A stretch of DNA of 64,000 nucleotides from Eshraghiella crossota (lineage in GTDB: Bacteria; Bacillota; Clostridia; Oscillospirales; Acutalibacteraceae). Position 1 is the stretch's first letter. Every line of letters begins with the position of its first letter. This document shows, piece by piece, positions 1 through 64,000 of the stretch. Made by a program: the position numbers and the translations under genes. The notes below the pieces were generated by a model, which was not told where the DNA came from, searched no databases, and worked only from the letters and a program-made list of their open reading frames with translations. The stretch spans positions 2,441-66,440 of the forward strand of contig CAVFQD010000001.1 of NCBI GenBank assembly GCA_963624605.1, read 5' to 3'.

Positions 1-193
1 CAACAAACAGCAGAGCACATATTACCGTGGCGGTGCTCAAAGAGTGTCGGTACAGTATCAAAAGCGTAACGCCGATACCCGCAACCGCAAAGCCGTAGCC
101 GAGAGATATGAAATAAACATATTTGTAAAACCCGATTGAGCAGACAAGCAGTGCAACAGCAAGTAAAATAAGATAATTCATAATAATCACCAT
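1..193 (-). CDS. integral membrane protein, N-terminal fragment (gene runs off the window start)
   Basis: The minus-strand frame is open from position 1. In-frame ATGs lie at 193 (MVIIMNYL...) and 181 (MNYLILLAVALLVCSIGFYKYVYFISLGYGFAVAGIGVTLLILY...). The sequence is strongly hydrophobic. It is absent from the ORF track because the window edge truncates it. Confidence 0.5.
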   Translation of the reverse strand, partial: MVIIMNYLILLAVALLVCSIGFYKYVYFISLGYGFAVAGIGVTLLILYRHSLSTATVICALLFV

Positions 194-282
194 AGCCTTT
201 CGTATTTTATTAAAAATCACCGGCTTAACCTGCGATGTCTGAACAGGTGTAACGGTGATTTCTGCTATCTTAAAATTATGCC
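185..282 (-). repeat. solo diverged copy (inverted orientation) of the 3' part of the 157-bp unit triplicated at 61942-62422
   Basis: The reverse complement reads GGCATAATTTTAAGATAGCAGAAATCACCGTTACACCTGTTCAGACATCGCAGGTTAAGCCGGTGATTTTTAATAAAATACGAAAGGCTATGGTGATT. It aligns by eye to GGCAAATTTTGAGATGGCAGAAATCACCATCACGCCTGTTCAGGCAACGCAGGTTAAATCGGTGATTTCCAATAAAAATTTGTTGCCTGAAAGGCTATGGTGATT, with one indel of about 8 nt. Confidence 0.65.
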
Positions 283-312
283 AAAGGAAAGCTTTGCCTT
301 CTTAGCCCATTT

Positions 313-341
313 ATTATACACCTCATTTACCTTTCTTTCAA
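313..341 (-). promoter_or_regulatory. sigma-A-type promoter for the membrane-protein gene and its leader
   Basis: On the minus strand: TTGAAA (341-336), a 17-nt spacer, then TATAAT (318-313). This predicts a 5' UTR of about 110-125 nt that contains the repeat copy. Confidence 0.5.
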
Positions 342-413
342 GGCGCAGAGGCTTATATTTTCTGTTATGGACTGTTCTTGATAAAGTGCATATTCACAGA
401 TGAATACGCACGA

Positions 414-851
414 TTATTTATGCGAATTGTCATATGCTTTGCGGATATCCTTTGGAAGCCCTTCCGGAATTAAAGCTTTTGCGTTGTCTTCACTGCCGTC
501 TTCCATGGCCTGCGTGTAATACCAGCACTTGAACTTGAGCATATCCAGCGTTTTATGCAACTGCCGGATTTCTGCTTCGACACGTTCTTTTTGTTTATGA
601 ATGAGCTCAAAACGATTGGAATAAGTGGCGGAACCTTCTGCGCACCACGCCATAAAAAGTTTGATGTCTTTGATTTCAAGACCCGATTTTTTCAAACACT
701 CGATCACTCTGAGCGCTTCAATTTCATTGTCGCTGAATTTGCGAATGCCGGATTCTCGTGCAAGCTGTGGGAAAAGTCCCTGTTTATCGTAATATCGAAG
801 CGTAGAAATGGGCAAACCAAACATTTCCGATACCTGTCCTATTGTATACAT
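414..851 (-). CDS. MerR family transcriptional regulator
   Basis: N-terminal MYTIGQVSEMFGLPISTLRYYDKQGL is a typical MerR HTH, followed by a coiled-coil dimerisation helix. The gene is divergent from a putative target operon. Confidence 0.9.
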   Translation of the reverse strand: MYTIGQVSEMFGLPISTLRYYDKQGLFPQLARESGIRKFSDNEIEALRVIECLKKSGLEIKDIKLFMAWCAEGSATYSNRFELIHKQKERVEAEIRQLHKTLDMLKFKCWYYTQAMEDGSEDNAKALIPEGLPKDIRKAYDNSHK

Positions 852-883
852 ATGTTACCTCCGAAATTATTTTCAAAAATGTC

Positions 884-914
884 TTGACCTAAAGTTAGGT
901 TTATGGATTATTAT
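884..914 (+). promoter_or_regulatory. MerR-type promoter with 19-bp spacer and dyad operator
   Basis: TTGACC (884-889), a 19-nt spacer, then TATTAT (909-914). The perfect dyad ACCTAA-AG-TTAGGT (887-900) lies inside the spacer, which is the classical MerR architecture. Confidence 0.55.
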
Positions 915-969
915 AAGTATAGCACATGAAAAGGTGTTATTCAAGATGTGAGAATAAGGAGGAAATGTA

Positions 970-1404
970 ATGAAATTTGAAAACAAGGATGCTTTTGAGC
1001 AGCACAATATGTTCGGAACAGGAACAGCAAATACAGCATATGCCAAGTACTTTATCGGTGATTCATTCCTGAATCCGCTTACAGACCCGAAAGGCGGATT
1101 GTTTGCCGCCAATGTGACCTTTGCGCCGGGATGCCGCAACAACTGGCATATTCATCATGCAAAAAGCGGCGGCGGTCAGTTGCTTATCTGTACTGCCGGA
1201 GAGGGCTGGTATCAGGAGGAAGGAAAGGACGCCGTCAGTTTGCAGGAAGGAAGCGTTGTGATGATTCCTGCGGGTGTCAAGCACTGGCACGGAGCAAAGC
1301 AGGACAGCTGGTTTTCTCATATCGCAGTTGAAGTACCGGGCGAAGAGTGCGGTAACGAGTGGTGTGAACCGATAAGCGATGAGCAGTATAGGAAATTAAA
1401 ATAA
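970..1404 (+). CDS. cupin domain-containing protein
   Basis: 144 aa. Cupin-like motifs are present (NNWHIHHAKSGGGQLLICTAGEGWY ... IPAGVKHWHGA). Confidence 0.85.
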   Translation: MKFENKDAFEQHNMFGTGTANTAYAKYFIGDSFLNPLTDPKGGLFAANVTFAPGCRNNWHIHHAKSGGGQLLICTAGEGWYQEEGKDAVSLQEGSVVMIPAGVKHWHGAKQDSWFSHIAVEVPGEECGNEWCEPISDEQYRKLK

Positions 1405-1429
1405 AAAACGGAACGGAGGATGGATTATC

Positions 1430-1756
1430 ATGGCGAAAATAGTTCAAACAGCAGGAAGAGACGCACTTGGAGAGTTTGCTCCGGAGTTTGCACATTTCAA
1501 TGATGACGTTCTTTTCGGAGAGAACTGGAACAATGAGGATATTGACCTAAAAACACGAAGCATCATTACAGTGGTTGCGTTGACGGCACAGGGAATCACA
1601 GATTCTTCTTTGAAGTATCATCTTCAGAATGCGAAGAATCACGGCGTTACGAAGAAAGAAATCGCAGCCATCGTCACACATGTGGCGTTTTATGCAGGAT
1701 GGCCGAAGGCGTGGGCTGTGTTTAATCTCGCAAAAGAAGTATGGACGGAGGAATAA
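1430..1756 (+). CDS. carboxymuconolactone decarboxylase (AhpD-like) family protein
   Basis: 108 aa. The CMD-family signature region is LKTRSIITVVALTAQG...HLQNAKNHGVTKKEIAAIVTHVAFYAGWP. Confidence 0.85.
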   Translation: MAKIVQTAGRDALGEFAPEFAHFNDDVLFGENWNNEDIDLKTRSIITVVALTAQGITDSSLKYHLQNAKNHGVTKKEIAAIVTHVAFYAGWPKAWAVFNLAKEVWTEE

Positions 1757-1759
1757 GAT

Positions 1760-2623
1760 ATGTTTTGTGAAATAAAAAAACTTAGCAATGAGGTGGAAAT
1801 TCCGGTACTGGCTCTCGGTACATGGCTTGTGGATGATAATAAGGTGACACAGGCTGTAAAAGCGGCTGTGCAGATAGGATACCGTCATATAGACACGGCG
1901 CAGGCTTATGGAAATGAGCGTGGTGTGGGCGAAGGAATCCGAACCTGCGGTGTGCCGAGAGAGCAGATTTTTGTTACATCAAAGGTTGCCGCAGAACATA
2001 AGACTTATGAGGCGGCAGCGGCAAGCATTGACAAGACTCTTGCCAATATGGGACTTGATTATATTGATATGATGATTATTCACAGCCCGCAACCATGGGA
2101 TAAGGTAAATCAGAGCGAGGATCGCTATGTGGAAGGCAACCGTGCGGCATGGAGAGCGCTTGAGGATGCGTACAAGGCAGGAAAGCTTCGTGCCATCGGT
2201 GTATCCAATTTCCTACAAGAGGATATTGAAAGCCTGTGGGAAACGGCAGAAATTAAGCCTATGGTGAATCAGGTGCTTTGCCATATTTCCAATTCGCCTT
2301 TGGAATTGATTGATTATTGCCGGAAGAAGGGCATCGTGACGGAGGCATATTCTCCGGTCGCCCACGGTGAGGCACTTAAAAATAAGGCAATCGCAGATAT
2401 GGCTGAAAAGTACGGCGTTACAATTTCGCAGCTGTGTATACGTTTTGATATTCAGCTTGGAATGATTGTTCTGCCAAAGGCAGCAAATCCGGAGCATATG
2501 AAGGAAAATGCGTCTGTTGATTTTGTAATTTCAGATGAGGACATGGAAGCTCTAAAGCATCTGGAAAGGATCAAGGACTATGGCAAACATAGCTTCTTTC
2601 CTGTGTTCGGAGGTAAATTATAA
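1760..2623 (+). CDS. aldo/keto reductase
   Basis: 287 aa. AKR motifs are present: LGTW, GYRHIDTAQAYGNE, IGVSNF. Confidence 0.9.
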   Translation: MFCEIKKLSNEVEIPVLALGTWLVDDNKVTQAVKAAVQIGYRHIDTAQAYGNERGVGEGIRTCGVPREQIFVTSKVAAEHKTYEAAAASIDKTLANMGLDYIDMMIIHSPQPWDKVNQSEDRYVEGNRAAWRALEDAYKAGKLRAIGVSNFLQEDIESLWETAEIKPMVNQVLCHISNSPLELIDYCRKKGIVTEAYSPVAHGEALKNKAIADMAEKYGVTISQLCIRFDIQLGMIVLPKAANPEHMKENASVDFVISDEDMEALKHLERIKDYGKHSFFPVFGGKL

Positions 2624-2821
2624 ACGAAATTTACAAAGCTTGGGAATACCGATATTATAATTTCGAAGTTATGTGTAGGCTGTATGAGTTTTGAATATAC
2701 CGTGTTCAGTGAAACACTGCAAAAATCGCAAAGATGTTGCAAGAAGAAGTCAGTAGTGATATCATCAGTATGAATACGGTGAAATAAACACTCGCAAAGC
2801 TATGAAAGGATATGAGAAATT

Positions 2822-3283
2822 ATGATAAAAATACTTTTCGTATGCCACGGTAACATATGTCGCAGTCCGATGGCAGAGTTCATATTGAAAGATATGGTCG
2901 GGAAAAAAGGCTTACAGGAGGAGTTCGTTATCGCTTCAAGTGCCACAAGCGCGGAGGAAATATGGGGCAATACGGGTAATCCCGTATATCCGCCTGCAAA
3001 AGCAGAGCTTGCAAAGCACGGAATTTCCTGCGAGGGAAAACGGGCGGTACAGCTTAAAAAGTCCGATTATGAAAAGTACGATTATATAATTGCCATGGAC
3101 AATAACAACATCCGCAATATTTTTTCGATAATCGGAACCGATCCCGACAAAAAGGTATATAAGCTGCTTGAATTTGTGCATTCGGACCGCGATGTGGCAG
3201 ACCCGTGGTACACGGGTAAATTCGATATTACATACCGTGATATTTACGAGGGCTGTGAGGCTCTTTTGAATAAGCTTTTATAA
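2822..3283 (+). CDS. low-molecular-weight protein-tyrosine phosphatase
   Basis: P-loop VCHGNICRSP at the N-terminus and DPWY near the C-terminus. Confidence 0.9.
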   Translation: MIKILFVCHGNICRSPMAEFILKDMVGKKGLQEEFVIASSATSAEEIWGNTGNPVYPPAKAELAKHGISCEGKRAVQLKKSDYEKYDYIIAMDNNNIRNIFSIIGTDPDKKVYKLLEFVHSDRDVADPWYTGKFDITYRDIYEGCEALLNKLL

Positions 3284-3289
3284 AGGAAA

Positions 3290-3325
3290 ACGCCATACGG
3301 CTTTGGGAACTCAGCTGTATGGCGT
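3290..3325. terminator. hairpin between convergent genes (bidirectional terminator candidate)
   Basis: ACGCCATAC ... GTATGGCGT forms a 9-bp stem. T-rich sequence follows on the plus strand and A-rich sequence precedes it. Confidence 0.5.
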
Positions 3326-3329
3326 GATT

Positions 3330-5303
3330 TTATTTTCTTTTCTTAAATAACAGGGCAAACATTATGCCGAGTATCAGTACCGCAATGCAAATTGCAAGAT
3401 AAATATAGCTTTCCGGCGAAGTAAAAGACGATTGTGCGCCTTCGTCCGTGTTGCTTTGAGCTTCGTTGTCGGGCATTTCGGGTTTATCGGAATTTCCGTC
3501 CGCACCGCTGTCGCTTTGTCGATTGCCCTGCTGTCCGTTCGGTTGACCGTTCTGCTTTACTCCCTGCGGCGATGAGCTGTTTTCGTTGGTTCCGTCGGGA
3601 GGCGTGGGTCTGCTGTCGGCACTGCTTTGAGTATCGGAAGAGCTCGGCTTTTCCGGCGGAGAGCCTTCACTGCCGTTTGCAGAATTCGGCATATTGCCGT
3701 CCTGTGCAGACTGTCCGCCTCCCGGTTCCGAATTTGAGTTGTTCATGCTTCCCATATCGCTTATCTTCAAATCGCCTGCGTAAATAAGCGTGTCGGCACT
3801 TTGGGTATCGGAGGTCGAGCCTATTGTGCCGCTTAACTGACCGCTTATGCTCTCTGCTCTCAAAATACAGAACTCCTTGAGCGTTTGCGCTCCCGTTTGA
3901 AACTGCTCGTATGTGCAGAACTTTGTCGGGTCCTTTTCAACATACGGGGAAATCATTGAAATTACGCTGTCAATCATATTTTCAAAGTATCCGCTGTCAA
4001 AGTATTCGCTTATAAATTCGCTGAGCACTTCGTGATACTGTTCGGTATATTCTTCGCTTGCGAATATCCATGCGAGCATAGGTCTGTCCTCGATGCTTCC
4101 GCCCGAAACAGGCGTATCAATCGGATAGTTTACAAGCGAAGCGGCGTCGCCCGAGGACTGAAAACCGCCGAAAGCGAGGTTGTAATCCCACGGAATCATT
4201 TGCATTTGTCCGTCATTCTCGTACAGATAATAATTGTGTATCATCGAGCCGGTGTAGCTGTCAAAATTGAGAACAAAATTGTGCACGGCAAAATAGCTTA
4301 TAACCTCCGACACATTAACGGCGCTTTCAGTGTTTTCGCCTGATGACAGCGTTTTAAGTGAGGAAATGAGGCGGTCTTTGTCGTCATCTGTTATGTCGGT
4401 CTTGGCATTATCAAATATATTTTGATAGCTGTCGTAATCGTCGTCGATATATTTTAACAGCACATCATCGCTTGCGTTCATATTTCCGCCGCCGTTTTGT
4501 CCGTTACCGTCAGCTTTGTTGTCGGGCGGATTGCCGTCGGCAGTAAAATCGCCATCTGGCATTTCGGGCGGAGAATTCGCTTGCGTACTGTTTGAAGACT
4601 GCTGTGACGGTGCGGCACTTTCATTTGCTTCGGGAGAAAAATCATCCTGTTCAAAGTCTTTTCCGTTGCCTTTGCCGCCGCCCATACTCATACTGTCGGG
4701 CTTGTAGAGCTCACCGTAGCTTTTGCCGTAATTTCTTTGCAGGAACGACTCCTCTATGCCCTCAACCGCAAGGTACAGACCCCAATCCTCGCCGTTTACG
4801 GTTATATATACATAGCTGCAAAGCGGCGAAGCAACGCCTGCAAAATTCATCATTTGATATACGAGAAAATCCTTCATATAGGTGTTGTCCTGTATGATGT
4901 TGTTAAGGCAGAGCTTGTCAAGCCCGTAATAGGTCTTTGAGCTGTCGTAATGGTCAAACTCTATCTTAAAGCTGTATCTGTTGTTGCCGTATGACGCAAC
5001 CTGCGTTAAAGATGTGTTACCCTTGCCTCTGATTGCGACATTCTTGTACGCTTCGTTGTCAATTACCACTGTGCAGGTGTAGTATTCCTCACTTGTACAG
5101 TTCGATATAAAGTCGTCCCAATCGTCCATAATTATATTTACCGTGTGAACATACGAGGTGTCAAACAGCTTTTCCTCATAGCCCATAACGCTTGACGCCT
5201 TTTTGATGCCGAGGCTTTCTCCGTTTATGAACAGCACCGTAATTATGATAGTCAGCGCAAGCACAACGCAGCAGATTTTATCAAAGTTCTTATGCGTTGA
5301 CAT
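3330..5303 (-). CDS. CotH kinase family protein with N- and C-terminal membrane anchors and long low-complexity segments
   Basis: 657 aa. CotH-like core (YSFKIEFDHYD..., YYLYENDGQMQMIPWDYNLAFGGF). N-terminal TM segment ICCVVLALTIIITVLF and C-terminal TM segment IYLAICIAVLILGIMFALLF. There are two S/N/G/Q/D-rich disordered stretches. Confidence 0.8.
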   Translation of the reverse strand: MSTHKNFDKICCVVLALTIIITVLFINGESLGIKKASSVMGYEEKLFDTSYVHTVNIIMDDWDDFISNCTSEEYYTCTVVIDNEAYKNVAIRGKGNTSLTQVASYGNNRYSFKIEFDHYDSSKTYYGLDKLCLNNIIQDNTYMKDFLVYQMMNFAGVASPLCSYVYITVNGEDWGLYLAVEGIEESFLQRNYGKSYGELYKPDSMSMGGGKGNGKDFEQDDFSPEANESAAPSQQSSNSTQANSPPEMPDGDFTADGNPPDNKADGNGQNGGGNMNASDDVLLKYIDDDYDSYQNIFDNAKTDITDDDKDRLISSLKTLSSGENTESAVNVSEVISYFAVHNFVLNFDSYTGSMIHNYYLYENDGQMQMIPWDYNLAFGGFQSSGDAASLVNYPIDTPVSGGSIEDRPMLAWIFASEEYTEQYHEVLSEFISEYFDSGYFENMIDSVISMISPYVEKDPTKFCTYEQFQTGAQTLKEFCILRAESISGQLSGTIGSTSDTQSADTLIYAGDLKISDMGSMNNSNSEPGGGQSAQDGNMPNSANGSEGSPPEKPSSSDTQSSADSRPTPPDGTNENSSSPQGVKQNGQPNGQQGNRQSDSGADGNSDKPEMPDNEAQSNTDEGAQSSFTSPESYIYLAICIAVLILGIMFALLFKKRK

Positions 5304-5313
5304 AAGTGCCTCC

Positions 5314-5985
5314 TTATCCTGCGTATTCGCCGTTGTAGCTTACGAGTACCGCATTCGACACGCCTGAAATTTCGCTGAGCCTGTTTATAAAATCGGTATT
5401 GTCGTCCTTGAGCCTTATTTCAAGGTTCAGGTCAATTCTTCCGTTTTGAACGCTCTTGCTCTTTACGACATATTTTTTAACATTGCTTTTCAAAAATTCC
5501 GTAGCCTCTTTTTCTGCTTCGTTTCCCTCGCAGGAAAGAACGACAATGTACGGATTGAAATGCGATTTTCTGTTTACGAACACGATAAGGATAACGCCGA
5601 TTATCACGCTGCCGATGACCGCAAGCGGTATCATACCTGCCGCAAGTACTATGCCCACGGCGATAGACCAAAACAGGAAAGCGATGTCAAGCGGTTCTTT
5701 TATCGCCGTTCTGAAACGGACAATCGACAGTGCGCCGACCATACCGAGTGAAAGAACGACGTTTGATGTAACCGCCAGAATTACGAGCGTGGTTATTACC
5801 GTGAGCGCAACAAGCGTTGTGCCGAAGCTTGACGAATACATCACGCCCTGATAGGTTTTTTTATAAACAAAGAAAATGAAAAGTCCTATACCGAACGCAA
5901 GCGCAAGGGCAATTACCATATCGAGTATGCTCACGCTTGTAATGTTCTCTAAAAAGCTTGATTTGAAAATATCGTTGAAAGTCAT
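5314..5985 (-). CDS. DUF4956 domain-containing membrane protein
   Basis: 223 aa with about four TM helices followed by a soluble C-terminal domain. The N-terminus (FNDIFKSSFLENI...SILDMVIALALAFGIGLFIFFVYKKT) is typical of this family. The gene is linked to VTC and CotH genes. Confidence 0.75.
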   Translation of the reverse strand: MTFNDIFKSSFLENITSVSILDMVIALALAFGIGLFIFFVYKKTYQGVMYSSSFGTTLVALTVITTLVILAVTSNVVLSLGMVGALSIVRFRTAIKEPLDIAFLFWSIAVGIVLAAGMIPLAVIGSVIIGVILIVFVNRKSHFNPYIVVLSCEGNEAEKEATEFLKSNVKKYVVKSKSVQNGRIDLNLEIRLKDDNTDFINRLSEISGVSNAVLVSYNGEYAG

Positions 5986-6000
5986 AATGTTACTCCTTTA

Positions 6001-6672
6001 TCAGCCGTAAATTCTGCAAACGGCATATTTTGAAAATGCGCCCGACATACGCTCGGGCAGGGAAACGGCGTCTCTTACCGCGTCGGGAAGAAATTCATCC
6101 CATTTTACCTCTAAAATTATACTCTGCGTTCCCGTGTCAACCGTCTTGAAATCGGGCGAAAAAATATCGGTTCTGTCAAGTCCCGTTTTAATTCCGTAAT
6201 CAAGCGTTACCCGAACATTGCCCGCAGGGAACACGAACGGCTCCCTTGTGTAATCGACAACAGTTTTCGGGCGCAGACCCTCTGACAGGATTTTGGTGTA
6301 AAACTCCGTTATAAGCGGTTCTTCGGCGTTTTTCATCCAATTATAACTGCCTTTAAGGATAAGCTCTGTCTGTTCTTCGGTTATCGGTGCGGACTGCTTT
6401 TTGCAAAGACCGTTTATCTTGCTCTTTTTTTCAAACCGCATAAAGCCCGTGTCGCCGTTATAGCAGCGGATACGGAATTTTTCACGAATATTTACGCCGT
6501 CGATTTTTTCCCGTAACGCTTTGTCGGCAAGGTTGTCAAAATACAGACTTCTGATGTAATATCTGCCGTCAACCGTATGAGGGTCGGGGTACATAACCGC
6601 AGAGAGCCGTTGCCGCAGTGCGAGCATATCACCGTAGGAAATTTCATGCTTTACCTCGTGTCGGTAGTCCAT
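6001..6672 (-). CDS. VTC/polyphosphate polymerase domain-containing protein (CYTH-like)
   Basis: 223 aa. MDYRHEVKHEI...YYIRSLYFDN...REKFRIRCY matches the bacterial VTC-domain family. Confidence 0.75.
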   Translation of the reverse strand: MDYRHEVKHEISYGDMLALRQRLSAVMYPDPHTVDGRYYIRSLYFDNLADKALREKIDGVNIREKFRIRCYNGDTGFMRFEKKSKINGLCKKQSAPITEEQTELILKGSYNWMKNAEEPLITEFYTKILSEGLRPKTVVDYTREPFVFPAGNVRVTLDYGIKTGLDRTDIFSPDFKTVDTGTQSIILEVKWDEFLPDAVRDAVSLPERMSGAFSKYAVCRIYG

Positions 6673-6741
6673 AGACTTGCTCCTTTCTCTTTTTCTGCCG
6701 CTATTTTATAAAACGAAGATTGAAAAATAATTGAAAAAGGC

Positions 6742-6780
6742 AAAAAATATCCCGTATCCGATAATTAAGTCGGATACGGG
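6742..6780 (-). terminator. rho-independent terminator after nrdG
   Basis: Minus strand: CCCGTATCCGA-loop-TCGGATACGGG followed by ATATTTTTTG. Confidence 0.7.
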
Positions 6781-6790
6781 TAAATGTATT

Positions 6791-7336
6791 TTATTTTCCT
6801 GCAAGAGTTCGGTCGTTGTTCGGAAGAAGCGTAACCTCTCCGTTCTCACGGGTTTTGTTCATATCGATAAGCCGTTGGTTTGACGAGCCTCTGAACTGCA
6901 AGGTCAGATCCTTTAATTCGTCAATATACTTTCCGTCAACAAGCACATCGATAAGCGACAGCATTTCGTCCGTGACTTCACATCTCGGGTGCGAGCCGTC
7001 GGTTTTAAGCATATCATAGGTGAAGCCTGTAAAGCACCAGATGTTCTTTTGCGGATAGGTCTTGCGCACCTTTTGCAGAAACGGTACCAATGCTCGCTGA
7101 TTTTGCGGCTCCATAGGCTCTCCGCCGAGCAGAGTCAGACCGCTTATGTAATCGGGTTTGAGCATTGCAAGGAGCTTTTCTTCCGTTTGCTCGGTAAAGG
7201 GCTCGCCGAAGGAAAAATCCCAGGTCTGCGGCTGAAAGCAGTTTTCGCAACGGTTCGTGCAGCCCGAAACGAATAGCGTTATACGCACGCCTGTTCCGTT
7301 TGCAATATCGCAGTCTTTAATTGTGCTGTAATACAT
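6791..7336 (-). CDS. nrdG: anaerobic ribonucleoside-triphosphate reductase activating protein
   Basis: 181 aa with the radical-SAM cluster motif CTNRCENCFQPQTW. It lies directly downstream of nrdD. Confidence 0.9.
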   Translation of the reverse strand: MYYSTIKDCDIANGTGVRITLFVSGCTNRCENCFQPQTWDFSFGEPFTEQTEEKLLAMLKPDYISGLTLLGGEPMEPQNQRALVPFLQKVRKTYPQKNIWCFTGFTYDMLKTDGSHPRCEVTDEMLSLIDVLVDGKYIDELKDLTLQFRGSSNQRLIDMNKTRENGEVTLLPNNDRTLAGK

Positions 7337-7345
7337 AAGGTCTCC

Positions 7346-9544
7346 TTATAAGTGAAGCACTCTGTCGCGGATTTCCTGCGTTCTGCCCTGATTCCAGAAC
7401 TGAGTGCCGATATAACCGCAGGTGCGCCTTGCGACATTCATCTTGTCCTGGTCGGTGTTGCCGCAGTTGGGGCATTTCCAAATAAGCTTGCCCTCTTCCT
7501 CGACAATCTCAATCTCGCCGTCCCAACCGCATTCCTGACAGTAGTCGCTCTTGGTGTTGAGCTCGGCATAGATAATGTTGTCATAAATAAATTTCATAAC
7601 CGAAAGCACGGCGTCAATATTGTCCTGCATATCGGGCACCTCGACATAGCTTATTGCACCGCCGGGTGACAACTGCTGGAACTGAGATTCAAATTTCAGC
7701 TTATCAAAAGCGGAGATGTTCTCCGAAACATGGACATGATAGCTGTTTGTGATATATCCCTTGTCCGTGATACCCTCAATTATGCCGAAACGGCGCTGAA
7801 GGCATTTTGCGAACTTGTAGGTTGTCGATTCAAGCGGGGTGCCGTAGAGCGAATAGTCAATGTTCTCCGCTTTTTTCCACTCGGTGCACTTGTCGTTCAT
7901 CTTCTGCATAACAGAGAGAGCGAACGGGGTAGCCTCGGGGTCGGTGTGGCTCTTGCCGGTCATATATTTAACGCACTCGTAAAGTCCTGCATAGCCGAGT
8001 GAAATCGTTGAATATCCGTTGAAAAGGAGCTTGTCGATTGTCTCGCCCTTTTTAAGGCGTGCCAACGCACCGTACTGCCAAAGAATCGGAGCGACATCCG
8101 ACGGCGTACCGAGAAGTCTCTCGTGTCTGCAACGCAGTGCTCTGTGACAGAGCTCAAGTCTTTCGTCAAATATGCTCCAGAACTTTTCCGTGTTGCCGCC
8201 CGAGGAGAGCGCAACATCGGGGAGATTTATTGTAACAACGCCCTGATTAAATCTGCCGTAGTATTTGTGCTTGCCGGGTTCGTAATTGCCTGCGTTTGCA
8301 ATATTGCCGATGCCGTTGTCGGTGAATCTGTCGGGAGTTAAAAAGCTGCGGCAGCCCATACAGGTGTAAACATCTCCCTTTAATTCAAGCATCTTCTTTT
8401 CGGAAATGTAGTCGGGAACCATTCTCTTTGCCGTACATTCAGCCGCAAGCTTTGTAAGGTACCAATATTTTGAGCCCTCAGTGATGTTGTCCTCCTCGAG
8501 GGTGTAGATGAGCTTCGGGAAAGCGGGGGTTACATAAACTCCCTTTTCGTTCTTGACGCCCAAAATTCTCTGCTTGAGCATTTCTTCTATAATAAGCGCA
8601 AGGTCAGCCTTTTCCTGCTCGTTTTTAGCCTCGTTAAGATACATAAATACAGTTATGAAAGGAGCCTGTCCGTTTGTTGTGAGAAGCGTAACAACCTGAT
8701 ACTGAATTGTCTGTACGCCCCGTCTTATTTCATCGCGAACTCTGAGCTCTACAAGCTCGTTAAGCTTTTCCTCGCTTGTATCAATATCGAGAGCCGACAT
8801 TTCGCCCTCTACGATTTTACGGAATTTCTTACGGCTTACATCGACGAACGGAGCTAAATGTGTAAGCGTTATTGACTGACCGCCGTACTGGTTTGAAGCA
8901 ACCTGTGCGATTATCTGCGTAGCGATATTGCAAGCGGTCGAAAAGCTGTGCGGACGCTCGATAAGCGTGCCCGTTATAACGGTGCCGTTCTGAAGCATAT
9001 CTTCAAGGTTTACAAGATCACAGTTGTGCATATGCTGTGCAAAATAATCTGCGTCATGGAAATGAATTATGCCCTGATTGTGAGCGTCAACGATTTCCTG
9101 CGGCAAAAGGATACGCTCTGTAAGGTCTTTTGAGACCTCACCCGCCATATAGTCTCTCTGTGTGGAGTTGACGATCGGGTTTTTGTTTGAGTTCTCCTGC
9201 TTAGCCTCCTCGTTGTTACACTCGATAAGGCTCATAATTTTCTCATCGGTAGTGTTTGCCTGTCTGACAAGGCTTCTTGTATAACGGTAGGTAATGTAGC
9301 TTTTGGCAACCTCGTATGCGCCGTGAGCCATAATCTGATACTCTACCATATCCTGAATTTCCTCGACCGATGGGGAACGGTTCATTTTAACGCACGAAAA
9401 TTCAACGCTCTCCGCAATCCTCTCAATCTGGGTTGCGGTCATACGCTCGTCTTCGTTTACGCTTTCGTTTGCCTTTGTTATGGCTGCGGCGATTTTGTCA
9501 ATGTCAAAAATAACCTCCGCACCGTTACGCTTTAATACTTTCAT
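7346..9544 (-). CDS. nrdD: anaerobic ribonucleoside-triphosphate reductase
   Basis: About 732 aa. N-terminal ATP-cone, C-terminal Zn-ribbon CQECGW...CPNCG and glycyl-radical tail RRTCGYIG. The ATG at 9544 has a GAAGGAG 8 nt upstream and is preferred over the GTG at 9553 given in the ORF track. Confidence 0.95.
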   Translation of the reverse strand: MKVLKRNGAEVIFDIDKIAAAITKANESVNEDERMTATQIERIAESVEFSCVKMNRSPSVEEIQDMVEYQIMAHGAYEVAKSYITYRYTRSLVRQANTTDEKIMSLIECNNEEAKQENSNKNPIVNSTQRDYMAGEVSKDLTERILLPQEIVDAHNQGIIHFHDADYFAQHMHNCDLVNLEDMLQNGTVITGTLIERPHSFSTACNIATQIIAQVASNQYGGQSITLTHLAPFVDVSRKKFRKIVEGEMSALDIDTSEEKLNELVELRVRDEIRRGVQTIQYQVVTLLTTNGQAPFITVFMYLNEAKNEQEKADLALIIEEMLKQRILGVKNEKGVYVTPAFPKLIYTLEEDNITEGSKYWYLTKLAAECTAKRMVPDYISEKKMLELKGDVYTCMGCRSFLTPDRFTDNGIGNIANAGNYEPGKHKYYGRFNQGVVTINLPDVALSSGGNTEKFWSIFDERLELCHRALRCRHERLLGTPSDVAPILWQYGALARLKKGETIDKLLFNGYSTISLGYAGLYECVKYMTGKSHTDPEATPFALSVMQKMNDKCTEWKKAENIDYSLYGTPLESTTYKFAKCLQRRFGIIEGITDKGYITNSYHVHVSENISAFDKLKFESQFQQLSPGGAISYVEVPDMQDNIDAVLSVMKFIYDNIIYAELNTKSDYCQECGWDGEIEIVEEEGKLIWKCPNCGNTDQDKMNVARRTCGYIGTQFWNQGRTQEIRDRVLHL

Positions 9545-9611
9545 CCTTCCCACTCCTTCATTATCTTGTATATCTCTAACTGAAAAATGTTCATGTTGCG
9601 CGATTTGAATA

Positions 9612-9679
9612 GATTATATCACACTATATATAGTTTTTCAATAGCTATTTTTCGATTTTTTTACCTAAATATAGTGCTT
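9612..9679 (-). promoter_or_regulatory. nrdDG promoter with two NrdR-box-like palindromes
   Basis: Minus strand: TTGAAA (9641-9636), a 17-nt spacer, then TATAAT (9617-9612). Box 1, ACACTATATATAGTTT (9621-9636), lies inside the spacer. Box 2, CCTAAATATAGTGCTT (9664-9679), lies upstream. Both resemble the NrdR consensus acaCwAtATaTwgtgt. Confidence 0.6.
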
Positions 9680-9883
9680 TCCTCGCTAAAGCACGCAATA
9701 TCGGTCTGCGCGGGGCGTTTTTGCGCCGCATTTTTTTAGAAATTAAAAAATGAAGCTTGAAAAAAACTTCTTATTCTATCGCTATGACGGCGATTACGGT
9801 TGCAACGCTGTTTGTGATTAAAGAATGTTGCAAAGGACAAGGGCACTGTAAAGGCGGAAAAACAGATAAATAAAGGAACAATA

Positions 9884-9905
9884 AAAGCGAGCCGAGGCTC
9901 GCTTT
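9884..9905 (-). terminator. hairpin downstream of the PfkB-family kinase gene
   Basis: AAAGCGAGCC-GAG-GCTCGCTTT is followed by T-rich sequence on the minus strand. Confidence 0.5.
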
Positions 9906-9925
9906 CTGTTGAGCTTATTCTCTTT

Positions 9926-10828
9926 TTATCTGTATTCCTTGAGCTTTTCAAGCAGTTCGTTTTCCTTAAAATATTCGGTAAGACAGCCTACGCCAGTAAC
10001 GCATTTTCCGCCCGTGAGATTGCCGAGGGTTATGCAGTCTTTGAAAGAATAATCATAAAAAAGTCCATACATAAGCCCCGCAAGGAAAGCGTCGCCCGCG
10101 CCGGTCGAATCCACTCTGACAAATTCGTCAATGCTCGGCACTGTGAATATTTCGCCGTTTTCCATACCCATACAGCCGTCTTTATCAAGCTTTACAATCG
10201 GCTTTTCAAAGTATTGGGAAAGGAATTTAATCGCCTCTCTCGGGTCGTTCTTACCTGTAATTTTTGCCGCTTCTTTTTGGTTCGGTGTGTAGTAGTCGGC
10301 AAGCTCGATATAATCCCTGTACATCTCAAAGTTCATATCGTCCGAATATCCCGTGTCGAGCACAAGCAGCGTACCCTCTTCCTTGAGCTTTCTATATACC
10401 TCAAGACAGCCGTTTTGTATTTCGACTATTTTTGCGCCCGTGCTTGATTTGTATATTCTTTCAAGCTCATAATCGTTGTATTCAGGCTCGGGACCGTAGG
10501 TTACAAAGGTTCTGTCCTCGGGCGTTATCATAGCCGAGGTTATGTTGAGCGGCAAACTGCCGTTACCTGTGTAAAGGTTTTCAACTTGACAGCCGTTTTT
10601 TGTGAATTCACTCATACAAAAAGCGGAGAACATATCATCCGACAGCCAAGTAGATATTTTTGTCGGTATGCCGAGCCTCGCAATGTTTATCATGGTGCCG
10701 GGTACGCCGCCTCCGAGCTTTAAGGCAAAGCCCTCGGAGTATAATTCCTCTCCGACATCGGGAAGCCTTGCGAGCCCCGCATATAAAATGTCCGTGTTTG
10801 TTTTTCCGTTTCCTGCAATAAATGACAT
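9926..10828 (-). CDS. PfkB family carbohydrate kinase
   Basis: 300 aa with the C-terminal DSTGAGDAF motif typical of the ribokinase/PfkB family. Confidence 0.85.
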   Translation of the reverse strand: MSFIAGNGKTNTDILYAGLARLPDVGEELYSEGFALKLGGGVPGTMINIARLGIPTKISTWLSDDMFSAFCMSEFTKNGCQVENLYTGNGSLPLNITSAMITPEDRTFVTYGPEPEYNDYELERIYKSSTGAKIVEIQNGCLEVYRKLKEEGTLLVLDTGYSDDMNFEMYRDYIELADYYTPNQKEAAKITGKNDPREAIKFLSQYFEKPIVKLDKDGCMGMENGEIFTVPSIDEFVRVDSTGAGDAFLAGLMYGLFYDYSFKDCITLGNLTGGKCVTGVGCLTEYFKENELLEKLKEYR

Positions 10829-11955
10829 CAGTTTTCCTCACATTCGTTTTTTAAGAAAAGCTCCGAGAGAACGGCTTTTGCATCAGCCGCCGAAAATCCG
10901 CCCGGAGAGTTTATAAAGTTTTTAACGCTTTGCCAGCGCTCACAGTAGTCGTCTATCTGCTCTTTCGTCATTGAAATATCCTTTATATCGACAATTGAGA
11001 ACACCGTGCGCTCAAACTCGGGATAATTCATATTTATCATTGAAAGGAATTCCGTTGCCTCGGTGTTTTTATATTCAAGCGCGCGCTTTATAAACGACGG
11101 CAGGAACACAGCGCAGGCTTTGCCGTGCGGTAAGCCGTAATCCTCCGTAAGCGTGTAGCCGAGGGTATGCGGATAACAAGTGCCCGTGGAATTTATTGCA
11201 AGCCCCGCAAAAAGTGAGCAGGAGTACAGCTCGTCCCTTATTGCCTTGTCGGGCAATTCGTTTGAAGCGTGCATTTCGGTTATTGCCTTCCACAACGGGG
11301 AAACGGCACGCACGGAGCACATTTTCGATTGCTCACCTGCCTTGTTTGAGAGCAGACTTTCCACGGCGTGGCAGAAAGCGTCGATTGCCGTAGAAAGCGT
11401 AACCTCCATAGGCATTGAATAGGTGTACTTCGGGTCTGCAAAGGCAACCCTTGCATAATAATTCTCTCCGCTGACGCTCTTTTTCCTGCCGCTCTCGTTT
11501 GTGAGCACCGAAACTCCTGTGACCTCACTGCCCGTGCCGGAGGTTGTGCCCACAAGAATTACGGGCAGTGGAGGAAGCATAGACTCGCCCGAGTATATGC
11601 CGTCTGCCGACAGAAATTTGTTTGAAGCATAGACTGCTATTGCTTTTGCGGCGTCAAGCTGACTGCCTCCGCCGATACCTATTATATATTCAACGCCGAA
11701 ATCCCGTGCAACCTGACCTGCGTTACGGCAGTCGACGGTACGGGGGTTCTGTGTTACCGAGTCGAAAACCGTGTATTCGACCTCACATTCCTTTAATACC
11801 TTTTCAATGTCCGCAAGCGCACCGCTTGAAGCAGACGAGCTCTTGCCGCATACTATAAGGCACTTTGAGCCGTACTTTTTGAACACATCGCTGTGCTCAA
11901 ATACAGCGTCTCTGCCTGAAAGCACCCGAACGGGCATATAGTAATCAGACAACAT
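10828..11955 (-). CDS. iron-containing alcohol dehydrogenase family protein
   Basis: 375 aa. Fe-ADH fold motifs are present: GIGGGSQLDAAKA and the histidines of AIDAFCHAVES...PHG. The stop overlaps the kinase start. Confidence 0.85.
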   Translation of the reverse strand: MLSDYYMPVRVLSGRDAVFEHSDVFKKYGSKCLIVCGKSSSASSGALADIEKVLKECEVEYTVFDSVTQNPRTVDCRNAGQVARDFGVEYIIGIGGGSQLDAAKAIAVYASNKFLSADGIYSGESMLPPLPVILVGTTSGTGSEVTGVSVLTNESGRKKSVSGENYYARVAFADPKYTYSMPMEVTLSTAIDAFCHAVESLLSNKAGEQSKMCSVRAVSPLWKAITEMHASNELPDKAIRDELYSCSLFAGLAINSTGTCYPHTLGYTLTEDYGLPHGKACAVFLPSFIKRALEYKNTEATEFLSMINMNYPEFERTVFSIVDIKDISMTKEQIDDYCERWQSVKNFINSPGGFSAADAKAVLSELFLKNECEEN

Positions 11956-12012
11956 AATCTCACCTCATATAAATTTTAACACAAAAAGGAATAACTGTTC
12001 AATACATTATTA

Positions 12013-12030
12013 TTGTTATTTATATAACAA
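12013..12030. promoter_or_regulatory. Rex-box-like perfect palindrome
   Basis: TTGTTAT-TTAT-ATAACAA compares well with the clostridial Rex consensus TTGTTAANNNNTTAACAA. It sits between the divergent Fe-ADH and apbE-rnf transcription units. Confidence 0.45.
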
Positions 12031-12033
12031 TTC

Positions 12034-12062
12034 TTGAACTTTTGTCAAATTTATAATATAAT
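12034..12062 (+). promoter_or_regulatory. sigma-A-type promoter for apbE-rnf
   Basis: TTGAAC (12034-12039), a 17-nt spacer, then TATAAT (12057-12062). Confidence 0.45.
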
Positions 12063-12101
12063 CTAATTCAATATATAACTTGTCGAAAAGCGGGTGTGCG
12101 T

Positions 12102-13130
12102 ATGAAGATAAAGAGAATTTCAGTTTTCCTTATCCTTTTTGCAATTACATTCGCTTTTTCTTCTTGCTCGGGAAAAGGCAAAACGCAGGAGGCTTCCTCG
12201 TTTGCAATGGGCAGCGTGGTAAGCGTCAAGACCTATTGCTCCGACTCCGAGGAGGGGCAGAGCGTGTGCTCCGATATTACGGATGAAATTTCTCGGACGG
12301 ATAAGCTTCTCTCAAAAAATGACGAAACTGCAGAGCTTTATTCGGTCAATAAAAGCCTCTCGGACGGCGTAACGGTGAGCCGTGAGCTTTTTGATGTGCT
12401 TGAAAGCTCAAAGGAGATTTTTTCTCTTTCCGGAAAGAAAGCGGCTGTAACCTCGGGTGCGCTGACCGAGCTGTGGGGCTTTGATACTGATAATTTCAAT
12501 GTTCCGAGCGACAGCGATATAAAATCGGCGGTTGCATTGTGCGATGACTCAACTCTTTTGCTTGACAGAAGCACGCTTACGGTAAAAGCGGCGCAGGGGC
12601 AGATTTTGAACCTCGGTGCGGTCGGTAAGGGTGCGGCTTGCGACAAAGCGGTGGATATTCTGCTCTCGCACGAGGAAATCGGCGGTGCGGTGGTGTCTGT
12701 CGGCGGAAGCCTTGCGCTTTACGGTTCGCCGTCCGGCAAGGATAATTTCACAATCGGTATCCGTAATCCGTTCGGCGATGTCAACGACACATTTGCAACC
12801 CTTTCGCTCTCGTCCTGCTTTGTTTCCACCTCGGGAAGCTACGAAAAAACCTTTGAGAAAGACGGAGTAACATATCATCATCTTCTTAACCTTACAACGG
12901 GCGAGCCTGCGGACAACGGGCTGTGCTCGGTAACCGTTGTGGCACATTCCGGTCTTGAGAGCGACGCTCTTTCAACCGTTTGTTTTATTGTCGGCGAAGC
13001 GGCTTCGTACCCTATATTGCAGAAGTATAACGCAAGCGCCGTGTTTGTGTATTCGGACAAAACCGTCAGCATTTCGGACGGGCTCAAGGACTCTTTCACC
13101 CTGACAAACAGCGATTTTACGGTGGAATGA
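12102..13130 (+). CDS. apbE: FAD:protein FMN transferase (ApbE family lipoprotein)
   Basis: Lipobox FAFSSC after a signal peptide, with ApbE family similarity throughout (GAVGKGAACD, SGSYEKTFEKDGVTYHHLLNLTTG). The ATG at 12102 is preferred over the GTG at 12096. Confidence 0.85.
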   Translation: MKIKRISVFLILFAITFAFSSCSGKGKTQEASSFAMGSVVSVKTYCSDSEEGQSVCSDITDEISRTDKLLSKNDETAELYSVNKSLSDGVTVSRELFDVLESSKEIFSLSGKKAAVTSGALTELWGFDTDNFNVPSDSDIKSAVALCDDSTLLLDRSTLTVKAAQGQILNLGAVGKGAACDKAVDILLSHEEIGGAVVSVGGSLALYGSPSGKDNFTIGIRNPFGDVNDTFATLSLSSCFVSTSGSYEKTFEKDGVTYHHLLNLTTGEPADNGLCSVTVVAHSGLESDALSTVCFIVGEAASYPILQKYNASAVFVYSDKTVSISDGLKDSFTLTNSDFTVE

Positions 13131-13131
13131 T

Positions 13132-13497
13132 ATGAAAAGGAAGCTTGTTTTTCGCCGTGATTTGATACTGTTTGCGGTAATAGGCGTGCTCATAATTTTG
13201 TCCGTTTTAATCCCTAAAATCAAAGACGCGGGAGAAAAATACGCCGTTGTAACCGTTGACGGGGAGACCGTGTACCGTGAAAGACTCTCGGCGGATAACG
13301 AAATAACGCTTGAAAACGGCATAAAAATAAAAGTCGAAAACGGCGAAGCGTATTTTCTCGAAAGCGGCTGTAAGGACAAAACCTGTATAAAAAGCGGCAA
13401 GCTAAAAAACACGGGCGATGTTGCGGCGTGTCTGCCGAATAAAACGGTGCTTACGGTAAAGGGAGAAAAGTCGGCATTTGACGCCGTGACCTACTGA
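13132..13497 (+). CDS. NusG domain II-containing protein (DUF1312)
   Basis: 121 aa. N-terminal TM helix followed by a beta-rich domain containing CKDKTCIKSGKL...AACLPNK. Confidence 0.75.
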   Translation: MKRKLVFRRDLILFAVIGVLIILSVLIPKIKDAGEKYAVVTVDGETVYRERLSADNEITLENGIKIKVENGEAYFLESGCKDKTCIKSGKLKNTGDVAACLPNKTVLTVKGEKSAFDAVTY

Positions 13498-13498
13498 T

Positions 13499-14026
13499 AT
13501 GAAAAAAAGTACTTATAAAATTGCATTGTTCGGCGTGCTATCCGCTGTTGCGCTGACGCTTTCTTATATTGAAAGTCTTATCCCGACTGCGGCGTTTATG
13601 CCGCCGGGGGCAAAGTTGGGCTTTTCAAATATTGCGACTATGTTTGCCGCCTCGTCAATGGGGCTTGCAAGCGCTATGTCGATAACTCTTGTAAAAGCCT
13701 TGTTCGCAGGCGTAACAAGGGGCGTCACGGCGTTTTTTATGAGCCTTTGCGGCGGTGTGCTGAGCACCGTTACAATGTATCTGCTTTTTAAGTTTTCAAA
13801 GAAAACGGGATATATGGCAATCGGAATTATCTGTGCGCTCACGCATAATTTCGGTCAGCTTATTGTTGCGATTATAACTGCGGGCAATTTATCCGTACTG
13901 GGATATGCGCCCGTGTTACTTATAAGCGGCACCGTCACGGGAGCCGTTACGGGAACTGTTTTGAGGGCGGTTATGCCCGCACTTGAAAAGGCAACCCGAA
14001 CCATCACTCAAAAAGGGGGAAAATAA
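13499..14026 (+). CDS. Gx transporter family protein (heptaprenyl diphosphate synthase component I-like membrane protein)
   Basis: 175 aa polytopic membrane protein. It has the characteristic LSYIE...P..AKLGFSNI start. Confidence 0.7.
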   Translation: MKKSTYKIALFGVLSAVALTLSYIESLIPTAAFMPPGAKLGFSNIATMFAASSMGLASAMSITLVKALFAGVTRGVTAFFMSLCGGVLSTVTMYLLFKFSKKTGYMAIGIICALTHNFGQLIVAIITAGNLSVLGYAPVLLISGTVTGAVTGTVLRAVMPALEKATRTITQKGGK

Positions 14027-15361
14027 ATGCACTCTGAAATCATTAAACCCGTAAAAAAGGTGCGGGGCGGAGTGAAGGTCTCACACGACAAGAACACCAA
14101 GGATATGCCGGTAAGACGGATTGAAGCACCCGAGTTTGTCACGCTTCCGATGAGTCAGCACATAGGCGCACCCTGTACGCCTGTTGTGAAAGTCGGCGAC
14201 GAGGTAAAGGTGGGTCAGCTCATAGGCGATACGGATAAATTCGTGTCGGCACCCATACATTCTTCGGTGTCAGGCAAGGTAACCGCAATAAAGGAAATAA
14301 GAACCGCAACCGGTATGAAGGCTCAGGCGGTTGTTATTGAAAACGACGGCGAAAACACGCTTTACGACGGTCTTGAAGTGCCGAATATCGACACGAGGGA
14401 GGACTTTTTGAAAGCTGTCAGAGCGTCGGGACTTGTAGGTCTCGGCGGCGCAGGCTTCCCGACCCATGTAAAGCTCGGCTTCAAGCCCGACGCAGGCATT
14501 GATACGCTTATAATCAACGCCGCAGAGTGCGAGCCGTTTATCACGGTCGATTACAGAGAATGTCTTGACAATTCGTGGGATGTTTTCAACGGCGTACATC
14601 TTGTTAAGGATATGCTCGGCTTTAAGAAGTGTATCATTGCCGTTGAGGACAATAAAAAAGAGGCTATCAAGGTGCTTGAAAGGATAGCCGAAAAAGAGGA
14701 TGAAAACGACGAAATCAAGGTTATGCCGCTGAAGTCGAAATATCCGCAGGGAGCGGAGAAAATGATGGTTCTCTCCGCAACGGGCAGAAAGGTTCCGCCC
14801 GGAAAACTTCCCGCAGATGTCGGCTGCGTCGTTATGAATGTGGCGTCGGCAGCGTTCCTGTCAAGGTACTGCAAAACGGGCAAACCGCTTGTTTCAAGGT
14901 CAATGACCGTTGACGGCTCGGCAATAGCACAGCCGCAGAACATAAGAGTTCCCGTCGGTACGGAAATAGATTACATAATAAACAGCTGCGGCGGTTACAA
15001 AGAGGATCCCGTTAAGATAATTGCGGGCGGACCTATGATGGGCGTTTCGATTATCGACACCCACACCCCCGTGCTCAAAAGCAACAATGCGATACTCGTT
15101 CTCGGCAAAAAGGATGTAAGCATTAAAAAGGAGACGGACTGTATCTCCTGCGGCAGATGTGCCAAGGCTTGTCCGTTGAGCCTTATGCCTACAAAGATTG
15201 AACGCTTTGCCAAGGCAAAGGACATTGACGCACTTCAGAAATACGGAGCAACGGTCTGTATGGAATGCGGCTCGTGCGCTTATTCGTGCCCCGCAGGCAG
15301 ACCGCTTGTACAGTATATGAGAAATGCCAAGGCGATAGTCAGAGAGGGGGCGCAGAAATGA
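14027..15361 (+). CDS. rnfC: electron transport complex subunit RnfC
   Basis: 444 aa. GLGGAGFP nucleotide-binding motif and two 4Fe-4S motifs (CISCGRCAKACP, CMECGSCAYSCP). Confidence 0.95.
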   Translation: MHSEIIKPVKKVRGGVKVSHDKNTKDMPVRRIEAPEFVTLPMSQHIGAPCTPVVKVGDEVKVGQLIGDTDKFVSAPIHSSVSGKVTAIKEIRTATGMKAQAVVIENDGENTLYDGLEVPNIDTREDFLKAVRASGLVGLGGAGFPTHVKLGFKPDAGIDTLIINAAECEPFITVDYRECLDNSWDVFNGVHLVKDMLGFKKCIIAVEDNKKEAIKVLERIAEKEDENDEIKVMPLKSKYPQGAEKMMVLSATGRKVPPGKLPADVGCVVMNVASAAFLSRYCKTGKPLVSRSMTVDGSAIAQPQNIRVPVGTEIDYIINSCGGYKEDPVKIIAGGPMMGVSIIDTHTPVLKSNNAILVLGKKDVSIKKETDCISCGRCAKACPLSLMPTKIERFAKAKDIDALQKYGATVCMECGSCAYSCPAGRPLVQYMRNAKAIVREGAQK

Positions 15362-16377
15362 GTGAAGAGAAAAAACTGACTGTCAGCGCTTCGCCGCATA
15401 GACGAACCATTGACACCACAAGAGGAATAATGCTCGATGTGATAATTGCGCTTATGCCGGCGCTTGTGCTTTCGGCGGTGCTTTTCGGCGTAAGAACGCT
15501 TCTTGTCACGGCAACGAGCGCAGTGTTCTGTGTTCTGTTTGAGTTTTTAAGCCGCAAGGCTATGAAAAGGGAAAACACGATAGGCGACCTTTCGGCGGTT
15601 GTAACGGGCGTTTTGCTTGCGTTCAACCTGCCTTCGACAATTCCGCTGTGGATGGTAATTGTCGGCGATGCGGTTGCGATAATCGTTGTAAAGCAGTTTT
15701 TCGGCGGAATAGGTCAGAACTTCGTAAACCCTGCGTTGGTAGGAAGAATTGTTCTTATGACCTCGTTCCCGACTTATGTAAACAACTATGTCGAGCCGTT
15801 TGCGTGGAGGATTAAAACGCTTGATGCGGTTACCACGGCAACGCCTTTGGCACAGTTTGCGGGCAAATACAATTCGGACGGCATTGCACAGACCTTAAAC
15901 AGTGCGGAGCTTCCAGAGCTTGCGAAGATGTTCTTCGGCGTAAGGGGCGGCTGCTTGGGCGAAACCTGTGCGGCGGCAATAATACTCGGTGCGGTTTACC
16001 TGTTCGTAAGAAAGGTAATTTCCCCGACAATTCCGCTTTGCTATGTCGGCACTGTTGCGGTAATTATGCTTATTGTCGGCAAGGGCAATATCCCGTTTGT
16101 ACTTTATCAGCTTATGGCGGGCGGACTTCTGCTCGGCGCAGTGTTTATGGCAACCGACTATACGACCTCGCCCATAACATTTAAGGGTAAGATAATCTAT
16201 GCGGTAGGCTGCGGTATAATAACCTCGCTTATAAGGATATTCGGTTCGCTCCCCGAGGGCGTATCGTTCTCGATTATTCTTATGAATATACTTGTTCCTC
16301 ACATTGACAACCTTACGGCGCAGAAGCCGTTCGGCTTTATCAGGGAGAAAAAGAAGAAAGAGGAGGCGGCAAAATGA
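15358..16377 (+). CDS. rnfD: electron transport complex subunit RnfD
   Basis: Polytopic membrane protein starting MSEEKKLTVSASPH. The ATG at 15358 overlaps the rnfC stop (ATGA). The start at 15265 in the ORF track would lie inside rnfC. Confidence 0.9.
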   Translation: MSEEKKLTVSASPHRRTIDTTRGIMLDVIIALMPALVLSAVLFGVRTLLVTATSAVFCVLFEFLSRKAMKRENTIGDLSAVVTGVLLAFNLPSTIPLWMVIVGDAVAIIVVKQFFGGIGQNFVNPALVGRIVLMTSFPTYVNNYVEPFAWRIKTLDAVTTATPLAQFAGKYNSDGIAQTLNSAELPELAKMFFGVRGGCLGETCAAAIILGAVYLFVRKVISPTIPLCYVGTVAVIMLIVGKGNIPFVLYQLMAGGLLLGAVFMATDYTTSPITFKGKIIYAVGCGIITSLIRIFGSLPEGVSFSIILMNILVPHIDNLTAQKPFGFIREKKKKEEAAK

Positions 16378-16955
16378 AAAAGGTCAGCGCAAAAGAAATT
16401 ATAGTTCCTGCCGTTTCTCTTTTCATAATCTGCCTTGTCGTTACAACTCTTCTTGCTGTAACAAACAAGATAACCGCTCCGAAGATTGAACAGCTTGCCG
16501 TTGAAACGCAGAACAACACCAAAAAGGTGGTTTTAAGCGACGCTGCAAAGTTTTCGGATGAAAAAACGGTCGAAAAGGACGGCACGCAATATACCTATTA
16601 TGAGGGACTTTCCGACTCGGACGAGACAATAGGCTATGTTTTCTTAACCTCGGCAAAGGGCTACGGCGGCGACATAGACCTTATGGTCGGCATTGATAAG
16701 ACGGGCAGCGTCAAGGGCGTTGCAATTCTCTCGATAAGCGAGACGGCGGGTCTCGGTATGAATGCCAAAAACGAGTCCTTCTTAAATCAGTTCAAGGATA
16801 AAAATTCGGAAATTTCCGTTATAAAGACCGGAGAAGCAAAGAATAACGAAATCCAAGCTCTGACAGGTGCGACGATAACCTCAAAGGCGGTTGCCTCGGC
16901 TGTCAATACGGCTTTGGAGCTTTACAAAACGGCAGGGGGTGAGGTAAATGGCTGA
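16374..16955 (+). CDS. rnfG: electron transport complex subunit RnfG
   Basis: 193 aa. N-terminal anchor and FMN-binding domain with the flavinylation motif SGATITS-like (LTGATITSKAV). Confidence 0.9.
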   Translation: MKKVSAKEIIVPAVSLFIICLVVTTLLAVTNKITAPKIEQLAVETQNNTKKVVLSDAAKFSDEKTVEKDGTQYTYYEGLSDSDETIGYVFLTSAKGYGGDIDLMVGIDKTGSVKGVAILSISETAGLGMNAKNESFLNQFKDKNSEISVIKTGEAKNNEIQALTGATITSKAVASAVNTALELYKTAGGEVNG

Positions 16956-17655
16956 CAAAAAATCTCTCGGGCATGAGTTTACCAAGGGTATCATCAAGGA
17001 AAATCCCGTTTTGCGCCTGGTGCTCGGCACCTGTCCGACGCTTGCGACAACAACCTCGCTTGAGAGCGCAATCGGTATGGGACTTTCGGCTATGATAGTT
17101 CTTGTGTGCTCGAATATCGTTATTTCGGCACTTCGTAAGGTGATTCCGCAAAAGGTCAGAATACCTTGCTATATAGTAATCATCGCAGGCTTTGTTACAA
17201 TAGTGCAGATGCTTGTAAAAGCCTTTTTACCCTCGCTTGACGAACAGCTCGGCGTTTATCTTCCGCTTATCGTCGTAAACTGCATAATCCTCGGCAGAGC
17301 GGAGGCGTTTGCGGGTAAAAACTCCGTCGTTGCTTCGGCTCTCGACGGCTTGGGAATGGGCGTCGGCTTTACCTGTGCGCTTGCAATAATGGGCACGATA
17401 AGAGAGCTCCTCGGTTCGGGCTCCTTGCTCGGTCACGCAATTCTTCCCGAGATCATACCTCCTATGACTATATTTGTATTGGCTCCCGGCGGATTTTTCG
17501 TATTCGGCATTGTAATGGCTTGTGCGAATAAGCTTGCCGAAGCGGGCGGCGGCAAAAAAGCGACTCTCGGCGGCTGTAAGGCTTGCCCGATGGCTGAAAA
17601 TTGCGAAAAGCTTGCCTCATGCGAAAAATGTGAAGAAAAGGAGGCTGAAAAATAA
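16948..17655 (+). CDS. rnfE: electron transport complex subunit RnfE
   Basis: 235 aa membrane protein with the RnfE/NqrD signature (NPVLRLVLGTCPTLA) and a Cys-rich C-terminal tail. Confidence 0.9.
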   Translation: MADKKSLGHEFTKGIIKENPVLRLVLGTCPTLATTTSLESAIGMGLSAMIVLVCSNIVISALRKVIPQKVRIPCYIVIIAGFVTIVQMLVKAFLPSLDEQLGVYLPLIVVNCIILGRAEAFAGKNSVVASALDGLGMGVGFTCALAIMGTIRELLGSGSLLGHAILPEIIPPMTIFVLAPGGFFVFGIVMACANKLAEAGGGKKATLGGCKACPMAENCEKLASCEKCEEKEAEK

Positions 17656-18242
17656 TGAAAATATTTTTCTCAATCCTTTTGACGGCTATTCTTACAAACA
17701 ACTACATACTTTCAAAGTTCCTCGGCATCTGCCCGTTTCTCGGCGTGTCGAAGAAGCTCAACACGGCGGTCGGTATGAGCCTTGCGGTTATCTTCGTAAT
17801 GCTGCTTTCATCAGCCGTAACCTATCCGCTCAACACATTCCTTGACAATCACGGTATGAGTTATCTCCAGACGATAGTGTTTATATTGGTTATTGCGGCT
17901 CTGGTTCAGCTTGTTGAGATAATACTCAAAAAGTACATTCCGTCGCTTTACAGCTCGCTCGGAATTTATCTTCCGCTTATCACGACGAACTGTGCCGTAC
18001 TCGGCGTTACGATACTCAATATCGACAACGGATATTCCTTCTCGCACGCTATGATAAACACGCTCGGCGCAGGTCTCGGCTTTATGGTCGCAATGGTAAT
18101 GTTCGCAGGCGTTCGCTCAAAGCTTGAAAACTGCGATGTTCCCAAATTCTTACAGGGACTTCCGATAACTCTTATATCGGCAAGCCTGACTTCTCTCTCG
18201 TTCCTCGGCTTTACGGGACTCGTTGAGAATATGTTCGGTTAA
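17655..18242 (+). CDS. rnfA: electron transport complex subunit RnfA
   Basis: 195 aa with RnfA/NqrE similarity (NNYILSKFLGICPFLGVS). Confidence 0.9.
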   Translation: MKIFFSILLTAILTNNYILSKFLGICPFLGVSKKLNTAVGMSLAVIFVMLLSSAVTYPLNTFLDNHGMSYLQTIVFILVIAALVQLVEIILKKYIPSLYSSLGIYLPLITTNCAVLGVTILNIDNGYSFSHAMINTLGAGLGFMVAMVMFAGVRSKLENCDVPKFLQGLPITLISASLTSLSFLGFTGLVENMFG

Positions 18243-18255
18243 GGGGGGTAGAGCG

Positions 18256-19059
18256 ATGAACGGAATTATTTCGGCGGTTATACTTGTCTGCGTTATCGGA
18301 CTTATCGCAGGTATAGGTCTTTCGATTGCTTCGGTTGTTATGGCTGTGCCCAAGGACGAAAAGGCTGAAAAAATAAGAGAATGCTTGCCCGGTGCCAACT
18401 GCGGTGCGTGCGGCTTTTCCGGATGTGACGGCTATGCGGCGGCTCTTTCAAAGGGCGAGACCGACAAAACAAATCTATGCGCTCCCGGCGGTGCTGACGC
18501 CGCAAAGGGCGTTGCCGAGGTTTTGGGCGTAAAGGCACAGAGCGTTGAGCCTATGGCGGCGTTTGTAAAATGCAACGGTACCTATTCGCACAACGGAAAG
18601 AAGCTTGAATATGCGGGCGCTCAAAGCTGTAAAATGGCTTCCCAGCTTTTCGGCGGACCCAAGGACTGCGCTTACGGTTGTGTCGGCTTCGGCGACTGCG
18701 TAAAGGAATGCGAATACGGTGCTCTTAAAATCTGCGACGGTGTTGCAAGGGTTGACCCTGCGCTTTGCAGAGCGTGTAAAAAGTGCATATCCGTTTGCCC
18801 GAAAAATCTTATTGAGCTTTTGCCTGTGCACAGATCCTTTGCCACGGTAACCTGTAAAAATCAGGACAAGGGCGCACTCACACGCAAGGCTTGCAATGTC
18901 GGTTGTATCGGCTGCATGAAATGCGTAAAGGTCTGCGAATCGGACGCGGTCAAGGTTGAAAACAATGTGGCTTTTGTCAACACATCAAAATGTACAAGCT
19001 GCGGCAAATGCACCGAGGCTTGTCCCACAAAGGCGATAAAGACAATCACAATTGAATAA
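18256..19059 (+). CDS. rnfB: electron transport complex subunit RnfB
   Basis: N-terminal anchor, CxxCxxxxC motif (CGACGFSGCDGY) and several ferredoxin-type clusters. The ATG at 18256 is preceded by AAGGGGGG. Confidence 0.9.
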   Translation: MNGIISAVILVCVIGLIAGIGLSIASVVMAVPKDEKAEKIRECLPGANCGACGFSGCDGYAAALSKGETDKTNLCAPGGADAAKGVAEVLGVKAQSVEPMAAFVKCNGTYSHNGKKLEYAGAQSCKMASQLFGGPKDCAYGCVGFGDCVKECEYGALKICDGVARVDPALCRACKKCISVCPKNLIELLPVHRSFATVTCKNQDKGALTRKACNVGCIGCMKCVKVCESDAVKVENNVAFVNTSKCTSCGKCTEACPTKAIKTITIE

Positions 19060-19073
19060 ACGCATCGAAAATC

Positions 19074-19106
19074 AGGCTGTCATCATTTGATGACAGCCTT
19101 TTTTTG
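19074..19106. terminator. bidirectional rho-independent terminator (rnfB and a convergent small ORF)
   Basis: AGGCTGTCATCA / TGATGACAGCCT stem followed by TTTTTTT. Confidence 0.8.
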
Positions 19107-19108
19107 GC

Positions 19109-19216
19109 TTAGCAGCAACCCGATCTGTTGCAACCGCTTCCGTTGTCATTATCAGCGAGTAAGATAATGATGATAATGAGAATCAAGAGACTGTTGTTGT
19201 TAAAAAAGTTGTTCAC
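19109..19216 (-). CDS. candidate 35-aa hydrophobic, Cys-rich small protein (not in ORF track)
   Basis: GTG start at 19216 with GGGAGG 7 nt upstream. Translation: MNNFFNNNSLLILIIIIILLADNDNGSGCNRSGCC, ending at a TAA (19111-19109). It stops directly at the bidirectional terminator. Confidence 0.35.
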   Translation of the reverse strand: MNNFFNNNSLLILIIIIILLADNDNGSGCNRSGCC

Positions 19217-19393
19217 CGTGTTGCCTCCCTTCGTCGTTCATCATTCCATACTATGTCGGGAAAGAAATTGTGTTAAAGCCGAAACTCAAAATTTGACCTT
19301 CAGACTTTTTGTAAAAAAATAAAAAATTTGAAATCGTTAAAAAATTAAAGAAAATCGAAGAAAATGCCGCATTACACAACGAAAACGAACGAA

Positions 19394-19475
19394 TTTGACC
19401 TTTTTTGACCTTTGACTTAACCTAAAAAGCGGCTATAATGATAATCACAAAGGTCAAAGAAAGTCAAAGTCAAAG
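19394..19475 (+). promoter_or_regulatory. ctsR operon promoter flanked by and overlapping CtsR operators
   Basis: TTTGACC-TTT-TTTGACC-TTTGACT (19394-19417) is the inverted orientation of GGTCAAA repeats. The -35 TTGACT (19412-19417), a 16-nt spacer and the -10 TATAAT (19434-19439) follow. A second operator AGGTCAAAGAAAGTCAAAGTCAAAG lies at 19451-19475. Confidence 0.8.
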
Positions 19476-19490
19476 AGAGGCGATAAACAA

Positions 19491-19943
19491 ATGAATCTCA
19501 GTAAGGAAATAGCGAATATGATAATCGAAATGCTTGATTCGGACGGAACAAGCGCGGAAATCCGCCGAAATGACCTTGCGGAACGGATAGGCTGCGTACC
19601 GAGTCAGATAAATTATGTTATTTCATCACGCTTTACACCCGAGAGAGGATATATCGTCGAAAGTCAAAGAGGCGGCGGCGGATATATCAGGATCACAAGA
19701 GCGCAATATGACCTTTCAACACTTAAAATGCATCTTATAAACTCAATCGGAGCAAGCGTTGACGAAAAGACCTGTAATGCTAATGTAATAAATCTTCACG
19801 ACAGAGGGCTTCTTACGGACGAACAGGCAAAGCTTATCGTAACCGCTGTTTCGGACAAAATATATAAGGAATTGCCCGAAGAAAACAGAAACGAATTCAG
19901 AGCGTCGATGTTCAAACAGATGCTTCTGAGCACTATGAACTAA
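19491..19943 (+). CDS. ctsR: transcriptional repressor CtsR
   Basis: 150 aa. ...AERIGCVPSQINYVISSRFTPERGYIVESQRGGGGYIRI is the hallmark CtsR region. Confidence 0.9.
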   Translation: MNLSKEIANMIIEMLDSDGTSAEIRRNDLAERIGCVPSQINYVISSRFTPERGYIVESQRGGGGYIRITRAQYDLSTLKMHLINSIGASVDEKTCNANVINLHDRGLLTDEQAKLIVTAVSDKIYKELPEENRNEFRASMFKQMLLSTMN

Positions 19944-19958
19944 AAAGGAGAGATATTT

Positions 19959-20456
19959 ATGTTGTGTCAGAACTGTAAAAAAAATGAGGCTACAACTCAT
20001 ATAAAGACAATCGTAAACGGAGAAGCTACGGAAGCTCATCTTTGCTCGGACTGTGCAAAGAGCCTCGGCTATGACGGAGTTTTTTCGGACTTCGGCTTTA
20101 ACTTCTCGGATATGTTAAGCTCGTTCTTCACAGAGCCCGCTATGGCGGCTCTCGGCGGCAGGTCGCTTCGCTGCGACAAGTGCGGAAGCACCTTTAACGA
20201 TATCGTAAGAAGCGGAAAAATCGGTTGCGCCGATTGCTATTCGACATTTTACGACAAGCTGTTGCCGTCGCTTGAAAGGCTTCACGGCAGAACCCGTCAC
20301 GAGGGCAAAATCCCCAACGGCATTGTAGAGGTTCCCGACAAGAGCGAAAAGGAAAAATTACAGGATGAGCTCAAACAGGCGGTAGACGAGCAGAATTACG
20401 AAAAAGCCGCAGAGCTCAGAGACAAGATTAAAGCATTGGAAAGCGAGGAAAAATAA
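19959..20456 (+). CDS. mcsA: McsA (UvrB/UvrC-motif protein, activator of McsB)
   Basis: Paired Cys motifs (CQNC...CSDC, CDKC...CADC) and a C-terminal UVR motif (YEKAAELRDKIKAL). Confidence 0.85.
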   Translation: MLCQNCKKNEATTHIKTIVNGEATEAHLCSDCAKSLGYDGVFSDFGFNFSDMLSSFFTEPAMAALGGRSLRCDKCGSTFNDIVRSGKIGCADCYSTFYDKLLPSLERLHGRTRHEGKIPNGIVEVPDKSEKEKLQDELKQAVDEQNYEKAAELRDKIKALESEEK

Positions 20457-21455
20457 ATGAGTAAATGGTACATCGGCGAGGGAGACCACAACGATATAGT
20501 CATTTCGACGAGGATAAGACTTGCGAGGAACCTTGCAGACTATCCTTTTCCCGTACGCTTTGACAACAAGAGCAAAATCGAAGTAAACGAAAAAATAAGA
20601 GACGCTCTCAAGGACAAGGAAAATCTTACCTACACGGAGCTCAAAACACTTACCCGTTCGCAAATCGTTTCCCTTGCGGAAAGGCATCTCATCAGTCCCG
20701 AATTTGCGTCGAATTCCGACGCAAGAGCGTTGCTTATGTCCGATAACGAGGATATAAGTATAATGCTTTGCGAGGAGGACCACATAAGGCTTCAGGTTAT
20801 GAAGTCGGGGCTTGCGCTCAAAGAGGCGTATGAGCTTGCGGATAAGATAGATACGGAAATTAACCAATCGCTCAAATATGCGTTTGACGAAAAGCTCGGC
20901 TATCTTACGCAGTGTCCGACAAATCTCGGCACGGGTATGAGAGCCTCGGTGATGCTCCATTTACCGGCGCTTACCGCAAAAGGTCAGATAGGCTCGCTTG
21001 CTTCGACCGTTTCAAAGCTCGGACTTACTATCAGAGGAGCTTACGGCGAGGGCATGTCGGCTATGGGCGACCTTTATCAGCTGAGCAATCAGGTATCGCT
21101 CGGAATAAGTGAAAAATCGGCTATCGACAATCTTAAAACAATTACGCTTCAGCTCGCGGCACAGGAGCGTGCGGCAAGAGCGGAGGCGGCTAAGAGCATT
21201 GAGACCGAGGACGCCGTTTTCAGAGCATACGGAATACTCAAATCGGCAAGAATATTAAGTACAAAGGAATTTATGAGCTTAATCTCCAAGGTTCGTTTCG
21301 GCGCGGTTTGCGGAATGATAAACACAGACCTCAAAACGATAAACGAGCTTATGGTATCAATGCAGCCTGCGACGATAAATGCCTTCGTCGGCAAAACGCT
21401 CAGCTTGGATGAGCGCGATGTCGAAAGGGCGAAAATCGTCAGAGAAAGGCTATAA
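20457..21455 (+). CDS. mcsB: protein arginine kinase McsB
   Basis: 332 aa with phosphagen-kinase-like motifs (NEEDHIRLQ, CPTNLGTGMRASV). Confidence 0.9.
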   Translation: MSKWYIGEGDHNDIVISTRIRLARNLADYPFPVRFDNKSKIEVNEKIRDALKDKENLTYTELKTLTRSQIVSLAERHLISPEFASNSDARALLMSDNEDISIMLCEEDHIRLQVMKSGLALKEAYELADKIDTEINQSLKYAFDEKLGYLTQCPTNLGTGMRASVMLHLPALTAKGQIGSLASTVSKLGLTIRGAYGEGMSAMGDLYQLSNQVSLGISEKSAIDNLKTITLQLAAQERAARAEAAKSIETEDAVFRAYGILKSARILSTKEFMSLISKVRFGAVCGMINTDLKTINELMVSMQPATINAFVGKTLSLDERDVERAKIVRERL

Positions 21456-21521
21456 GGACGGTGCGGGCGGAGATTTAATTCTCCGCCTGTTTCACAGAGA
21501 ACAGAGAAAGGATGATGTTTT

Positions 21522-23990
21522 ATGTTCAAATTCACAGGTTTTACGGAAAAGGCAAACAAAGCTCTTAACAAGGCTGTTGAGTGCGCACAGAACCTCGGAC
21601 ATACCTATATAGGCAGCGAACATTTGCTTTTGGGACTTTTGTCCGATACCGCAACAGTTGCGGGCGTTGTCCTCTCAACAAGAAAAATCAAATTCGATGA
21701 TGTCGAGGAATACATCAAACAGACTGTGGGCGTAGGTATGCCCACACAGCTCGGAGCGCAGGACTTTACTCCGAGAAGCAAGAGGATAATCGAAAATGCG
21801 GTTTATCTTGCAGGCAGAACGGGTTATTCCCTCGCGGGTACGGAGCATATTTTGCTCTCGATAGCAAGCGATGAGTCCTGCTACGCTTATCAGATTTTGT
21901 CAAGGGCAGGTGTTTCCTCTGAAAGCATTATGTCCGATATTTCAAAGAAGCTTATGAGTTCGGCGTCCGGCAACGGACAGGACGAAAAGCAGTCCGGCAC
22001 AGGCAATGAAACGCTTGACCAATTTTCAAGGGATTTGACCGAGCTTGCAAAGCAGGGCAAGATTGACCCCGTAATCGGCAGACACGATGAAATTGAAAGG
22101 GTTATTCAGATTTTATCAAGGAGAACCAAAAATAATCCCTGTCTTATCGGTGAACCCGGCGTAGGCAAAACCGCAATAGCGGAGGGCTTGGCTCTTAAAA
22201 TCGTATCGGGTGAGGTTCCCGAAACTCTTAAAAACAAGAAAATCGTTTCGCTTGACCTCACAAGTATGGTTGCAGGAACAAAGTACAGAGGCGACTTTGA
22301 GGAAAGAATTAAAAAGGTAATCGACGAGGTTAAGGCGTCGCCCGACATTATCCTGTTTATCGATGAGGTTCACACTCTTATCGGTACGGGAAGCGCAGAG
22401 GGTGCGGTTGACGCCGCAAACATCCTCAAGCCCTCACTCGCAAGGGGTGAATTACAGGTAATCGGTGCTACAACGATTGCGGAGTACAGAAAGAATATCG
22501 AAAAGGACGCGGCTCTCGAAAGAAGGTTCCAGCCGGTTATGGTTAACGAACCGACCAAGGAAGAGGCAATTGAAATCCTTAAAGGTCTTCGTGACAAATA
22601 CGAGGCTCATCATAAGGTTAAAATTTCCGACTCTGCTATCAAGGAAGCGGTTGAACTTTCGGTAAGATATATTTCCGACAGATACCTGCCTGACAAAGCC
22701 ATTGACTTAATCGACGAGGCGGCGTCAAGAGTAAGGCTTCGCGCCTTTACAGAGCCGCCCGAATTGCAGGAGCTTGAAAAGAAAAAGAAGGACCTTGAGG
22801 GTGAAAAGCTCAGTGCTGTAAATTCTCAGGACTTCGAGCTTGCGGCAAAGCTTCGTGACGAGGAAAAAGAGCTTGCAGACTCCCTTGAAAAGAAGAAGGA
22901 TGAGTGGAAAAACAAGGCAGGCAGAAGCAAGGACGAGGTAACAGGCAAGGAAATTGCCGAAATCGTATCGCTCTGGACGGGTGTTCCCACGGCTCAGTTG
23001 ACCGAGCAGGAAAGTGAAAGACTTCTTCATATGGAGGAAACGCTTCATAACAGGATTATCGGTCAGGACGAGGCGGTAAAGGCTGTTTCAAGGGCGATAA
23101 GGCGTTCAAGAACAGGACTTAAGGACCCGAAAAAGCCTATCGGTTCGTTCATATTCTTAGGCCCTACGGGCGTAGGTAAAACAGAGCTTTGCAAGGCTCT
23201 TGCACAGACGCTCTTCGGCGATGAAAACGCAATGATAAGGCTTGATATGTCCGAATATATGGAGAAGCACACGGTGTCACGTCTTGTAGGTTCACCTCCC
23301 GGATATGTAGGTTACGAAGAGGGCGGACAGCTTACCGAGAAGATAAGAAGAAAACCTTATTCGGTAGTTCTTTTCGATGAGATTGAAAAGGCTCACCCCG
23401 ATGTATTCAATATGCTTTTGCAGATACTTGACGACGGTATTCTTACCGATTCGCAGGGCAGGCGTGTTGACTTCAAAAATAGCGTTATTATAATGACCTC
23501 AAATGTCGGCGCTAAGCTTATAACGCAGAAAAATGCCGCATTCGGCTTCACGGGCGACGAAAAGACTGCGGAGGAAGCAAAGGAAAAGGAGCAGATAAGA
23601 GAAGCCGTTATGGGCGAGCTCAAAAAGACGTTCCGTCCCGAATTCCTTAACCGTGTCGACGACATTATCGTTTTTGACAGACTTCAGAAGGATGACATCA
23701 AGAAGATTGCCGTTAACCTCCTTGGCTCTCTTAAAAAGCGTGTTGAAGAGCTCGGTATCGGAATTGAGTTTACCGATAATGTGATAAGCGATATTGCCGA
23801 CGCAGGCTTTGACGAGGTTTACGGCGCAAGACCTCTTAAAAGGGCTATTCAGAGCAAGATCGAAAACCTTTTGTCAGAGGAAATGCTCGAAAACAAGGTT
23901 GTCAAAGGCAAGAATTATGTCTGCGATTCGGAGAACGGCGAGTTCGTCTTTAAGGAAAAATCCGCTCAGACAAAAGCAGCCGAAGAATAA
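21522..23990 (+). CDS. clpC: ATP-dependent Clp protease ATP-binding subunit ClpC
   Basis: 822 aa. Clp N-domain repeats, two AAA+ modules (GEPGVGKT, GPTGVGKT) and a UVR linker. Confidence 0.95.
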   Translation: MFKFTGFTEKANKALNKAVECAQNLGHTYIGSEHLLLGLLSDTATVAGVVLSTRKIKFDDVEEYIKQTVGVGMPTQLGAQDFTPRSKRIIENAVYLAGRTGYSLAGTEHILLSIASDESCYAYQILSRAGVSSESIMSDISKKLMSSASGNGQDEKQSGTGNETLDQFSRDLTELAKQGKIDPVIGRHDEIERVIQILSRRTKNNPCLIGEPGVGKTAIAEGLALKIVSGEVPETLKNKKIVSLDLTSMVAGTKYRGDFEERIKKVIDEVKASPDIILFIDEVHTLIGTGSAEGAVDAANILKPSLARGELQVIGATTIAEYRKNIEKDAALERRFQPVMVNEPTKEEAIEILKGLRDKYEAHHKVKISDSAIKEAVELSVRYISDRYLPDKAIDLIDEAASRVRLRAFTEPPELQELEKKKKDLEGEKLSAVNSQDFELAAKLRDEEKELADSLEKKKDEWKNKAGRSKDEVTGKEIAEIVSLWTGVPTAQLTEQESERLLHMEETLHNRIIGQDEAVKAVSRAIRRSRTGLKDPKKPIGSFIFLGPTGVGKTELCKALAQTLFGDENAMIRLDMSEYMEKHTVSRLVGSPPGYVGYEEGGQLTEKIRRKPYSVVLFDEIEKAHPDVFNMLLQILDDGILTDSQGRRVDFKNSVIIMTSNVGAKLITQKNAAFGFTGDEKTAEEAKEKEQIREAVMGELKKTFRPEFLNRVDDIIVFDRLQKDDIKKIAVNLLGSLKKRVEELGIGIEFTDNVISDIADAGFDEVYGARPLKRAIQSKIENLLSEEMLENKVVKGKNYVCDSENGEFVFKEKSAQTKAAEE

Positions 23991-24036
23991 TCGTACGGAC
24001 AAAAGACGCCGACAACAGGGCAGCGAACACAAATCA

Positions 24037-24070
24037 AACGGGCGTTCTCGCAAGGGAACGCCCGTTTTCT
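24037..24070 (+). terminator. rho-independent terminator after clpC
   Basis: AACGGGCGTTC-loop-GAACGCCCGTT followed by TTCT. Confidence 0.7.
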
Positions 24071-24178
24071 GATGGGGCAAGACAAACCCAAGTGTAGAAC
24101 TTTGCTTGCTTCTTACTTGAACCCGACGGCGATTTATGGTATTATTTCATTTGAAATTTCGGTGCGAACAGTGGTTAT

Positions 24179-24889
24179 ATGCTTGAAAAAAGATTTGAAG
24201 AACTTTATAACAGAGCTTACGAGAGGGGCTATAATACCTTTTCTCAATTTCTTACTATGCCCGAGCTCAGCGAGCTTAAAAAGACTTATCTCCCATGCGT
24301 CATTTACGGCGGGTATGACGGTGCCGAAAGGGCAGTAGCAGGGTTTGGTGAAAATGTTTCAAAAGAGGACTTCCCGATAGCCTGCATTAAAATAAAGCCT
24401 CTTAACGAAAAATTTGCGGACGAGCTTGCGCACCGTGACTTTCTCGGTGCGGTTATGAACCTCGGTATTAAGCGCGAAACCGTCGGCGATATAATCGTTG
24501 ACGGAAAATGCGGATATTTAATTTGTCTTGACTGTATAGCGGATTATATCTGCGATAATCTTACACGGGTACGGCATACAAGCGTTAAAGCAGAGCGTTC
24601 CGCAGTTCCGGAGTGTACCGCCGAAAAATTTGAAACCGTTACCGTGCTTGCGGCGTCAAAAAGGCTTGATGTGCTTATAGGCGCAGTGTATAATCTGTCA
24701 AGGAGCGAAGCTGTAAAGCTGATTTCATCGGAACGGGTATTTATAAATTCCGTACTCACGCTTTCACCGTCAAAGACGGTCGGTGACGGCAATATTGTCA
24801 GCGTGAGGGGCTGCGGAAGATTTGTCCTGTCGGGCAATGTCAAGACAACAAAAAAGGGACGGCTTGTACTTGAAATAAAGCGGTACTGA
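24179..24889 (+). CDS. ylmH: YlmH-like RNA-binding protein (S4 domain)
   Basis: 236 aa. The N-terminal region resembles YlmH and the C-terminal S4-like segment is RLDVLIGAVYNLSRSEAVKLISSERVFINS. Confidence 0.7.
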   Translation: MLEKRFEELYNRAYERGYNTFSQFLTMPELSELKKTYLPCVIYGGYDGAERAVAGFGENVSKEDFPIACIKIKPLNEKFADELAHRDFLGAVMNLGIKRETVGDIIVDGKCGYLICLDCIADYICDNLTRVRHTSVKAERSAVPECTAEKFETVTVLAASKRLDVLIGAVYNLSRSEAVKLISSERVFINSVLTLSPSKTVGDGNIVSVRGCGRFVLSGNVKTTKKGRLVLEIKRY

Positions 24890-24892
24890 CGC

Positions 24893-25163
24893 AGGTTGTT
24901 ATATCATAAATTATTTGTGCGACAGCACAAGCGGAACGAAGTGACGGCGGCGAGAGCCGCAATTTAGCCATTCAACGTTCTCCGAAACGGTCAAAATCTA
25001 TGATTTTGCAAGCGTTTCGTGAGGTTGTTATATCATAAATTATTTGTGCGACAGCACAAGCGGAACGAAGTGACGGCGGCGAGAGCCGCAATTTAGCCAT
25101 TCAACGTTCTCCGAAACGGTCAAAATCTATGATTTTGCAAGCGTTTCGTGAGGTTGTTATATT
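24893..25163. repeat. 129-bp non-coding tandem direct repeat, 2 full copies plus a 13-nt third start
   Basis: AGGTTGTTATAT... recurs at 24893, 25022 and 25151, giving a period of 129. The copies are identical on manual comparison. Stop codons occur in all six frames of the unit. It contains the nested hairpin CGAAACG-gt-CAAAATC-tat-GATTTTG-caag-CGTTTCG. Confidence 0.9.
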
Positions 25164-25211
25164 ATATAAAATCAGTGGAATATAAGGCTGTATTTTCGAT
25201 AATAATACAAA

Positions 25212-25240
25212 TTGACAACAATTATATGCCGTGATAAAAT
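25212..25240 (+). promoter_or_regulatory. sigma-A-type promoter upstream of pyk (extended -10)
   Basis: TTGACA (25212-25217), a 17-nt spacer, then TAAAAT (25235-25240) preceded by TGA. Confidence 0.5.
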
Positions 25241-25315
25241 ATGCGTGCAGTATATGTGGTGGAGTCTGTCATAAGCCGATGTGGGCTTATTTATACTGTT
25301 ATCATTTTATGATGT

Positions 25316-25346
25316 GGGACAGAACTGCGGTTTTGTCTCTTTTTTG
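25316..25346 (+). terminator. terminator-like hairpin inside the pyk leader (possible attenuator)
   Basis: GGGACAGAA-ctgcgg-TTTTGTCTC (two G-U pairs) followed by TTTTTT, 36 nt before the pyk GTG start. Confidence 0.4.
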
Positions 25347-25381
25347 ATAGGCTCTTCAATAAAGAAAGAAGAGGATTAACT

Positions 25382-26791
25382 GTGAGAAAAACTAAAATTG
25401 TATGTACCGTAGGTCCTGCCTGCGATAATGAGGAAACCCTGCACAAAATGCTTCTTGCGGGGATGAATGTCGCGAGACTTAACTTTTCACACGGTACGCA
25501 TGAGGATCAGCAGAAAAGAATTGACATTTTGAAGTCCATTCGGGACAGGACAAACAAGCCTCTTGCCATTATGCTTGATACGAAGGGACCGGAGTACCGT
25601 ATCGGGCTTTTTAAGGACGGAAAGTGCGTTATTAAAGAGGGGGATTCTTTTACCTTTACGGCAGACGATGTCAAGGGAGACGAAAAAAGAGTTTCCGTAA
25701 GCTACAAGGAGCTTGCAAAGGAAATGTCCGTGGGCGACACAATCCTTGTCAACAACGGCTTGCTGATTTTTACCGTTACGAAAATCGAAGGTAATGATGT
25801 CATATGCAGGGTTGACGCAGGCGGCGTTATTTCGGACAGAAAAAGTATGAGCTTCCCCGGAAAGGTGCTCAAGCAGAAGTATTTAAGCGATTACGATAAG
25901 GCGGATTTGCTTTTCGGTATTAAAAACGATGTCGATTATATTGCTTGCTCGTTTGTGTCCTGCAAGCAGGATATAGAGGATATAAAATCCTTCCTTGCCG
26001 AAAACGGTGCAAAGGGAATAAGCCTTATTGCAAAGATTGAAAACAGATCCGGCATTGAAAACATTGAGGATATATGCTCCGCATGCGACGGAATTATGAT
26101 AGGCAGAGGTGATATGGGCGTTGAAGTACCATATGAGGAGGTGCCCGCAATCCAAAAGGAGCTTATTACAAAGTGCCGTATGCTCGGTAAAAGAGTTATT
26201 ACGGCAACGGAAATGCTGGAGTCCATGATAACCAATCCGAGACCCACGAGGGCTGAAATATCCGATGTTGCGAATGCGGTTTATGACGGTACGAGCGCTA
26301 TAATGCTTTCCGGCGAGACGGCTGCGGGAAAATATCCGGTGCAGACGATTGAGGTTATGTCTAAAATTGCTGAAAACACGGAGCAAAACATACGCTATAA
26401 AAAGCGTTTTTCAACCGCTGAATTTTGTATCCGTAACGAAATGGACGCAATTTCACATTCGGTCTGCGGCATGGCAATGGACATAGACGCAAAGGCAATA
26501 GTCGTGTGCTCAATTTCTGGTATGACGGCGAGAATGGTATCAAGATTCCGTCCGCCTGTTGATATTTTAGGACTTTCGGTAAACAAAAAAACCTATCATC
26601 AGCTTGCGATGTCATGGGGCGTAACTCCCGTAATGAGCGAGGTATATCCGTCAATAGAGGTGCTTTTCTACACGGCGAAGCAGATGGCGAAAAAAACCTT
26701 TAACCTTAAAGAGGGCGACAGAATACTCATAACAGGCGGCACCTCGGGCACTACCGGCAACACCAACACAATAAGAATTGCAACGATATAA
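25382..26791 (+). CDS. pyk: pyruvate kinase
   Basis: 469 aa starting MRKTKIVCTVGPA, with NFSHG, MLDTKGPE and MIGRGDMGVE motifs. GTG start with AAGAGGA upstream. Confidence 0.95.
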   Translation: MRKTKIVCTVGPACDNEETLHKMLLAGMNVARLNFSHGTHEDQQKRIDILKSIRDRTNKPLAIMLDTKGPEYRIGLFKDGKCVIKEGDSFTFTADDVKGDEKRVSVSYKELAKEMSVGDTILVNNGLLIFTVTKIEGNDVICRVDAGGVISDRKSMSFPGKVLKQKYLSDYDKADLLFGIKNDVDYIACSFVSCKQDIEDIKSFLAENGAKGISLIAKIENRSGIENIEDICSACDGIMIGRGDMGVEVPYEEVPAIQKELITKCRMLGKRVITATEMLESMITNPRPTRAEISDVANAVYDGTSAIMLSGETAAGKYPVQTIEVMSKIAENTEQNIRYKKRFSTAEFCIRNEMDAISHSVCGMAMDIDAKAIVVCSISGMTARMVSRFRPPVDILGLSVNKKTYHQLAMSWGVTPVMSEVYPSIEVLFYTAKQMAKKTFNLKEGDRILITGGTSGTTGNTNTIRIATI

Positions 26792-26803
26792 CAACCGATA
26801 AAT

Positions 26804-26840
26804 AAAATCCGTTCTCCCGATTTGAGAGAGCGGATTTTTC
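26804..26840 (+). terminator. rho-independent terminator after pyk
   Basis: AATCCGTTCTC-loop-GAGAGCGGATT followed by a T-run. Confidence 0.7.
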
Positions 26841-26979
26841 TTGCGTTTGTCGAAAACAGATGCCCGTGCACTGCGCACATTTCAGAAAAACATACTTTAA
26901 CATTTGATTGAAAAGGCGGATTATATATGATATACTCTAAAGTATATTATTAAATTATTATTAAAAAGCGGGTGTTGGT

Positions 26980-28398
26980 ATGATAGAGGCTTATAAGCGT
27001 GCGGCGCAGGTTGTTCCTTCGGAGCGTCAGCTTAAATGGCAGAGGCTTGAATTCTATGCATTTTGTCATTTCGGTATGAATACATTTACGGATAAGGAAT
27101 GGGGCGACGGAACGGCTTCCCCCGAGTTGTTCAAGCCTACGGATTTCGATGCCGAGCAGTGGGTTAAGGCGATAAAAAACGGCGGAATGAGCGCGCTCAT
27201 TTTAACCTGTAAGCATCATGACGGCTTTTGCCTTTGGCCGAGCGAATATACGGATTATTCGGTTAAGGCGAGTCCGTTCAGGGACGGAAAAGGCGATGTT
27301 GTAAGGGAGGTTTCCGACGCCTGCAGAAAATACGGTTTGAAATTCGGAATATATCTTTCCCCGTGGGACAGGCACGAGCCGAGCTACGGCAAGGGAGACG
27401 AGTATAACGAATATTATAAAAATCAGCTCAGAGAGCTTTTGACGAATTACGGCGATATATTCTGTATATGGCTTGACGGAGCCTGCGGAGAGGGAAAGAA
27501 CGGTAAGGTTCAGCAGTATGATTGGCAGGGCTTTTACAAGGTTATGCGCGAGCTCCAGCCGGGTGCTACCATAAATATATGCGGTCCCGATGTGCGTTGG
27601 GTAGGCAACGAGGCGGGCGTCGGCAGAGAGAGCGAGTGGAGCGTTGTTCCGTCCTATTACTCGATAAATGAATTTACAGCCGAAAAGTCCCAAAAGGAGG
27701 ACAATAAGAAGTTCCGTAAGAGCCAGAGCCAGATGATTATGGACATGGGATCGAGAAAGGCTATCAAGGACGCGGACGAGCTTATCTGGTATCCGTCCGA
27801 GGTCGATGTTTCGATAAGACCCGGTTGGTTTTTCCATGAGAGTGAAAATTATAAGCAGAAATCCCTTAAAAAGCTTATGAATATTTATTTGAGCTCGGTC
27901 GGCAACAATTCCACTTTGCTTTTGAATATTCCGCCGGATAAGACGGGCAGGATTTATGAAACGGACGCACTTTTGCTTGAGAATTTCAAGCATGCTCTTG
28001 ACAGACGCTTCCCGAAGGACCTTTTGGCTGACGCGACTGTAACGGCTTCGTCGAATAGAGAAAGCGCAAAGAACATAATATCCACCGACGACACGCTGTA
28101 TTGGCAAGCTGATGGGAACGACCAAGTGCCCGAAATTGTGTTTGAATTTTCCGAAAAGACAGAGTTCGACTCGCTTGTTTTGCAGGAAAATATCGCAACG
28201 GGTCAGCAGATAGAGAAGTTCTCCGTCTATATTGAGAGCTTTTTGGGATGGAGAAAAATCTCCAAAAAGACGGTTATCGGCTATAAGAAGATTATCTGCT
28301 TCAAGAGACCGAAAAAGACGAAGAAAATTAAAATCAAAATTGACTCATACAGAGTTAAATGTACGCTTCTCAAGGTTGAAGCATACAACTCGAAATAA
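26980..28398 (+). CDS. alpha-L-fucosidase (GH29)
   Basis: 472 aa. GH29 N-terminal domain motifs (LILTCKHHDGFCLWPS, FGIYLSPWD, IWLDGA) plus a C-terminal F5/8-type discoidin-like domain. Confidence 0.9.
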   Translation: MIEAYKRAAQVVPSERQLKWQRLEFYAFCHFGMNTFTDKEWGDGTASPELFKPTDFDAEQWVKAIKNGGMSALILTCKHHDGFCLWPSEYTDYSVKASPFRDGKGDVVREVSDACRKYGLKFGIYLSPWDRHEPSYGKGDEYNEYYKNQLRELLTNYGDIFCIWLDGACGEGKNGKVQQYDWQGFYKVMRELQPGATINICGPDVRWVGNEAGVGRESEWSVVPSYYSINEFTAEKSQKEDNKKFRKSQSQMIMDMGSRKAIKDADELIWYPSEVDVSIRPGWFFHESENYKQKSLKKLMNIYLSSVGNNSTLLLNIPPDKTGRIYETDALLLENFKHALDRRFPKDLLADATVTASSNRESAKNIISTDDTLYWQADGNDQVPEIVFEFSEKTEFDSLVLQENIATGQQIEKFSVYIESFLGWRKISKKTVIGYKKIICFKRPKKTKKIKIKIDSYRVKCTLLKVEAYNSK

Positions 28399-28400
28399 TT

Positions 28401-29402
28401 ATGACTCTTACATATCCCGAGTTCTATCGGCGTTTCAGATGTACCGCCGACCGATGTGCGGACAGCTGCTGTGTCGGCTGGGAAATAGATATTGACGCCG
28501 ATACATATGAAAAATATCGGCTGATGCCGAAAGCTTTTCAAAAGAATATATCCGTTTCGGACGGCGTTGCGCATTTTATATTGACGGATGACGAGCGATG
28601 TCCGTTCCTTGAGGAAAACGGGCTTTGTAAAATTATTCTCTCTCACGGGGAGAATATGCTCTGCGACATATGCCGCGAGCATCCGAGGTTTTATGAGTGG
28701 TACGGTAATTTCCGTGACGCAGGTATAGGCCTTTGCTGTGAAGAGGCGGTAAGGCTACTGTTTGAGGGCGACGGCGTGCTCAAATATGAGAGCGTAGAAA
28801 CCGAGGAAGCGGCGGACGATGATACGCCGGAGAAAGTATGCGAAGAGATGTATGCACTTAGGCAAAGGCTGTTTTCCGCTATCAACCGACGGGATTTGTC
28901 TTTCCCCGAAAGGGTGAGAAAATGCTTCGGCGAAACAGGCGTTAAAGATGTCGGAGTACAGAGCGGTGCGGACGCATTTTATATGGAATGCGTCGTGATA
29001 ATGAAACAGCTGTCGCCTTTCGACAAATTGTGGGACGGTTATACCGACGCACTTGAAGAGCTGACATTTGATGATATAAAGAAGTGCTTTAGTAAAAATT
29101 TATCTAAAGAACAAATACGGTATGAAAAATCTCTTTCGTATTTTGTTTTCAGGCACTTTATAAAGGCATGCTTTGACGGAGATATAGCGGCTCATTTCAA
29201 ATTTGCGGTTATGATGACGGTGTTTGAAATTCTCCTTGACTGTGTGAACGGGGATTTGCCTTTCAACACCCGATATTTCTCAAAGCAGGTTGAATATTCC
29301 GAGGAAAACATTGACATTTTGACCGATGAATGCTGTTTCAATGCGTTGATAAGCGAAAATAACATTCTCGCTTTTCTCAACGAATTATTTAACGGAGGGT
29401 AA
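28401..29402 (+). CDS. FliB-family (flagellin lysine-N-methylase-like) cysteine-cluster protein
   Basis: The N-terminal FRCTADRCADSCCVGWEIDID and CPFL...GLCKI motifs resemble the FliB/YkgJ Cys-cluster family. The function in this context is unknown. Confidence 0.5.
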   Translation: MTLTYPEFYRRFRCTADRCADSCCVGWEIDIDADTYEKYRLMPKAFQKNISVSDGVAHFILTDDERCPFLEENGLCKIILSHGENMLCDICREHPRFYEWYGNFRDAGIGLCCEEAVRLLFEGDGVLKYESVETEEAADDDTPEKVCEEMYALRQRLFSAINRRDLSFPERVRKCFGETGVKDVGVQSGADAFYMECVVIMKQLSPFDKLWDGYTDALEELTFDDIKKCFSKNLSKEQIRYEKSLSYFVFRHFIKACFDGDIAAHFKFAVMMTVFEILLDCVNGDLPFNTRYFSKQVEYSEENIDILTDECCFNALISENNILAFLNELFNGG

Positions 29403-29404
29403 TT

Positions 29405-30316
29405 ATGAAAAAAGGGGTTAAGATTTTTATAATCGTTTTGGTACTGATACTTGTTGCGGCGGCAATAACGGCATTTTTGCTTTTCAGGTATTATCCGCAT
29501 TATAAGTCGGAAAAAAGGACTGTGCAGTTTACCGAAGTGAAGGAGCTTGACGAGCCCATCAGGGTTATGAGCGCAAATCTGCGTTGCATAAATCCGCTTG
29601 ATACGGGCAAGAAAAGCTGGTTCTACCGTGCCGACCTCGTAGTTGAAAATATCGAGAATAACAAGCCGTCGATAATCGGCTTCCAGGAGGCTACAAAGTG
29701 GCAGTACGCATATCTCAGGGATTGTCTGACAGGCTTTGATTCGGTTATTACATACCGCGACGACTCGACTTTTTCCGAGGGCTGTCCGATTTTCTACCGT
29801 GCGGATATGTATGACCTTGTGGATAAGGGCTCCTTTTGGCTTTCGGAAACTCCCGAGGTAATGAGTAAGGACTGGAACTCAAAATGCTACAGAATTTGCA
29901 GTTATGTCATTCTCAAAGAAAAATCAACTCAAAAGGAATTTGTCGTTTTCAACACGCACCTTGACCACATCAGCGATGAGGCAAGAATAAACGGCATAGG
30001 CGTTGTGCTTGATAAGATAGCGCAGTTCGGTTCGCTGCCGAGTATGATTATGGGCGATTTCAATGCCGAAGAGGGAAGCGTAACCTATGAAAATGTTACA
30101 AAGGACTTCCTTGACGCAAGGTATCAGGTTGACAATGCGGTTGACTCCTGTACTTATCAGAATTTCGGCAAGGCGCTTGACAGAAACCGTATCGACTACT
30201 TTATGATTTCAAAGACAGGGATAAATGTCAAAAGTTATAAGGTTGTAACGGATACCTTTAACGGCGTGTATTCGAGCGACCATTTCCCGCTACTTGCGGA
30301 ATTTACACTTGAATGA
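29405..30316 (+). CDS. endonuclease/exonuclease/phosphatase (EEP) family protein, membrane-anchored
   Basis: N-terminal TM helix and EEP motifs (IGFQEA, NTHLDH, GDFN, SDHFP). Confidence 0.8.
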   Translation: MKKGVKIFIIVLVLILVAAAITAFLLFRYYPHYKSEKRTVQFTEVKELDEPIRVMSANLRCINPLDTGKKSWFYRADLVVENIENNKPSIIGFQEATKWQYAYLRDCLTGFDSVITYRDDSTFSEGCPIFYRADMYDLVDKGSFWLSETPEVMSKDWNSKCYRICSYVILKEKSTQKEFVVFNTHLDHISDEARINGIGVVLDKIAQFGSLPSMIMGDFNAEEGSVTYENVTKDFLDARYQVDNAVDSCTYQNFGKALDRNRIDYFMISKTGINVKSYKVVTDTFNGVYSSDHFPLLAEFTLE

Positions 30317-30327
30317 CAGGAGAAAAT

Positions 30328-31461
30328 ATGTCAGAGCTTATTGCGACAAAGGAATATCTTTTGAAAGCGGTCGGAGCCGTTATCAATTCGGACGAAATAC
30401 CGAAAATGCCCGAGGACATAAACGCCCGTCTGCTTTTGGAGCTCATTGTTAAAAACTCGTTACAGGCTATAGGCTATCTTGCGCTGAAGGGTCAGAATTT
30501 TGAGTACAACGACAGGCTTGAAAGGTCGTACCGCACGGTGGTTGCCCGTGAAATAAGCCAGCAAGCCGAGGCGGACAGAATAAGAAAAGACTTTTCGGAA
30601 AACGGAATTGACTTTATGTTCTTAAAGGGCTCGCATCTGAAAAAGCTCTATCCTGCGCCCGAGCTCCGTTTTATGGCAGATACGGATGTGCTTGTCCGTT
30701 CGGACGATGTGGAAAGGGCAAAAAAAATATTGCTCTCGCACGGCTTTGAGCAAAAGGCGGACAACGGAAAAGACATTGTGCTTACGAAAAAACCGTTTTT
30801 GACTGTTGAGCTTCACAACACGCTTTTTGTTGAAGAATATTATATGTATGACTATTTTCTTTCTGTCTGGGATAAGGCGCAAAAAATCGGCGAGCACGAA
30901 TACGCAATGACTGACAGCGATATGTACATTTATACCGCGGCTCATTTGGCTGAGCACTTCACAACGGGCGGCGCATGCTTCAGACCGACCATGGATATAT
31001 ATCTTATGCGCAAGAAAATGTCGGATAAACTTGATTTCCCGTATATCGAAAAGGAATTTGAAAAGCTCTCTATTGATGATTTCGTTAAAAAAATCGAGAG
31101 GGTTGCGGACGGTATGTTCGGGAATTACGAAAAGGACGCTTCGCTTGAAGTTACCGAAAACTTTATCGTCCTCGGACCTCCCGTCAAAAACACTGGCGTG
31201 GCAAGCGTAGACGGAAAAGACCGTTCAAAGGCGGAAATGCTTTTGATATCGTTGTTTCCATCACTGAAACATATGCAGCTGCTTTTCCCTGTGCTCAAAA
31301 AGGCTCCCGTGCTTTTGCCGCTGTTTTGGGCAGTCCGCCTGTTTGAGCGGCTGTTCAGTAAAAAAGCAAGAGAAAAGCTTGTAAAAATCAAGGACACCGA
31401 TAAAAAGGACCTTGAAATAATGGGCAGGATTTACAGAGAGTCCGGAATAAAAAGAAGATAG
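30328..31461 (+). CDS. uncharacterised nucleotidyltransferase family protein (NTP_transf_5-like)
   Basis: The FLKGSHLKKLYPAPELRFMADTDVLV motif is typical of this family. The ATG at 30328 has an AGGAG 5 nt upstream. Confidence 0.7.
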   Translation: MSELIATKEYLLKAVGAVINSDEIPKMPEDINARLLLELIVKNSLQAIGYLALKGQNFEYNDRLERSYRTVVAREISQQAEADRIRKDFSENGIDFMFLKGSHLKKLYPAPELRFMADTDVLVRSDDVERAKKILLSHGFEQKADNGKDIVLTKKPFLTVELHNTLFVEEYYMYDYFLSVWDKAQKIGEHEYAMTDSDMYIYTAAHLAEHFTTGGACFRPTMDIYLMRKKMSDKLDFPYIEKEFEKLSIDDFVKKIERVADGMFGNYEKDASLEVTENFIVLGPPVKNTGVASVDGKDRSKAEMLLISLFPSLKHMQLLFPVLKKAPVLLPLFWAVRLFERLFSKKAREKLVKIKDTDKKDLEIMGRIYRESGIKRR

Positions 31462-31475
31462 CGATTAAGATAAAA

Positions 31476-31519
31476 GTACACCCCCGAATATGCCCGTGAG
31501 AGCATATTCGGGGGTGTAC
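31476..31519. terminator. bidirectional terminator hairpin between convergent genes
   Basis: GTACACCCCCGAATATGC-loop-GCATATTCGGGGGTGTAC forms an 18-bp perfect stem. Confidence 0.75.
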
Positions 31520-31530
31520 TGTATCTGCGT

Positions 31531-32394
31531 TTACGCTAAGCCGAGATATTCTTCAAGGCATTGGTTGTTTTCTTTCATTTCCTTTGCAGCCTTTTCGCCG
31601 ACATATCTCCAATGCCACGGTTCAAAGTTCACACCGGTTATTGCTGTTTTATCCTCGGGATAACGGAGAATAAAGCCGTAATTCTGTGCATTTTCGCAAA
31701 GCCATTTGTATTCCTTTGTGTTTACAAAATCCGAACTTGCGCTGACTATATCCATTGAAAGCCCTGCGTTGTGCTCGGAACAACCGGCGGGAAGCACCTG
31801 TTGCTGCGCTTTTGCCGCCGCTTCCTCGTCGGACATACCCTGATTTACATAGTAGTTTACTTTCCTTTTATATGTGTTTTCCTGGAGGGTATAGGTATGA
31901 TAACCCGAATAAGGCGTTAACACACAGCCTGCCTGCTTTGCGGCGGCATACATTTGCGAATAGTGCTCACTGACCCTTGAGTCAAGCTGAATGTTGCTTC
32001 CGTCTATTGCGTTTGAAAGCGTAGGAGCATATGAGTCGGGCAACGGGTATTTTGTGTTGATTATAGCTATCGACCAATTTTCGGAGTCGGTAACAGAGAC
32101 AACCGTCGCTTCCTTTTTTGCGGACTTTGCCGCAGGGGCTTGAGTCTGAGCTTCTGTCGTTTGGGGCTCGTCCGTAACGGGCTCGGCGACAGCGACAACG
32201 GCTTCCTCGGTTGTTTCCTCCTCAGCTGTGCCTGACGCCTCGTTTCTGTTGTACAGTTTTATTTTCGGAGTGGTGTCTCCGACCGATTTATATAAAATAA
32301 CAAGCGGTATCATAATCACCGCAAGAACGATTAACAATATGAGCTTTGTGCGGAGCGTTCTTTTGCTTATACCTTTTTTCTTTCCGTTTTCCAT
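31531..32394 (-). CDS. D-alanyl-D-alanine carboxypeptidase family protein (VanY/M15B)
   Basis: N-terminal anchor, a Thr/Glu/Ala-rich linker, and the SEHNAGLSMDI and EPWHWRY motifs. Confidence 0.85.
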   Translation of the reverse strand: MENGKKKGISKRTLRTKLILLIVLAVIMIPLVILYKSVGDTTPKIKLYNRNEASGTAEEETTEEAVVAVAEPVTDEPQTTEAQTQAPAAKSAKKEATVVSVTDSENWSIAIINTKYPLPDSYAPTLSNAIDGSNIQLDSRVSEHYSQMYAAAKQAGCVLTPYSGYHTYTLQENTYKRKVNYYVNQGMSDEEAAAKAQQQVLPAGCSEHNAGLSMDIVSASSDFVNTKEYKWLCENAQNYGFILRYPEDKTAITGVNFEPWHWRYVGEKAAKEMKENNQCLEEYLGLA

Positions 32395-32548
32395 ATCTTT
32401 TGCCTTTCACAAGTGAATGAATATATTTTATGCAATTTGCGGGCGGTTGTCAATCGGATATAATGCAATCATATTTTTAATTATCGACAAATGTAAAAAA
32501 ATGTGATAGAATATATTCGTTTATTTTTTCTGACAGGAGTGTAGCTTG

Positions 32549-33805
32549 ATGAAAGCAAGTGAGAGTAATTCAAATTATCCTTCACGCCTTCGTGAAATGA
32601 CGAATTATACAGTGCGTGAGGTTAAAAAGGTTTGTGCGGAGATAGGTCCGCGTGAATCGGGAGAAGAGAGCGAGAGAAAGGCTCAGTCATATGTCGCGCA
32701 GTCAATGAAAAATGTTTGCGACAGTGTTGAAACAGAGGATTTTGAGGTGCATCCCAAGGCATTTATGAGCTGGGTTGTAATTGATGTTGTGCTTATGCTT
32801 GCGTCGATTATCTGCCTGTTATTAAAGCAGTTCAACGCTTTTGAGGCGGCGAATATGGGACTCGGCATTGCGGCAACGGTGCTTACGGTAGTTTCGGTAA
32901 TACTAATGGTCGGCGAGTTTCTTTTCTATAAGGAAATGCTTGACCCGTTCTTCCCGAAAAGACAGTCGTGCAATGTGGTTTGTACCCGTAAGGCTTCTGG
33001 GGAGACAAAGAAAAGAATTGTTTTTGCGGGTCATATTGATTCGGCTTACGAGTGGTATTTCACACATCTCGGCGGCGGAAAGTTCCTGTTCACAATGATA
33101 AAGCTTTCAATAGGCTCTATCGGCTTGAATCTTGTTCTTGATGTTGCTTCGTTCTTTAATGTTCCGCACTGGCTTGACATTGTAATTATCGTGCTTGCGT
33201 TCATTACCGCTGTTCCGATAGCTGCCTGCTCGTTCTTCGTAAACTGGAAGCTTGTTGTTCCCGGCGCAAACGACAACCTCACGGGTGTGTTCGCTTCAAT
33301 GGCTGTAATCCGTTATATGGAAGCGAATGATATCCGCTTTGAGCACACGGATGTCGTTGCGGTTTCCACGGGCTGCGAGGAATGCGGGCTCAGAGGTGCG
33401 AGAGCATATGCCAAGAAGCACGCAAACGACGGTATAGAGACTGTTGCGATTGCGGTTGATACACTTAAAGATTACGATTATATGGGTATATACAATAAGG
33501 ATATGAGCGGCACTGTAACCCTTGACAAGCAGGTTTGTGCCATGGTTAAGAAAGCAAGCGAAAATGCGGGTCTCAACCTTCCTTATTCAAAGGTTTACTT
33601 CGGTGCTTCCGACGCTGCTGCTATTCAGCAGAGCGGTATCAGGGCTTCTGCTCTTGCCGCTATGGATCCGACTCCCGCAAGCTATTATCATACAAGAGAC
33701 GACAAGCCCGATATCCTTGAGCCCAAAACGGTTGAGGCAAGCATAAATGTGCTTCTTGAAACCGCCTTTTTGTATGACAGTGAGGGATTGAAGGATACTT
33801 ATTAA
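32549..33805 (+). CDS. M28 family metallopeptidase with internal TM segments
   Basis: About 418 aa. GHIDSAYEW, NDNLTGV and EECGLRGA are M28 zinc-ligand motifs. The ATG at 32549 follows the TTG of the ORF track. Confidence 0.8.
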   Translation: MKASESNSNYPSRLREMTNYTVREVKKVCAEIGPRESGEESERKAQSYVAQSMKNVCDSVETEDFEVHPKAFMSWVVIDVVLMLASIICLLLKQFNAFEAANMGLGIAATVLTVVSVILMVGEFLFYKEMLDPFFPKRQSCNVVCTRKASGETKKRIVFAGHIDSAYEWYFTHLGGGKFLFTMIKLSIGSIGLNLVLDVASFFNVPHWLDIVIIVLAFITAVPIAACSFFVNWKLVVPGANDNLTGVFASMAVIRYMEANDIRFEHTDVVAVSTGCEECGLRGARAYAKKHANDGIETVAIAVDTLKDYDYMGIYNKDMSGTVTLDKQVCAMVKKASENAGLNLPYSKVYFGASDAAAIQQSGIRASALAAMDPTPASYYHTRDDKPDILEPKTVEASINVLLETAFLYDSEGLKDTY

Positions 33806-33886
33806 AAAATAGCGGTTTCCTATTGTTAAAACAGTATGATTTGTGTTATTATTATCTCAACATAACGCAAAAGGGGATTAAAATAT

Positions 33887-34981
33887 ATGAAAATTTCATG
33901 GAAAAAAACGGTCGCCGTTATGCTCTGCGTCATTATGACGGCAATGATTTTTGCCTCATGCAGCGCCGAGGATGTAATCGGAGATGAGGAGGAAACACCT
34001 CAGGAGGTAAGCGTAAAGGTTGACCTTAACGATTCAAGCTTTACATTTACATACGGTGAGTTAAAGACGGTTCTTCCGGCAGATAAGCTCGGCACTCTTT
34101 TTGAGGATTATGACGAGATTTCGGACGATATTACCATTGAGCTGAGCTACAATGACATCACAACAAAGTTCAGTGACGATGATTTGTGGAAGGATGTTCT
34201 CAACCTTCTCTCGGAGGAGGAAAAGGCTTCAATTAAAGCGAACGAGGCTAATGTTGTAGAATATTTTGTAAACAAAATCAATAACGCAAAGTCGGAAAAG
34301 CCGATTACGCAGTACAAGGAAAGCTTCTGGACGGACAGCGGCAGTATCAACTTCAGTCAGAACGGAGAGGATACCGACAGCAAGGTTAAAACCGCCGCTG
34401 AGTTCTTTGACTATTATGTTGTTAAGGGAGCAGGGGAAAAGCTTCCAAACGGAACGACCGAAAAGGGCGACGACCTTACCGACATTGTTTATCTTTTCGG
34501 CTCTGACAAAGCGTGTGCAATCACAGCGGACGATGTTGTTTCTGCGGTAAGCTCACTTTCGTATGAAACGCAGACCGTTACGGAAAAGGTTACAAACGAA
34601 AAGGGCAAAGAGGAAAGCCAAGAGGTCAAGGTGGTAACCGGTATCACGAGAATTATCACAATTGTTCTCAAGGATGATGCGGCTTCGGTCCTCAAGGCAT
34701 ACTCAATGCATGACAAGAACGCAATTCTTGACGAGATAAAAAAGGCTTCATCTTATTTCACGGTTGACGATTATTCGGTTGACTTTGACGGCTGCACGAT
34801 CACGGCAACCTTCAACGCCGCTACGGATAACATTCTTTCCGTAACTTATGATAAGAATATGGATGTTTCAACGGTTGTGAACGGAGTGGGAGACCTCTCT
34901 TATCTCGGAAAGCAGGATCTCACATTCGGTTGCACGGACCGTATGGAATATCACTTCGGCTGGGACGACGAAGCAAAATAA
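33887..34981 (+). CDS. hypothetical acidic lipoprotein
   Basis: Signal peptide with lipobox IFASC. I recognise no family. Confidence 0.6.
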   Translation: MKISWKKTVAVMLCVIMTAMIFASCSAEDVIGDEEETPQEVSVKVDLNDSSFTFTYGELKTVLPADKLGTLFEDYDEISDDITIELSYNDITTKFSDDDLWKDVLNLLSEEEKASIKANEANVVEYFVNKINNAKSEKPITQYKESFWTDSGSINFSQNGEDTDSKVKTAAEFFDYYVVKGAGEKLPNGTTEKGDDLTDIVYLFGSDKACAITADDVVSAVSSLSYETQTVTEKVTNEKGKEESQEVKVVTGITRIITIVLKDDAASVLKAYSMHDKNAILDEIKKASSYFTVDDYSVDFDGCTITATFNAATDNILSVTYDKNMDVSTVVNGVGDLSYLGKQDLTFGCTDRMEYHFGWDDEAK

Positions 34982-34993
34982 CCAAAGCGACAG

Positions 34994-35019
34994 AGACCGC
35001 CGATTCGGCGGTCTTTTTT
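34994..35019 (+). terminator. rho-independent terminator
   Basis: GACCGCCG-attc-GGCGGTC followed by TTTTTT. Confidence 0.75.
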
Positions 35020-35035
35020 GATACGGAGATAAATT

Positions 35036-36298
35036 ATGAAAAACAAAGGGCAGAATTATACAATAAAGCAGATTGATCTTTCAAAAAAAAACGGAGTTAC
35101 CGATAAAAGCCTTGATTACCTTTTTGAATACACAACCGTGGACGAGGGTAGCGGTTATCTCGGACATCCCGACAGCGTGCTGTTAAAGAACGGCGATATT
35201 CTTACCTTTTATCCCGAGGGTCACGGAAAGGGACGGGTATTGTCAAAGCGCAGTACCGACGGCGGCAGGACATATCTTGACGGCGACGGCGTAAAAAATC
35301 CTCCTGATAGCTGGAAGCTGTCAAAGGAAACTCCGACGGTTTACAGGCTCAGCTTTTGTGAGCACGATTGGAACGATAAACTGATACTTATATGCGGCAA
35401 CCCGAAGTGGTGGGATGAAAAGACCTCCACGGGAGGCTTCAACTGCTCTGTTTCCGATGACGAGGGCGAGAACTTTTCCGAATTTGAGCTCTTCTTTAAG
35501 GGTGAGATTTATCCGATAGTGGCAATGAGCTCGCTTACACAGCTTAAAAAGGACGGAAAGTTCATTGATAAGTGGATGGGACTTTTTCACGATAAGAATT
35601 TTGTCAACTACAAGACCTTTCTGACCTTTGACGGAAACGGCAAAGTACATTGGACAACGCCCGTGCCGTATTTTTCGGCGTACAGGGAAATTGAAAAGAA
35701 ATCGCAGATGTGCGAGGTTGAATGCGTGAGAAGCGACGGCGGCAACGGCAATGAGCTTATGCTTATTACCAGAAGCAATTCCAAAAGGATGAATTCGCTT
35801 CTGTCGTTTTCAACGGACGAGGGAGAAACATGGTCACAGCCCGTCTTTGCACCGAGCGCAATAAACGGCGAACGCCACAAAGCGGATTATCTTCCCGACG
35901 GCAGGTTGTTTATCACATTCCGCTCGATTGAAAGGGACAGAAGGAAAAATTTCAAATACAGTGAAAAGAAGCTTCGGGGCTGGTATTCCGAGGGCTGGAT
36001 TGCCTGGGTCGGAAGCTATGACGACATTAAAAACGGCAGAGAGGGCGATTACAGAATTAAGGTGGCGCACACATATCTTCCGAATCAGACCGAGCCGTCC
36101 GTTACAGCAAATGCGGACACGGCATATTGCGGAAATGCGGTTTTGCCCGACGGCACGGTTGTTACCTCCTCATACGGAATTTTCTCCCCCGAAAAAAAGG
36201 CGCACGGCACATATTCGACCGATAAGGGAAAGCTCAAACGCAAGACCTTTATAGTCTCAAAGCGTATTAAAATAAAGGATGTTGAAAAGCTTTTATGA
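35036..36298 (+). CDS. BNR/Asp-box repeat protein, sialidase (GH33)-like
   Basis: Asp-box motifs STDGGRTY, SDDEGENF and STDEGETW. No signal peptide is evident. Confidence 0.65.
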   Translation: MKNKGQNYTIKQIDLSKKNGVTDKSLDYLFEYTTVDEGSGYLGHPDSVLLKNGDILTFYPEGHGKGRVLSKRSTDGGRTYLDGDGVKNPPDSWKLSKETPTVYRLSFCEHDWNDKLILICGNPKWWDEKTSTGGFNCSVSDDEGENFSEFELFFKGEIYPIVAMSSLTQLKKDGKFIDKWMGLFHDKNFVNYKTFLTFDGNGKVHWTTPVPYFSAYREIEKKSQMCEVECVRSDGGNGNELMLITRSNSKRMNSLLSFSTDEGETWSQPVFAPSAINGERHKADYLPDGRLFITFRSIERDRRKNFKYSEKKLRGWYSEGWIAWVGSYDDIKNGREGDYRIKVAHTYLPNQTEPSVTANADTAYCGNAVLPDGTVVTSSYGIFSPEKKAHGTYSTDKGKLKRKTFIVSKRIKIKDVEKLL

Positions 36299-37071
36299 AA
36301 ACAGAAAAATTAAAGCCCGTAAGCGTACCGAAAATCATTGCGGGAACGGTAATTTTTATACTTTTTACCCCGTTTGTGTCATTTGTGCTTAACTCCGGAA
36401 GTATAATAGGTATGGCACTCGGAATTGCGGTTATACTGTCGGGTGTGTTTTCGCAGAGGATAAAGAGCGCAATATCCGAAATTAAAAAGAAAAAGGGCGG
36501 TAGAGCGGTGCTGAAAATTCTTACGGTAATTCTTATAATTTTTGCGGTTTACTGCACGGCGGTTACCGTGAAAATACTGTCGTTCAGGGCGGACCCGCAC
36601 GGTATACCGACGGATACTCCGGCGATTGTCCTCGGCTGTAAGGTGAACGATGAAACGCCGAGCACAATGCTCGAAAAGCGTATTGCGGCGGCATATAAAT
36701 ATCTTGAGGAAAACGAAAACGCCGTTGTAATAGCTTCAGGCGGCAAGGGCGACGACGAAAATATATCCGAAGCCGAGGCTATCAGAAATTCTCTTGTAGA
36801 AAAGGGCATTTCTCCCGAGCGGATTATACTTGAGGACAAATCGACCTCGACGGCAGAAAATATGCTTTTTTCCAAAAGAATAATGGACGAAAACAATTTG
36901 GGTAACGAAGCGGTTATAATAACAACGGACTTTCACCAGTTCCGTTCGACACTGCTTGCAAAGCGAAACGGGATAGAGCCGTACAGTATAAGCTCGAAAT
37001 CAAAGCCGTTTTCGCTTCCGACGGTCATTGTCAGGGAGTGGTTTGCTTTTCTCGCGACGCTTTTGAAATAA
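36295..37071 (+). CDS. YdcF/ElyC/SanA family (DUF218) protein
   Basis: N-terminal TM segments followed by a DUF218 core (IVLGCKV..., ASGGKG, TSTAENM, ITTDFHQFRS). Confidence 0.8.
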   Translation: MKTEKLKPVSVPKIIAGTVIFILFTPFVSFVLNSGSIIGMALGIAVILSGVFSQRIKSAISEIKKKKGGRAVLKILTVILIIFAVYCTAVTVKILSFRADPHGIPTDTPAIVLGCKVNDETPSTMLEKRIAAAYKYLEENENAVVIASGGKGDDENISEAEAIRNSLVEKGISPERIILEDKSTSTAENMLFSKRIMDENNLGNEAVIITTDFHQFRSTLLAKRNGIEPYSISSKSKPFSLPTVIVREWFAFLATLLK

Positions 37072-37075
37072 ACGC

Positions 37076-37104
37076 TTGACAAACACTCGGCGTTTTAGTA
37101 TAAT
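37076..37104 (+). promoter_or_regulatory. consensus sigma-A promoter of infC-rpmI-rplT
   Basis: TTGACA (37076-37081), a 17-nt spacer, then TATAAT (37099-37104). Confidence 0.7.
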
Positions 37105-37251
37105 ATCTGCACAACAAAGAAGAACACCCGTTCTCACCTGTGATTTTTAATGAAACAGGTCAATACTTTTTAGGACCTCGGTCTTATTGTGTGTATTGAG
37201 CGTGAACGGTTTTTGTTCACGCTTTAATTTATTGTTTAGGGGTGATTATCC
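37105..37251 (+). promoter_or_regulatory. structured infC leader with intrinsic terminator (L20-leader-type attenuator candidate)
   Basis: About 150-nt leader. It contains hairpin ACCTGT...ACAGGT and terminator AGCGTGAAC-ggttttt-GTTCACGCT followed by TTAATTT (37199-37230), just before infC. This position is as in Firmicutes L20 autoregulation. Confidence 0.5.
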
Positions 37252-37266
37252 ATCGCTGTCAAAGAA

Positions 37267-37776
37267 ATGCAACTCAATGAAGAAATCCGTGATAAGGAAG
37301 TCAGAGTTATCTCTGCGGACGGAGAACAGTTAGGTATTATGTCCGCCAAGGAAGCCCTCAAAAAGGCTGAAGAGAAAAATCTCGACCTCGTTAAAATCGC
37401 ACCGCAGGCTCAGCCTCCCGTGTGCAAGATTATGGACTACGGCAAATACAGATTTGAGCAGACGAAAAAAGAGAAAGAGTCGAAGAAAAACCAGCGTATA
37501 ATCGAGACAAAGGAAATCAGACTTTCTCTCAACATCGACACGCACGATTTCGATACGAAGGCTAATCAGGCGATGAAATTCTTAAAGACCGGTCACAAGG
37601 TCAAGGTTTCGATTCGTTTCAGAGGACGCGAGATGGCTCATCCGCAAATCGGCGAGGAAACAATGAAGAAGTTTGCCGAGGTTTGCTCGGAGCTTTCATC
37701 GGTTGAAAAACCCGCAAAGCTTGAGGGCAGACAGATGCTTATGTTCTTAGCACCGTTATCGGCTAAAAACAAGTAA
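37267..37776 (+). CDS. infC: translation initiation factor IF-3
   Basis: The INEEIR-type N-terminus ([14 protein letters not shown]) and conserved C-domain are present. The true start may be the in-frame non-AUG ATC at 37252, after AGGGGTGA. Confidence 0.9.
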
Positions 37777-37805
37777 GTAAACAAATCATTCAGGAGGAAA
37801 TAGAA

Positions 37806-38003
37806 ATGCCTAAAATTAAAACACATTCGGGAGCAAAAAAACGCTTCAAATTATCAAAGAACGGTAAGCCGATCAGAGCGCACGCTTACAAGTCTCACAT
37901 TCTCAACAAGAAATCTACGAAGAGAAAAAGAAATCTTCGCAAGACCGCAGTTGCAGACGTAACGAATCAGAAGCAGATCAAGCGTCTTGTTCCTTACAAA
38001 TAA
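37806..38003 (+). CDS. rpmI: 50S ribosomal protein L35
   Basis: [15 protein letters not shown]... 65 aa. Confidence 0.95.
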
Positions 38004-38059
38004 TCAATAAATCAAATGCGGTTTTCGACCGTTTTCACAAATTTTCGGAGGTAGAATAA

Positions 38060-38416
38060 ATGGCACGTATTAAGGGTGCGATGATGACTCGCAAAAGAAG
38101 AAACAAAACATTAAAGCTCGCAAAGGGCTACTACGGCTCAAAGTCAAGGCTTTTCAAGACTGCTAAGCAGGCAGTTATGAAGTCCGGTCAGTATGCATAT
38201 ATCGGCAGAAAGCAGAAGAAGAGAGAATTCAGAAAGCTCTGGATAACAAGAATTTCCGCAGCTTGCAAAATGAACGGTATGAATTATTCAACATTCATCA
38301 ACGGTCTTAATAAGGCAGGCGTTTCATTAAACCGTAAAATGCTTTCCGAAATAGCTATTTCGGATCCCGCAGCTTTCACAGCTCTTACAGAGCAGGCTAA
38401 AGCGGCACTTAAATAA
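38060..38416 (+). CDS. rplT: 50S ribosomal protein L20
   Basis: [26 protein letters not shown]... 118 aa. Confidence 0.95.
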
Positions 38417-38421
38417 GCTGG

Positions 38422-38456
38422 AACCACGCCTTGTTTTCGGGGCGTGGTTAATTTTT
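38422..38456 (+). terminator. rho-independent terminator after rplT
   Basis: AACCACGCC-loop-GGCGTGGTT followed by AATTTTT. Confidence 0.75.
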
Positions 38457-38461
38457 GCGTT

Positions 38462-39247
38462 ATGAATTACATTGAAATCACTTCAAGAAACAACGAGAAA
38501 ATAAAGTCGGTCGCAAAGCTTGTCTCAAGCTCAAGGGAGCGCAAAAGCACCTCGCTTTTCGTTCTGGAGGGGGCAAGGCTTTGCTTTGACGCCGCAAAGA
38601 GCGGATACACGGTAAAGGAAGCGTATTTTACCTGCGCCGCCGTTTCTAAATTTTCGGACTACACGGATTTTATTTCCGAAAATGCCGAAAGCGTTTATAT
38701 GATAACCGAGGAGGTTTCGGAAAAGCTTTCGGACACGGTAAATTCGCAGGGGGTTTTTTGCGTTGTCGAAATGAAACACCGCAAGGGGTTTGAAATCGAG
38801 AGCACAAAGAAGTATATCGCACTTGAAAATGTCCAAAATCCGCAAAATCTCGGCTCCGTGGCAAGAACCGCGGAGGCACTCGGTATTGACGGAATAATCG
38901 TTTGCGGCGGCTGTGATATGTATAACCCAAAGGCACTGCGTGCGTCTATGGGCAGCCTTTTGCGTATTCCGATTATAGCGGTTGATAACCTCGTGAAAAC
39001 GCTTTCACAGGCAAACAAAGATGGTATGCTCACTGCGGTTACCGTACCCGACGATGGCGCACGGGATATTACAAAAACCGATTTTTCCGGCGGCGTGATA
39101 GCCGTTATCGGAAACGAGGGCAACGGCGTTACTGAAAATGTCAAAAATGTCGCAAAGGAAAAAATCACAATAAAAATGAAAGGCGAGGCAGAGTCGCTCA
39201 ACGCCTCTGTTGCCGCCGTTATCACAATGTGGGAAATAATGAGATGA
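38462..39247 (+). CDS. TrmH/SpoU family RNA 2'-O-methyltransferase
   Basis: SpoU-type motifs (NVQNPQNLGSVARTAEALG, IGNEGNGV, LNASVAAVI). The ATG at 38462 is chosen because the GTG at 38444 lies in the terminator stem. Confidence 0.85.
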   Translation: MNYIEITSRNNEKIKSVAKLVSSSRERKSTSLFVLEGARLCFDAAKSGYTVKEAYFTCAAVSKFSDYTDFISENAESVYMITEEVSEKLSDTVNSQGVFCVVEMKHRKGFEIESTKKYIALENVQNPQNLGSVARTAEALGIDGIIVCGGCDMYNPKALRASMGSLLRIPIIAVDNLVKTLSQANKDGMLTAVTVPDDGARDITKTDFSGGVIAVIGNEGNGVTENVKNVAKEKITIKMKGEAESLNASVAAVITMWEIMR

Positions 39248-40458
39248 AAGACTGTGAGTATTGGATTTGGCTCCAGAACGCCTACGGCGCGGGAGCTAAG
39301 ATAAAGCCCATAATCGAATATTTCGGCTCCCCGAGGGAACTGTACGAGGCAGGTAGCTACGAATGGCGTATTTCGGGAATTGTTGACCAAAAGCATGTTC
39401 AGAGACTTCTTGAACACAGCCCGTCGGAGTCGGCTCGCATAATGCGGGTTTGCGAGGACAGGCATTGGGATATAATAACTCCGCAGGACGCGTATTATCC
39501 GTTTTTGCTCTCGCAGATTTCCGATTTGCCGGCAGTGCTTTATGCGGACGGTGATACGGACGCTTTGATGACCGAAGCTAACATCGCAATGGTCGGAACA
39601 AGAAATGCTTCCGTACAGGGATGTAAGGTTGCGGGCGCAATAGCGCAAAGGCTTTCGCTTGCCGGTATGACCGTGGTTTCGGGCGGTGCGCTCGGAATTG
39701 ACGCCGCCTCTCACGAGGGAGCTTTGAGCGCAGGCAAAAAGACGGTAGCCGTGCTCGGCTGCGGTCTCGGGACTGATTATCTTAAAACCAACGAGGCTTT
39801 GCGTAACAGGATAAAGAAAAACGGCGTGCTCATAACCGAGTTTCCGCCTTTTTCACAGGCTTCAAGAGCTTCTTTCCCCAAGCGTAACAGGATTATTTCG
39901 GGTATGTCTCTTGCGACGGTTGTCGTTGAGGCAGGCGAGAAAAGCGGTTCTCTCATCACCGCAAAGGACGCTTTGGCGCAGGGCAGAGGACTCTATGCCG
40001 TGCCCGGCGATTTGTTTTCATCTGCCTATTCGGGCACTTCGGAAATAATAAACGAGGGGGCAAAGCCTCTTTTCAATGCGAGAGAAATCGTTGAGGATTT
40101 TATGGACGATTTTCCCGAAAAATTCGACCTCGCTCTTGCCGACGAACCGTTTGCGGTTATGCTGTCGAGGAGTGACGGCGCATTTTCTCACAGTATTGAG
40201 CATTCGGCGGAGCCCGTGAAAACCGTCAAACGGGAAAGCGTATCCGAAAGACCCGTAAAGATGGAACCGAAGCCGTTGCCCGATACGGCAAGCGAAACCG
40301 CAAAAAAGATTTATGCGGCAATAGACGGCGAGACGGAATTTGACGCCATCGTCGAAAAATCGGGACTTAATGTTGTAAAGGTACTTTCGGGAATTACCGA
40401 GCTTGAAATGCACTCTGTTATCGAGGTGCTTCCCGGCAGAAAATATAAAAAAATATAG
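39244..40458 (+). CDS. dprA: DNA-processing protein DprA
   Basis: Rossmann-like core VSGGALGIDAASHEGAL...FPKRNRIISG. The ATG at 39244 forms an ATGA overlap with the upstream stop. Confidence 0.9.
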   Translation: MKDCEYWIWLQNAYGAGAKIKPIIEYFGSPRELYEAGSYEWRISGIVDQKHVQRLLEHSPSESARIMRVCEDRHWDIITPQDAYYPFLLSQISDLPAVLYADGDTDALMTEANIAMVGTRNASVQGCKVAGAIAQRLSLAGMTVVSGGALGIDAASHEGALSAGKKTVAVLGCGLGTDYLKTNEALRNRIKKNGVLITEFPPFSQASRASFPKRNRIISGMSLATVVVEAGEKSGSLITAKDALAQGRGLYAVPGDLFSSAYSGTSEIINEGAKPLFNAREIVEDFMDDFPEKFDLALADEPFAVMLSRSDGAFSHSIEHSAEPVKTVKRESVSERPVKMEPKPLPDTASETAKKIYAAIDGETEFDAIVEKSGLNVVKVLSGITELEMHSVIEVLPGRKYKKI

Positions 40459-40475
40459 TATAGGATGATTTTAAT

Positions 40476-42605
40476 ATGTCGAAATTAGTAATAGTTGAGT
40501 CTCCTTCAAAGGCAAAAACAATCCAGAAATATCTCGGCAAGGACTATAAGGTTACGGCTTCCGTAGGTCATATCAGGGATTTGCCTTCGTCAAGGCTCAG
40601 CGTTGATGTTAAGAACGACTTTGCGCCCAAATATGCTATTGTCAAGGGCAAGGAAAAGCTTGTCAAGGAGCTCAAGGAAATGGTTAAGGAGTCGGACGGC
40701 GTTTATCTCGCAACCGACCCCGACCGCGAGGGAGAGGCTATTTCGTGGCACCTTGCCACTGTTCTCGGACTTGACACAAATGACGAAAACAGGGTTAAGT
40801 TCAACGAAATCAACAAAACAAGCGTTGTTAAGGGTATAGAGCACCCCGAAAAGATTGACCTTGACCTTGTTGACGCACAGCAGGCAAGAAGAATACTCGA
40901 CAGGCTTGTCGGCTATAAATTAAGCCCGTTTGTTTCGCAGAAGATAAGAAAGGGGCTTTCAGCCGGCAGAGTTCAGTCGGTTGCAGTACGCCTTATCGTT
41001 GACAGGGAAGAGGAAATCAGAGCGTTTGTGCCCGAGGAATACTGGACGCTTGACGCAAAGCTTACCGCTCCCGGTTCGAGGAAGGCTTTCTGCGCCTCGT
41101 TTACGGGCGATGAAACAGGAAAGGTAAAAATTGCCGACAAGGCTCAGGCGGACGCATATCTTGCAAGACTTGACGGTGCGGAATATACGGTAGACTCCGT
41201 GAAAGAGGGCACAAGAAGGCGTCAGCCCGCACCACCCTTTACAACCTCGACACTTCAGCAGGACGCATCGAGGAAACTCGGCTATCAGGGCAGAAAGACC
41301 ATGAAGATAGCACAGGAGCTTTACGAAGGTATGGAAATCAAGGGTATGGGCGCAATGGGTCTTATAACCTATATGAGAACAGACTCGCTTCGTATCTCCG
41401 AGGAAGCTCGTGCGGCGGCAAACGACTATATAACCGAAACCTACGGCAAGAATTATCTCCCCGAAAAACCGAGATATTTCAAAACAAAGGCAAACGCACA
41501 GGACGGACACGAGGCAATAAGACCCACAACTCCGTCACTTTCTCCCGACAAGGTAAAGGACAGCCTTACGGTTGAGCAGTATAAGCTCTATTCGCTTATC
41601 TGGAAACGCTTTATGGCAAGTCTTATGGCGGCTTGCGTACAGGACACCGTAAAGGTCGGCATTAAAGCTGCAACCGAAAAGGATAAATCAGAGGGCAAGT
41701 ACTGTGAATTTTCTGCTTCGGGCTATACCGTTAAATTCGACGGTTACACAAAGCTCTATGAGGTCTCAACGGACGATGACGAGGACGCAGAGAGCGTACT
41801 GCCTCCGATAAAGGCAAACGATGTTCTCAAGCTGAAAGCTCTTGACGGCAACCAGCACTTTACACAGCCGCCCGCAAGATACACCGAAGCGGCTCTTATA
41901 AAGGCACTTGAGGAGACGGGAGTCGGCAGACCGAGCACCTATGTTTCGATAGTTTCGACAATTCTCGCAAGAGAGTATGTTGTCAGGGAGCAAAAGCAAT
42001 TAAAGCCCACCGAGCTCGGCGAGGCGGTTGTAAACCTGCTCAAACAGCAGTTCCCGAATATAGTAAATGTCAAGTTTACGGCTAATATGGAATCCGATCT
42101 CGACAAGGTTGAGAGCGGAGAGGTCGACTATATAAAAATGCTTCACACTTTCTATGACGGCTTCGAGAAGAGCCTTGAAAAAGCCAAGGAGGAGATGTCG
42201 GGCGTTAAAATTCAGCTTAAAGAGGATGTTACCGACATTCCCTGCGAAAAGTGCGGCAGAATGATGGTGGTCAAGGTCGGCAGATTCGGTAAATTCCTTG
42301 CCTGCCCCGGCTATCCCGAGTGTAAGAATACCAAACCGTATGTCGTTCAGACGAGCGCAAAATGCCCGTTGTGCGGCGGCAATGTTATCGAAAAGAAATC
42401 AAAGAGAGGCTACGCATTCTACGGCTGCGACAACTATCCCGAGTGTAACTTTATGACCTGGGATAAGCCCACGGACGAGGTGTGTCCCAAGTGCGGTAAA
42501 TCACTGTTTAAGCGCAAGGGTGGACTGCTTGTGTGCCTTGACGAAAAATGCGGCTTTGAAAAGAAAGCCGAGCGCAAGAAAAGAACCAAAAAAGAGGAAG
42601 AATAA
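40476..42605 (+). CDS. topA: DNA topoisomerase I
   Basis: 709 aa. Toprim start KLVIVESPSKAKTI, the active-site region, and three C-terminal Zn-ribbon motifs. Confidence 0.95.
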   Translation: MSKLVIVESPSKAKTIQKYLGKDYKVTASVGHIRDLPSSRLSVDVKNDFAPKYAIVKGKEKLVKELKEMVKESDGVYLATDPDREGEAISWHLATVLGLDTNDENRVKFNEINKTSVVKGIEHPEKIDLDLVDAQQARRILDRLVGYKLSPFVSQKIRKGLSAGRVQSVAVRLIVDREEEIRAFVPEEYWTLDAKLTAPGSRKAFCASFTGDETGKVKIADKAQADAYLARLDGAEYTVDSVKEGTRRRQPAPPFTTSTLQQDASRKLGYQGRKTMKIAQELYEGMEIKGMGAMGLITYMRTDSLRISEEARAAANDYITETYGKNYLPEKPRYFKTKANAQDGHEAIRPTTPSLSPDKVKDSLTVEQYKLYSLIWKRFMASLMAACVQDTVKVGIKAATEKDKSEGKYCEFSASGYTVKFDGYTKLYEVSTDDDEDAESVLPPIKANDVLKLKALDGNQHFTQPPARYTEAALIKALEETGVGRPSTYVSIVSTILAREYVVREQKQLKPTELGEAVVNLLKQQFPNIVNVKFTANMESDLDKVESGEVDYIKMLHTFYDGFEKSLEKAKEEMSGVKIQLKEDVTDIPCEKCGRMMVVKVGRFGKFLACPGYPECKNTKPYVVQTSAKCPLCGGNVIEKKSKRGYAFYGCDNYPECNFMTWDKPTDEVCPKCGKSLFKRKGGLLVCLDEKCGFEKKAERKKRTKKEEE

Positions 42606-43916
42606 ATGAAGGCGGCTGTTATAGGCGCAGGTCTTGCAGGGTGCGAGGCGGCGTGGCAACTGAATATGGCGGGAATCGAAACCGAGCTTTACGAAATGAA
42701 GCCGCAAAAGCGTTCACCCGCGCATAAAACGGATTTATTCGCAGAGCTTGTGTGCTCAAACTCTTTGAAAGCGCAGAGATTAAATTCCGCAGCAGGTCTT
42801 TTGAAGGAGGAAATGCGTACATTTTCCTCCGTATGCGTTGAGTCGGCATTGGAGAATTCCGTTCCGGCAGGCGGTGCTCTGGCAGTTGACAGGGACCTCT
42901 TTTCAAAAGCCGTTACCGAGAAAATAAAGGCTTGCAAAAATATTAAAATAATAAACGAAGAAGTGACATCACTCCCCGAAGCGGACGCGGTAATCATTGC
43001 CGCAGGACCGTTGGCAAGCGACGGCATTTCAAAAACCATACATACTCTGTGCCGTGACGGGCTTTCGTTCTACGATGCTGCGGCGCCCATCGTTTCGGCG
43101 GAGAGCGTGGATATGGACTTCGCCTTTACCCAGTCGAGATACGACAGGGGCGGCGAGGACGACTATATAAACTGCCCTATGAACAAGGAGCAGTACGAGG
43201 CGTTTTATGAGGCGATAATTTCAGCCGAGAGCGCAGAGCTTCATTCGTTTGACAAGAAAAAGGATGTTTATGAGGGCTGTATGCCCATTGAGGTTCTGGC
43301 TTCACGGGGCAAGGATACAATGCGCTACGGACCGCTCAAGCCCGTCGGACTTGTTGACCCGAGAACGGGGCACAGACCGTGGGCAAATCTTCAGTTGAGA
43401 AAGGAAAACAGACAGGGTACGATGTACAACCTTGTCGGCTTTCAGACAAACCTTAAATTTTCCGAACAAAAAAGAGTGTTTTCGATGTTCCCCGCACTTC
43501 ACAATGCGGAGTTTTTACGCTACGGCGTAATGCACAGGAACACATTTATAAATTCGCCCGAATATCTTTGCTCCGATTTCAGCCTGCGTGAGCATAAAAA
43601 CATTTTCTTCGCAGGTCAGATAACGGGCGTTGAGGGCTATATGGAGTCTGCGGCTTCGGGAATAATGGCAGGGCTCAACTGTGCGCGCAGACTTTCGGGA
43701 AAGGAAACCGTTACCCTGCCCGAAACCACAATGATAGGCGCGCTCTCACGGTATATAAGCGACGAAACGGTTAAAAATTTTCAGCCGATGGGCGCAAACT
43801 TCGGCGTTTTGCCGCCGCTCCCTGATAAGATAAGGGATAAGAGCGAAAGATATTCTGCGTTGGCTTACAGAGCAATGGACAGTTTAAAGGCCTTCAAAGG
43901 AGAAAACGGTATATGA
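42606..43916 (+). CDS. trmFO: methylenetetrahydrofolate--tRNA-(uracil-5-)-methyltransferase TrmFO
   Basis: 436 aa. FAD-binding VIGAGLAGCEAAWQL and conserved CSNSLK. Confidence 0.95.
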   Translation: MKAAVIGAGLAGCEAAWQLNMAGIETELYEMKPQKRSPAHKTDLFAELVCSNSLKAQRLNSAAGLLKEEMRTFSSVCVESALENSVPAGGALAVDRDLFSKAVTEKIKACKNIKIINEEVTSLPEADAVIIAAGPLASDGISKTIHTLCRDGLSFYDAAAPIVSAESVDMDFAFTQSRYDRGGEDDYINCPMNKEQYEAFYEAIISAESAELHSFDKKKDVYEGCMPIEVLASRGKDTMRYGPLKPVGLVDPRTGHRPWANLQLRKENRQGTMYNLVGFQTNLKFSEQKRVFSMFPALHNAEFLRYGVMHRNTFINSPEYLCSDFSLREHKNIFFAGQITGVEGYMESAASGIMAGLNCARRLSGKETVTLPETTMIGALSRYISDETVKNFQPMGANFGVLPPLPDKIRDKSERYSALAYRAMDSLKAFKGENGI

Positions 43917-44917
43917 AGATAATTGTTGACGCATTTGGCGGAGATAACGCTCCGCTCGAAATAATAAAGGGCTGTATCGAGGCGCAAAAGGAATTCGGCG
44001 TTGATATAATGCTCACGGGCGACAGGAATAAAATCGAAAAATGCGCAAAGGATAATTCCCTTGACATTTCTTCCTTTGAGATAAAGCAGGCGGATACGGT
44101 TTTTGAAATGACAACTCCGCCCACGGAAATACTCAAATCAAAAAGAGGTACTTCCCTCGGCGTAGGTCTTGACGCACTCGCACTCGGCGAGGGCGACGCC
44201 TTTGTGTCTGCGGGAAGCACGGGTGCGATTTTAGTCGGCGGCACGCTTATAGTAAAGCGCATAAAAGGTGTAAAAAGACCCTGTCTCGGCGCGGTTATGC
44301 CTACGAGCGCAGGTCCGTTCATACTTGTGGATACGGGAGCGAATGTCGAGTGCACGCCCGATATGCTCTGCCAGTTTGCAAGGCTAGGAAGCCTTTATAT
44401 GGAGAAAATAATGGGTATTTCCTCTCCCCGTGTTGCACTCGCAAACATCGGTGCGGAGGAGACAAAGGGCACTCCGATGCTGGTTGAAACCTATAAAAAA
44501 TTAGGCGCTCTCGACGGCATAAACTTCACGGGAAACATCGAGGTTCGCAACATAGCTTTCGGCGAGGCGGATGTTGTCGTTGCCGACGGCTTTACGGGCA
44601 ATGTTATTGTGAAAATGTACGAGGGCGTTGCGAAATCAATTACAAATCAGATTAAAGAAATATTTATGAAAAACCTGTTCTCCAAGCTTTCGTATCTCGG
44701 CATAAAGTCGGGAATGGACGAATTTAAGGAGAAGATGAACTATAAAAAGTACGGCGGTGCGCCGCTGATAGGCGTTAAGAAGCCTGTTATCAAGGCTCAC
44801 GGCTCATCGGACGCATATGCCTTCAAGAATGCCATAGGACAGGCGATAAAGTATATAGACAGCGGGTTTACAGATATTGTATCTCAGTCAATGAAAGACG
44901 GTGAAAAGGATGACTGA
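43913..44917 (+). CDS. plsX: phosphate acyltransferase PlsX
   Basis: MKIIVDAFGGDNAP... 334 aa. Confidence 0.95.
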   Translation: MKIIVDAFGGDNAPLEIIKGCIEAQKEFGVDIMLTGDRNKIEKCAKDNSLDISSFEIKQADTVFEMTTPPTEILKSKRGTSLGVGLDALALGEGDAFVSAGSTGAILVGGTLIVKRIKGVKRPCLGAVMPTSAGPFILVDTGANVECTPDMLCQFARLGSLYMEKIMGISSPRVALANIGAEETKGTPMLVETYKKLGALDGINFTGNIEVRNIAFGEADVVVADGFTGNVIVKMYEGVAKSITNQIKEIFMKNLFSKLSYLGIKSGMDEFKEKMNYKKYGGAPLIGVKKPVIKAHGSSDAYAFKNAIGQAIKYIDSGFTDIVSQSMKDGEKDD

Positions 44918-45578
44918 ACTTGAAAATGCAATAGGCTATTCGTTTAAGGACAAGAGCCTGCTTGACAGGGCTCTTACTCACTCCTCATACGCAAACGAGG
45001 TTTTGAGGGAATATAAGGACAATGAAAGACTTGAATTCTTGGGAGACTCGGTGCTCGGGTTTATCACTGCCGAGTATCTTTTCTCACGCCACGAGGATTT
45101 CCACGAGGGCGACCTCTCGAAGCTGCGTTCCTATGCGGTGTGCGAGAAATCGCTTTTTGAATTTGCGAAAAAGATTGATCTCGGCGAATATATCAAGCTG
45201 TCGCACGGCGAGGATATAACGGGCGGCAGAAACAGACCGTCGGTTTTGTCCGACGCGTTTGAGGCTGTCATAGCGGCTATCTATCTTGACGGAGGAATCG
45301 ATGAAGCGAAAAAATTCGTTTTGCGTTTCGTGGCTCCCTATGTTGAGACAAAGCCGAGCTTTAAGGATTACAAGACCATTTTGCAGGAGCTTGTGCAGAG
45401 AAATCACGGCGAGGAGCTGAAATATGTGCTTGTAAACGAGTCGGGTCCCGACCACGACAAGACCTTTGAGGTCGAGGTGCATCTGAACTCGAATGTAATA
45501 GGCAAGGGCATAGCCGGAAGCAAGAAAAAAGCCGAACAGGCGGCGGCAAAGCAGGCTTTGGAGTTGATGGGGATTTGA
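44901..45578 (+). CDS. rnc: ribonuclease III
   Basis: ERLEFLGDSVL signature and a C-terminal dsRBD (GSKKKAEQAAAKQAL). The start could be the GTG at 44901 or the ATG at 44910. Confidence 0.9.
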   Translation: MKRMTELENAIGYSFKDKSLLDRALTHSSYANEVLREYKDNERLEFLGDSVLGFITAEYLFSRHEDFHEGDLSKLRSYAVCEKSLFEFAKKIDLGEYIKLSHGEDITGGRNRPSVLSDAFEAVIAAIYLDGGIDEAKKFVLRFVAPYVETKPSFKDYKTILQELVQRNHGEELKYVLVNESGPDHDKTFEVEVHLNSNVIGKGIAGSKKKAEQAAAKQALELMGI

Positions 45579-46579
45579 AAAAACACGCAAATGTAGCGCT
45601 TTTTGTTCCGCACGCAGGCTGTCCGCATCAGTGCAGCTTTTGCAATCAAAAGACCATTTCGGGTTCTGTTAAAGCGCTTACCGTGCCGGATATAGAAACG
45701 GCTTGCGAAATTGCGATAAAAAGCGGAAGCACCTCCCCGGAAAACTCGGAGATAGCTTTTTTCGGCGGAAGCTTTACGGCGATTGACGAGGAGTATATGA
45801 TTTCTCTTCTTTGCGCCGCCAAAAAATACATTGATAAAAATTATTTCAAGGGTGTGCGGATTTCCACACGCCCTGATTGTATAAATGAGCATAAGCTTGA
45901 AATCCTCAAAAAATACGGCGTAACCTCGATTGAGCTCGGGGCGCAGAGCACCGACGACGAAGTTTTGCGCATTAACAGGCGCGGACACACCGCAAAGGAC
46001 ATTGAAAACGCAAGCAGGCTCATCCGTGAAAACGGGTTTGAATTGGGGCTTCAGATGATGACGGGACTTATGGGCTCGAGCTTTGAAAAGGATATAAAAA
46101 CAGCCGAAAGGCTGATTGAATTAAAGCCCGAAACGGTCAGAATTTATCCCACAACAGTGCTCGAAAACACGCCTCTTGCGGAATGTATGAAAAACGGAGA
46201 ATATGCCCCCGAAACGCTTGAGGAGGCGGTAAGGCTCTGCGCGAGACTGCTTTTGATGTTCCGTGAAAACGGGATAAAGGTAATAAGGCTCGGGCTTCAT
46301 TCGGGCGGAAATGTGGAGGACGGCTACCTTGCAGGGGCGTATCATCCGGCTTTCCGTGAGCTGTGCGAGGGCGAAATTTATCTTGAAAAAATGCTCTCGG
46401 AGCTGTCCGAAAAAAGCCGTGAAAAGGAATATGTAATAGAGGTTCCCGAAAAGTCGCTTTCAAAGGCGAAAGGGCAGTCAAAAAGAAATGAAAAGGCATT
46501 GAAAAATCAAGGATTTTATTGTACAATAAAGGGAAATGATTTTTTAGAAGATTTTGATATTATTGTGAAGGAAAAATGA
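45575..46579 (+). CDS. radical SAM protein (ELP3/MiaB/NifB-like, conserved between rnc and smc)
   Basis: CPHQCSFCNQ cluster motif near the N-terminus. The TTG start overlaps the rnc stop. Confidence 0.8.
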   Translation: MKKHANVALFVPHAGCPHQCSFCNQKTISGSVKALTVPDIETACEIAIKSGSTSPENSEIAFFGGSFTAIDEEYMISLLCAAKKYIDKNYFKGVRISTRPDCINEHKLEILKKYGVTSIELGAQSTDDEVLRINRRGHTAKDIENASRLIRENGFELGLQMMTGLMGSSFEKDIKTAERLIELKPETVRIYPTTVLENTPLAECMKNGEYAPETLEEAVRLCARLLLMFRENGIKVIRLGLHSGGNVEDGYLAGAYHPAFRELCEGEIYLEKMLSELSEKSREKEYVIEVPEKSLSKAKGQSKRNEKALKNQGFYCTIKGNDFLEDFDIIVKEK

Positions 46580-46580
46580 T

Positions 46581-49500
46581 ATGTTTCTTAAAGCACTGGA
46601 AATGCAGGGATTTAAGTCTTTCCCAGACAAAACGGTACTTGAATTCAATAAAGGCGTAACCGCCGTAGTAGGCCCTAACGGAAGCGGAAAAAGTAATATT
46701 TCCGACGCCGTGCGTTGGGTTCTCGGCGAGCAGTCAACCAAGAATTTGCGCGGCTCGAAGATGGAGGATGTCATTTTCGACGGTACGGATATACGCAAGG
46801 CGAAGGGCTTTGCCGAGGTAACGCTGCGCCTTGACAACAAGGACAGAACCCTCCAGAACGACAATGACGAGGTTTCCGTAACAAGGCGTTATTTCCGCTC
46901 GGGCGAGAGCGAATATCTCATAAACGGCGAGTCGTCAAGACTTCGCGACATAAACGAGCTGTTTATGGACACGGGTCTCGGACGGGACGGCTATTCCATT
47001 GTCGGTCAGGGCAAAATTGCCGATATGGTATCCTCAAAGACGGGCGAACGCCGTGAAATGCTTGAAGAGGCGGCGGGAATTTCTCATTTTCGTTACAGGC
47101 GTGCGGACGCGACAAAAAGACTTAAACAGGCGGAGGAAAACCTTGTCAGACTTCGTGATATTCTCACGGAGCTTGAAACGAGAATAGGTCCGCTTAAAAA
47201 TCAAAGCGAAAAGGCGCAGAAGTTTATAATCCTTGCCGAGGAGAGGAAAGACCTTGAAATAGGCATATGGCTCAACACGATTGACCGCACAAACGAGAGG
47301 CTTCGTGAGCAGGACCATAAGATTTCTTCTTCGGAGGTAAACTATAAGCAGGCGGAGGAAGAGCTTGTCTCCATTGAGCAGAAGATTGACTCCGCAACGC
47401 AGGAAATTAAGAATATCAATATCAAAATCGAGGAGATAAGGGCACAGTCATCTGTATCGGACGAGCAGATTTCGGCACTTGAAACCCAGCTTAAGGTTGA
47501 GGAAAACTCGATTTTACATAACAACGAGACGATTGAAAGACTTCAAAAGGACAAGTCGGACGAGAACGAAACAGAGCAGCATCTTGATGAGAGAATCAAG
47601 GAAGCCCAGCAGAATATCGAAAACGCAAAGGCACAGGTCGCTGCCCTCGAAAACGAGATGGCGGAGCTCACCGCAAAAGAGGAGAGCATAAAAACCGACA
47701 ACGCCGCTTTTTCGGACAGGGCTCAAAAGCTCTCTGCGGAGGTTTCGGCTCTTTCCGTAGAACTTGCGGATTGCAGGGTGTTGAGCGAAACGGCAAATTC
47801 CTCCGTCGAGGAAATCAAAAACCGTATAGCGGCAATCGACAGCACGCTCGGCGGCAGGCAGGAGGTCTATCTCAAATACAAAAAATCGCACGAGGCGGCG
47901 CAGGAAGCTCTCAAAAAGTGCGAGGACGAAATAAATTCCGTTAACAACTCAATCGACGGCTATACTCTCCGCTTGGAGTCGAGAGGTAAAAAGGCTTCGG
48001 ACTGTGAGGCGCTTCTTTCGGAAAAGGAGAGGGAGTTCCACAAGACGGAGGACAGGATAAGAATTTTATCCGACCTTGAAAAGAGTATGGAGGGCTACTC
48101 GGGTGCTATAAAGGCGGTTATCCGCGAACAGCAAAGGGGAGCGCTCAGAGGTATTCACGGTCCGCTTTCACAGCTCATCACGGTAAGAGACAAGTACTCC
48201 ACGGCGATTGAAACAGCCTTGGGGGCGGCGGTGCAGAACATAGTAACCGAAACCGAGAACGACGCAAAGAGGGCGATAGGCTTCCTCAAGAGCTCACATT
48301 CGGGTAGGGCAACATTCTTGCCGATTTCAGCAATAAAGGGCAGAACGCTTACCGAAAGAGGACTTGACGACGAGTTCGGATATGTCAATATGGCTTCGGA
48401 GCTTGTCGAAACCGACCCGAAATACCGTGAGATTATAAAATCGCTCCTCGGCAGGACGGTAGTCTGCGACGACCTTGACTGTGCGGTTGCGATTGCGAAA
48501 AAATACACTTACAGGTTCAAGATAGTTACCCTTGACGGACAGGTTATCAATGCAGGCGGTAGTATGACGGGCGGTTCGAGAACGCAGAACGCAGGCATTT
48601 TAAGCCGAGGTAACGAGATTGAAAAGCTCACAAAGAGCCTTGACGCTATGAAAAACGAAATGGCTTCCCTGCAGGCTGATTTCAAGCAGCTGAGCGAGGA
48701 CAAGGCGGCGGCTCTTGCCGATTTGGAGGGCGCACAGGGCGATTTGCTCCGTAAGAATGAGGAGAAAATAAGGCTTGAGGGCGACTTGAAGCTTGCAAAA
48801 GAACAGCTTGATACCGTTTCGGGCGGCGTAGGCGAGCTTGCCGAAGAAAAACAGACTCTTCAAAAGAGAATCAATACAATAACCGAAAACGCTGCAAATG
48901 CGGTTGTCCGTGTAAAAGAGCTGAACACACTTATCTTACAAAAAGAGGGCGAGCTTGAAAAGCTGACGGGCGACAGGGAAAACATCACCGCAATGCGTGA
49001 GGAGCTTTCCGAAAAGGCGGCGCAGTTGAGCCTTAAAATGATGTCGCTCAACAAGGATATTGAGACTAACACGGACACTCTTGCACATCTCAATACCCGT
49101 AAGGAGGGGCACACCGACAAGGCGGGAGTGCTTGACGCCGAGATTGCAAGAATAAATGAAAAAAACGAGCAGTTAAGCAAAAATATAGAAAATCTTTCGC
49201 TCAACATCGAGGAACTGAAAAAAGGCACGAGTGCTTCGAGACAGGAGATTGACGAGCTTATTTCAAGCCGAGACGGATACGAAAAACAGCAGAGCGATTT
49301 GAGACTTCTTGAGCGTTCAAAGACGGTTGAGCGTGAACAGCTCGGCAACGAGCTTGCAAGGCTTGAAGAGAAGAAAGTCGCAATGCGTAAGGAATACGAC
49401 GAATTAAGCGCAAAGCTCTATGACGAGTATCAGCTTACACGCCGTGAGGCGGCGGCTCTCGATATTAAAATCGACGATTATCAGCAGGCGGGCAAACGCC

Positions 49501-50150
49501 TTACCGAGCTTAAATCGCAGATTAAAGCGTTGGGTTCGGTAAATGTTTCGGCGATAGATGAGTACAAGGAGGTTTCCGAGAGGTACGAATTTATGTCAAA
49601 GCAGATAGGCGATGTCGAGAAATCGAAAAACGAGCTCAACAAGCTTATCTTTGACCTGACGGGCAAGATGGCGGCACAGTTCAGGGAGAGCTTCAATAAG
49701 ATAAACGCCCACTTCGGCGAGACCTTCTCCGAGCTGTTCGGCGGCGGTAAAGCCGAATTGAGGCTTGAAAACGAGCTTGACCTGCTTGAGTGCGATATTG
49801 AAATCAAGGTTCAGCCTCCGGGCAAGAATGTCAAGAATATCGACCTTTTGTCGGGCGGCGAAAAGGCAATATCCGCTATCGCTCTTTTGTTTGCGATACT
49901 CAAGGTTACGCCTGCTCCGTTCTGCATTTTTGATGAGGTTGAGGCGGCTCTTGACGATGTAAATGTTGCAAGATACGCAAGCTATGTAAGACGAATGACC
50001 AAGAACACACAGTTTATTCTTATCTCGCACAGACGAGGCACCATGGAGGAGGCAGATGTCCTTTACGGCGTTACGATGCAGGAAAAGGGCGTATCAAAGC
50101 TGCTTGAATTAAAGACCGCCGAAATGGCTAAAAAACTTGGTTTGGCATAA
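46581..50150 (+). CDS. smc: chromosome segregation protein SMC
   Basis: 1189 aa. Walker A GPNGSGKSN, long coiled coils, a hinge, and C-terminal LSGGEK and Walker B FCIFDEVEAALD. Confidence 0.95.
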   Translation: MFLKALEMQGFKSFPDKTVLEFNKGVTAVVGPNGSGKSNISDAVRWVLGEQSTKNLRGSKMEDVIFDGTDIRKAKGFAEVTLRLDNKDRTLQNDNDEVSVTRRYFRSGESEYLINGESSRLRDINELFMDTGLGRDGYSIVGQGKIADMVSSKTGERREMLEEAAGISHFRYRRADATKRLKQAEENLVRLRDILTELETRIGPLKNQSEKAQKFIILAEERKDLEIGIWLNTIDRTNERLREQDHKISSSEVNYKQAEEELVSIEQKIDSATQEIKNINIKIEEIRAQSSVSDEQISALETQLKVEENSILHNNETIERLQKDKSDENETEQHLDERIKEAQQNIENAKAQVAALENEMAELTAKEESIKTDNAAFSDRAQKLSAEVSALSVELADCRVLSETANSSVEEIKNRIAAIDSTLGGRQEVYLKYKKSHEAAQEALKKCEDEINSVNNSIDGYTLRLESRGKKASDCEALLSEKEREFHKTEDRIRILSDLEKSMEGYSGAIKAVIREQQRGALRGIHGPLSQLITVRDKYSTAIETALGAAVQNIVTETENDAKRAIGFLKSSHSGRATFLPISAIKGRTLTERGLDDEFGYVNMASELVETDPKYREIIKSLLGRTVVCDDLDCAVAIAKKYTYRFKIVTLDGQVINAGGSMTGGSRTQNAGILSRGNEIEKLTKSLDAMKNEMASLQADFKQLSEDKAAALADLEGAQGDLLRKNEEKIRLEGDLKLAKEQLDTVSGGVGELAEEKQTLQKRINTITENAANAVVRVKELNTLILQKEGELEKLTGDRENITAMREELSEKAAQLSLKMMSLNKDIETNTDTLAHLNTRKEGHTDKAGVLDAEIARINEKNEQLSKNIENLSLNIEELKKGTSASRQEIDELISSRDGYEKQQSDLRLLERSKTVEREQLGNELARLEEKKVAMRKEYDELSAKLYDEYQLTRREAAALDIKIDDYQQAGKRLTELKSQIKALGSVNVSAIDEYKEVSERYEFMSKQIGDVEKSKNELNKLIFDLTGKMAAQFRESFNKINAHFGETFSELFGGGKAELRLENELDLLECDIEIKVQPPGKNVKNIDLLSGGEKAISAIALLFAILKVTPAPFCIFDEVEAALDDVNVARYASYVRRMTKNTQFILISHRRGTMEEADVLYGVTMQEKGVSKLLELKTAEMAKKLGLA

Positions 50151-50168
50151 CGCCGAAAGGAAAAAGCA

Positions 50169-51497
50169 ATGGGAATTTTCAGTAAAATCAACTTCGGTCT
50201 TACAAAGACCAGAAATAAAATGTCGGGCGCGATCGACGACCTTTTCGATAACGCCGACGAGGTTACCGATGACCTCTATGCCGAGCTTGAAGAAATTCTT
50301 GTTATGGCTGATGTCGGAATGGTAACAGCAGTTCAGATTACCGAAACGCTCAAAAAGAACGCCGAGGAGAAAAAGCTCAAAACTCCCGACAAGATAAAGG
50401 CTGAAATGAAAAATGTCGTTGCCGAGCTTCTTTACGGCGGCGAGGATATGGGGCTTATAACACAGCCGTCCGTAATTCTTGTAATCGGCGTAAACGGCGT
50501 AGGCAAGACGACAACTATCGGCAAGCTTGCCGCAATGTACAAGGCACAGGGCAAAAAGGTTTTGCTCGGCGCTGCCGACACATTCAGGGCGGCGGCGATA
50601 GATCAGCTTCAGATATGGGCTGACCGCTCGGGAGTAGATATCGTCAAGCATGCAGAGGGCGCAGACCCTGCGGCGGTTGTCTTTGACACCGTAAACGCCG
50701 CAAAGGCGAGAGACACCGATATTGTAATAATCGATACCGCAGGCAGACTTCATAACAAGAAGAACCTTATGGACGAGCTTGCAAAGATATACAGGGTTAT
50801 TGACCGTGAGCTTCCCTATTCCGACCGTGAGGTGCTTTTGGTGCTTGATGCAACCACTGGTCAAAATGCGGTAAACCAAGCAAGGGAGTTCAAGGCGGTT
50901 GCCGAGATAACGGGAATTGTCCTGACAAAGCTCGACGGCACCGCAAGGGGCGGAGTTGTGCTTGCAATAAAGAACGAATTGGGTATTCCCGTTAAGTTCA
51001 TAGGCGTAGGCGAGCAGATTGACGACTTACAGCCGTTTAATCCGCAGGCGTTTGCGGACGGACTTTTCCAGAAAATAGAATACGAGGAGGATGAAAATGA
51101 AAGCGAAAAAATTACTGAAAACATCTTGGGCGATTTACGATCTGGTGTCGATGGACACGGCGACGGCTCAGATGAAAATAAGCAGAACGGTAAAGAAACT
51201 GATTCATCCTCGCAGGAAGAAAAAACAGCAGAAGCAGACGGCTCTGTCTCAAATGAAAGCGGAGTTTCTCAATTACAACAGGCAGCGAAGATAATCGACG
51301 AGCTTGCGGTTGAAATGCTCGACGAGGTTCTCCCGAGCGAAGACCCCGAAGAAGAAAAAACCGAAGCGGCAGAGGAAAACCCGCAGCAGACCGAGGACGC
51401 ACAAGCCGTTGAAGAAAATTCTAAGGACGAAGAGCCTGAGGATAAGGAAAACAAGAAAAAGAAGGGATTTTTTGGACTTTTTAATCGCCACTCATAA
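50169..51497 (+). CDS. ftsY: signal recognition particle receptor FtsY with an atypical C-terminal acidic extension
   Basis: The NG domain occupies about aa 1-305 (GVNGVGKTTTIGKLA, DTAGR, TKLDGTARGG). About 135 acidic low-complexity residues follow, ending in KKKKGFFGLFNRHS. Confidence 0.9.
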   Translation: MGIFSKINFGLTKTRNKMSGAIDDLFDNADEVTDDLYAELEEILVMADVGMVTAVQITETLKKNAEEKKLKTPDKIKAEMKNVVAELLYGGEDMGLITQPSVILVIGVNGVGKTTTIGKLAAMYKAQGKKVLLGAADTFRAAAIDQLQIWADRSGVDIVKHAEGADPAAVVFDTVNAAKARDTDIVIIDTAGRLHNKKNLMDELAKIYRVIDRELPYSDREVLLVLDATTGQNAVNQAREFKAVAEITGIVLTKLDGTARGGVVLAIKNELGIPVKFIGVGEQIDDLQPFNPQAFADGLFQKIEYEEDENESEKITENILGDLRSGVDGHGDGSDENKQNGKETDSSSQEEKTAEADGSVSNESGVSQLQQAAKIIDELAVEMLDEVLPSEDPEEEKTEAAEENPQQTEDAQAVEENSKDEEPEDKENKKKKGFFGLFNRHS

Positions 51498-52059
51498 TAT
51501 GAAAAAAAGAGCCGAGCTTGAAAGAATTTTATCTCCGCTCGGTATAAATGTTAAAACTGCGGACGAGCTCGGTATTGAGCTTACGGACGTAGAGGAAACT
51601 GGCACGACCTTTGAGGAAAACGCAAGGCTTAAAGCCGTTTCGGGCTGTAAGGAAAGCGGTATGCCGTGCATTGCCGACGACTCGGGACTTATGGTTGACG
51701 CCCTTGACGGTGCGCCAGGTGTGTATTCGGCAAGGTTTGCGGGCGACCACGGAAACGATGAGAAGAACAACGACAAGCTGCTTGACTGTCTGAAAGGCGT
51801 TCCAGCTGACAAGAGAACCGCAAAGTATGTCGCTTGTGTTTGCTGTGTTTTCCCCGACGGTAGGGAGTTTACCGTCAGAGGCGAATGCCACGGCGTTATA
51901 GGCTACGAGAGAAAGGGCTCAAACGGCTTCGGCTATGACCCGCTTTTCTACATTGACGGCAGAGCGTTTGCCGAGTTTACGCCCGAGGAAAAGGACAAGG
52001 TAAGCCACAGAGGCAACGCCCTTCGCCTTTTTGCAGAGGAAGTTAAAAAGTATATATAA
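51472..52059 (+). CDS. rdgB: dITP/XTP pyrophosphatase (RdgB/HAM1 family)
   Basis: Family motifs are present (LIATHN, DDSGL, GAPGVYSAR, FGYDP). A TTG start at 51472 is proposed because the ATG at 51499 would delete the conserved ATHN strand. It overlaps the ftsY 3' end by 26 nt. Confidence 0.8.
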   Translation: MDFLIATHNMKKRAELERILSPLGINVKTADELGIELTDVEETGTTFEENARLKAVSGCKESGMPCIADDSGLMVDALDGAPGVYSARFAGDHGNDEKNNDKLLDCLKGVPADKRTAKYVACVCCVFPDGREFTVRGECHGVIGYERKGSNGFGYDPLFYIDGRAFAEFTPEEKDKVSHRGNALRLFAEEVKKYI

Positions 52060-52125
52060 TTACAAAAATTTTTGAATGTTGCGTAATAAAAAGGACGGCA
52101 CAATTTTTAATTTATCTTGAACAGT

Positions 52126-52334
52126 GTAGGGCGGGGGCTTGCTCCCGCCGCACAACGCCCTTACGGGCGAGTGAAGAGTGAATAATGAATAGTGAAAAAT
52201 TGGAAAGTTGTATAATAAAACCGGATAGCACAAGTTGAAAAACATATCATATAGCGTAGGGACAGGGCTCGCCCCTGTCCGCAAGAAATTACATATGAAT
52301 TATGTTAACGGACAGCCGCAAGGGCTGTCCCTAC
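52126..52334. repeat. cluster of dispersed GTAGGG-hairpin / GTGAATA-repeat elements (copy set 1)
   Basis: GTAGGGCGGGGGC...CGCCCTTACGGGCGAGTGAAGAGTGAATAATGAATAGTGAA (52126-52196). GCGTAGGGACAGGGCTCGCCCCTGTCC (52254-52282). An inverted relative, GGACAGCCGCAAGGGCTGTCCCTAC, lies at about 52309-52334. A second set lies at 60486-60617. Confidence 0.8.
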
Positions 52335-52377
52335 GGATTATATCAAATAAAAACACAAAACACAAACAGGAGAAAAT

Positions 52378-52677
52378 ATGACAAGTAAAGAAAGAGCCGC
52401 TCTCAGGGCTCAGGCAAATTCGCTTGAAGCGCTTTTCCAAGTCGGCAAGGGCGGAATGTCTGACGCGCTTATCAAGCAGACCGACGACGCGCTTACTGCA
52501 AGAGAGCTTATTAAATTAAAGGTCTTGAGAGAGACTTGCCCCGACACACCGAGGGAGGCTGCCGAGTGCTTGGCGCTTAAAACAAATGCCGAGGTTGTCG
52601 GCGTTATAGGCGGAGTTATAATTTTGTACAGATACAATCCGAAGCTCCACGAAAAGAAGAAAACAGTGAGAAAATAA
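52378..52677 (+). CDS. yhbY: ribosome assembly RNA-binding protein YhbY (CRS1/YhbY domain)
   Basis: 99 aa. LTSKERAALRAQANSL...FQVGKGG...ELIKLKV. Confidence 0.85.
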   Translation: MTSKERAALRAQANSLEALFQVGKGGMSDALIKQTDDALTARELIKLKVLRETCPDTPREAAECLALKTNAEVVGVIGGVIILYRYNPKLHEKKKTVRK

Positions 52678-52678
52678 T

Positions 52679-53305
52679 ATGAAAACAGGTGTTTTCGGCG
52701 GAACTTTCAACCCGCCTCACAAAGGGCACACCCGTCTTGCAACGGAGTTTGCAAAGGAACTCGGTCTTGACAGGGTGCTGATAATCCCCGACAAGGCTCC
52801 CGTGCACAAATTGTCAAAGGGCTTGGAGTCGGACACGGACAGGCTCAATATGTGCCGACTTGCTTTTTCGGACGGGCTGTTTGAGATAAGCAGTCTTGAA
52901 ACCGAGCGAGAAACGGACAGCTACACGGTTTATACCCTGCGTGAGCTGAAGAAATTATATCCGGATGACGAATTGTATCTTATAATCGGTTCGGATATGT
53001 TCCTTATGTTCGCAAAATGGTACGAATATCGCGAAATACTCGATATGTGCACGCTGTGCGTCGCTTCAAGGTGCGAGGAGGAAAGCATTGACGGGTTGAG
53101 ACGCTATTCGGAAGAAGTGTTGAAAATACCGATTGACGGTCTTTGCGGAAACGGTATAATCATTTCTCCCACAGAGCCGTTTGAGATTAGCTCTACCGAG
53201 CTTCGCAGTTTGCTTAAATCGGACGGAAACACCGGCAGATACCTTGACCCTGCGGTCAGAAAATATATCGAGGACAGAGGACTTTATGGATACCGAAAGA
53301 AATGA
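52679..53305 (+). CDS. nadD: nicotinate-nucleotide adenylyltransferase
   Basis: GVFGGTFNPPHKGH motif. 208 aa. Confidence 0.9.
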   Translation: MKTGVFGGTFNPPHKGHTRLATEFAKELGLDRVLIIPDKAPVHKLSKGLESDTDRLNMCRLAFSDGLFEISSLETERETDSYTVYTLRELKKLYPDDELYLIIGSDMFLMFAKWYEYREILDMCTLCVASRCEEESIDGLRRYSEEVLKIPIDGLCGNGIIISPTEPFEISSTELRSLLKSDGNTGRYLDPAVRKYIEDRGLYGYRKK

Positions 53306-53897
53306 AGAATTTGTCGAAGAAATCAAAAAAAGACTGAGTGAATACAGGTTTTACCATTCGCTCAATGTTGCCGACGAGGCTCGCCGTCTTGCAAAAAAAT
53401 ACGGTGCGGATGAGGATAAAGCCTTTACGGCAGGGCTTATTCACGATATAATGAAGGATACCAATTACGAAACCCAGCGGGGGATAATCGAGAAGTATTC
53501 TCACAAAATGACCCCGACGGAGCTTGCAAATCCGAAAATATGGCACGCAATGAGCGGCGAGGCATTTTTGCGGCACGAGCTTAATGTGACCGACGAGGAA
53601 ATACTCTCTGCGGTGCGTTATCATACGACGGCAAGGGAGAATATGTCGCTTCTTGAAAAGGTCTTGTATATAGCGGACTACACCTCGGCTGAGCGCAATT
53701 ACCCCGATGTTGGCATAATCAGGGAGAAGGCGGACAGAAGCCTTGAAGAAGCAATGCTTTACGGCTTACGGTTTACGATAAAGGAATGTGTGGATCTGGG
53801 TGCTGTCGTTCACCCCGACAGCATACTTGCATATAATGAAGTCGCAATTTTCGAAAAGGAAAAAGCGGGAAAGGATGAAAACAATGCAGACAAATGA
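53286..53897 (+). CDS. yqeK: HD-domain bis(5'-nucleosyl)-tetraphosphatase YqeK
   Basis: RFYHSLNVA...GLIHDIMKD HD motifs. The ATG at 53286 is chosen because the upstream extension in the ORF track lies within nadD. Confidence 0.85.
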   Translation: MDTERNEEFVEEIKKRLSEYRFYHSLNVADEARRLAKKYGADEDKAFTAGLIHDIMKDTNYETQRGIIEKYSHKMTPTELANPKIWHAMSGEAFLRHELNVTDEEILSAVRYHTTARENMSLLEKVLYIADYTSAERNYPDVGIIREKADRSLEEAMLYGLRFTIKECVDLGAVVHPDSILAYNEVAIFEKEKAGKDENNADK

Positions 53898-54237
53898 ACT
53901 GCTTGAAAACGCCGTCAAAATTCTTGACAATAAAAAGGCGGAAAATATTACGGCTCTTGAAATTACCGATTTGAGCTCGGTTGCGGACTATTTCGTAATC
54001 GTAAGCGGTACTTCATCGACACACATAAAGGCACTTGCCGAGGAACTGGAGGAAAAGCTTACGGCTCTCGGAAAGGAACCGAACCATATAGAGGGCAAAA
54101 CCACGGGTTGGATTTTGCTTGATTACGGAACGGTTGTAGTTCACATCTTTACGCCTGCCGACAGGGAAAACTTTAACCTTGAAAAGCTTTGGCAGGATGC
54201 AAAAGAGGTCGATATTTCAGAGTGGATAACCGAATAA
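53884..54237 (+). CDS. rsfS: ribosome silencing factor RsfS
   Basis: About 117 aa. LDNKKAENITALEI...ADYFVIVSGTSSTHIKA...WILLDYGTVVVHIF. Confidence 0.85.
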   Translation: MQTNELLENAVKILDNKKAENITALEITDLSSVADYFVIVSGTSSTHIKALAEELEEKLTALGKEPNHIEGKTTGWILLDYGTVVVHIFTPADRENFNLEKLWQDAKEVDISEWITE

Positions 54238-54267
54238 ATAAATCACTACCGATACAGAGGTGCAATT

Positions 54268-56676
54268 ATGGACTATAATTTCAGACAGACAGAAGAAAAA
54301 TGGCAGAAAAAATGGGACGAAGAGGGCGTTTTCCACGCTGTTGACAATTCGGAAAAGCCTAAGTTCTACGGACTTGTAGAGTTCCCCTATCCGTCGGGCG
54401 CGGGTATGCATGTCGGACACATCAAGGCTTATTCGGGTCTTGAGGTCGTTTCGAGAAAAAGACGACTTCAGGGCTACAATGTGCTTTTTCCGATAGGCTT
54501 TGACGCATACGGACTTCCCACGGAAAACTATGCTATAAAGACAGGTATACATCCGAGAAAAGTTACCGATATGAATATAGAGAAGTTTACAAGTCAGCTT
54601 AAAAGGGTAGGCTTCTCATTTGACTGGACGAGGGTTATCGACACCACGCAGGAGGACTACTACAAGTGGACTCAGTGGATATTCCTCAAAATGTTTGAGA
54701 ACGGACTTGCTTTCCGCGACAAGACATTGGTAAACTACTGCCCGTCATGCAAGGTTGTCCTTTCAAACGAGGACTCGCAGGGCGGCAAGTGCGACATCTG
54801 CCATTCAGATGTCGTTCAGAAATCAAAGGATGTCTGGTATCTCCGTATCACAAAATATGCCGACAAGCTTCTTGAGGGACTCAACGAGGTTGATTATCTT
54901 CCGAACATCAAGCTTCAGCAGATAAACTGGATAGGTAAATCAAAGGGTGCGTTTGTAAACTTCAAGGTAAATGAGGCTGACGAGAGCTTCAGAATTTACA
55001 CCACACGTCCCGATACGCTCTTCGGCGTAACCTTTATGGTTATGGCTCCCGAGCATCCCATAATCGACAAGTATGCGGACCTCATCGGCAATATGGACGA
55101 GGTCAGGGCGTACAGACAGGAATGTGCGAAAAAGACCGAGTTCGAGAGAACACAGCTTGTAAAGAATAAAACAGGTGTAAAGCTTCAAGGCTTTACAGCG
55201 AAAAACCCCGTCAACGGCAAGGAAATCCCGATTTATATTTCCGACTATGTTATGATGGGTTACGGCACGGGCGCAATTATGGCTGTTCCCGCTCACGATC
55301 AGAGAGACTACGACTTCGCAAAGAAGTTCGGTATTGATATAATCGAGGTTATCAAGGGCGGAGACGTCTCGGTTGAGGCTTATACGGGAGACGGCGAGAT
55401 GGTAAACTCGGGCTTCCTCAACGGTATGAGCAATAAAAAGGACTCTATCGCAAAGATGATTGAATACCTTGAAGAAAAGGGCATAGGCGAAGAGGGCGTT
55501 CAGTATAAGATGAAGGACTGGGCGTTCAACCGTCAGCGCTATTGGGGCGAGCCTATTCCGATTGTTTACTGCCCCCACTGCGGAATGGTCCCCGTTCCCT
55601 ATGACGAGCTTCCGCTTAAATTGCCCAAGGTTGAAAACTTTGAGCCGGGACAGGACGGCGAAAGCCCTCTTGCGAAAATTGATTCCTTCGTAAACTGCAA
55701 GTGCCCGAAGTGCGGCGCAGACGCAAGAAGAGAAACAGACACAATGCCTCAGTGGGCAGGTTCTTCGTGGTATTTCCTGAGATATATCGACCCGCACAAC
55801 GATAAGGCGCTGGCAGACCCCGAAAAGCTTAAATATTGGGGTCCCGTTGACTGGTACAACGGCGGTATGGAGCATGTTACACGCCACCTTATCTATTCAA
55901 GATTTTGGCATCGCTTCCTCTATGACATCGGCGCAGTTCCGTTCAAGGAGCCTTACCTCAAGAGAACGGCTCAGGGACTTATCTTAGGACCCGACGGCGT
56001 TAAAATGAGTAAATCAAAGGGCAATGTCATTGACCCGAACGAGGTTGTTGATGTTTACGGCGCAGATGTTTTGAGAACCTATGTTCTGTTTATGGGCGAC
56101 TATGAGCAGGCAGCTCCGTGGAGCGAGTCGAGCGTTAAGGGCTGTAAGAGATTTATCGACCGTATATGGAAGCTTCAGGATATTTTGACCGACGGCGATG
56201 AGTATTCAAAGGAGCTTTCCTCCGCAATGCACAAGACCGTAAAGAAAGTCGGCGAAGACATTGAGGAAATGAAGTACAACACCGCTATTGCGGCCTTGAT
56301 GACGCTTCTCAACCAAATCTACGATAACGGCAGGATAAACCGCGCAGAGCTTAAAACGCTTCTTTTGCTTGTAAATCCCTTTGCTCCGCATATCACGGAG
56401 GAAATGTGGTCAACTCTCGGCTACGGCGAGATGATTGCAAAGGACGGCACATGGCCCGAATATGACGAGGCGAAGTGCATCGACGACACCGTTGAAATCG
56501 CAGTTCAGATAAACGGCAAAATCCGTGCTAAAATCGAGGTTGCAACCGACGCTTCAAACGATGAGGCTATCGCTGCGGCAAAGGCTGACGAAAAAATTGC
56601 CGAAGAGCTTAACGGCAAGAATATAATCAAGGAAATCTATGTTAAGGGAAGGCTTGTAAATATCGTCGCAAAATAA
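54268..56676 (+). CDS. leuS: leucine--tRNA ligase
   Basis: 802 aa. HVGH (HIGH-type) and KMSKSKGN motifs. There is no room for a T-box leader (30-nt gap). Confidence 0.95.
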   Translation: MDYNFRQTEEKWQKKWDEEGVFHAVDNSEKPKFYGLVEFPYPSGAGMHVGHIKAYSGLEVVSRKRRLQGYNVLFPIGFDAYGLPTENYAIKTGIHPRKVTDMNIEKFTSQLKRVGFSFDWTRVIDTTQEDYYKWTQWIFLKMFENGLAFRDKTLVNYCPSCKVVLSNEDSQGGKCDICHSDVVQKSKDVWYLRITKYADKLLEGLNEVDYLPNIKLQQINWIGKSKGAFVNFKVNEADESFRIYTTRPDTLFGVTFMVMAPEHPIIDKYADLIGNMDEVRAYRQECAKKTEFERTQLVKNKTGVKLQGFTAKNPVNGKEIPIYISDYVMMGYGTGAIMAVPAHDQRDYDFAKKFGIDIIEVIKGGDVSVEAYTGDGEMVNSGFLNGMSNKKDSIAKMIEYLEEKGIGEEGVQYKMKDWAFNRQRYWGEPIPIVYCPHCGMVPVPYDELPLKLPKVENFEPGQDGESPLAKIDSFVNCKCPKCGADARRETDTMPQWAGSSWYFLRYIDPHNDKALADPEKLKYWGPVDWYNGGMEHVTRHLIYSRFWHRFLYDIGAVPFKEPYLKRTAQGLILGPDGVKMSKSKGNVIDPNEVVDVYGADVLRTYVLFMGDYEQAAPWSESSVKGCKRFIDRIWKLQDILTDGDEYSKELSSAMHKTVKKVGEDIEEMKYNTAIAALMTLLNQIYDNGRINRAELKTLLLLVNPFAPHITEEMWSTLGYGEMIAKDGTWPEYDEAKCIDDTVEIAVQINGKIRAKIEVATDASNDEAIAAAKADEKIAEELNGKNIIKEIYVKGRLVNIVAK

Positions 56677-56805
56677 GGTGATTTTATGAGAGCTTTTAAG
56701 GAACTTTCAGACAAATTGATTGACATTTTCAGAAATACAAGAACGGCAGACGTTATGATGTACATAGCGTCTGTCGTTGCGTCTTTTTTCAGAGGATAAA
56801 CGATT

Positions 56806-58122
56806 ATGCACTTTAACAGGATAATTTCACTTGTGCTGGTAATAGCTCTTACCTGCCCGATATGCTATCAGACCGATTTATTCGCAAGGCGTACCGACTA
56901 TTCAAATAAGGTAAAGGCTGTTTCGCAGGAAAGCGGCACATATACCGAAGCTGAAATTACAAGCGGACTTACCCGTGAGTTCGAGAGCAGGGAAAAGGAT
57001 ATTGACAGGCTGATAAGTGCCGCCGAGGCAAGTGGAGATACCGATTTCGGGGAGCAGGTAAACACAGCTTTTACAAGGCTTTATTCGCTTCTTAAAAAGG
57101 TTATACTTTCGGGAGGAAGCATTGAATACAGCGATGTGGAAAACGAGCTTACGGACATTTTCAACAGCCTGTTTGCACTTGACACAAAGCTCAACGAAAT
57201 AAGCCCCGAGGCAATGGGCGACCTTACGAACAGAGGCTTTGTAACGCAGGCGATTTCCATTGTGTGGGATATTGTAACCGCCTTTGACAAGAGCAGGGTG
57301 GCTTCGCAGACTATGGAAACGGGCGTTACCCGACTTGAGGACATTCCCTATATCGACGACGGCACGAACGAGCATATGCTTGATGTTTATTATCCCGAGG
57401 GCACAAGCGAAAAGCTTCCCGTTATAATCGACATCCACGGCGGCGGACTTATGATGGGCGACAAGGATTCGAATAAGATTTACTGCTCCGTGCTTGCAAA
57501 GAGAGGCTACACGGTGGTATGCGTCAATTACAGACTTTCGCCCGATGTTCTGTATCCGTCGCAGGTTCAGGATATTATGGCGGCGTTTAAGTGGGTAAAC
57601 GACAATGCCGACAGCTATAATATCGACCTTGACAAGGTCTATGTTACGGGCGACTCCGCAGGCGGCAACCTTGCTTATTATGTTCCGCTTGTCGAGACAA
57701 GTCCCGAGCTTTGCGAGCTTTACGGCGTATCTCCGTCGGGACTTCAAATTGACGCCTTGGGTCTTGTTTCGGGTATGTACGATATGAAAACGGGCGTCAA
57801 TGCTCCGCTCATATCCTGCTATTTCGGCTTTGACTATAAAAACTCGCCGTATTATCCGTATTTACAGCCCGAAGAGGTTTTGCCGCTGGGCGAGCTACCT
57901 CCGTGCTATATGGTGTCATGTTCAAGGGATTTCCTCCATTCTTCGGCAGAACACTTCGACAGCGTTTTGACCGAGCAGGGGATTGAGCATGTTTACCGTG
58001 ACTGGGGCTTGACCGTGAACAAGTCGTCGGGGCACATAACGAGTGTTGCGTATCCGGACCTTGAAGAGAGTCAACAGACCATTGACGAAATGCTTGAATT
58101 TTTTCAAATGCACACAGAATAA
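56806..58122 (+). CDS. secreted alpha/beta hydrolase (esterase/lipase, HGGG-type)
   Basis: Signal/anchor sequence, oxyanion motif DIHGGGL and nucleophile elbow GDSAGG. Confidence 0.8.
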   Translation: MHFNRIISLVLVIALTCPICYQTDLFARRTDYSNKVKAVSQESGTYTEAEITSGLTREFESREKDIDRLISAAEASGDTDFGEQVNTAFTRLYSLLKKVILSGGSIEYSDVENELTDIFNSLFALDTKLNEISPEAMGDLTNRGFVTQAISIVWDIVTAFDKSRVASQTMETGVTRLEDIPYIDDGTNEHMLDVYYPEGTSEKLPVIIDIHGGGLMMGDKDSNKIYCSVLAKRGYTVVCVNYRLSPDVLYPSQVQDIMAAFKWVNDNADSYNIDLDKVYVTGDSAGGNLAYYVPLVETSPELCELYGVSPSGLQIDALGLVSGMYDMKTGVNAPLISCYFGFDYKNSPYYPYLQPEEVLPLGELPPCYMVSCSRDFLHSSAEHFDSVLTEQGIEHVYRDWGLTVNKSSGHITSVAYPDLEESQQTIDEMLEFFQMHTE

Positions 58123-58245
58123 ACACTTATGACGGCGTTCGCACACTATCGAGCCTTGAAAACAACAGGCGGATATAATATAATAATTGAGTTAGGACAG
58201 GGTCGGGCACGGCTCGGCAAATACATATATAAAGGCGGGTAAATT

Positions 58246-59715
58246 ATGAAAAACAATATTTTCTATTTTGTTGTCGGTTCGCAGTTCCTCTACGGCGAGG
58301 AAACCTTGATTGAAATTGACAAACATTCAAAAATAATGGTTGACGGCTTTAATGCCGACAAAAATATTCCCTGTACCGTAAAATGGTTTCCGTGCGTTAA
58401 AACAAGCGAGGAAATTTACAACATAATGAACGAGGCTAACAACGATGAAAGCTGTGCGGGCGTTATTACCTGGATGCACACCTTCTCCCCGTCAAAGATG
58501 TGGGTAAAGGGTCTTACTGCGTTGAGAAAGCCTTATCTTCATCTCAATACACAGTTCAACCGTGAAATCCCGTGGAACGATATTGATATGGACTTTATGA
58601 ACCTCAATCAGTCGGCGCACGGCGACCGTGAGCACGGTTATATTGCCGCAAGACTCCGTATGAACAGAAAGGTTGTTGTCGGCTTCTGGCAGGACGAGGA
58701 TTTCACACGGCAGATAGGCGTCTGGATGAGAGCGGCTGTCGGTGCGGCTGAGTCGAGAAAGCTCAGGGTGCTTCGTATTTCAGACAATATGCGTAATGTT
58801 GCCGTTACCGAGGGCGACAAGGTCGAGGCTTTGATAAAGCTCGGCTGGAGCGTTGACCACTACGGCGTAGGCGATATTATCTCGGAGGTCGATAAGGTAA
58901 CCGAGGAAGAAATCGACGAGCAGATGATTGCTTACGAAAACGAATATGAATTTGACACCGACAACATTCAGTCGGTTCGTTATCAGGCTCAGGAAGAGGT
59001 TGCGCTGAAGAAATTCCTTGACAGGGGCAATTTCAAGGCGTTCCATACGAATTTTGAGGATTTGCAGGGACTTCGTCAGCTTCCCGGACTTGCGGCGCAG
59101 GACCTTATGAGGCAGGGCTACGGCTTCGGTGCAGAGGGCGACTGGAAGGTTGCCGCAATGACGAGAATTATGAAGGTTATGGCAGAGGGCATCGGCAAGG
59201 GCACTGCCTTTATGGAGGATTACACGCTTCATCTTGAAAAGGGCAATGAAATGATACTCGGCGCTCATATGCTTGAGGTCTGCCCGACCATTGCCTGCGA
59301 AAAGCCGAAAATTCAGGTGCACCCTCTCGGCATAGGCGACAGAGAGGATCCTGCGAGACTTGTTTTCAAGGCGAAAAAAGGCTCGGCTATCGTTGTTTCG
59401 CTTGTCGATATGGGCGACAGGTTCAGAATGATTGTAAACGACATTGAGTGTCAGACGCAGGAGCACGATATGCCCAAGCTCCCCGTTGCGGGAGTTCTTT
59501 GGAAGCCGCTTCCCGACTTCAAGACCTCGGCTACGGCTTGGATATATGCGGGCGGAGCGCATCACTCTGTGCTTTCATACGACCTTACCGCAGAGCATAT
59601 GCGTGATTTTGCCGAGATTATGGGCATTGAATTTGTATATATCAACAAGGATACAAAAATTCCCGAATTCAGAAAAGAGCTTGAATACAACGATGTTATC
59701 TGGAGGAACAAATAA
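58246..59715 (+). CDS. araA: L-arabinose isomerase
   Basis: 489 aa. [16 protein letters not shown] start and full-length AraA similarity. Confidence 0.9.
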
Positions 59716-60419
59716 TGCTTGAACAGTTAAAGCAGGATGTTTACAGGGCTAATATGCAGCTTAAAGAGTTCGGCTTGGTTGTTCTGACCTGGGGTAATGT
59801 TTCGGCAATCGACAGGGAAACGGGCTTGGTTGTTATCAAGCCGTCGGGCGTTCCTTATGATACAATGAAAGCCGAGGATATGGTGGTTGTCGATTTGGAC
59901 GGGAATATTGTCGAGGGTATGCTCAACCCCTCGTCCGACACACCCACACACCTTGAGCTTTATCGGAATTTTGAGAGTATCGGTGCGGTTGTGCACACAC
60001 ATTCTGCGTGGGCAACCTCTTTTGCGCAGGCGGGTAGGGAGATAAAGGCATACGGTACAACGCACGCAGATTTTGCAAACCGTTCCGTTCCCTGTACCAG
60101 AGGACTTACAAAGGCAGAGGTCGAGGGCGAATATGAGCTCAACACGGGCAAGGTAATTGTCGAGTGCTTCAAGAACGAAAGCATAAATCCCGACGACTGC
60201 CCGGCGGTTCTCATTCACAGGCACGGACCGTTCTGCTGGGGCAAAAGCTGCTTCAAGGCGGTTGAAAATGCGCTCATTCTCGAAGAGGTTGCCAAAATGG
60301 CATTTAGGACGGAGCAGATTGCCGCAGTTGAGCAAAAACAGGTCGGAATTGAGGATTATCTCCTCGCAAAGCATTATAACCGCAAGCACGGCAAGAACGC
60401 ATATTACGGTCAGAAATGA
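59715..60419 (+). CDS. araD: L-ribulose-5-phosphate 4-epimerase
   Basis: 234 aa class II aldolase/adducin fold ([25 protein letters not shown]). Confidence 0.9.
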
Positions 60420-60435
60420 ATTAAATGTAATTTTT

Positions 60436-60464
60436 AAGGACGGATTTTCCGTCCTTATTTTTTG
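60436..60464 (+). terminator. rho-independent terminator after araD
   Basis: AAGGACGGA-tttt-CCGTCCTT followed by ATTTTTT. Confidence 0.8.
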
Positions 60465-60485
60465 TAAAAATTAAACGATGACACG

Positions 60486-60617
60486 GTAGGGCGGGGGCAG
60501 CGCCCTTACGGGCGAGGTAAGAGTGAATAGTGAATAATGAATAGTGAATAGGTGTGGGTGCTTCGCACGGATTAAAAACTATAACGAACTGCGTAGGGAT
60601 AGGGCTCGCCCCTGTCC
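60486..60617. repeat. dispersed GTAGGG-hairpin / GTGAATA-repeat elements (copy set 2)
   Basis: GTAGGGCGGGGGCAGCGCCCTTACGGGCGAGGTAAGAGTGAATAGTGAATAATGAATAGTGAATAGG (60486-60552) and GCGTAGGGATAGGGCTCGCCCCTGTCC (60591-60617). They occur in the same order as at 52126-52282. Confidence 0.8.
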
Positions 60618-60669
60618 TAAATCCTATTCACATAACATTAAACAAAAAGCAGACAGCCAAGCTGTCTGC

Positions 60670-60801
60670 TTATCTGTTTATTTCGGGGTTGTCTGTGCGC
60701 TCAAGAAGATAGTCAACGGAAACATTGAAATAATCGGCGATTTTAATAAGCGTTGCATAATCCGCCTCACGCAACGGAAATCCGTTCGGGGCGTGGAATT
60801 T
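60670..60801 (-). pseudogene. remnant of an XRE-family HTH regulator (C-terminal half only)
   Basis: The minus-strand frame reads KFHAPNGFPLREADYATLIKIADYFNVSVDYLLERTDNPEINR*. This is the typical helix 3 and tail of HTH_3 proteins. It is bounded upstream by an in-frame TAA, has no start codon and lacks the N-terminal helices. Confidence 0.5.
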
Positions 60802-60916
60802 TTATATGCAACCGTAGGACAAAATCACCGATAAAATTTCGCCGAATTCAATCGTTTTATATTTTGTATAAAATCGCCTTTTTTGTAAAAAATCTTATTA
60901 AAGGACAGGTGATTTT

Positions 60917-61942
60917 ATGATTGAGCGTTTTGGCAAATACACATTGAAGCTGAACGAAAGGCCGTCGGTAATCGGATATGCGGGCGTAGTCGGCAAGACT
61001 GAGGGCGAGGGACCGCTCAAAGAGGAATTTGACCATATTTTTGAGGATGACACCCTCGGCGAGGAGTCGTTTGAGAAATCGGAGAGCAGTCTGCAAAGGG
61101 AGGCTGTTCTGCGTGCAATGATAAAATCGGGCAGACCCATAGAGGATGTCGAATACATTTTTGCGGGCGATTTGCTCAATCAGTGCACGGCGTCAACCTT
61201 TTCTCTGCGTGAGTTCGGAATACCGCTTTTGGGGCTGTTCGGCGCTTGCTCGACCATGGCGCTGTCGCTGGGACTTGCGAGCGTGTTCGTAAACTGCGAA
61301 GCCTCCGCTCTTGCGGTTGCGGCAACCTCGTCACATTTCTGTTCCGCCGAAAGGCAATTCCGCCTGCCACTCGAATATGGAGGTCAGCGCACCCCGACGG
61401 CGCAGAGAACCGTAACAGGGGCGGGGGCAAGCGTTGTGGCAAGGCACATTCCGAACAAGCCGTGCATAGAGGCGGTTACATTCGGCAAAATCGTTGATTT
61501 GGGAATTAAGGACTCTGCTAATATGGGTGCGGCTATGGCACCTGCGGCGGCAATGACAATTTCCGACTTCTTCTCCGACACGGGAATGAAGCCCGAGGAT
61601 GTTGATATGATTGTCACGGGCGACCTCGGCTTTGTCGGAAGCGAGCTTTTGCTTGAGCTTATCGAAAAAGACTATTCGCTTGACATTTCGTCGGTCCACA
61701 ACGATTGCGGAATGATGATGTATTACAGAGAAAAGCAGGATGTCCACGCAGGCGGCTCGGGCTGCGGCTGCGGAGGTTCAATCCTCAACACCTATTTTAT
61801 GAACAGGCTTGAAAAAGGCGATTTTTCAAAAATACTGTTTGTGGCAACCGGAGCGCTGATGTCTCCGACCACATCCTTGCAAGGGGAGAGTATACCGTCT
61901 ATAGCGCACGCAGTGCTTTTGTCAAAGCCCGACAACAACTAA
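60917..61942 (+). CDS. spoVAD: stage V sporulation protein AD
   Basis: 341 aa thiolase-like protein. Its length and sequence are typical of SpoVAD (ERPSVIGYAGVVGKTEGEGPL..., GDLLNQC, GACSTM, SGCGCGGS). Confidence 0.85.
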   Translation: MIERFGKYTLKLNERPSVIGYAGVVGKTEGEGPLKEEFDHIFEDDTLGEESFEKSESSLQREAVLRAMIKSGRPIEDVEYIFAGDLLNQCTASTFSLREFGIPLLGLFGACSTMALSLGLASVFVNCEASALAVAATSSHFCSAERQFRLPLEYGGQRTPTAQRTVTGAGASVVARHIPNKPCIEAVTFGKIVDLGIKDSANMGAAMAPAAAMTISDFFSDTGMKPEDVDMIVTGDLGFVGSELLLELIEKDYSLDISSVHNDCGMMMYYREKQDVHAGGSGCGCGGSILNTYFMNRLEKGDFSKILFVATGALMSPTTSLQGESIPSIAHAVLLSKPDNN

Positions 61943-62422
61943 AGGAGAATAGCGTGAAAAATCACGCTATTCATAATTATAGTGCCCTCAAAATTCGCCT
62001 GCGGCAAAATTTTGAGCCGGCAGAAATCACCATCACGCCTGTTCAGGCAACGCAGGTTAAATCGGTGATTTCCAATAAAAATTTGTTGCCTGAAAGGCTA
62101 TGGTGATTAGCGTGAAAAATCACGCTAATCATAATTATAGTGCCCTCAAAATTTGCGATTGGCAAATTTTGAGATGGCAGAAATCACCATCACGCCTGTT
62201 CAGGCAACGCAGGTTAAATCGGTGATTTCCAATAAAAATTTGTTGCCTGAAAGGCTATGGTGATTAGCGTGAAAAATCACGCTAATCATAATTATAGTGC
62301 CCTCAAAATTTGCGATTGGCAAATTTTGAGATGGCAGAAATCACCATCACGCCTGTTCAGGCAACGCAGGTTAAATCGGTGATTTCCAATAAAAATTTGT
62401 TGCCTGAAAGGCTATGGTGATT
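61942..62422 (+). repeat. three head-to-tail copies of a 157/158-bp hairpin-dense non-coding unit
   Basis: AGCGTGAAAAATCACGCT recurs at 61951, 62109 and 62266. I found no differences between copies 2 and 3. Copy 1 differs by a compensatory pair in hairpin 1, a few changes in hairpin 2 and 1 extra nt. See findings. Confidence 0.9.
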
Positions 62423-62581
62423 TTTATGTTTGAACTTTCCGAAGATTTAAGAGTAATATCAGCGTTTACCAAAACTATAAATATATTAACGGCAGTTAAA
62501 ACGGCAATGACGGTTGGGATAATAGTCTACTGCGTTTTTACGGGCTTCAAGGGAGTAAGCCTTGTAAAAAACGCTAAATAA
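62414..62581 (+). CDS. candidate small membrane protein (51-55 aa, not in ORF track)
   Basis: ATG at 62414 (MVIFMFEL...) or 62426 (MFELSEDLRVISAFTKTINILTAVKTAMTVGIIVYCVFTGFKGVSLVKNAK). One predicted TM helix. A strong terminator follows. Confidence 0.4.
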   Translation: MVIFMFELSEDLRVISAFTKTINILTAVKTAMTVGIIVYCVFTGFKGVSLVKNAK

Positions 62582-62596
62582 CAGATTATATGCGGC

Positions 62597-62637
62597 TCGG
62601 GGGACTTTGATATTTTACAAAGTCTCCCGACTTTTTT
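62597..62637 (+). terminator. rho-independent terminator
   Basis: TCGGGGGACTTTG-loop-CAAAGTCTCCCGA (one G-T pair) followed by CTTTTTT. Confidence 0.8.
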
Positions 62638-62720
62638 ATTTTTTATTGAATTCCTACTAAAATTGTATTATTATAATATCAACCGAATTTATAATTTATT
62701 TTACTTTCAGGGAGACTAAA

Positions 62721-63158
62721 ATGAAAATCTCGACAAAGGGCAGATATGCTTTGAGGCTTATGCTTGACCTCGCCATGCATTGCGACGAGGGCTATGTTTC
62801 AATAAAGACAATTTCGGGGCGGCAGGGTATATCCGAAAAGTATCTTGAGCAGATAATCAAGATGCTTTCAAAAAGCGGACTTGTCGAAAGCACAAGGGGA
62901 GCGCAGGGCGGCTACCGTCTTATGAAAAAGCCCGAGGAATACACCGTCGGGGAAATTCTGCGTGTTACCGAGGGAAGTCTTGCGCCCGTTTCGTGCCTTG
63001 ACGACGCAGAAAACCATTGTGAACACTGCGATGACTGCGTGACGATTGAAATATGGCAGAATGTATTGGACGCCATAAACGAGGTTGTCGATTCGATAAC
63101 GCTTGACTACCTCGTAAAGAAGCAGAAGGCAAAGGGGATTTGTTGCAACAAGGGTTGA
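62721..63158 (+). CDS. Rrf2 family transcriptional regulator (Cys-containing, IscR/CymR-like)
   Basis: MKISTKGRYALRLMLDLA... wHTH domain. The C-terminal CLDDAENHCEHCDDC provides candidate cluster ligands. Confidence 0.9.
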   Translation: MKISTKGRYALRLMLDLAMHCDEGYVSIKTISGRQGISEKYLEQIIKMLSKSGLVESTRGAQGGYRLMKKPEEYTVGEILRVTEGSLAPVSCLDDAENHCEHCDDCVTIEIWQNVLDAINEVVDSITLDYLVKKQKAKGICCNKG

Positions 63159-63162
63159 GGAA

Positions 63163-63801
63163 ATGAAAATAGATACACGGGAAATTCTGCGCTATTCGGG
63201 GTACAGAGGGGCTTCTCCCGACCGAAAAACGGCAGAAATGATAGAAGAACTGAAAAAAGAGGTTGAGCTTTGCTCAGACCCGAAGAGTATATATAAAGAG
63301 GTTGAATTTGCAAAAACGGAGGGCTCTGTAATCATCGACGGTATGGTCTTTCGCAGTAAAAAGCTCGTTTCGCATTTGAAAAATTCGGACAGGCTTCTGC
63401 TGTTTGCGGCGACTCTCGGCACTCCGAGCGATATAATGCTCCGCAAATACATTTCGTCAGATTCCGCAAAGGCGGTGCTTGCACAGGCAACGCTTGCGGC
63501 GGCTTGTGAGAGCTACTGTGACGAAATCTGCGATGAAATCGCCGAAAAAGAGGCGAAAAACGGATATTATCTGCGGCCGAGGTTTTCTCCCGGATACGGC
63601 GACCTTGATTTGACCTCGCAAAGGGAGCTTTTCTCCCTGCTTGACATTACAAAGAGGATAGGCATTTATCTCTCGGACAACTGTCTGATGATGCCGACAA
63701 AATCCGTCAGTGCATTTATAGGACTTACAAGAGACAGGGATTGCAGTATAAATTCGTGTGTTAATTGCGACAATACCGAATGTGAATTCAGAAAGGCGTG
63801 A
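63163..63801 (+). CDS. stand-alone methionine synthase activation-domain-like protein (Met_synt_B12 family)
   Basis: 212 aa. RPRFSPGYGDLDL...MMPTKSVSAFIGL is typical of the MetH reactivation-domain family. It has a C-terminal Cys cluster CSINSCVNCDNTEC. Confidence 0.75.
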   Translation: MKIDTREILRYSGYRGASPDRKTAEMIEELKKEVELCSDPKSIYKEVEFAKTEGSVIIDGMVFRSKKLVSHLKNSDRLLLFAATLGTPSDIMLRKYISSDSAKAVLAQATLAAACESYCDEICDEIAEKEAKNGYYLRPRFSPGYGDLDLTSQRELFSLLDITKRIGIYLSDNCLMMPTKSVSAFIGLTRDRDCSINSCVNCDNTECEFRKA

Positions 63802-63805
63802 AAAA

Positions 63806-64000
63806 ATGAAATTCAAGGAAAAGCTTGGAAAGGAAATGCTCATATGCGACGGCGCAATGGGTACGCTGCTTATTGAAAACGGACTCAAAGCAGGCGAATT
63901 GCCTGAGCTGTGGAACATAGAGCACCCTGATATACTATATAAAATACACAAGCAGTATGTCGATGCGGGCGCAGACATTATTTCGGCAAACACCTTTGGC
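63806..64000 (+). CDS. metH: methionine synthase / homocysteine S-methyltransferase domain, N-terminal fragment (runs off the window end)
   Basis: MKFKEKLGKEMLICDGAMGTLLIENGLKAGELPELWNIEHPDILYKIHKQYVDAGADIISANTFG is a typical Hcy-binding domain start. Confidence 0.8.
   Translation, partial: MKFKEKLGKEMLICDGAMGTLLIENGLKAGELPELWNIEHPDILYKIHKQYVDAGADIISANTFG

Follow-up and report, generated by a model that had tools for sequence, protein, structure and literature searches.

The stretch at 187-296 on the minus strand of the analysed window, by which the whole 64,000-nucleotide (64-kb) stretch of the Eshraghiella crossota DNA is meant, is with an estimated probability of about 0.7 a degenerating member of an undescribed, interspersed and tandem-prone repeat family of about 157 nt, which belongs to the Ca. 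Fimenecus-like gut Clostridia. The best-supported explanation of the family is that of a tolerated, probably mobile repeat living in the translation start regions of genes through the replacement of their Shine-Dalgarno (SD) sequence. No description of the ~157-nt element was found in the literature searched.

The solo copy, the array and the extent of the family

The initial annotation had taken the solo copy for a diverged and inverted match to the 157-bp unit of the distant array, with roughly 85-90% identity over about 80 aligned nt and one indel of about 8 nt, and the alignments bear the match out. Thus, blastn matched the array unit 62107-62263 to the window at 284-187 (-), at E=2.6e-21, the identity being 80.2% when gaps are included in the 106 columns; nhmmer aligned the unit positions 41-156 to 296-188 (-) (E=9.2e-15); and the hand count on the alignment, from GCAGAAATCACC through GGTGA, gave 67 identical of the 79 ungapped columns (85%), with a single 8-nt gap in which most of the GTTGCCTGAA arm is gone. 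The match to the 3' two-thirds of the unit was rightly described, but its end at 282 was misplaced, the similarity reaching 296. Besides the solo copy and the array, no further copies were found within the 64-kb window.

The solo copy keeps both P1 strands, GAAATCACC and GGTGATTT, as well as the inner CCTG...CAGG pairing, with A-U in place of the G.U pair that flanks it in the array (Table 1), all as had been proposed; its P2 loop TTCAGACATCG bears two mutations with respect to the family consensus TTCAGGCAACG. The terminal string common to the two loci is indeed identical, but comprises 17 nt (GAAAGGCTATGGTGATT) and not 18, the preceding base being C in the solo copy vs T in the array. A second ATG in frame is present at both loci (ATGGTGATTATTATG in the solo copy, with the upstream ATG at 193-191 (-), and ATGGTGATTTTTATG at 62414), and both downstream ORFs are hydrophobic, one for a DUF1295 protein and the other for a 51-aa protein. 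The promoter-like site claimed ahead of the solo copy was likewise confirmed by motif scoring. The GC skew suggests that the solo copy stands ahead of a lagging-strand gene. The array is placed between spoVAD and the 51-aa ORF, with the native SD AAGGAGA just 5' of it and, on its 3' side, the spacer TTTTT and then the ATG at 62426; the promoter-like motif inside its units scores 9/12. The same locus contains 1, 2, 3 or 4 units across the samples, with the downstream 51-aa protein identical.

Table 1. Features of the solo copy, the array and their surroundings in the window
Feature	Position	Strand	Basis
Solo copy of the repeat in decayed state, covering about 41-157 of the ~157-nt unit	187..296	-	blastn, nhmmer, alignment; comparison with L211, L212, L077
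Internal anti-SD GAAATCACC, P1 5' strand; in intact copies also base of the long SD-masking hairpin	254..262	-	sequence; invariant in 45 copies
Internal decoy SD GGTGATTT, P1 3' strand	214..221	-	sequence; used in the minimum-free-energy fold of the solo leader
Inner hairpin P2, CCTG (247-244)...CAGG (232-229)	229..247	-	sequence, alignment
Invariant 3' terminus GAAAGGCTATGGTGA; GGTGA (191-187), putative element-borne SD	187..201	-	exact in all array units and the solo copy
Spacer TTATT (186-182) and start codon ATG (181-179)	179..186	-	orthologue's start placed at the same ATG by gene callers
DUF1295 / steroid-reductase-like membrane protein gene, 5' part, runs out of the window	1..181	-	orthologue in L211 is 263 aa
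Sigma-70-like promoter TTGAAA-17-TATAAT, consensus score 11/12	313..341	-	motif scoring
MerR-family regulator gene, upstream, same strand; context, outside the element	414..851	-	Pfam
Three intact 157-bp tandem units in perfect register: 61950-62106, 62107-62263, 62264-62420	61950..62420	+	TRF
51-aa hydrophobic ORF, served by the last GGTGA of the array; no Pfam hit	62426..62581	+	sequence, Pfam

Beyond the window, the genomes were scanned with the pattern GAAATCACC-N6-CCTGTTCAG, one genome per species, which gave 79 loci. The element is held by 52 of them, and the hosts are nine MAGs of uncultured gut Clostridia, including MGYG-HGUT-04027, two Ca. Fimenecus sp., a 'Ruminococcus sp.' and others. 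In these 52 loci nhmmer delimited 72 copies, mostly of full length and with common boundaries; MGYG-HGUT-04027 alone, a MAG about 95% identical to the window, carries at least 30 copies by the strict pattern. The metagenomes were scanned with a separate internal 19-mer as the query, which retrieved at least 120 loci, with 123 further copies of consistent ends among the matches listed. The copies are about 90% identical within genomes as between genomes. The element stands at a contig end in about 25 of the 52 genome loci, and many pairs of copies lie 154-161 nt apart, which points to a repeat that breaks short-read assemblies and builds arrays. The gathering-score search of the whole window against Rfam gave no hit, and the E-value search of both loci returned only chance snoRNA and miRNA matches (E>0.09). 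No match was found in the plasmid and phage collections searched; a match to a viral contig was discarded as a chance one, falling within the phage terminase gene.

Anatomy of the element, its junctions with genes and its folding

The consensus element consists, in order, of the hairpin HP1, (A/T)TAG(C/T)GTGA-AAA(A)-TCAC(G/A)CTA(A/T), an AT-rich linker, the hairpin HP2, CCCTCAAAATTTGCC-TTT-GGCAAAATTTTGAG, and the long hairpin HP3, GGCAGAAATCACCATCACGCCTGTTCAGGCAAC-loop-GTTGCCTGAAAGGCTATGGTGA, whose loop holds the decoy GGTGATT and whose 3' arm ends in GGTGA. Among the 129 unique family copies in the matches listed, the 3' terminus GAAAGGCTATGGTGA is identical in 91, and the promoter-like GTGAAA-16..18-TATA(A/T)T is present in the 5' third of 62.

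The tie between the 3' end of the element and a start codon, deduced in the initial annotation from two loci, proved to be general, and the refuting condition set there, other copies unrelated in position to start codons, was decisively contradicted. All 48 terminal copies of the genomes end in the invariant GGCTATGGTGA, and after a spacer of 2-9 nt a real gene begins in each case; of the 113 terminal copies listed from the metagenomes, 105 stand before an ORF start, 94 of these at a distance of 5 nt. The eight exceptions among the matches listed include three that open short ORFs and five that represent one truncated locus from several samples. A stand-alone sRNA gene was considered for the latter (L160 and four others) and rejected, the SD end being missing in this truncated copy before a broken glutathione-peroxidase-like gene. 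At the other end, GGAG, GAGG or AGGA occurs within the last 12 nt of the 5' flank in 52 of the 70 independent cases (vs 6.6% of random 12-mers), and the native SD motif of the gene ends 1-4 nt ahead of the element. The intact elements are, therefore, found on the sense strand between the native SD and the start codon. The 3' tail of the 16S rRNA, AUCACC, is complementary to a GGTGA(U) SD. With the usual 5-nt spacer, the GGTGA of the element has the canonical distance to the start codon, equal to the native spacing; judged by this position and complementarity, GGTGA is the putative new SD of the downstream gene. In about 79-93% of copies, namely those whose spacer has 2 or 5 nt, the ATG that CTATGGTGA contains shares the frame of the true start, a predominance that fits selection against out-of-frame initiation.

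However, the leader common to two unlinked membrane-protein genes, as had been supposed, gave way to dozens of copies per genome. The downstream genes, roughly 80 in the genomes and the metagenome matches listed, encode mostly cytoplasmic housekeeping enzymes and include leuC/D, pyrE, purN, hisB, argJ, argR, tyrS, tpiA, cmk, nusB, trx, galE, HPr and ppa, so that there is no link to membrane proteins. A type I toxin leader or an association with membrane proteins was rejected on the same grounds.

As to the RNA, the predicted fold of the intact unit is exceptionally stable (-68.9 kcal/mol, z = -8.8), and covariation supports only HP1 (the pair 1-22 is AU in 29 and UA in 15 copies, the pair 5-18 is UA in 25 and CG in 10), the hairpin that is missing from the solo copy. 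The long hairpin and P1/P2 are 98-99% paired, invariant and without covariation, which cannot separate the two folds. There is free variation in the P2-P1 junction (TTAAATC), and the alternative helix accounts for those unpaired positions that are conserved. A compensatory double change (C to U and, opposite to it, G to A) was seen at one locus, present in 13 samples; it gives the anti-SD AAUCAUC and the terminal SD AUGAUGA with the decoy unchanged and thus favours the pairing of the anti-SD with the terminal SD. In the predicted nascent transcript, with the 3' arm not yet made, HP1, HP2 and P1/P2 are folded (-44.2 kcal/mol), and in the full RNA the masking hairpin reaches -65.5 kcal/mol vs -53.8 kcal/mol with P1 forced. 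The three-way switch geometry of the intact copies is thus real in terms of the modelled folds. The proposal of P1 and an alternative helix holds for such copies; the solo copy has lost the upper masking helix.

The median unpaired probability of the terminal SD is 0.005 in 33 intact copies, as compared with 0.29-0.70 for the native SDs at empty sites and 0.22 for the solo copy. Since essential genes stand behind an almost fully masked predicted SD, either the equilibrium fold misleads or some factor opens the SD. Among the stem mismatches G.U was not in excess of A.C on the sense strand, and this asymmetry does not separate selection at the RNA level from selection on a DNA structure.

Decay, gain and loss of the copies

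As judged from the comparison with related strains, the solo copy is a relic, with the 3' masking arm deleted and the partner arm mutating. It is devoid of HP1 and of the 5' half of HP2, and the 8-nt deletion takes the 3' arm of the upper masking helix, while the partner arm bears two changes. The strain L211 (GCA_963620115.1) is identical to the window at this locus, and the sister strain L212 shares the deletion with the partner arm still of consensus sequence, which indicates decay in progress. In MGYG-HGUT-04027 the same DUF1295 gene is preceded only by CTGAAAGGCTATGGTGATT, the last 20 nt of the element, behind another TTGAAA-17-TATAAT; the end bearing the ribosome-binding site (RBS) is thus seen as the part kept by selection. 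The minimum-free-energy fold of the solo leader is P1, with the SD partly open (0.22), and the solo copy is predicted to work now as a promoter-proximal 5' UTR and RBS of the DUF1295 gene. The weaker GTGAAA-16..18-TATA(A/T)T, found in the 5' third of roughly one in two intact elements, corresponds in position to the promoter of the solo copy, which may have descended from that third, although the homology is weak.

The initial annotation had argued for a leader rather than repeat DNA. The family, however, behaves as repeat DNA does, being gained and lost, forming arrays of 1 to 4 units, breaking assemblies and having clade-specific indels in common among its paralogues. At pyrE, tyrS, argR, trx, nadK and a cupin gene, the orthologous site carries the element in some genomes and lacks it in others, and two of the six filled/empty gene pairs are intraspecific. 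In the pyrE alleles of one species the flanks are 100% identical, and the differences are confined to the spacer and the presence of the element. The junction is cleanest in the pair of the empty GGAGA/TAATT-ATG and the filled GGAGA/element/TGATT-ATG (slashes mark the junctions). No target-site duplication was found in the empty/filled comparisons, which show a simple addition after the SD, with at most an ambiguous 2-nt TA at tyrS. Terminal inverted repeats are also absent, the consensus 5' end TAGTGTGAAAATCAC... being unrelated to the reverse complement of the 3' end TCACCATAGCCTTTC... The spacer differs between the filled and empty alleles (ACTAAA vs TTATATAAA at pyrE, 5 nt vs 2 nt at argR); the native spacer is, therefore, not always kept, and the insertion may be imprecise or recombination-driven.

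The orthologous elements are 0.90-0.96 identical, the third codon positions of the neighbouring genes only 0.67-0.70, and the clade-specific indels (the CA insertion, GGTGATTATT) are common to the paralogues of one clade and absent from the orthologues of the other. Together with the identity of about 90% among the copies, the filled/empty sites and the arrays, this argues for homogenisation or continuing spread combined with a strong sequence constraint. The many dispersed copies of the family, with their presence/absence polymorphism, are as expected of a mobile repeat. A transposase or another autonomous partner was not found in about 1.4 Mb of the sampled loci, and we infer the mobility of the family from the presence/absence patterns only.

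Explanations, known analogues and significance

In the best-supported reading, that of the tolerated and probably mobile repeat, the element could occupy the start regions of essential genes without killing them because it would bring its own RBS. In the mRNA at equilibrium, the new SD would be masked by the internal AAATCACC; being transcribed about 40 nt earlier, the decoy GGTGATT could catch the anti-SD first (P1) or, alternatively, might serve as a ribosome standby site in the hairpin loop, with translation still possible. A further and rather improbable elaboration is that of a self-propagating 'translation-initiation cassette', whose own SD replaces the native one and puts some 50-100 housekeeping genes under a common anti-SD/decoy-SD/SD switch, read by a trans factor or through co-transcriptional folding.

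The alternative that survives best, though still doubtful, is a true regulatory leader, riboswitch-like or responsive to a protein or the ribosome, in which P1/P2 would act as a sensor and free the SD on forming, with the long hairpin as the OFF state. Growth-related genes would then share a translational regulon made up of the many copies, with the repeat-like behaviour as secondary. Such a leader is suggested by the anti-SD/decoy/SD architecture with its mutually exclusive helices, by the largely biosynthetic and housekeeping nature of the genes, and by the compensatory change, which keeps the anti-SD:SD pairing though the SD becomes weaker (GAUGA). About 70 nt are extremely conserved across species with the synonymous sites of the neighbours saturated, and the near-invariance of the 3' 100 nt, unnecessary for an element that is selfish only, is a hint of some sequence-specific partner or function. 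The family shares with the SD-sequestering platforms an anti-SD that pairs with the SD or an upstream competitor in two exclusive folds. However, it differs from the translational riboswitches in having neither an Rfam family nor a conserved ligand pocket, for which the freely varying P2-P1 junction leaves little; from the RNA thermometers, in the masking hairpin of about -35 kcal/mol, far too stable for them; and from all such platforms, in the copy number and identity of a repeat and not of a regulon, the copies being about 90% identical unlike the members of a riboswitch regulon. P1 lacks covariation, and the presence/absence differences among close strains at essential genes, like the arrays of 1-4 units, are hard to square with a tuned regulator.

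It is unlikely that the family is a non-autonomous element of the IS200/IS605 type (PATE), moved as single-stranded DNA by TnpA in trans, where the left end would have HP1 as its hairpin and the SD-like pentamer on its 5' side as the target, and the conserved 3' 100 nt would be the right end and perhaps an omega-RNA-like TnpB scaffold with the downstream gene start as a guide. The likeness to PATEs consists in the lack of terminal inverted repeats and target duplication, the strand-specific insertion beside a short motif, directly 3' of GGAGA-like sequences, and the hairpins at both ends; the similar pentamer GGTGA at the end of the element would explain the head-to-tail arrays, the indels between HP1 and HP2 resemble cargo (e.g., the 85-nt insert in L037), and the sequence-invariant 3' part fits a protein-binding scaffold. 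Against this stand the 5' flanks without a fixed tetra- or pentamer (GGAGA, GGAGGT, GGAGGGT, GGAAT and GGCGC all occur) and a hairpin geometry unlike that of IS608, since HP1 begins at the first base, with no linker for a guide sequence, and the right end has no similar hairpin. TnpA and TnpB were not seen in the DNA sampled: tblastn with an IS200 TnpA query found no tnpA in about 0.6 Mb, and the listing of partial copies and the search for a lone HP1 in the sampled loci gave no unpartnered left or right end next to an ORF. The family-specific omega-RNA motifs of Rfam would belong to the models covered by the search, in which no match whatsoever was obtained.

A small protein encoded by the repeat, namely by the GTG ORF of roughly 50 codons in the array unit 1, whose coding constraint would account for the similarity, is highly improbable. 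Unit 1 does have an SD, a GTG and a 50-codon ORF ending at the TGA inside GGTGA, and the same ORF recurs in a few other copies. But the GTG-initiated ORF ends after 1 to 51 codons in varying frames over 49 copies, because the homopolymer lengths vary, only 1-2 of the 49 stop at the element end, and the units 2 and 3 beside it in the array carry frameshifts. Neither the length nor the frame being conserved, the element is considered non-coding, and uORF coupling is not general. Unfolding or coupling mediated by a uORF was rejected as a general mechanism also because about half of the terminal copies have a uORF of at most 9 codons, which stops before HP2. The view of an ordinary local duplication or chance similarity without wider meaning, to which the presence of only two loci in the 64-kb window might lead, is practically discarded, being at odds with E=2.6e-21 and refuted by at least about 200 further copies in at least 9 MAGs and many metagenomes.

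The tolerated, probably mobile repeat finds its closest analogues in the mycobacterial MIRUs and the Neisseria REP2, which are alike in niche and differ in sequence and device. The MIRUs form variable-number tandem arrays, as the window family does. They are reported to be mobile and to insert at start codons with the downstream expression preserved (PMC12548453; PMC3184786), are used for genotyping (PMC3184786), and resemble the window family as short sense-strand repeats at translation starts, with about 40-50 loci per genome (PMC12548453; PMC3184786). However, the MIRUs are reported to rely on an internal ORF coupled to the downstream gene with a -4 overlap and to have tetranucleotide direct repeats and imperfect terminal inverted repeats, whereas the window family, which belongs to another host phylum and has no sequence similarity to them, has neither kind of repeats and supplies a new SD, its ORF being not conserved. 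The Neisseria REP2, known as the contact-regulated element, and the Borrelia IR-A/IR-B are elements of 120-150 bp in a few dozen copies, which contain stem-loops, lack terminal inverted repeats and place their RBS directly before ORFs (PMC3184786). The window family shares with REP2 the RBS right before ORFs, the internal stem-loops and the lack of terminal inverted repeats, and about half of its copies bear a promoter-like motif. In contrast, REP2 is reported to carry a promoter, RBS and ATG and to mark co-regulated virulence genes, whereas the window family, sequence-unrelated to it, is inserted downstream of an existing SD, has a self-masking anti-SD and tandem arrays, and precedes housekeeping genes.

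Other repeats are more distant. The classical MITEs differ by their terminal inverted repeats and fixed-length target duplication, and the RAYT-associated REP/BIME are GC-rich palindromes of 21-65 bp, found mostly at gene 3' ends in either orientation, unlike the AT-rich element of 157 nt, which is always in the sense orientation at gene 5' ends. An integron attC site was rejected by reading the sequences, with no GTTRRRY core at the junction and housekeeping genes in the flanks.

For practical work, the family is a source of breaks in short-read assemblies of a genus common in the human gut and of confusion in start-codon calling, because of the in-frame ATG 12 nt upstream of the real start; its variable-number tandem loci could serve for strain typing. 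The replacement RBS offers repeat DNA a route into the few most sensitive bases of a bacterial gene, the gap that separates SD and start codon, and this in front of essential genes (tyrS, tpiA and pyrE among others); the family would thus be a Firmicute counterpart to the MIRUs and REP2 on another principle, SD replacement with built-in masking in place of ORF coupling. If the masking/decoy architecture is functional, it would represent a natural modular translational switch on dozens of genes, and if the cassette reading is true, a selfish repeat would double as a genome-wide layer of translational control.

Paired change in the anti-SD and the terminal SD

At L103, L106, L111 and 10 further loci, all of them representing one gene (MNKYDKNSLKAEEF...), the anti-SD, the internal strand that masks the terminal Shine-Dalgarno sequence (SD) of the element, reads AAATCATC in place of AAATCACC, and the terminal SD is altered along with it, with ATGATGA in place of ATGGTGA; the internal decoy GGTGATT remains unchanged in these copies. 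This double change is compensatory: the masking helix is retained, and the SD is weaker.

Array, solo element and an unrelated duplication

The array that separates spoVAD from the 51-aa ORF is a variable-number locus: it contains 1, 2, 3 or 4 units depending on the metagenome sample (L201-L204), the downstream protein is identical across the samples differing in unit number, and many contigs end within the array. Beside the solo element, the decayed copy before the DUF1295 gene, the window strain carries approximately 2.5 kb of additional DNA in comparison with MGYG-HGUT-04027, a MAG ~95% identical to the window, and one endpoint of this indel falls within the solo element. In addition, a 129-bp sequence of the window is perfectly duplicated in tandem (2.1 copies at 99-100% identity); this duplication has no relation to the 157-bp family and was not found in any fetched locus. 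The only viral-contig match, to CGCAGGTTAANNCGGTGATTT, was rejected as chance.

Features discussed and their coordinates
Feature	Location	Gene context
Array	window 61950-62420	spoVAD on one side, 51-aa ORF on the other
Unit junction (example)	window 62101-62133	
Additional ~2.5-kb segment	window 296-2814 vs L077 3834-3940	MerR, cupin, CMD-family gene, aldo-keto reductase
129-bp tandem duplication	window 24893-25166	ylmH-like gene on one side, pyruvate kinase on the other
GGCTAAAGTTA-ended copy	L160 6313-6463	apparently broken glutathione-peroxidase gene downstream
Copy supplying a stop codon	L075 ~95-110; L034 ~2630-2650	before pyrB-like gene
Copy with 85-nt insert	L037 ~2389-2510	upstream of cmk
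Viral-contig match	L080 1582-1602	within phage terminase large-subunit gene

Copies with unusual gene context

The sole recurrent copy that does not directly adjoin a start codon (L160, also L097, L165, L178 and L184) ends in GGCTAAAGTTA, not GGCTATGGTGA, and is preceded by a TTGACA promoter and repeated AATTG-type operator-like motifs. At two other loci, the upstream gene takes its stop codon from the first bases of the element, A-TAG (…GGC GCA TAG), and overlap with the end of a preceding cistron is therefore possible.

Variation at the first hairpin

The element seems to tolerate cargo or deletion at the junction of its first and second hairpins (HP1 and HP2): one copy has, in the HP1/HP2 interval, an 85-nt insert with its own GC-rich hairpin, and the copies in L011, L051 and L085 are devoid of HP1. 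At the unit junctions, the HP1 stem reaches 12 bp (TGATTAGCGTGA-AAAA-TCACGCTAATCA), because the terminal TGA of the preceding unit pairs with the TCA after HP1; two of the extra pairs are possible at solo insertions, via the GA of the native GGAGA. Such extension of the stem may bear on the recognition of the target or junction.

Follow-up and report, generated by a model that had tools for sequence, protein, structure and literature searches.

A dispersed hairpin-dense repeat at ribosome-binding sites of Candidatus Fimenecus and relatives: a candidate structured translation-initiation leader

Introduction

The closest precedent for the element described here is the mycobacterial MIRU, a repeat of 46–101 nt and hence shorter than our element, at 157 nt. 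In PMC12548453, MIRUs are described as start-codon insertions that preserve downstream expression (Supply et al., 1997, cited therein), expression being kept through an internal ORF translationally coupled at −4 nt. Like our element, they are short, dispersed, non-autonomous repeats that form variable tandem arrays, are co-oriented with genes and lie at operon junctions or start codons. Our element differs in that it has no conserved ORF or frame and supplies its own SD instead, is hairpin-dense with an anti-SD strand, and occurs in Clostridia rather than Actinomycetota.

IS200/IS605-type PATEs insert 3′ of a fixed tetra- or pentanucleotide. With these and with REP/RAYT elements our element shares the lack of terminal inverted repeats and of target duplication, hairpins at or near the ends, a single orientation beside a short flank motif and, at the foot of its left hairpin, pairing with the flank. 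It differs from PATEs in that its flank motif is merely (A/T)T after an SD, with no cognate transposase or full-length element in the retrieved loci. To our knowledge, strict placement 3 nt before a start codon has no counterpart among IS200/IS605 or REP/RAYT elements, and we know of no transposition mechanism that would insert DNA 3 nt before start codons.

Correia, ERIC, BOX and RUP elements (cited in PMC3575422 and PMC3049150) are also small structured repeats scattered over genomes. Transcribed together with their neighbours, they can alter neighbour expression; we know of none that lies specifically between an SD and a start codon. Unlike our element, they are inverted-repeat elements occurring in either orientation at varied intergenic sites. 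Putative mobile promoters, in turn, are stretches of 50 nt or more that lie ahead of non-paralogous genes and are at least 80% identical to one another (Matus-Garcia, Nijveen and van Passel, 2012; PMC3575422). Our element resembles them in being near-identical before non-homologous genes, within and across related genomes, and in lacking an Rfam match, but they are defined on the −150 to −50 segment, which implies neither the SD–start spacer nor tandem arrays nor an anti-SD hairpin (PMC3575422). Finally, the SD-sequestering expression platforms of translational riboswitches and RNA thermometers also have an anti-SD strand with two exclusive partners, one of them the real SD/start. In contrast to riboswitches, our element matches no aptamer or known class and is near-identical before unrelated genes, and its predicted −38 kcal/mol hairpin is far too stable for a thermometer.

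Results

The window (the whole 64,000-nt stretch analysed, from contig CAVFQD010000001.1) carries the array on its plus strand just downstream of spoVAD (60917–61942, stop codon TAA at 61940–61942), an ORF named from the Pfam SpoVAD match of the identical protein in contigs L001 and L004. Between them, at 61943–61950, stands the native SD, AGGAG, with its flank AAT, orphaned by the insertion. TRF reported a period of 157, 3.0 copies and 97% matches at 61950–62422. The alignment, of 158 columns, resolved three head-to-tail units at 61951–62108 (158 nt; nhmmer, 177 bits), 62109–62265 (157 nt; also found by nhmmer) and 62266–62422 (157 nt; the terminal copy, abutting the gene). As the initial annotation had stated of units spanning 61951–62422, copies 2 and 3 are identical. 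The nine columns at which copy 1 differs comprise one in H1 and, for the rest, positions in or beside H2, a 1-nt indel included. The annotation's view of the units as non-coding also holds; a script found stop codons in each of the six frames of every unit. A protein-coding repeat, suggested by substitutions between the window's two loci that looked conservative in one frame, was rejected in view of 1-nt indels, an A3–A5 loop and the lack of a common stop; unit lengths in the family, 154–164 nt, are without a multiple-of-3 pattern.

All the helices that had been proposed in copies 1 and 2 proved by script to be exact reverse complements: H1 (62105–62115/62120–62130), H2 (62145–62156/62162–62173), P1 (62180–62188/62221–62229), the competing helices 62199–62208/62242–62251 and 62182–62190/62257–62265, and the H1 of copy 1 (61947–61957/61962–61972), a perfect stem with an A:T to T:A swap. 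In unit 3, the 11-bp H1 with its AAAA loop (62262–62287) spans the junction with the preceding unit, as judged by exact complementarity and covariation, and further H1 hairpins, again exact reverse complements, occupy 61947–61972 and 62105–62130; at the first, G61947-A-A-T of the native flank pairs with the ATTC directly after the H1 3′ arm. The 12-bp H2 (62302–62330; exact reverse complement, covariation and RNAalifold) is followed by an anti-SD-like strand, GAAATCACCAT (62337–62347), in which ATCACC matches the 16S rRNA 3′ end and for which complementarity and fold models give two alternative partners. These are an internal SD-like decoy, GGTGATTTC (62378–62386), which is the exactly complementary 3′ strand of P1, and the SD at the 3′ end of the element. 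Stems b (GCCT/AGGC) and c (TTCAGGCAAC/GTTGCCTGAA), within 62351–62412, show compensatory changes and form the body of a long hairpin, and the element closes with ATGGTGATT (62414–62422), in which GGTGAT is the replacement SD.

After a 3-nt spacer, TTT, comes a small conserved membrane ORF (62426–62581; 51 aa from the second ATG), delimited by comparison with element-free orthologues, and then, outside the element, an intrinsic-terminator-like hairpin and T run (62597–62630; terminator scan). The initial annotation saw a putative translation start region at the ATG inside ATGGTGATT. That ATG is in frame with the gene and probably not the ancestral start; because element-free orthologues begin at an ATG aligned with 62426 (L174, MFDPTDDIRVISAF; L177), the second ATG is the likely start codon.

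The homologue search that had been suggested, carried out by nhmmer and by genome and metagenome scans, retrieved members well beyond the window: a dispersed family of ~157 nt with ~165 copies in seven species-level MAGs (Candidatus Fimenecus and relatives; 40 loci in the genome scan) and in 91 metagenome contigs, mostly from human gut. The metagenome search pattern left the element core free; 91 of its 120 matches were true members, and the other 29, mostly AATGGTGATT minisatellites, were discarded as unrelated chance matches. A scan of viral contigs for the element gave no match. In Rfam 15, whose families include riboswitches, leaders, sRNAs, ribozymes and group II intron domains, and which was searched with the whole window, nothing matched at the gathering score and E ≤ 10 added only subthreshold chance miRNA/snoRNA matches, in agreement with the earlier view that the unit fits no familiar riboswitch or sRNA class. 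The core sequences were found in no paper in a literature search, the 'Fimenecus' papers being microbiome surveys.

Of the terminal copies, 132 are followed by 200 nt or more of sequence, and every one of these directly adjoins a start codon and has the same orientation as the gene. The genes concerned fall into at least 53 unrelated families with no common function (tyrS, leuC, pyrB, hisB, cmk, tpiA and others), ahead of which the unit is 90–95% identical, linkers included, and GGTGATT stands 3 nt from the start in 43 of 53 families (81%). Because the element brings its own SD, GGTGAT, at its 3′ end, the start codon is still preceded by an SD at normal spacing. The element occurs singly or in arrays of two or three, mostly at intra-operon junctions, a co-directional ORF ending within 60 nt of 50 of 71 arrays; among the 117 arrays that lie inside a contig, 104 are single copies and that at the spoVAD locus is the only complete three-unit one. 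On the left it is bounded by AGYGTGA, on the right by CTATGGTGATT; 5′-truncated and internally deleted copies also occur. We consider it close to certain that this is a dispersed repeat and that its insertions lie at ribosome-binding sites.

Comparison of empty and filled sites supports this. Without the element, the spoVAD locus reads GGGGGAAGAAAATG in L174 and GGGAGATTAAAAATG in L177. At tyrS, the empty site reads TAGGAGGTAT followed by ATTATG and the filled one CAGGAGGTAT, then AGTGTG ... GGTGATT, then ATTATG, the element here having been placed 3′ of a complete T-box leader. Empty/filled pairs were also found at NAD kinase (NADK), argR, pyrE, trx and leuD. As read from these alignments, the insertion is clean, between native SD and ATG, without target duplication. 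The two ends, AGYGTGA... and ...CTATGGTGATT, do not form an inverted repeat. Among 71 non-redundant first-unit flanks, 63 have an SD-like tetramer ending 1–4 nt before the element, compared to 16% of random positions, and flank-to-H1 complementarity averages 3.12 of 4 versus 2.34 ± 0.09 in shuffles. The 5′ flank motif itself is merely GAWT-like or WT, that is, (A/T)T after an SD. A GAWT target-site duplication was considered and rejected, because in many cases the 3′ end does not repeat the 5′ flank and because the insertion at tyrS is clean, and so was a MITE, there being neither terminal inverted repeats nor target-site duplication. No autonomous partner or transposase-bearing element with matching ends was present in 1.3 Mb of retrieved loci.

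The last unit with 28 nt of downstream flank (62266–62450) folds at −67.7 kcal/mol compared to −38.0 ± 3.6 for 200 dinucleotide shuffles, none of them as stable (z = −8.4), which bears out the description of the unit as unusually structured. RNAalifold on 111 family members yielded H1, H2 and a long start-hiding hairpin, independently of the pairing scheme put forward before, in which AAATCACCAT has two possible partners, the internal GGTGATTT and the start region, ATGGTGATT. Double changes occur at 11 pairs versus 4.8 ± 1.2 in shuffles, and none of 500 shuffles reaches 11. In H1, whose loop varies from 3 to 5 A, pair 10–32 is AU in 34 members and UA in 28, and pair 14–28 is UA in 98 and CG in 12. 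In H2, extended in the family by GCC/GGC over a 2-nt bulge, pair 54–84 is CG in 92 and UA in 18. Compensatory changes in the long hairpin affect 106–171 (GC 103, AU 3, GU 4), 113–165, 116–162 and 117–161. Thus, covariation supports the formation of three hairpins, H1, H2 and one of ~25 bp with the new SD and adjacent AUG as its 3′ strand, and likewise the closing of H1 over the junction with the native flank.

P1 behaves otherwise. Its pairs never show a double-sided change, position 91–143 being G-U, G-C or A-U, and since neither it nor stem a (anti-SD/SD) ever covaries, the switch between them is a matter of sequence conservation and energy models. In the latter, the SD-hidden fold is predicted at −38.3 kcal/mol and the P1 fold at −28.3 kcal/mol, and the replacement SD has a predicted probability of being unpaired of ~0 in the ensemble. 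A pseudoknotted SD-free state (P1, P2 and stem c) was set aside as sterically doubtful. Counts of G-U versus A-C mismatches are 12 versus 10 in H1, 9 versus 25 in H2 and 3 versus 10 in stem c, and P1 is the sole helix with a G-U excess, nearly all of it from one consensus G-U pair. Because these counts carry no sense-strand bias outside P1, the hairpins may act in DNA instead of RNA.

Copies at orthologous sites persist across species with 8–33% synonymous divergence and are 0.93 identical, as against 0.83 (range 0.67–0.92) at third codon positions of adjacent coding sequences, so that they change two to four times more slowly. Linkers are about as conserved as stems, and the 3′ half is strongly conserved, predicted loops included. 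Both retrieval patterns required exact matches to portions of that half, and part of the conservation is therefore ascertainment; nonetheless, in each retrieved set the segments on which its own pattern placed no constraint are conserved too. Moreover, orthologous copies (0.94–0.96) are closer than paralogues of the same genome (0.916), on which ground concerted evolution was rejected as the sole cause of conservation. A leader peptide, or coupling through a uORF translated from the GTG of H1 with the orphan SD before it, was likewise abandoned, because the ORF from that GTG has no consistent end, with at least six different end points.

A fourth copy lies at 186–296 on the minus strand of the window (nhmmer, E = 1.7e-25). 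It is 5′-truncated (model positions 42–161) and lacks the 3′ strand of stem c, and GGTGATTATTATG at 191–179 (minus strand) leads to a membrane-protein ORF that continues past the window edge. Neither this copy nor the dispersed nature of the repeat had been noticed in the initial annotation. In L052, the orthologue of this second locus, only ~22 nt of the element 3′ end remain, so the long hairpin is dispensable at that locus.

Discussion

We think it rather probable that the array belongs to an inserted element with a spare SD that acts as a shared structured translation-initiation leader. On the mRNA, the anti-SD-like AAAUCACCAU would first pair with the internal decoy GGUGAUUU while the SD stays free. 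At equilibrium, the anti-SD strand (segment AAATCACC) would instead take the real SD and hide it, in a state predicted to be 10 kcal/mol more stable. With its SD hidden at equilibrium, the element would damp or time translation, and would do so for many housekeeping genes. That it modulates translation in this way is plausible, if a little short of an even chance. It is difficult to see how essential genes such as tyrS, cmk and tpiA could be adequately expressed with a predicted −38 kcal/mol hairpin over their SD, unless something opens that hairpin.

As for its spread, an element with hairpins at its ends, with neither inverted terminal repeats nor a target duplication, and with an H1 foot that pairs with the flank suggests hairpin-guided transposition of a single strand in trans, or short-homology copying between ribosome-binding sites, although any particular mechanism of mobility is unlikely. 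It is conceivable, but on present evidence not probable, that the family represents an undescribed class of site-specific mobile element which homes to the SD/start spacer, perhaps by base-pairing of the hairpin foot or the anti-SD strand with its target, and which selection has kept as a module of translational control throughout the genome, ahead of dozens of housekeeping genes in an uncultured lineage of gut Clostridia.

A purely selfish non-autonomous transposon without host function (an IS200/IS605-type PATE or similar) we regard as unlikely but deserving serious weight. Its hairpins would be recognized in single-stranded DNA by a transposase that is encoded elsewhere, its SD would merely render insertion harmless, and its conservation would reflect mobility signals, recent spread or gene conversion. 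Such an origin would agree with the presence/absence polymorphism among close relatives and the functionally unrelated downstream genes, with hairpins at both ends lacking terminal inverted repeats or target duplication, with the complementarity to the native flank of the 4 nt after the H1 foot, with the tandem, 5′-truncated and internally deleted copies, and with an excess of G-U over A-C that is absent from all helices but P1. It is, however, at odds with orthologous copies that evolve two to four times more slowly than synonymous sites and exceed same-genome paralogues in identity, against homogenisation. Nor did the retrieved DNA contain a transposase-bearing version sharing the ends, and orientation tracks the gene on both strands of the window, not the replication strand.

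Also unlikely is a triplication produced by the assembly, of a locus that in truth holds one or two units. In favour are the identity of copies 2 and 3, a copy number at this locus that varies by assembly (one unit in L017, two in L004 and L005, three here), the numerous contigs broken within the repeat, and L001, which joins the array to leuC instead. L048, on the other hand, has an array of at least three non-identical units, copy-number variation is expected of such arrays, and the element is real at any number.

An improbable alternative is a mobile promoter cassette, in which GTGAAA, 18 nt and TATAGT would constitute an outward promoter in each unit and tandem copies would raise expression. 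In the promoter scan each of the three units had a 9-of-12 consensus match. Many members of subfamily 1 have TATAAT or TATATT at the −10 position, and the family, with paralogous copies ~0.92 identical over ~157 nt, fits putative mobile promoters as operationally defined (PMC3575422). Yet subfamily 2 has TTGTATTG at the −10 position, the −35 falls in the covarying H1 stem, the 50 of 71 arrays noted above are intra-operon, and 5′-truncated copies without the promoter region are retained; promoter function is doubtful here.

A riboswitch or attenuator that senses a ligand or signal and controls the spoVAD locus, the logic offered by the initial annotation, is very improbable. The mutually exclusive pairings at the SD and start region and the strongly conserved 3′ half with its predicted loops are those of such a leader, and the leader position itself stands. 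Ligand-specific control of this locus does not, given a unit near-identical, even in its linkers, before at least 53 unrelated gene families, the tyrS copy added 3′ of a complete T-box, and close relatives whose orthologous sites are without the element; the unit, moreover, has no terminator and no Rfam family even at E ≤ 10. It might still respond to a global signal that all these genes share (temperature, a protein or a small RNA).

The remaining proposals of that annotation, tandem small-RNA genes of the LhrC type or a protein-binding (operator) array, can hardly be upheld: the units are repeated and structured, and H1 is a perfect palindrome that we take to resemble TGTGA-N-TCACA operators, but a terminator on the sense strand is found neither within the units nor behind them, each terminal unit is fused to a start codon, the −10-like box is lost in subfamily 2, most in-contig arrays (104 of 117) are single copies, and H1 arms that covary (CG or UA) around a loop of 3–5 A fit neither a dimeric nor a sequence-specific operator. 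Among further candidates, integron attC sites, CRISPR, REP/BIME and group II intron remnants were rejected on position, synteny or Rfam results.

If a shared structured leader is the correct reading, then a small element can enter between a ribosome-binding site and a start codon, where the signals for gene expression are most sensitive, without killing the gene, because it brings a ribosome-binding site to spare. One structured leader is then common to dozens of essential genes. The family makes the question of mobility directly testable. In practice, short-read assemblies of these genomes fall apart at the repeat and can be mis-joined there. The repeat also causes false N-terminal extensions (MVIx-) in gene calls, and its variable arrays could act as strain markers. 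More broadly, the family may uncover a form of translational control shared by many genes in a gut genus that is found in many human-gut metagenomes.

Results

The array downstream of spoVAD

The array begins 8 nt past the stop codon of spoVAD (60917–61942), immediately 3' of AGGAG, and its 3' end, GAAAGGCTATGGTGATT, is followed by TTT and the ATG (62426) that opens a plus-strand call for a small membrane ORF of 51 aa; beyond this ORF lie a terminator-like hairpin (62597–62630) and then the Rrf2 regulator and metH genes. In agreement with the three head-to-tail units of the initial annotation, Tandem Repeats Finder recovered 3.0 copies with a period of 157 and 97% matches (61950–62422). In the 158-column alignment of the units, the second and third are identical, as had been judged by manual comparison, and the first differs from them at nine columns, one in the 5' hairpin H1 and the others, including a 1-nt indel, in or beside the next hairpin, H2. 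A script found every stem proposed from the sequence to be an exact reverse complement, the unit-1 variant of H1 (GAATAGCGTGA/TCACGCTATTC) also being a perfect complement, and bore out the stops claimed for every frame, each unit having stop codons in all six. The structure is indeed unusual, the last unit with 28 nt of downstream flank folding at −67.7 kcal/mol versus −38.0 ± 3.6 in dinucleotide shuffles (z = −8.4). The Rfam search that the initial annotation had proposed gave no family match for the array even at E ≤ 10, and none was found elsewhere in the window.

Two other repeats were observed in the window. An intergenic 129-nt unit occurs as 2.1 tandem copies, 100% identical, at 24893–25166, with no Rfam match. 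Another intergenic family, common to 52098–52280 and 60465–60617, is REP-like in form: GTAGGG precedes GC-rich hairpins (GTAGGGACAGGGCTCGCCCCTGTCC), and there are also a CGCCCTTACGGGCG hairpin and runs of a GTGAATA heptamer; one copy lies just 5' of spoVAD.

A dispersed family with variant and decayed copies

Repeat finding also matched the array to 170–296 on the opposite strand, a 5'-truncated copy (nhmmer E = 1.7e-25) that ends in GGTGATTATTATG and precedes a membrane-protein ORF. A core-pattern scan covering a single genome for each species yielded 40 loci in seven MAGs, two titled Candidatus Fimenecus sp. and the others Clostridiales, Eubacteriales, Ruminococcus sp., Anaerovoracaceae or 'bacterium'; MAG MGYG-HGUT-04027 alone accounts for at least 21 pattern matches, spread over 17 loci. 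A metagenome scan whose pattern fixed only AAATCACC, GGTGATT and ATGGTGATT returned at least 120 loci; among the matches listed, 91, most of them from human-gut assemblies, proved to be true members and 29 were chance matches. A profile derived from the units found about 165 copies in 1.3 Mb of fetched DNA, including copies selected by neither pattern. Of 117 arrays inside contigs, 104 are single, 12 double and one, that of the window as assembled, triple.

Variants comprise a second subfamily, an H2-long form, another lengthened by some 110 nt, a unit with an internal deletion and ~22-nt stubs. Longer or variant forms precede cmk and another gene (fetched loci L124, 1621–1890, also L058, L116 and L141; L073, 6264–6436), and in the longer ones about 110 extra nt, which include a diverged second H2-like hairpin, separate H1 from the normal 3' half. 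The orthologue of the second window locus (membrane protein MNYLILL...; L052, ~3900–3990) retains only the last ~22 nt of the element, CTGAAAGGCTATGGTGATT, behind a TATAAT-like box; the element here is decaying from its 5' side with the Shine-Dalgarno (SD) end retained. In assembly GCA_963620115.1, whose SpoVAD is identical to that of the window, two units link spoVAD directly to leuC (L001, 4026–4350), and another contig begins inside a unit upstream of the small ORF (L010, 1–102); the spoVAD–leuC junction is either a chimeric join via the repeat or a genuine rearrangement. Many contigs end within the repeat.

Insertion between SD and start codon

Every one of the 132 terminal copies (units abutting a gene) followed by 200 nt or more of sequence leads into a co-oriented ATG, GTG or TTG, at which a long ORF opens in 129; the remaining three are interrupted members of families represented among the others. 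The downstream genes, identified from their N-terminal sequences, span at least 53 families that share no theme (tyrS, leuC, leuD, pyrB, pyrE, purN, hisB, argH, argJ, argR, cmk, nusB, trx, HPr, tpiA, ppa, the NAD kinase gene NADK, transporters and others). GGTGATT lies 3 nt from the start codon in 43 families and 0 nt in five, and the ATG within ATGGTGATT is in frame with the downstream gene in 48 of the 53. On the other side, an SD-like tetramer ends 1–4 nt 5' of the element in 63 of 71 non-redundant flanks, versus 16% at random positions. Fifty of 71 arrays are no more than 60 nt from the end of a co-directional ORF and thus occupy junctions inside operons, and nine times the upstream ORF terminates at a TAG that belongs to the element. 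The native SD is shifted about 160 nt upstream per unit, and the SD left to the gene is the element's GGTGAT, typically 6 nt from the ATG and complementary to AUCACC of the 16S rRNA 3' tail.

Syntenic relatives without the element exist at the spoVAD locus. In L174 (SpoVAD 79% identical) the order is araA–araD–spoVAD–small ORF with an element-free junction (...GCAAAGGGGGAAGAAAATGTTTGAT), the start of the small ORF overlapping the spoVAD stop; in L177 (73% identical), where Rrf2 and metH genes follow as in the window, the junction TAATTGGGAGATTAAAAATGGGC is likewise element-free. The small membrane ORF directly 3' of spoVAD (51–56 aa; window 62426–62581, L174 3537–3695, L177 3580–3750), with no Pfam family on record, is conserved in relatives both with and without the element. 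Further empty/filled pairs among the fetched loci were found at tyrS, NADK, argR, pyrE, trx and leuD, and in the window's own species leuC has the element and leuD lacks it. The cleanest pair is tyrS, where comparison of the empty site TAGGAGGTAT|ATTATG (L014, L028, L115) with the filled CAGGAGGTAT|AGTGTG... (L018) and ...GGTGATT|ATTATG (L023) delimits the inserted block as AGYGTG through GGTGATT, with nothing duplicated or lost. This insertion sits 3' of a complete Rfam T-box leader; in L018 (2–380, minus strand; MGYG-HGUT-04027) the element follows the T-box terminator and SD, three other genomes being empty. At pyrB loci, a 5'-truncated or variant unit is immediately preceded by a leader, ...CCCTCGGATGAAAGCTGGATAGG..., that is conserved among them (L021 ~257–460, L040 ~1481–1690, L032 ~2651–2710, L050 ~60–105). 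It had no Rfam match at gathering score in the three scanned (L021, L040, L032) and could be a candidate pyrimidine attenuator.

Structure and constraint

When 111 distinct units were aligned (A3), 96.9% of cells in the proposed helices were paired, and 11 pairs show double-sided changes versus 4.8 ± 1.2 in shuffles (0 of 500 reach 11); sliding the 3' partner by 1–3 columns left at most five. Covariation is strong in H1 (pair 10–32, AU 34/UA 28; pair 14–28, UA 98/CG 12), and H2 has a single clear compensatory pair (54–84, CG 92/UA 18). In the long SD-hiding hairpin formed by stems a, b and c, stem b varies at pair 106–171 (GC 103/AU 3/GU 4), stem c has three pairs with rare double changes plus some mismatches, and stem a (AAATCACCAT with ATGGTGATT) never covaries. 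In P1, which pairs the anti-SD strand with an internal decoy, changes are one-sided only, such as G-U to G-C or A-U. An independent RNAalifold run recovered H1, H2 and the long hairpin. Counts of G-U versus A-C mismatches gave no sense-strand bias outside P1, where the G-U excess stems from a consensus G-U pair, so the helices could matter in RNA, single-stranded DNA or both. The minimum-energy structure predicted for the last unit hides the SD (−38.3 kcal/mol), and the alternative, with the anti-SD paired to the decoy GGUGAUUUC, reaches −28.3 kcal/mol, the element SD being paired in essentially the entire predicted ensemble.

The H1 stem also reaches into the native flank, where four flank bases face four bases past its 3' arm with a complementarity of 3.12/4 versus 2.34 ± 0.09 in shuffles (0 of 2000); at the spoVAD locus this pair is GAAT/ATTC in the window versus GATT/AATC in L004 and L017.

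Across 12 cross-species orthologous pairs, unit identity averages 0.93, such conservation figures being somewhat inflated because both retrieval patterns demanded exact matches at 21–24 positions, and the mean for third codon positions over the first ~600 nt of the neighbouring gene is 0.83; where pairs are most diverged, these positions drop to 0.67–0.74 with the unit still at 0.90–0.92. The segments left free by each pattern are nevertheless conserved in its own set, and profile-only copies (e.g. L025, L039, L032, L040) differ by single bases. Orthologous copies in MGYG-HGUT-04027 and MAG CAVAPB01 are 0.94–0.96 identical, and same-genome paralogues average 0.916. These comparisons fit better with each copy being inherited vertically and kept by purifying selection than with homogenisation.

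Discussion

The element is a dispersed intercistronic repeat targeting translation starts. In the proposed mechanism, its SD and adjacent AUG would form the 3' strand of a predicted ~25-bp hairpin whose 5' strand, AAAUCACCAU, mimics an anti-SD. The decoy would be transcribed about 40 nt ahead of the real SD, so that nascent RNA may briefly adopt an SD-free form until stems b and c drive its rearrangement to the SD-hidden form. The presence of the element at essential genes rules out a simple off switch as the role of the hairpin. Alternatively, ribosomes may use the exposed decoy and A/U-rich loop as a standby site, or the hairpin may be opened by a shared factor acting in trans.

As to mobility, the element ends show neither inverted repeats nor target duplication, and the left hairpin foot would pair with the flank at the insertion site, a likeness to single-strand, hairpin-guided IS200/IS605- or REP-type elements; no partner gene was found in the fetched loci. 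Spread may instead proceed by short-homology copying between ribosome-binding sites. Arrays would arise because the 3' end of a unit recreates the SD-plus-spacer target before the GTG of the next.

Among other readings, each window unit has a 9/12 promoter-like match (GTGAAA-18-TATAGT), with the −35-like box inside H1 and the −10 position reading TTGTATTG in the second subfamily; the unit is not clearly a promoter. The SD-hiding alternative pairings seen in the initial annotation are supported, but its riboswitch and sRNA-array readings failed their tests, the former because the element precedes at least 53 families without a common theme. A MITE is rejected by the element ends, and protein coding is ruled out by unit lengths (154–164 nt, multiples of 3 not preferred), an H1 loop of 3, 4 or 5 A that shifts the frame of the GTG after the orphan SD, and ORFs from this GTG with at least six different end points.

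The nearest precedent, on the account in PMC12548453 (citing Supply 1997), is the mycobacterial MIRU, described there as mobile and as entering at start codons, expression being preserved by an internal ORF with coupling at −4 nt. Context and tandem arrays match those of our element, but the coupling ORF, the hallmark of the MIRU solution, is absent from it, and it carries an SD and anti-SD hairpin instead. It also falls within the operational class of 'putative mobile promoters' (PMC3575422). Its core sequence was not found in the searched literature, and by this and Rfam 15 the architecture and SD/start-codon position appear undescribed.

Element-free orthologues start at the ATG aligned with 62426, so the second ATG is probably ancestral as a start, and the element is the source of the MVIx- extension in gene calls. 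Gene callers start at the in-element ATG (window 62414–62425; L004–L013), and such starts place a spurious MVI(x) N-terminal extension on dozens of proteins in these genomes.
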